Assembly: GCA_964468785.1 (NCBI GenBank)
Contig: CAYXWK010000011.1
Location: forward strand, 1-8,881
Reading direction: 5' to 3'
Length of the DNA stretch: 8,881 bases
Origin: Candidatus Woesearchaeota archaeon
Lineage (GTDB): Archaea; Nanobdellota; Nanobdellia; Pacearchaeales; GW2011-AR1
The notes under the pieces are model-generated. The model did not search any database, was not told the DNA's origin, and saw nothing but the letters and a program-made list of their open reading frames with translations. Of this stretch, positions 1-8,881 are shown piece by piece. The translations under genes were made by a program, and so were the position numbers. The first letter of the stretch is position 1, and each line of letters begins with the position of its first letter.

Positions 1-1
1 C

Positions 2-79
2 GAGGGTTCTGAAGAATGTTTCAGCCAGTATGAATTTGCGAGAATAGGTTTCGAACTAAATGAACCGGGTAGATGTTAG
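2..79 (+). pseudogene. 3' end of a reading frame entering from the window edge (EGSEECFSQYEFARIGFELNEPGRC*), stopped by TAG 77-79. Same frame as 119..1258 and probably the same ancestral gene.
   Basis: Hand translation of frame 2. The peptide aligns without gaps to residues 329-348 of the 5568..7781 product (CLEPFSRLEFGLRTNEPSQC-R-IS vs CFSQYEFARIGFELNEPGRC-*-IS), and the alignment continues across the stop. Confidence 0.5.
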
Positions 80-118
80 ATATCAGCAATTCCACCTACT
101 CTAAACAGCTTTGACGCG

Positions 119-1258
119 ATGACGAGAATAGGTTCTTTCGGAAAAAATCAGACGATAGTTTTCAGAGGAATTAATCTGCCGGACTTAGGATATGAAGGTC
201 AGCTTTCTCAGGAAATTGAAAATGATGTAACTTTGTACGTTGTTTGTGAAGATTATCACGAAAGAAGAAATGAGCTGAGTCCGTTCAAAATTAATCTTTG
301 TGTTACTCCGAGGGACTTTCAGCCGGTCGTTTTGAATAATCTTGGAAGGCAGACTATTCCTCTTGCTTTTGATGCGACAAGTTATGATTTGAGTTTTGAG
401 ATAAATGAAGCTGCGGAGTGTAGATGGGATACGAGAAGTAATCTGAGGTTTAGCGAAATGCCTGCGCAGAATAGTTGTAATGCTGTTCAGATTTCTGGAG
501 GATATAGTTGTAATTTCGGGAGTATTCCTATAAGCGTTCCGACGACAAAATTGTGCGTGAAGTGTCTTGACCATCCTGAGTGGAAAGGAACTAGCAGAGA
601 GGGAGAGAGAAATGAAAATCAGCAATGTGCGAGTTTTGAGATTGTAAAAAGTCCGAGCGCGTTGAGTGCGGAGATAGTTAATCCGGTAAACGGATTTTTG
701 AAGAAAATCGGTGCGGGAATAACTAGTATTGAAGTTTTCGTCAGAACGAACGGGGGCGCGAATTCCGGAAACGCAGATTGTTTCATAAATATAGATGGTA
801 CGGGAGAGCAGCCGTTTAAACAAACAGGTGGAAAAGAACACAAGATGACATTTAATCAGCTGACTGCGGGAGAACACGAGATGAAAATAGTTTGTAGAGA
901 TGGAGTTAATCCACGAGTGACTCTTAACTCAAAGTTCACAATTGAAACAGAAAACACGATTCCGAAAGTTAGTAGAATTTTTTCGAGCGACGGCAAACTT
1001 ATTATTGTTACGGATGAACCAGCAGAATGTGCTTATACCTTTGACAAAGTTGAAGGAAGAAACTCTGCTTGTAACTTCAAAGTAGAAGAGGCATCGAGTT
1101 TAAGCGGAGTATATTTGATGGGAATTGTTTTGGGGAGCGAAGGATTGCGACACGAAACTCAAATTCAACACGGACAAATCTATTATATGAAATGCAAAGA
1201 CATTTATGGAAACGAAGATTCAGGATGTGGAATTATAGCTTCTCCAGGAACATACTAA
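119..1258 (+). CDS. Cysteine-containing Ig-like-repeat surface protein, C-terminal portion. Collinear paralog of the C-terminal half of 5568..7781. As called it has no signal peptide of its own.
   Basis: 379-aa ORF ending in TAA. Recurrent motif [TI][ND]E[PA]xxC[RA][WY] (INEAAECRWD, TDEPAECAYT) is paired with Y/I-x-x-C-x-D strands (LYVVCEDY, MKIVCRDG, YYMKCKDIYGN), in the same order as in 5568..7781. The antisense ORFs here are low complexity. Confidence 0.75.
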   Translation: MTRIGSFGKNQTIVFRGINLPDLGYEGQLSQEIENDVTLYVVCEDYHERRNELSPFKINLCVTPRDFQPVVLNNLGRQTIPLAFDATSYDLSFEINEAAECRWDTRSNLRFSEMPAQNSCNAVQISGGYSCNFGSIPISVPTTKLCVKCLDHPEWKGTSREGERNENQQCASFEIVKSPSALSAEIVNPVNGFLKKIGAGITSIEVFVRTNGGANSGNADCFINIDGTGEQPFKQTGGKEHKMTFNQLTAGEHEMKIVCRDGVNPRVTLNSKFTIETENTIPKVSRIFSSDGKLIIVTDEPAECAYTFDKVEGRNSACNFKVEEASSLSGVYLMGIVLGSEGLRHETQIQHGQIYYMKCKDIYGNEDSGCGIIASPGTY

Positions 1259-1278
1259 ACTTTATAGTGGTAGCAAAA

Positions 1279-1286
1279 TTTAAATA
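1279..1286 (+). promoter_or_regulatory. TATA-like box (TTTAAATA) preceded by TAGCAAAA, about 25 nt upstream of ATG 1308
   Basis: The spacing fits an archaeal TATA-to-TSS distance with transcription starting at or near the ATG (leaderless). The TAGCAAAA prefix is shared with the promoter at 3017. Confidence 0.45.
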
Positions 1287-1307
1287 TCTTGAAAATATCG
1301 GAATTTT

Positions 1308-2006
1308 ATGCTTGAAGGAATAAGAAAATATGTTGCGACTGGACTGGTTGGTTCAGCTTTAGCTTTAAACACGGGATGTTTAGATGTTGCGATGTTTGCA
1401 TTCGGACAGATTGCAGCTCATGAAAGAAGTAAAAGAGAAAGAGAGGTAGTGGAAAGAGAAAATGAAAGAACGAGGAGGGAACTTCAGGAGCTTAGAAATG
1501 AGATTAGAAGGTTAGGAGGTTCTTCGCCGACACACGAGAATAAATACGAACCTCAACGAACAATTCCTATTGAAAACTCGCTACAAGTCAGCACGCGCAG
1601 ATTTAGAGGCTCGGCGACTAATGAAAATCCTGCTTGGGAGAGAAAACCTCACTCAGAATTAACTTTTTTCTGTTCATCTGGTAAAGAATGGAATGACTTA
1701 AATCGGAATGGAATAATGGAAAAAGGAGAGATAGTATCTGCTGAGAGGTTTAGATATGGACAAACAGCCTGGTTTCATGCGGCTCAATTAAATTCAGGAG
1801 ATGTTGAAATTAGATTACATAGAATTTATTTTGAAGGAAACAATTCTATGAGGGAAAATGTTTACAACCACAGAGAATCTGTAAAAGAAAGAGGAAATTT
1901 CAGTCATGCCGTAAACCTGAAAGGGTTTAAACATGGAATGTACGAGGCAATATTGACTAATAACGGTGAAGGTTCCGTAAAAACTGAGTTTAAAATAAGT
2001 CAATAA
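1308..2006 (+). CDS. Membrane-anchored or lipoprotein-like protein with a charged coiled-coil stalk and a C-terminal globular domain; function unknown
   Basis: 232-aa ORF. The N-terminal hydrophobic segment YVATGLVGSALALNTGC has a lipobox-like xTGC. It is followed by ERSKREREVVERENERTRRELQELRNEIRRL (heptad-like, highly charged) and then a ~150-aa mixed domain. Confidence 0.8.
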   Translation: MLEGIRKYVATGLVGSALALNTGCLDVAMFAFGQIAAHERSKREREVVERENERTRRELQELRNEIRRLGGSSPTHENKYEPQRTIPIENSLQVSTRRFRGSATNENPAWERKPHSELTFFCSSGKEWNDLNRNGIMEKGEIVSAERFRYGQTAWFHAAQLNSGDVEIRLHRIYFEGNNSMRENVYNHRESVKERGNFSHAVNLKGFKHGMYEAILTNNGEGSVKTEFKISQ

Positions 2007-2016
2007 TCGGGAAAAG

Positions 2017-2024
2017 AATATAAA
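2017..2024 (+). promoter_or_regulatory. TATA-like box (AATATAAA) preceded by GGGAAAAG, 22-25 nt upstream of ATG 2043/2046
   Basis: The position and A-rich upstream flank match the other putative promoters in the window. Confidence 0.4.
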
Positions 2025-2042
2025 CTGTGAAAAATTTATTGG

Positions 2043-2820
2043 ATGATGAAAAAAGAGAGATATCTTCTTTTACTTCTTGGCGTTGCGCTTTTTGTCGGTG
2101 CTTCTGGATATGAGATTTTATTTTCGGACGATGTTTTTTTTTAGCACGACTTCTGGAGGAGGAGATGAATGTGAAGATGAGCGCGAAATAGAGGTTTGTT
2201 TTGATTCATGCTTTTTAGATACCTATGCCAGATGCGTCCAATCTATTTCATGCGATGTTCCGCTAAAAGATGGAAAGATTTTATGTGAGAATGTGCCTGA
2301 ATGCGATTGTGACAGTGTTGAACAATGTGAAGAAAATAAAGGGGTTTGTTTGAACGATCTAACACGACGATATGGAGGATGTAGCGAGAAAGAAATACGA
2401 GAAAAAATAGATGCGGAATTGAATGGGTGTACTTACGGTCATGGATTAGCAGGAATTGTTGACAGAATTGAACAATGTGTGGCTGGATTGTTCACAGAAT
2501 ATGGTGTAACAGATCCAACAGGAAAGGACAGAAAACGTATGGATAAGTTGGTTGAGGGTATGATAAAGAAGTGTGAAGAAGACAAGAAAAAATGTGAAAA
2601 AGAAGAAGAAACCTGTAAAAATAATGTCGCAGATTGCAATAGCGCTTTGGAAGAATATGGTGGGCTTGAAAAATGCGTCACAGATTTTCAGAATTGCGTA
2701 AATCCTGAACGTGAAAGAGAGATATGTGAGGCCAAGGTTAAGATTGAATGTTATGATGAAGCTTGGGAAACTTGTCTTCGAGATTGTGTGGAGATGATCC
2801 TTAATTGCCCTGCCAGATAA
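2043..2820 (+). CDS. Secreted acidic 24-cysteine protein, frameshifted. The signal-peptide leader (2043..2144, frame 0, ends at TAG) and the Cys-rich body (frame +1, to TAA 2818-2820) are joined at a T9 tract.
   Basis: Frame 0 gives MMKKERYLLLLLGVALFVGASGYEILFSDDVFF*, a canonical n/h/c signal peptide. The body (STTSGGGDECEDEREIEVCFDSC...) is open in frame +1 from 2077, but its in-frame starts (TTG 2077, ATG 2110, ATG 2131) give no signal peptide. Removing one T from the T9 run fuses the two frames exactly. Confidence 0.7.
2134..2142 (+). repeat. T9 homopolymer at the signal-peptide/body junction of the 2043..2820 gene
   Basis: Counted directly: g-ttttttttt-ag. The 0-frame reads GTT TTT TTT TAG. 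Confidence 0.95.
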
Positions 2821-3016
2821 ATCTCTTAATAATTGTGAAAAATTTAATCACTTTTACTTCGCTGTAAAAATATAAGAGTGAATAATTTTATTTAACTTGA
2901 AACATAGGTTGATGATTTTTATCTTCAGTAATAGCAGTCTGTTCCGCATTTCCAAGATAATTTGTTTTGATGAATTAATTTATACAAAAAATTAACATCC
3001 TCAATTAGCAAAACAA

Positions 3017-3023
3017 TTATAAA
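3017..3023 (+). promoter_or_regulatory. TATA box (TTATAAA) preceded by TAGCAAAACA, about 25 nt upstream of ATG 3045; promoter of the three-gene operon
   Basis: It lies at the 3' end of the longest non-coding gap in the window (2821-3035/3044). The spacing predicts a leaderless transcript starting at about ATG 3045. Confidence 0.5.
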
Positions 3024-3044
3024 GAAATTTTTACTTTGACATTG

Positions 3045-3812
3045 ATGGAAAAAAGAGGGCAGGTTGCGATTTTTGTAATTATCGCGATAGTGATTGTTGT
3101 CGCAGGAATTCTTGTTTATATGTTTTTACCACAGGCAAGAAACCTCATTTCGGGAGAGGTTACACCAACGGAATTTATTCAAAGATGCGTCGAGGATGAG
3201 GTTCAGAGAGGAGTTGAAATTCTTTCAAAACAGGGAGGATATCTTGAACCTGAAGGATATATTATGTATCAAGATAATAAAGTAAAGTATCTCTGCTATA
3301 CTGCGCAATACTATTTGCCGTGCAAAGTTCAGCAACCTTTAATAAAAAGACATTTTGAAAGAGAACTTGAGGGAATGATTGCTGCAAAAACTGCGGAATG
3401 TCTTTCCGAAATGAAAAGAAATTATGAAAGCAGAGGATTTGAAGTTGATGGCGGAGACGAAAGCAGTGTCGGAGTAGATATAATTCCCGGAGTGATGAAT
3501 ATTTTAGTCAGTGCGCCTATGACAATTTCACGCGGAGGTGACGTTCAAAGATTCAATAGTTTCAATGTAAATTACCCGAGCAGACTTTATGAAATACTTG
3601 CGATATCACACAGCATAATAGATTTTGAAGCCACTCTTGGAGATACTTCGACAGATTTATATTACGCATATTACCCTAACTTAGTAATTTACAAAAATAA
3701 ACTTGGAGATGGAACTACGATTTACAAAGTTAGAGATGTTACGACGAGGGAAGAATTTAATTTTGCGTCGAGAAGTTTGGCGTGGCCAGGAGGTTTGGGA
3801 TTAAATGGATAA
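3045..3812 (+). CDS. Pilin-like protein: a class III (prepilin/archaellin-type) signal peptide plus a ~225-aa globular domain
   Basis: From ATG 3045 the N-terminus is MEKRG|QVAIFVIIAIVIVVAGILVYMF: a short basic n-region, a K/R-G|Q cleavage motif and a ~22-aa hydrophobic helix. The ORF-track start (TTG 3036) would lie upstream of the predicted TSS. The stop overlaps the next gene by 8 nt. Confidence 0.85.
   Translation: MEKRGQVAIFVIIAIVIVVAGILVYMFLPQARNLISGEVTPTEFIQRCVEDEVQRGVEILSKQGGYLEPEGYIMYQDNKVKYLCYTAQYYLPCKVQQPLIKRHFERELEGMIAAKTAECLSEMKRNYESRGFEVDGGDESSVGVDIIPGVMNILVSAPMTISRGGDVQRFNSFNVNYPSRLYEILAISHSIIDFEATLGDTSTDLYYAYYPNLVIYKNKLGDGTTIYKVRDVTTREEFNFASRSLAWPGGLGLNG
3789..3794 (+). promoter_or_regulatory. 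Shine-Dalgarno-like GGAGGT 10 nt upstream of ATG 3805
   Basis: A perfect core SD inside the 3' end of the preceding gene. This is typical of internal genes in archaeal operons whose first gene is leaderless. Confidence 0.5.
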
Positions 3813-5565
3813 GAGATTTGCACTCTTTGTTATTTTAGGAGTTATAATTTTTTCTTCAATTGTTGTAAGAATGAGTGCGCAGGAAAACGAGATAGTTGGA
3901 ACTAATCAGGCGACAGTTTGTTGTGAAACAACTCGTTCCGGACTTACTTGCCAGGATGTTTTGGCTGAACATTGTGCCCCAGATAGCAGACAACCTCCGA
4001 CTGCTTGTGAATCAACTTCTTTCTGTCAAACTGGATGGTGTTATGATTCCAAAGAGGGATATTGCTTAGATAATACTCCTCAATTTACTTGCAACAAAGA
4101 AGGAGGAACTTGGAGTCTTGAAGAACCTGCTGTTTGTGGTCTTGGGTGTTGCGTTCTTGATGACCAGGCCGCATTTGTTACGCAGGTAAATTGTAAGAGA
4201 CTTTCAGGATTTGCGGGAATTGAAGCGAATTGGAATCCTACAATAACTAATGCTCCTCAATGTGTTCTAACCGCCGGAAACAAAGAAAAGGGGGCATGCG
4301 TTTATTGGGACAAATTTGAGAGAGGATGTAAATTTACGACTAGGGAAAACTGCGTGGAAGGATTTGTTTATGGAACTACTACGAGCGAGGCAACTCAAAG
4401 TGCAAACGCACAACTTGCAACACAACTAACGCCCGCACCTCAACCAACTATCGGACAGAATAGTTCTAACGGGAGTAGCGTTACCGGCTCGGCAATTCTT
4501 GCAAGTGTAAGTGCGCAGGAAAATACTAATTTTTCAAACTACGGAATAATTGATTTTCACCCAGGAAAACTTTGTTCTGCCGAAGAACTTGGAACCATTT
4601 GCTCTCCGACGGAAAACACGGTCTGTATGCCTGGAAAAGAAGAGGTTTATTTTGTTGACACTTGTGGAAATCCTGCAAATATATATGACGCGTCTAAAAT
4701 AAGGGATAAAAATTATTGGAACGAAATAGTTGAGAAAGCGAATTCGTGCGGGTTTGGTGGTTCGAATGAAGATAGTAAGACTTGTGGGAATTGTAATTAT
4801 TTGCTTGGAAGCTTTTGCAGAAGTGCTGACAAAAATAACCCTACTTATGGAGACAATATTTGTCAAAGTCTGAATTGTGTTGACGGAAATGGGCAGAAAA
4901 AAATTCACGGAGAGAGTTGGTGCATTTACGATGGTGGAACTACTGGTGCGCCGGGAAGCAGAGCATACAGACAGCTTTGTAATAATGGAGAAATAATTGT
5001 TGAACCGTGTGCGGACTTTAGGCAGGAAGAGTGTATTGAAAGCAGTGCAACGGGATTTTCACAGGCGGCGTGCAGAGTAAACAGGTGGCAGGATTGCACT
5101 GCACAAACAGAACAATTTCAGTGTGAAAACGGAGATGTGCGTGACTGCAAGTGGATGCCAGGATTTGAATATGTTTTGTTCGGAAGTGTTTTGAACGGAA
5201 CAACTATTGACGCAAATTCTCTTGGTGCAATTGCGCAGGGATTGAAAGAGATAGGCGGATTGAAGAATGTTCCTGAAGGTTCGTGTGTTCCGAAAACTCC
5301 TCCTGGACTGAACAGAGCGACTGATGAAGCGCCAGCTATTTGTGCGCAGGCGAATGCAGTTTGTCCGGTGAAATATGAAAAGAGTTTGTTGAGTGGAGAG
5401 TGGGAATGTGTCGAGCATTGCGATTGTCTTCCTGGCGGAGCTTTGGAAAAGGCAAGAGTTGAATTATGCATGTCGATTGGTGACTGCGGACCGAAAGTAA
5501 ACTATGTCGGAGTTGCCGGAAGCGGACCGGGTTACAGCGTCGATGAGCGGAAGCTGGATAGCTGA
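3805..5565 (+). CDS. Secreted two-module protein with about 43 cysteines in 586 aa; function unknown
   Basis: N-terminal Sec-type signal MDKRFALFVILGVIIFSSIVVRMSA|QEN. Module 1 (aa ~30-189) has 17 Cys. A T/S/Q/A/P-rich linker spans aa ~190-240. Module 2 (aa ~241-586) has about 26 Cys. ATG overlaps the upstream stop (ATGGATAA), and TGA lies 2 nt before the next ATG. Confidence 0.9.
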   Translation: MDKRFALFVILGVIIFSSIVVRMSAQENEIVGTNQATVCCETTRSGLTCQDVLAEHCAPDSRQPPTACESTSFCQTGWCYDSKEGYCLDNTPQFTCNKEGGTWSLEEPAVCGLGCCVLDDQAAFVTQVNCKRLSGFAGIEANWNPTITNAPQCVLTAGNKEKGACVYWDKFERGCKFTTRENCVEGFVYGTTTSEATQSANAQLATQLTPAPQPTIGQNSSNGSSVTGSAILASVSAQENTNFSNYGIIDFHPGKLCSAEELGTICSPTENTVCMPGKEEVYFVDTCGNPANIYDASKIRDKNYWNEIVEKANSCGFGGSNEDSKTCGNCNYLLGSFCRSADKNNPTYGDNICQSLNCVDGNGQKKIHGESWCIYDGGTTGAPGSRAYRQLCNNGEIIVEPCADFRQEECIESSATGFSQAACRVNRWQDCTAQTEQFQCENGDVRDCKWMPGFEYVLFGSVLNGTTIDANSLGAIAQGLKEIGGLKNVPEGSCVPKTPPGLNRATDEAPAICAQANAVCPVKYEKSLLSGEWECVEHCDCLPGGALEKARVELCMSIGDCGPKVNYVGVAGSGPGYSVDERKLDS

Positions 5566-5567
5566 AT

Positions 5568-7781
5568 ATGATTAAGAAATTTATTGGTGCAGGAGAAATT
5601 TTTTTATTAGTTAGTTTGAGCTTTGCGATTTCGTTTATGATGAGTGAGAATTTTGTTAGTGGGCAGATTGGTATCCTTGATACTATTAATCCGGCTATTC
5701 CTACTCTTCCGAGTTTTAGTCCTTCAAGCATCCCTACGCCTTCTACATTTACTGGTGGTGGAGCTGGCGCAGATTTTGTAGGGCCTCCATCAAGTTTAGC
5801 AAACCCGGAGGTGCTGTTACCCGATCCTAGCCTGCCTAATAGTGGTCTTGGCGTTGGAGAGATTGCTCCAAAAGTTACAGAAACGCAATCATTTCTTACT
5901 GGAAGTGGACCGGGAACGATAAGCGGACTTTTCAAAGGACAATTTTTCGGAGTAGGGCCTGAACTTGGTGGAACTGCTTTTGGAGGAGCCGTTAGTTCTT
6001 TGGCATCTGGACTTGTTTGGGGAGCGATTGTTTACGGAGGTTTGCGCCTTGTTGGAGGGCTGTTTGGATTGAGCGATAGCCAGTCACAAGCGTTAGCTTT
6101 CGCGGGCGGAGCGGGAACTTTTGTCGGAACGACTCTTTATTTTATAGGTCAGAATTTTGGAACTACTGCTTTTTTGACTACCGGAACTGCTGCGTTTATG
6201 TGGGGATTGGGAATTGGTGTTGCAATATTTTTGGCAACTTACAAGAAAGAAAAATCTGAAGTTGTCCAATTTATTTGTGAGCCGTGGCAGCCACCGATAG
6301 GTGGAAGAGATTGCGAGAAATGTAACGAAGACCCTCTGATTCCGTGTTCTGAATACAGATGTACGAGTTTAGGACAGGCGTGTGAAATTAAAAACAAGGG
6401 AACCGAAAACGAAGTGTGTGTCTGGGCGCATCCGGGAGATGTTGATGCTCCGAGAATCACTCCGTGGAACGAAGCACTAAAACCGAGTGAACTAATATAT
6501 ACTCCAGAAGGAAATGGTTATAAAATAACACTGCCCGGCGCGCCTGGTGGTTGTCTTGAACCTTTCTCGCGACTCGAATTTGGATTAAGAACTAATGAGC
6601 CATCGCAATGTAGAATTTCTCTTGACCCAAACGCTACTTTTAACGGGGCGGGAACTTATTTGTTTGGAGGTTCAACTCTTTTTGCGAACGAACATGCGCA
6701 AAGAAACTTTAGAATTCCTAATCCATTTGTACCTGAAGAGGACGGAGATGCTCCGACCATACATAACAACGGATTATTTACTCTTTATGTCAGATGTGCG
6801 GACGCTAACGGGAACGGGATGGATGGCGCGCCTACGCCTTTCAGGTTCTGTGTGCAGCCCGGACCAGATACGAGGGAGCCCGTAATTGAAGGTTTTAATA
6901 TACGGGATGGGAGTGCCGTGAGATATGAAGTTGATTTCGTTCCAATTGAAGTATATACTAACGAGCCGGCTACATGCAGATGGAGCAAGAGCGATAAATC
7001 ATATTCTGATATGGAAAATAGCATGAGATGCGCGACAAGTTCGAGAGACATCGGACCTAACTCTCAATTCACCTGTTCGGGAGAGTTGAGCGGGGTTCAG
7101 GACAGGCAAAACAATACTTTCTACTTTAGATGCTCTGACCAGCCACTTGCTACAATTGGAAGAAACACTATGCAATATAGCGTGCCGTTAACATTGAGAG
7201 GAACACAACCACTGACTATACAAAATACTGCGCCGAGTGGAGAGATAAGAGGAGCAACTTCTTTTGTGAATGTCAATCTTAGCGTTACTACAGCTCACGG
7301 TGCAGATGAAGGAAAGGCGACGTGTTATTATGAATTGAGTGAGAATGGTCCATTTAACATAGCAATGAACGGAGCTGGAACATTTTCCCATTTCCAACCG
7401 CTCCCACGTGAAGCAGGAAATCATAATGTTTACTTTAGGTGTATTGACTCTGGTGGAAATGTCGCGTCCTCGATGACTTCTTTTAATGTATTTGTTGACA
7501 CTCAAGAGCCTATGATAACGAGAATATTCAGAGATGGACAAAGCATAAAGATTATAACTAATGAGGACGCAAGATGTGTTTACTCTCTGAACAGCTGTAA
7601 CTATGAGTTTGAGAGCGGAATACCTTTGACATATGAAACTGTTGGTGGAGATATTGCGCGTGAAAGACATCTTTTGGAATGGAATAAAGAAGTAACATAC
7701 CATATAAAGTGTGAAGATTATCAGGGAAAGAGAGTCGCGCCGAATGAATGTAGTGCAGTAATTCAAGGTGCAGAGTTTTAA
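5568..7781 (+). CDS. Large membrane protein: N-terminal anchor, Pro/Ser-rich linker, glycine-rich polytopic membrane module, Cys-knot region and four Ig-like repeats
   Basis: 737-aa ORF. Hydrophobic aa 8-27; P/S/G-rich aa 40-135; Gly-rich hydrophobic aa ~136-225 (nt ~5973-6242); then YKKEK. Repeats are at nt ~6453-6860, 6876-7202, 7206-7496 and 7503-7778. Their motifs are TNEPSQCRIS...LYVRCADANGN, TNEPATCRWS...FYFRCSD, KATCYYE...VYFRCIDSGGN and TNEDARCVYS...YHIKCEDYQG. Confidence 0.9.
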   Translation: MIKKFIGAGEIFLLVSLSFAISFMMSENFVSGQIGILDTINPAIPTLPSFSPSSIPTPSTFTGGGAGADFVGPPSSLANPEVLLPDPSLPNSGLGVGEIAPKVTETQSFLTGSGPGTISGLFKGQFFGVGPELGGTAFGGAVSSLASGLVWGAIVYGGLRLVGGLFGLSDSQSQALAFAGGAGTFVGTTLYFIGQNFGTTAFLTTGTAAFMWGLGIGVAIFLATYKKEKSEVVQFICEPWQPPIGGRDCEKCNEDPLIPCSEYRCTSLGQACEIKNKGTENEVCVWAHPGDVDAPRITPWNEALKPSELIYTPEGNGYKITLPGAPGGCLEPFSRLEFGLRTNEPSQCRISLDPNATFNGAGTYLFGGSTLFANEHAQRNFRIPNPFVPEEDGDAPTIHNNGLFTLYVRCADANGNGMDGAPTPFRFCVQPGPDTREPVIEGFNIRDGSAVRYEVDFVPIEVYTNEPATCRWSKSDKSYSDMENSMRCATSSRDIGPNSQFTCSGELSGVQDRQNNTFYFRCSDQPLATIGRNTMQYSVPLTLRGTQPLTIQNTAPSGEIRGATSFVNVNLSVTTAHGADEGKATCYYELSENGPFNIAMNGAGTFSHFQPLPREAGNHNVYFRCIDSGGNVASSMTSFNVFVDTQEPMITRIFRDGQSIKIITNEDARCVYSLNSCNYEFESGIPLTYETVGGDIARERHLLEWNKEVTYHIKCEDYQGKRVAPNECSAVIQGAEF

Positions 7782-7804
7782 TCAACAAAATTGTTGCGAG
7801 CAGA

Positions 7805-7810
7805 TTTTTT
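7805..7810 (+). terminator. T6 run 24 nt after the stop of 5568..7781; possible archaeal oligo-T terminator
   Basis: Lies in the 70-nt convergent gap between 7781 and 7852. An A5 run at 7823-7827 would give the equivalent T5 for the minus-strand hjc. Confidence 0.3.
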
Positions 7811-7851
7811 AGGAGTTTGGGGAAAAATGTAAAGCTCGTCTTGGCTGGTGA

Positions 7852-8247
7852 CTAATTTTCAAAAAACTGACTGAATTTTTTTCCGTTTTCTTTTGCGTCT
7901 TTGAGAGAGATTGCCCAATATTTTCCTGTGTCTTTTAGCTGTTCCGGTATGATGAATATAAATCCTTCGCGATTGAATCTGACTGCAATTACCGGAGTTA
8001 AACCGAGAATGTGGGAGAAAGTTATGAAATCATCTATTTGCTTTTTTGTTATGTATATTGTTGATTTTTTTGAGGACTTGCATTCTATAGTGTATCCTTT
8101 TTTTCCAGATTTTGCGGCTATTAAATCGCAAGGAGAATCATCTCCTACACCGGAGCCAGCGACACGAACTGCGCGCCAGGTTTGTTCTGTGAACAATTGA
8201 ATCAACTCTCTTTCAATTTTAGAACCTTTTGCTTTATTGTTAGGCAT
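7852..8247 (-). CDS. hjc: Archaeal Holliday junction resolvase Hjc
   Basis: 131 aa. KGSKIERELIQLF...AVRVAGSG...CDLIA...YTIECKSSKK..IYITKKQIDDFITFS...G.TPVIAVRF matches the Hjc pattern as I remember it: G-x-x-x-ERE, SGS, the catalytic D in DhIA, and E-x-K followed by IY..K.Q. Ends with TAG. Confidence 0.93.
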   Translation of the reverse strand: MPNNKAKGSKIERELIQLFTEQTWRAVRVAGSGVGDDSPCDLIAAKSGKKGYTIECKSSKKSTIYITKKQIDDFITFSHILGLTPVIAVRFNREGFIFIIPEQLKDTGKYWAISLKDAKENGKKFSQFFEN

Positions 8248-8270
8248 TTCTTAAATTAGAGAAGAAGGTT

Positions 8271-8280
8271 TTTATATTTT
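8271..8280 (-). promoter_or_regulatory. TATA-like box (AAAATATAAA on the minus strand) about 28 nt upstream of the hjc ATG (8247)
   Basis: Same spacing logic as the + strand promoters. Abuts the stop codon (8280-8282) of the upstream mini-gene. Confidence 0.4.
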
Positions 8281-8441
8281 CAGTTAGAGAATCGATTGAA
8301 AATCCAGCCGATTGAAATTATAATCAGGATTAACGGAATCCACGGAATATTTATTCTCCAGTAACCAATTTCTGAGAAAAGCCAGACGAGAGCGACTATG
8401 AGAACAATTACTGCGAATGTTGGGAATTTTGTTTTTGCCAT
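8280..8441 (-). CDS. Small (53 aa) two-TM membrane protein; not in the ORF track
   Basis: Hand translation of the minus strand gives MAKTKFPTFAVIVLIVALVWLFSEIGYWRINIPWIPLILIIISIGWIFNRFSN*: two clean hydrophobic helices with basic ends. It has its own TATA-like box about 25 nt upstream and fits the compact same-strand gene spacing. Confidence 0.5.
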   Translation of the reverse strand: MAKTKFPTFAVIVLIVALVWLFSEIGYWRINIPWIPLILIIISIGWIFNRFSN

Positions 8442-8460
8442 ATTTTATTTGAGTTTTTGT

Positions 8461-8472
8461 AATTTATAATTT
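8461..8472 (-). promoter_or_regulatory. TATA-like box (AAATTATAAATT on the minus strand) about 25 nt upstream of ATG 8441
   Basis: Position relative to the mini-gene start. Its upstream end (8472) overlaps the first base of the stop codon (8472-8474) of the preceding gene. Confidence 0.35.
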
Positions 8473-8639
8473 TATAGGTCGCGCGCTTGTAGGGTTCTTC
8501 TGCCGTTTGCTTTTGCACGCTCCGATGCTTCGCCTATGAGTTTTAGAACTTTCTTATTTAGGGCTTCCTCAAATTCCGATGCTACGCTCATACCATCTGC
8601 AACTTCACGAATTTTTGATTTAACAATTATTCCAGTCAT
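8472..8639 (-). CDS. Small (55 aa) histone-fold-like protein; not in the ORF track
   Basis: Hand translation gives MTGIIVKSKIREVADGMSVASEFEEALNKKVLKLIGEASERAKANGRRTLQARDL*. The pattern is helix, loop, long helix, ending ...A.ANGR+T+.A.D+, like the C-terminal part of archaeal histone-fold proteins. From memory it resembles the DUF1931-type mini-proteins; this is unverified. Confidence 0.6.
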   Translation of the reverse strand: MTGIIVKSKIREVADGMSVASEFEEALNKKVLKLIGEASERAKANGRRTLQARDL

Positions 8640-8660
8640 TTTATTTTTTAGAGGCAGGAT

Positions 8661-8670
8661 TATTTAAATT
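8661..8670 (-). promoter_or_regulatory. TATA-like box (ATTTAAATAA on the minus strand, preceded by TTGAAAAA) about 26 nt upstream of ATG 8639
   Basis: Spacing and A-rich BRE-like flank match the other five candidates. Confidence 0.4.
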
Positions 8671-8686
8671 TTTTCAAGAAGGAATC

Positions 8687-8881
8687 CTATAATTTTGCAT
8701 CATTACCTAACATTTCAATAAAGGCATTAATTTTTGCAGGCGTGCCTTCGGCACGAACGACGACCACCCTGCCATTGCCGTTAGACCTGCCCAAGCCCCC
8801 GACGTCGGAGTACCAGTAAGAACCGAGCCGACCCGCACAAGCGAGCCCTTTTTTTCTTGTCCAATCCCATTTGAAATCTTC
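8687..8881 (-). CDS. Possible 3' end of a CDS running off the window (…EDFKWDWTRKKGLACAGRLGSYWYSDVGGLGRSNGNGRVVVVRAEGTPAKINAFIEMLGNDAKL*); product unknown. The alternative is a structured RNA within 8737-8848.
   Basis: The minus-strand frame is open from the window edge to TAG at 8687-8689, 17 nt before the next promoter, which fits the compact layout. Against coding: codon usage in the GC-rich part (GGC x5, CGG, CGT, CTC) is atypical for the window. There is only a faint resemblance to acylphosphatase-like beta-alpha-beta patterns (A.RLG..W...D....GRV.V.AEG....I..FIE.L), and the C-terminal strands are missing. Confidence 0.35.
   Translation of the reverse strand, partial: EDFKWDWTRKKGLACAGRLGSYWYSDVGGLGRSNGNGRVVVVRAEGTPAKINAFIEMLGNDAKL

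Follow-up and report, generated by a model that had tools for sequence, protein, structure and literature searches.

Homopolymer tracts at the 5' ends of genes are frequent frameshift sites. In inlA of Listeria monocytogenes, for example, a homopolymer lies in the first codons of a gene for a secreted or surface protein, and with one extra base there only a short peptide is made. This 5' poly(A) tract is hypermutable, and reversion is frequent (PMC2831843).

Runs of this kind may also be misread during transcription. RNA polymerase slippage on runs of nine A or T yields heterogeneous mRNAs and the partial rescue of indels, and bacterial RNA polymerases slip efficiently at runs of T9 length (PMC1088944, PMC5009743). 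The sense strand of mxiE in Shigella flexneri and of dnaX in Thermus thermophilus has a run of some nine T or A, and some of the mxiE transcripts join a short upstream ORF to a longer one downstream. Both systems are conserved and have been shown experimentally (PMC1088944, PMC5009743).

The ribosome offers a third route. In prfB, the gene for RF2, the codon in the P site re-pairs in the +1 frame beside a 0-frame stop that is followed by C. In prfB, a Shine-Dalgarno (SD) stimulator lies 3 nt upstream, the arrangement is conserved in bacteria, and the system is autoregulatory, as the gene's own product reads the stop. More generally, stops that follow slippery codons favour low-level +1 shifts and have been called "shifty stops" (PMC5009743). 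In cellular archaea, there is one proven programmed frameshift, the -1 site of fucA1 in Saccharolobus solfataricus, where a slippery site that contains a homopolymer divides the gene into an N-terminal ORF, which is short, and a long C-terminal one. The full-length orthologues of fucA1 differ by one base in the run (PMC8211752). Archaeal RNA polymerases, in addition, can end transcription where they meet T5 or a longer run (PMC2253867).

The gene described here resembles each of these systems in part. It lies in the window, by which we mean the whole stretch of DNA that was analysed (8,881 nucleotides of contig CAYXWK010000011.1, assembly GCA_964468785.1, from a Candidatus Woesearchaeota archaeon). 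Like inlA, it carries a homopolymer in the first codons of what appears to be a gene for a secreted protein, and one base too many leaves a short peptide. In inlA, however, strains with either tract length are known and the rate of reversion was determined, whereas here T9 alone is seen, in an uncultured archaeon and in a gene whose protein has no assigned function. Like mxiE and dnaX, it has nine T in the sense strand, and, like mxiE, a short ORF followed by a longer one. But mxiE needs an inserted base, while this site needs one base deleted or two inserted, and with an archaeal polymerase the run may terminate transcription instead. With fucA1 it shares the split of an archaeal gene at a homopolymer. 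The fucA1 shift, however, is -1 on A-AAA-AAT, with flanking rare codons, a putative stem-loop and full-length orthologues; our site would need +1 and has neither such flanking elements nor any orthologues. With prfB it shares the re-pairing codon, the adjacent stop and the C that follows, but it has no SD element and no orthologues.

Anatomy of the split gene

The split is a real feature of this sequence. Its parts are as follows.

2009..2024, + strand: BRE/TATA-like promoter 16-mer, GGGAAAAGAATATAAA; a second copy stands before the first gene of the cluster
2043..2144, + strand: leader ORF of 33 codons plus TAG, with a predicted Sec-type signal peptide; translation from ATG 2043, MMKKERYLLLLLGVALFVGASGYEILFSDDVFF
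2131..2133, + strand: ATG in the body frame, directly 5' of the T run; the start used by gene callers (229 aa, MFFFSTTSGGG...)
2134-2142, + strand: T9 homopolymer at the frame break, flanked gatg-T9-agc (2130-2145)
2142..2144, + strand: TAG stop of the leader frame, made of the ninth T and the AG of the Ser codon AGC
2143..2820, + strand: body ORF of 225 codons plus TAA (2818-2820), in the +1 frame; 24 Cys, acidic, Lys-rich, of no known family

Most of this anatomy had been described in a first-pass annotation of the DNA. Translation confirmed the T9 run, the ORF that opens at ATG 2043 and ends with the TAG, and the body in the +1 frame. In-silico edits of the run bore out the further claim that T8 or T11 would give one continuous ORF, of 258 and 259 aa respectively, and the count of 24 Cys holds for the 258-aa fused protein. 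What the first-pass annotation omitted was ATG 2131, a possible independent start in the body frame. All other edits give short products: 48-49 aa with T7 or T10, and 34 aa with T12, against the 33 aa of T9 itself.

The tract covers codons 31-33 of the 258-codon gene and lies in its 5' eighth. The fused, exported product would be expected to carry across it the junction peptide ...DDVFFSTTSGGGDECEDER / DDVFFSTTSGGG / SGYEILFSDDVFFSTTSGGGDECEDER. A product begun at ATG 2131, where the start context in the body frame is gATGTTTTTTTTTAGC, would be expected to have the N-terminus (M)FFFSTTSGGGDECEDER.

T9 is longer than any other homopolymer in the window, none of which exceeds 7. A run of nine T is nevertheless unremarkable by itself: dinucleotide-preserving shuffles average 1.78 matches, and 148 of 200 shuffles contain at least one. 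The non-random feature is the position of T9, exactly at the frame junction, and not the presence of the run.

For annotation, this calls for a correction. The deposited 229-aa protein (MFFFS...; database protein P0001) is the gene call from ATG 2131, and we take it to be a truncated call that lacks the signal peptide. The gene product is better read as a secreted protein of 258 aa whose signal peptide lies in another frame. If T9 is merely a frameshift allele, the matter is mainly one of annotation. If the tract varies or is recoded, this would be a rare instance of an episymbiotic DPANN archaeon in which a surface protein is controlled stochastically or by recoding.

Across the collections searched, the Cys-rich protein is a strict ORFan. 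A word-indexed search with the fused protein over 5.8 billion clusters found only the gene itself. Exhaustive phmmer against 1.84 billion representatives returned the protein itself and one spurious EK-rich match (P0002), a compositional artefact. No match was obtained by tblastn of the fused protein against 11 loci that include the closest relatives, and no orthologue by scanning GTDB genomes and JGI metagenomes with back-translated patterns. The body has no match in Pfam, NCBIfam, PHROGs or PDB sequences, nor is it paralogous to its Cys-rich neighbours. A single-sequence AF2 model of the body, with a pLDDT of 48.5, was unusable.

Coding frame, signal peptide and promoter

The first-pass annotation treated leader and Cys-rich body as one secreted protein. 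Four independent lines, namely codon usage, signal-peptide features, the placement of the promoter and the nature of the neighbours, all support the view that these are two halves of one secreted-protein gene, with a +1 break at T9.

Consider first the coding frame. For codon log-odds, the nine other genes of the contig served as the training set. In the part upstream of the tract, the score is +13.5 bits for the leader frame, -18.2 for the body frame and -8.2 for the third frame. Downstream, it is +63.5 for the body frame, with -103 and -180 in the other frames. This swap means that the coding frame switches at the tract. As a control, the same test was applied to 131 windows of equal size (29 codons), and in 130 of them it picked the true frame.

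Other ways of placing the start or passing the stop were considered. TTG 2077 and ATG 2110 were rejected as starts of the body, since the body frame scores as non-coding upstream of the tract. TAG as a sense codon was rejected because TAG ends the CobA-like and Hjc genes in the contig. Read-through of the TAG would meet TGA at 2166-2168 after 7 more codons.

A cleavable Sec-type signal peptide begins with an n-region of positive charge, continues with 10-15 hydrophobic, uncharged residues as its h-region, and has a c-region in which positions -3 and -1 are small residues. By a simple rule built on these features, the leader has all three: an n-region MMKKER, an h-region YLLLLLGVALFVGA, and a c-region with a possible cleavage site between VGA and SG. 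Among 263 short ATG-ORFs in six frames of 86 kb, only 3 others pass along with the leader. The rule also accepts the true N-termini of neighbouring surface proteins.

The promoter-like 16-mer lies upstream of the leader. Its second copy was found in L001, a 13.5-kb Logan contig (SRR31189355) that covers almost all of the window, at 628-643, before the first cluster gene; the two are alike in 15 of 16 bases. The 13.5-kb contig contains no further copies, and the chance expectation is 0.03, an optimistic statistic, since the pattern used, GGGAAAAGAATA[A/T]AAA, was drawn from the same two sites. From the end of the 16-mer to the start codon, the distance is exactly 21 nt at both sites (GTG 665 in L001; ATG 2046 in the window), and in all first genes of the locus the TATA-like box ends 17-21 nt before the start codon.

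Judged by this spacing, mRNAs in the locus are probably leaderless, and the true start of the leader is probably ATG 2046. The 16-mer is probably a BRE/TATA promoter shared by the two genes, which suggests co-regulation together with leaderless transcripts. It stands 21 nt before ATG 2046, the distance also seen at the first cluster gene, and this argues that the leader is the true 5' end of the gene.

Among the neighbours on the + strand, six of six begin with an N-terminal signal or TM segment, and several are Cys-rich. An exported protein with 24 Cys fits this context.

The body shows none of the decay expected of a pseudogene: it keeps 225 open codons and coding-like codon usage, and has no second lesion. 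This, in turn, means that the lesion is recent or that the body is still under selection. An intact body fits a very recent mutation, and it fits equally well selection on a protein that is still expressed, whether through recoding, through reversion or from ATG 2131.

Readings of the T9 junction

Any account of the junction must, of course, begin with the sequence that preceded it. Counted over 65 kb from this and related loci, T8 occurs seven times and T9 once, at the tract studied. Two of the T8 runs lie in frame in intact pilin-like genes, paralogous and orthologous to one another (L001 734-741; L003 4560-4567), where they encode Phe-Phe-Leu in an N-terminal hydrophobic or TM segment. Phe is encoded by TTT 148 times, against 53 for TTC. 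Because T8 is common in the lineage and TTT is preferred, a T8 ancestor is natural. The ancestral gene would have read ...GAT GTT TTT TTT AGC... (Asp-Val-Phe-Phe-Ser), with T8 already present. The two in-frame T8 runs stand at the same place in the gene in two genomes, and long oligo-T is thus tolerated inside genes.

We hold with moderate confidence that the tract is a genuine and recent T8-to-T9 allele, made by strand slippage, and that the gene is now mostly OFF, with at most an adventitious leak. The direction of the change, the OFF state and the leak are each something that we infer. Under this hypothesis, the gene would be lineage-specific, would encode a secreted protein of ~258 aa rich in disulfides, and would lie between two modules of a conserved surface-protein cluster. 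Strand slippage during replication would have added one T, to give T9 as the majority allele in the sequenced population. A leaderless mRNA would begin at about ATG 2046. The ribosome would make the signal peptide and ~10 further residues and then halt at UAG 2142-2144, releasing a 33-aa leader peptide. The Cys-rich body, being in the +1 frame, would not be made by standard decoding, and the gene would be essentially OFF.

Two routes might let a little product through. RNA polymerase may slip on the U9/A9 hybrid, to give U8 or U11 transcripts, or the tRNA-Phe in the P site may slip +1 on UUU_UAG. We regard a leak by either route as a side effect of the tract rather than as something designed. 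Expression through the T8/T9 tract is itself uncertain, given that oligo-T can terminate transcription; the T8 runs in intact genes imply, conversely, that read-through of oligo-T must occur here. As the tract would be hypermutable, reversion to T8 would be expected at an elevated frequency.

A hypermutable tract in the 5' coding region of a gene with a signal peptide is also what would be expected of a reversible contingency locus. Here, T8 would be the ON state and T9 or T10 the OFF state of a variable surface protein, and the sampled populations would be OFF. This is the phase-variation switch that the first-pass annotation had raised. The slot that the gene occupies in the surface-protein cluster is a variable one, no part of the body ORF is broken, and 5' homopolymer tracts have been described as general switches, with 18 archaeal genomes included (PMC2831843). 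A switch should, however, be seen in more than one position. T9 is the length in the window and in L001, and by inference in a second Logan contig, all of them consensus sequences, in which minority alleles are invisible. A DNA pattern that allowed 6-14 bases between the exact flanks found 0 tract-length variants, whether T8, T10 or T11, in the JGI metagenome, GTDB genome and IMG/VR collections, and the fused protein was never called in the protein collections searched. Further, in an AT-rich genome the Phe and Leu codons give rise to long T runs passively, and 86 kb of related loci contain no second candidate tract. We consider the switch unlikely.

Alternatively, the real genome might have T8 and an intact 258-aa gene, with T9 an artefact of sequencing or of consensus building. 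The first-pass annotation had named such a miscount as the dull alternative, and some facts speak for it: T9 exceeds every other homopolymer in the window, changing one base is enough to yield a perfect gene, and the assemblies may come from the same or sibling libraries. L001, however, an independent assembly, spans window positions 1-8771 with 4 substitutions and 0 gaps, and it too has T9. The same tract was therefore delivered by two assemblers, in consensus sequences that differ at 4 SNPs. Exact-protein look-ups found two Logan contigs with the identical 229-aa call and identical neighbours; the second of these presumably stems from another run, and presumably carries T9 as well, since the 229-aa call requires T9 or T9+3n.

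The rest of the 13.5 kb also argues against a miscount. It contains no other frameshift: the other long ORFs are unbroken, including those of 1520, 737 and 586 aa with their T7 and A7 runs, and so is the ORF with the in-frame T8. A k-mer-based Logan contig of 13.5 kb implies, moreover, that the reads were accurate. With T9 in both the window and L001, and with the other ORFs and T8 intact, a systematic homopolymer miscount is unlikely, the evidence being that of consensus assemblies that perhaps all come from one library or chemistry. The miscount has thus lost ground since the first-pass annotation, and as an explanation of the junction we find it quite unlikely.

The junction might also be no lesion at all. 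Two cistrons would then overlap, the first for a leaderless, hydrophobic micro-protein of 33 aa, and the second for a cytoplasmic protein of 229 aa that starts at ATG 2131 by termination-reinitiation. Gene callers use that ATG, which is in frame. The stop at 2142-2144 follows 11 nt after it, and the overlap, ATGTTTTTTTTTAG, is compatible with translational coupling. Against this, ATG 2131 has no SD-like motif, TATA box or other promoter upstream, and it arises incidentally from the Asp-Val codons GAT GTT. The c-region and linker of the leader are typical of a cleavable signal peptide and not of a stand-alone TM peptide. A protein with 24 Cys that lacks the CxxC spacing of metal sites, and that stands beside secreted Cys-rich neighbours, is much better explained as exported. 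We therefore judge a pair of cistrons very unlikely.

This leaves recoding, which the first-pass annotation had likened to the +1 sites of prfB and antizyme. Part of the likeness stands. At 2139-2145 the sequence is UUU UAG C, so that UUU is available again one base downstream while a 0-frame stop occupies the A site, as at P-site slippage sites of the prfB/antizyme type. The tract also has the form of a transcriptional-slippage site like those of mxiE, dnaX and IS elements, being a T9 (at least nine A or T) at the junction of overlapping ORFs that an indel fuses. The stimulators are another matter. Neither GGAGG nor GGTG occurs within 15 nt upstream of the site, and folding 2100-2260 gives z +1.34, with 187 of 200 shuffles folding at least as well. 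The region also has no Rfam family, tRNA or hairpin terminator. The likeness itself, moreover, need not have been selected, since adding one T to GTT TTT TTT AGC produces the prfB-like "U UUU UUU UAG C" automatically.

Programmed recoding, by which a +1 frameshift at U UUU UUU UAG C or transcriptional slippage would set a low and possibly regulated level of product, is accordingly the least probable of these explanations and highly unlikely, for although the site is formally competent, T9 reaches the length for efficient slippage by bacterial polymerases (PMC1088944, PMC5009743) and the body is intact, every feature of the site follows from one extra T in T8 plus AGC, neither structure nor SD-like element betrays design, the gene is an ORFan, fucA1 with its -1 shift is the one proven programmed frameshift in cellular archaea (PMC8211752), and oligo-T runs are archaeal terminators (PMC2253867).

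That the T9/UAG junction acts as a functional expression gate in a DPANN archaeon, by whatever means, is in our estimate improbable. If true, it would be the first documented homopolymer switch of an archaeal surface protein, or the first cellular archaeal gene to depend on +1 or transcriptional slippage. The gate would tune the amount of a disulfide-rich secreted protein that is specific to this lineage and that may serve in contact with the host cell.

The surrounding surface-protein cluster

The gene sits in a cluster that is conserved in Pacearchaeota-like relatives and that matches no known family. The adjacent pilin-like protein has 312 homologues, whose source names are those of Pacearchaeota and Nanoarchaeota MAGs. 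In the relatives, the cluster takes the form of a pilin-like protein of ~256 aa, a Cys-rich protein of ~1500 aa, a second pilin-like protein of ~255-270 aa, and proteins of ~600 aa and ~740-870 aa, with Hjc resolvase further along; Hjc is encoded in the window as well. The resolvase and the source names of the pilin-like homologues assign the window to a DPANN archaeon of Pacearchaeota-like type.

The surface-protein module is duplicated (window 1-1258 and 3045-7781; L001 665-12517), and a pilin-like "M.KRGQ.." protein precedes each module. In the 1520-aa protein, residues 143-762 align with the 586-aa protein and residues 914-1507 with the 737-aa protein. The 1520-aa protein thus equals the two downstream genes in fused form.

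The only differences between L001 and the window are at positions 70 and 78 and in a TA/AT dinucleotide swap at window 7948-7949. The swap changes residue 100 of Hjc, which is Ile in the window and Asn in L001.

The slot between the two modules varies in content, and L003, L011 and L012 have nothing in it. In the window it holds a 232-aa lipobox-like ORFan and the Cys-rich gene studied here. The former, at window 1308-2006, has a lipobox-like signal (..ALALNTGC..), and forms a singleton cluster. By BLAST it resembles neither of the 232-aa proteins that L007 and L003 have at this position.

The slot of L007 (GCA_053535195.1, JAIYJR010000079.1; a Pacearchaeota-like MAG) contains a different gene set, in which a bona fide, full-length Lgt (prolipoprotein diacylglyceryl transferase) is encoded at 6751-7536 (PF01790, E 4.8e-62). 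It adjoins a lipobox-like protein of 232 aa (..LLASVGC..). A bacterial-type Lgt is unusual in an archaeon.

A further insertion distinguishes some of the relatives. The window has no NTP_transf_2 insert at 5565/5568, between its ~600-aa and ~800-aa surface genes, where such a gene has been inserted in L003 (12607-13241), L007 (12910-13251) and L012 (12792-13699). The NTP_transf_2 gene of L003 is paired with a HepT-like gene, in the manner of an MNT/HepT toxin-antitoxin.

What the first reader, a model, noticed from the sequence alone, without database searches (positions are those of the whole stretch)
3017..7781. Leaderless three-gene operon (pilin-like protein, 43-Cys secreted protein, polytopic Ig-repeat membrane protein): candidate uncharacterised archaeal surface apparatus
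Seen in sequence: a TATA box lies 25 nt upstream of ATG 3045 after a 215-nt gap. Genes 1 and 2 overlap by 8 nt, with a GGAGGT 10 nt upstream of the second ATG. Genes 2 and 3 are separated by 2 nt. Gene 1 starts MEKRG|QVAIFVIIAIVIVVAGILVYMF. Established knowledge: this is the class III signal-peptide pattern cleaved by PibD/FlaK-type prepilin peptidases in archaeal type IV pilins, archaellins and bindosome-type surface proteins. Gene 2 is a Sec-signal protein with about 43 Cys. Gene 3 joins a Gly-rich multi-TM module to four Ig-like repeats. I recognise no catalytic motifs in any of them, and the window holds no assembly ATPase or platform gene (PilB/PilC, FlaI/FlaJ type). Inference: the three products assemble into one envelope structure made of a membrane base, a pilin-like stalk or anchor, and a disulfide-rich distal component. 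In a small-genome episymbiotic archaeon this could mediate host attachment.
Basis: partly seen in the sequence, partly recalled or inferred. Interest (0 to 1): 0.8.

Follow-up and report, generated by a model that had tools for sequence, protein, structure and literature searches.

The report
Conserved DPANN prepilin-like envelope gene cluster
The three genes are real and form half of a five-gene, two-copy cluster kept in the same order in hundreds of Woese-/Pacearchaeota genomes; it encodes prepilin-like proteins paired with disulfide-rich and Ig-repeat membrane proteins that match no known family or fold, so it is probably an undescribed cell-surface complex whose function is still unknown.

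Summary
Gene coordinates, the 8-nt overlap, the 2-nt gap, the TATA box, 43 Cys and four Ig-like repeats are all as stated.

Upstream lies a paralogous module: a second prepilin-like gene (g1') plus one 1520-aa protein (FUS) that fuses a gene-2-like domain to a gene-3-like protein. The window starts inside FUS.

The order g1'-FUS-g1-g2-(variable insert)-g3 recurs in about 80 species-level Woese-/Pacearchaeota genomes. 478 genomes encode a g2 relative.

- **g1:** it has an invariant [KR]-G|Q class III signal. The AlphaFold2 model is confident (pLDDT 90) but has no PDB match.
- **Promoter:** a BRE/TATA element sits at -28/-29 in 57 of 70 loci, which supports a leaderless transcript.
- **g2:** it is a Sec-secreted protein with about 40 invariant Cys and no structural match, archaeal fusexin included.
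- **g3:** it has a conserved N-terminal helix, a Gly-rich membrane module and four Big_13-type repeats.
- **Conservation:** all three proteins are about as conserved as aspartyl-tRNA synthetase. That argues against a fast-evolving host-specific adhesin.
- **Context:** in one genome context four more small prepilin-like genes and the S-layer gene follow g3.

I read this as an uncharacterised, lineage-wide envelope complex that uses prepilin-like subunits. Host attachment is untested.

The parts
1..1258 (+). 3' end of FUS, the module-A fusion protein (1520 aa in L001). This part holds the end of the first Ig-like repeat and the three further repeats, paralogous to g3.
   Evidence: L001 1129-5691. 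BLASTP of g3 against FUS residues 985-1507 gives E 2e-28. The window equals L001 from 4434 onward, with 4 mismatches.
1308..2006 (+). 232-aa protein with a lipobox-like L-N-T-G-C motif. It is a weak relative of family c7, which in 23 other loci usually sits between g2 and g3. Possible accessory component.
   Evidence: BLASTP E 2e-4 and 20% identity to a c7 member. Membership is uncertain.
3010..3027 (+). BRE/TATA promoter of g1 (AAAACAATTATAAAGAAA). TTATAAA lies at 3017-3023, 28 nt before the ATG, which implies a leaderless mRNA.
   Evidence: Sequence. The consensus and fixed position in 61 of 70 homologous loci are. The transcription start is inferred, not measured.
3045..3812 (+). g1: prepilin-like protein. 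It has the class III signal MEKRG|Q, an N-terminal helix at residues 3-35, and a roughly 220-aa alpha/beta head with 4 conserved Cys.
   Evidence: Alignments A1 and A2. AF2 pLDDT 89.8. No PDB or BFVD fold match. No Pfam or NCBIfam hit.
3045..3059 (+). Predicted class III signal peptide (M1-G5). The predicted cleavage is between Gly5 and Gln6.
   Evidence: Q6 is invariant, and G5 and K3 are at least 90% conserved. The pattern [KR][GA]Q occurs in 111 of 141 g1/g1' proteins. Cleavage itself is inferred.
3790..3795 (+). GGAGGT Shine-Dalgarno-like site for g2, embedded in the codons for the conserved WPGG tail of g1.
   Evidence: An SD-like motif was found in only 24 of 68 loci, so conservation is weak.
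3805..5565 (+). g2: a Sec-secreted, disulfide-rich protein with 43 Cys. It has two folded regions (about 33-190 and 250-586) joined by a disordered Ser/Thr/Gln-rich linker (192-245).
   Evidence: About 40 invariant Cys in 70 homologues. AF2 pLDDT 79.9. Best Foldseek PDB hit is E 0.16. More than 1592 homologues.
5568..7781 (+). g3: a polytopic membrane protein. It comprises a conserved N-terminal helix (residues about 5-27), a Pro/Ser/Gly linker, a Gly-rich hydrophobic module (about 136-225), a 7-Cys knot (237-284) and four Ig-like repeats (296-737).
5973..6242 (+). Gly-rich (GxxxG-type) membrane module of g3, with three hydrophobic segments followed by YKKEK.
   Evidence: Hydropathy. Three segments in 28 of 43 homologues. 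Topology is not resolved.
6453..7778 (+). Four Big_13-type beta-sandwich repeats, each with a conserved Cys pair.
   Evidence: Alignment A5. Big_13 in 44 of 55 homologues, best E 4.8e-8.
7805..7810 (+). T6 run 24 nt after the g3 stop codon. Possible archaeal oligo-T terminator.
   Evidence: Sequence only. Inference.

Best explanation
The three genes are module B of a vertically inherited, lineage-wide envelope gene cluster of Woese-/Pacearchaeota (GTDB Nanoarchaeota). The cluster holds two paralogous modules.

**What each module contains**
- A prepilin-type subunit (g1' or g1).
- A disulfide-rich ectodomain. It is inserted into the membrane protein in module A (FUS) and made as a separate Sec-secreted protein, g2, in module B.
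- A membrane protein (g3) with a conserved N-terminal helix, a glycine-rich membrane module and four Ig-like domains.

**Proposed working (inferred, not shown)**
1. g1 is transcribed without a leader from a conserved BRE/TATA promoter. It is co-translated with g2.
2. A FlaK/PibD/EppA-type class III signal peptidase cleaves g1 after Gly5, leaving Gln6 at the new N-terminus.
3. The g1 hydrophobic helix then either stays in the membrane beside the conserved g3 helix, or is built into a short pilus-like stem together with the four small prepilin-like proteins that follow g3 in one genome context.
4. The novel g1 head binds g2, and g2 docks on the extracellular part of g3.

The result would be a membrane-anchored surface complex beside or through the S-layer. 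Its high conservation points to a core envelope or cell-contact function common to the whole lineage, not to a host-specific adhesin.
For: **Shown**
- Paralogy and fusion: g1 vs g1' gives E 1e-30 over the full length. g2 matches FUS 143-762 with E 8e-40. g3 matches FUS 985-1507 with E 2e-28.
- Synteny in 82 loci from about 80 species: all five genes in 41 loci, and 62 fusion proteins in total. 478 species-level genomes have a g2 relative, and all 80 listed are Woese-/Pace-/Nanoarchaeota MAGs apart from a few labelled only 'archaeon' and one labelled Parvarchaeum.
- Coupling: the g1'-to-FUS and g1-to-g2 gaps have a median of -4 nt.
- Class III signal: Q6 is invariant and G5 is at least 90% conserved. 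The family has 5352 representatives at 50% identity.
- The motif G-1/Q+1 matches the EppA-processed pilins of M. maripaludis (PMC3875500).
- g1 shares its N-terminal 59 columns with a small prepilin-like family (hhalign probability 88%).
- Four small prepilin-like genes and an S_layer_C gene follow g3 in 16-18 loci.
- flaK, flaI and flaJ were detected in most MAGs of one Woesearchaeota study (PMC11606122).
- The promoter is conserved at -28/-29.
- Conservation over the same genome pairs: g2 53.7%, g1 47.0% and g3 46.8% identity, against 50.6% for AspRS.
- Cys content puts g1, g2 and the g3 Ig part with the secreted proteins of these genomes.
Against: - No assembly ATPase, platform protein or class III peptidase lies within 10 kb of the cluster in any locus.
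- One study states that type IV pilus components are missing in groundwater DPANN genomes (bioRxiv 10.1101/2020.05.14.094862).
- g1 has no Pfam Class_IIIsignal/DUF361 hit. It also lacks the +5 Glu of EppA substrates.
- The g1 head resembles no solved pilin or archaellin.
- No physical interaction was tested. No structure jobs remained for a complex or for g3.
- The topology of the g3 Ig part is unresolved. Three hydrophobic segments plus YKKEK would put it in the cytoplasm by the positive-inside rule.
- The four small prepilin-like genes are not next to the cluster in this window's genome context.
Confidence: 0.55

Rival explanations
1. Static envelope scaffold without pilin-type processing. 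The g1 N-terminus is an uncleaved signal anchor. The conserved Arg-Gly-Gln is a juxtamembrane motif that pairs with the conserved Glu/Gln at the start of the g3/FUS helix. The complex spaces or anchors the S-layer or shapes the pseudo-periplasm.
For: - The S-layer gene lies a few genes downstream in 18 loci.
- Conservation is at housekeeping level.
- No ATPase or platform gene is nearby.
- The g3 and FUS N-terminal helices carry a conserved E/Q at the same membrane boundary.
- The g1 head is unlike any pilin head.
Against: - An invariant Gly-Gln directly before a 22-residue hydrophobic helix is the signature of class III cleavage.
- Five further families in the neighbourhood carry the same kind of N-terminus.
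- FlaK is common in the lineage.
Confidence: 0.22
2. Contact-dependent membrane-insertion or fusion/pore device used on the host. The Gly/Ala-rich hydrophobic segments of g3 and FUS act like fusion peptides or glycine-zipper pore formers. The disulfide-rich g2 domain is the target-binding head.
For: - GxxxG-rich, weakly hydrophobic segments sit next to a large stable ectodomain.
- The cluster is near-universal in a lineage that is thought to depend on hosts.
- Invariant sequence would fit a conserved membrane target.
Against: - There is no structural similarity to any fusogen. Fsx1 scores E 3.2 with TM 0.08, and GP64 scores E 6.2.
- There is no viral relative.
- The idea rests on composition alone.
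Confidence: 0.1
3. The S-layer itself, with g2 as the canopy and g3 as the stalk, as in SlaA/SlaB.
For: Two-part architecture with a membrane-anchored beta-sandwich protein and a large secreted partner.
Against: - These genomes carry a separate 813-aa S_layer_C protein nearby.
- That protein evolves faster than g2 over the same genome pairs: 44% vs 60% identity.
- In g3 the beta-sandwich repeats follow the membrane segments, whereas SlaB is anchored at its C-terminus.
Confidence: 0.05
4. Three unrelated genes that are adjacent by chance, or a mobile or viral island.
For: Toxin-antitoxin genes are inserted between the genes in some genomes.
Against: - The order is conserved in about 80 species beside housekeeping genes.
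- There is a domain fusion.
- There is no PHROG hit and no viral contig hit.
Confidence: 0.02

Closest known systems
Euryarchaeal EppA-processed type IV pilin-like proteins (DUF361 / Class_IIIsignal, e.g. M. maripaludis EpdA-C, MMP1685)
   Same: A short basic signal ends in Gly, with Gln at +1, followed by a hydrophobic helix of about 20 residues. Several pilin-like paralogues are scattered away from the ATPase locus.
   Different: There is no +5 Glu in g1 and no Pfam hit. The 220-aa head has no known fold. The gene is coupled to a Cys-rich protein rather than to pilus biogenesis genes.
Bacterial minor-pilin / PilY1 tip complexes and the T2SS pseudopilus tip (GspH-I-J-K)
   Same: Several small pilin-like proteins occur together with a large non-pilin, Sec-secreted partner, encoded side by side.
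   Different: There is no sequence or fold similarity. g3 and FUS have their own membrane module. No major pilin or motor has been identified.
Class III-signal substrate-binding proteins ('bindosome') of Sulfolobales and others
   Same: A class III signal is used on a functional globular surface protein rather than on a filament subunit (bioRxiv 10.64898/2026.04.22.720090).
   Different: There is no SBP fold or Pfam domain, and no ABC transporter nearby.
Archaeal fusexin Fsx1 / class II fusogens
   Same: A large disulfide-bonded ectodomain is followed by several C-terminal membrane segments, in an archaeal context.
   Different: Foldseek gives E 3.2 and TM 0.08 over 65 columns, so there is no real match. 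The cluster is not on a mobile element.
Woese-/Pacearchaeota-specific families of unknown function ('Module 98', Castelle et al. 2021, PMC8204110)
   Same: The same lineage restriction and the same predicted membrane or extracellular location. These genes probably belong to that set.
   Different: That paper only lists families. The cluster, its duplication, the fusion and the class III signals are not described there. I did not check its supplementary table for these families.

Membership tests
Archaeal class III signal peptide (prepilin-like) proteins | Basic n-region, [KR] at -2, G/A at -1, then a hydrophobic stretch of about 20 residues (FlaFind-type pattern) | tested here: met
   g1 reads MEKRG|QVAIFVIIAIVIVVAGILVYMF. 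The pattern is found in 111 of 141 g1/g1' proteins. G5 is at least 90% conserved and Q6 is invariant.
Archaeal class III signal peptide (prepilin-like) proteins | Cleavage by a PibD/FlaK/EppA-type peptidase encoded in the same genome | not testable with these tools
   Only 10 kb on each side of the cluster could be read, and no A24 peptidase lies there. Literature: flaK was detected in most Woesearchaeota MAGs of one study.
Archaeal class III signal peptide (prepilin-like) proteins | Long N-terminal alpha-helix carrying a globular head ('lollipop') | tested here: met
   The AF2 model has a helix at 3-35, a helix at 41-62, then an alpha/beta domain, with pLDDT 89.8.
Pfam PF04021 Class_IIIsignal (DUF361), EppA substrates | Profile match. 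Gly -1, Gln +1, Glu +5. | tested here: not met
   There is no Pfam hit for g1 or any of 59 homologues. G-1 and Q+1 are present, but +5 is Phe/Tyr. The criteria are from PMC3875500.
Type IV filament system (pilus, archaellum) | Secretion ATPase and polytopic platform protein associated with the pilins | tested here: not met
   None of the conserved neighbour families in 82 loci is an ATPase or platform protein. Such genes elsewhere in the genome could not be examined.
Type IV filament system (pilus, archaellum) | Head domain related to known pilins or archaellins | tested here: not met
   The best Foldseek PDB hit is E 0.0099 with TM 0.18 or lower, and no pilin appears among the hits.
Bacterial Ig-like domain Big_13 (g3 repeats) | Pfam profile match | tested here: inconclusive
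   The window protein scores E 0.0066, below the curated cut-off. Among homologues, 44 of 55 match, with best E 4.8e-8. The four repeats align with each other.
Fusexin / class II fusogen (g2) | Three-domain beta-rich fold detectable by structure comparison | tested here: not met
   Fsx1 (7p4l) scores E 3.2 with TM 0.08.
Archaeal S-layer protein | Match to S-layer families, and being the only such protein of the genome | tested here: not met
   g2 and g3 have no S-layer Pfam hit. A separate S_layer_C protein is encoded nearby in related genomes.

The most novel reading that the evidence does not exclude
The cluster encodes the lineage-defining cell-contact machine of Woese-/Pacearchaeota. It would be a short pseudopilus made of six prepilin-like proteins that presents two disulfide-rich heads (g2 and the FUS ectodomain). 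Their glycine-zipper membrane modules would insert into or bridge the partner membrane to take up lipids and metabolites. That would make it a new kind of prokaryotic cell-cell interaction apparatus, unrelated in fold to any known pilus tip, adhesin or fusogen.
Probability: 0.12. Interest if true: 0.9.

Novelty: new variant of a known kind. Interest (0 to 1): 0.62.

Why it matters
Woesearchaeota and Pacearchaeota are among the most widespread uncultured archaea. They are thought to live attached to other cells, but no surface apparatus for contact has been identified in them.

This cluster is a concrete candidate, for these reasons:
- It is near-universal in the lineage.
- It is restricted to the lineage.
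- It is extracellular.
- It is duplicated.
- It is as conserved as a tRNA synthetase.
- It is built from folds with no solved relative.

It also extends the use of class III (prepilin) signals to a new kind of partner protein. In addition, it gives ready markers for metaproteomics, cryo-ET labelling and heterologous expression: the g1 head and the g2 Cys pattern.

If it turns out to be a plain S-layer anchor, it would still fill a gap in DPANN envelope biology.

Tried and rejected
- **Family libraries.** Pfam, NCBIfam and PHROGs gave nothing above threshold for g1, g2, g3, g1', FUS and the two genes in between. Pfam on all 59 g1 homologues returned only chance hits to the membrane helix.
- **Solved structures by sequence.** Profiles of the three families found nothing in PDB sequences.
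- **Solved structures by fold.** Foldseek of the g1 model against PDB and BFVD, and of the g2 model against PDB, gave no match with TM above 0.2 for the query. The fusexin idea and the LptE-like idea were dropped for that reason.
- **Viral origin.** No g2 relative was found in IMG/VR.
- **S-layer identity.** Rejected because a separate S_layer_C gene is present.
- **Sequon density as a topology test.** It was not decisive. g1 and g2 are depleted (0.44-0.50 observed/expected), and the g3 Ig part is intermediate at 0.71.
- **Counting membrane segments.** A crude hydropathy count gives 3 segments for g3 and 4-5 for FUS, which leaves the side of the Ig domains open.
- **SD conservation before g2.** It is weak: 24 of 68 loci.
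- **RNA genes.** Rfam and tRNA scans of the window were empty.
- **Not possible here.** I could not search whole genomes for the class III peptidase, ATPase or platform genes.


Full report
**1. Observation**

The window is archaeal. It carries Hjc (Pfam E 7e-22, NCBIfam E 1.4e-27) and a histone-fold gene on the minus strand downstream. All homologues come from Woese-/Pace-/Nanoarchaeota MAGs.

- g1 is 3045-3812 (255 aa).
- g2 is 3805-5565 (586 aa, 43 Cys).
- g3 is 5568-7781 (737 aa, 84 Gly, 21 Cys).

They have an 8-nt overlap and a 2-nt gap. GGAGGT lies at 3790-3795. TTATAAA lies at 3017-3023, 28 nt before the g1 ATG.

**2. The promoter is real**

I aligned 70 homologous loci on the g1 start codon. 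The consensus is cgnAAnAATTATAAAnAAA. The TATA element starts at -29 in 45 loci, -28 in 12 and -30 in 4.

The element is so constant that many public gene calls translate it as an N-terminal 'NNYK' extension. A BRE/TATA element at this distance implies transcription starting at or next to the ATG, so the mRNA would be leaderless. This follows from established archaeal promoter geometry. It was not measured.

**3. The unit is larger than three genes**

A Logan assembly of the same population extends 4.4 kb upstream. It is L001, identical to the window apart from 4 mismatches in 8771 nt. It shows a second, paralogous module:
- a 256-aa protein, g1' (24% identical to g1 over the full length, E 1e-30);
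- overlapping it, a 1520-aa protein, FUS.

FUS residues 143-762 match g2 (E 8e-40). FUS residues 985-1507 match g3 (E 2e-28). The window's 'ORF' at 119-1258 is only the tail of FUS.

FUS has the g3-type N-terminal helix. It then carries a g2-like domain where g3 has a Pro/Ser/Gly linker, followed by the Gly-rich membrane module and the Ig repeats. This fusion is the strongest evidence that g2 and g3 work as one entity. It also shows that the loop after the N-terminal helix is extracellular.

**4. Distribution and synteny**

A scan of one genome per species found 478 genomes with a g2 relative. The 80 best are all Woese-/Pace-/Nanoarchaeota MAGs, apart from a few labelled only 'archaeon' and one labelled Parvarchaeum.

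I mapped HMMs of the three families on these loci. The order g1'-FUS-g1-g2-(insert)-g3, all on one strand, appears in practically every locus that is long enough. There are 62 fusion proteins, and all five genes are present in 41 loci.

| Junction | Median gap | Loci with gap of 10 nt or less |
|---|---|---|
| g1' to FUS | -4 nt | 53 of 58 |
| FUS to g1 | 40 nt (holds the promoter) | 0 of 61 |
| g1 to g2 | -4 nt | 56 of 77 |
| g2 to g3 | 1001 nt | 7 of 54 |

The g2-to-g3 interval is an insertion hot spot. It holds toxin-antitoxin genes, a GT4 glycosyltransferase (9 loci) or a lipoprotein-like gene, c7 (in most of its 23 loci). The tight g2|g3 junction of this window is therefore unusual.

Two genome contexts exist:
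- CobA ... cluster ... Hjc-AspRS, as in this window.
- Primase-PCNA ... cluster, followed directly by four small genes, a regulator and an 813-aa S_layer_C protein.

**5. g1 is prepilin-like, with a new head**

In 59 homologues Gln6 is invariant, and Gly5 and Lys3 are at least 90% conserved. A hydrophobic stretch of about 22 residues follows. 111 of 141 g1/g1' proteins fit the FlaFind-type pattern. Gly at -1 and Gln at +1 are the hallmarks of the EppA-processed pilins of M. maripaludis. Those also have Glu at +5, which g1 lacks (PMC3875500).

No Pfam model, Class_IIIsignal included, matches g1 or any homologue. The AF2 model is confident (pLDDT 89.8, pTM 0.80). It has a helix at 3-35, a helix at 41-62, and then an alpha/beta domain with four conserved Cys. 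Foldseek finds nothing similar in the PDB (best E 0.0099, TM 0.18 or lower) or among viral models.

A profile search of 1.84 billion representatives finds 5352 related clusters, 513 of them below E 1e-30.

The four small genes after g3 in the second context (about 167, 315, 175 and 169 aa) start KG|SIEISF.., KG|FEFSF.., KG|QFKIQQM.. and KG|QEEIVGF... They share only their N-terminal region with g1 or with each other. hhalign gives g1 vs c17 a probability of 88% over 59 columns, and c15 vs c16 96.9% over 40 columns. That is the pattern typical of pilin families. The neighbourhood can therefore hold six prepilin-like proteins.

**6. g2**

Its N-termini are variable Sec-type signals ending ..SA|Q. 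About 40 Cys are invariant in 70 homologues. AF2 gives two well-modelled regions joined by a disordered linker at residues 192-245 (pLDDT 79.9).

Foldseek against the PDB gives no hit better than E 0.16. The top hits are small disulfide-rich modules (factor XII, fibronectin type I) and are not significant. Archaeal fusexin scores E 3.2. No relative occurs in viral contigs.

**7. g3**

The N-terminal hydrophobic segment is not a generic signal peptide. In both g3 and FUS it follows a conserved pattern: basic residues, about five residues, then (E/Q)(I/M)(F/L)LL(I/V)x(M/L)(S/T)FA(F/I)(A/S)(F/Y). In many FUS proteins the Glu lies five residues after [KR][GAS], as in bacterial pilins. However, the -1 residue varies (G, A, S, T, N, K), so I do not claim processing.

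A Cys-free, sequon-free Pro/Ser/Gly linker follows, and then three Gly-rich hydrophobic segments ending in YKKEK. After that come a knot of seven conserved Cys and four repeats, each with an invariant Cys pair (TNE..C and Y.F.C.D). Family-wide the repeats match Big_13 (44 of 55 homologues).

The side of the membrane on which the repeats lie is not settled:
- Parity of the segments and the positive-inside rule suggest the cytoplasm.
- The paired Cys suggest the outside. So does a Cys content of 4.2%, against 0.3-1.9% for the other neighbour proteins compared and 2-8% for the secreted ones. One FUS homologue has a clean two-helix hairpin between the g2-like domain and the repeats, which also points outside.

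I favour an outside location, at roughly 70%.

**8. Rate of evolution**

Over the same genome pairs, identity is 53.7% for g2, 47.0% for g1 and 46.8% for g3, against 50.6% for aspartyl-tRNA synthetase. The S-layer protein is less conserved than g2: 44% vs 60% where PCNA is 72%. Module A evolves faster (38-42%).

Surface proteins that determine host range usually diverge quickly. This cluster does not. It is more likely a core machine, or it binds an invariant target.

**9. Mechanism**

The best-supported reading is a membrane-anchored surface complex. A prepilin-type subunit is made together with a disulfide-rich ectodomain, and is presumed to bind it. That ectodomain sits on a glycine-rich membrane protein that carries Ig-like domains. 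The whole arrangement is present in two paralogous versions.

Shown:
- the composition of the cluster;
- the paralogy and the fusion;
- gene coupling and the promoter;
- the lineage distribution;
- the lack of any known relatives.

Inferred:
- cleavage of g1;
- contacts between the proteins;
- location at or through the S-layer;
- any role in cell contact.

A class III peptidase, an ATPase and a platform are reported for most MAGs of one Woesearchaeota study. Another paper states that type IV pilus parts are missing in groundwater DPANN. None is near the cluster, and I could not search whole genomes.

**10. Comparison with what is known, and novelty**

The N-terminus places g1 among class III signal proteins. 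Nothing else in the three proteins belongs to a described family. The families are probably among the unnamed Woese-/Pacearchaeota-specific families of Castelle et al. 2021, and no description of the cluster was found.

I rate it a new variant of a known kind: a surface system based on prepilin-like proteins, with new folds and partners. A small chance remains that it is a new kind of cell-contact machine.

**11. Verdict**

Interest is 0.62.

Noticed in passing
window 77-79 (also 70): The window has TAG where the Logan assembly of the same population (L001) has TCG. This puts an in-frame stop in the FUS gene at the codon for Ser1131. It could be strain variation, a sequencing error or a pseudogene. 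A second mismatch lies at position 70.
   Followed up: partly
window 7948-7949: A two-base difference (TA vs AT) between the window and L001, inside the Hjc gene on the minus strand.
   Followed up: no
window 2077-2820: A 247-aa ORF with 24 Cys and a hydrophobic N-terminus lies between FUS and g1. It has no homologue in the other 81 loci and no Pfam, NCBIfam or PHROG hit. It may be another secreted Cys-rich protein specific to this genome.
   Followed up: partly
L002 10773-11081 and 17312-17967; P0032 locus; many loci: The interval between g2 and g3, and sometimes the one between g1 and g2, is an insertion hot spot. It holds nucleotidyltransferase/HEPN toxin-antitoxin pairs and HicA, and in 9 loci a GT4 (AglH-like) glycosyltransferase.
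   Followed up: partly
public protein calls P0002-P0120: Many database versions of g1 carry a false N-terminal extension reading ..NNYK(E/Q).. This is the translated TATA box (AAT TAT AAA). The start codons of this family are widely mis-called.
   Followed up: yes
e.g. L007 4091-4276, L067 832-1017 (family c8, 23 loci); L003 2255-2410: A 61-aa winged-helix (FaeA-like, Pfam E 5e-5) gene sits directly upstream of g1' and often overlaps it. In other genomes a 44-51-aa gene occupies that place; two of these (L002 and the P0195 locus) carry a weak RHH_1 hit. This may be a dedicated regulator. It is absent in this window's genome.
   Followed up: partly
P0240, P0244, P0292: Some g2 homologues are about 100-150 aa longer and carry a cupredoxin (PF00127/PF13473) domain.
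   Followed up: no
g1, g2 and the g3 linker across 80 loci: N-glycosylation sequons are depleted in g1 and g2 (observed/expected 0.44-0.50). They are completely absent from the g3 N-terminal linker in 40 homologues, whereas the other neighbour proteins compared, mostly cytosolic, range from 0.8 to 1.9.
   Followed up: partly
window 8280-8441 and 8472-8639 (minus strand): A 53-aa two-helix membrane protein, and a 55-aa histone-fold/DUF1931-like protein (Pfam E 0.003-0.009, below cut-off). The latter is conserved next to Hjc in related genomes.
   Followed up: no
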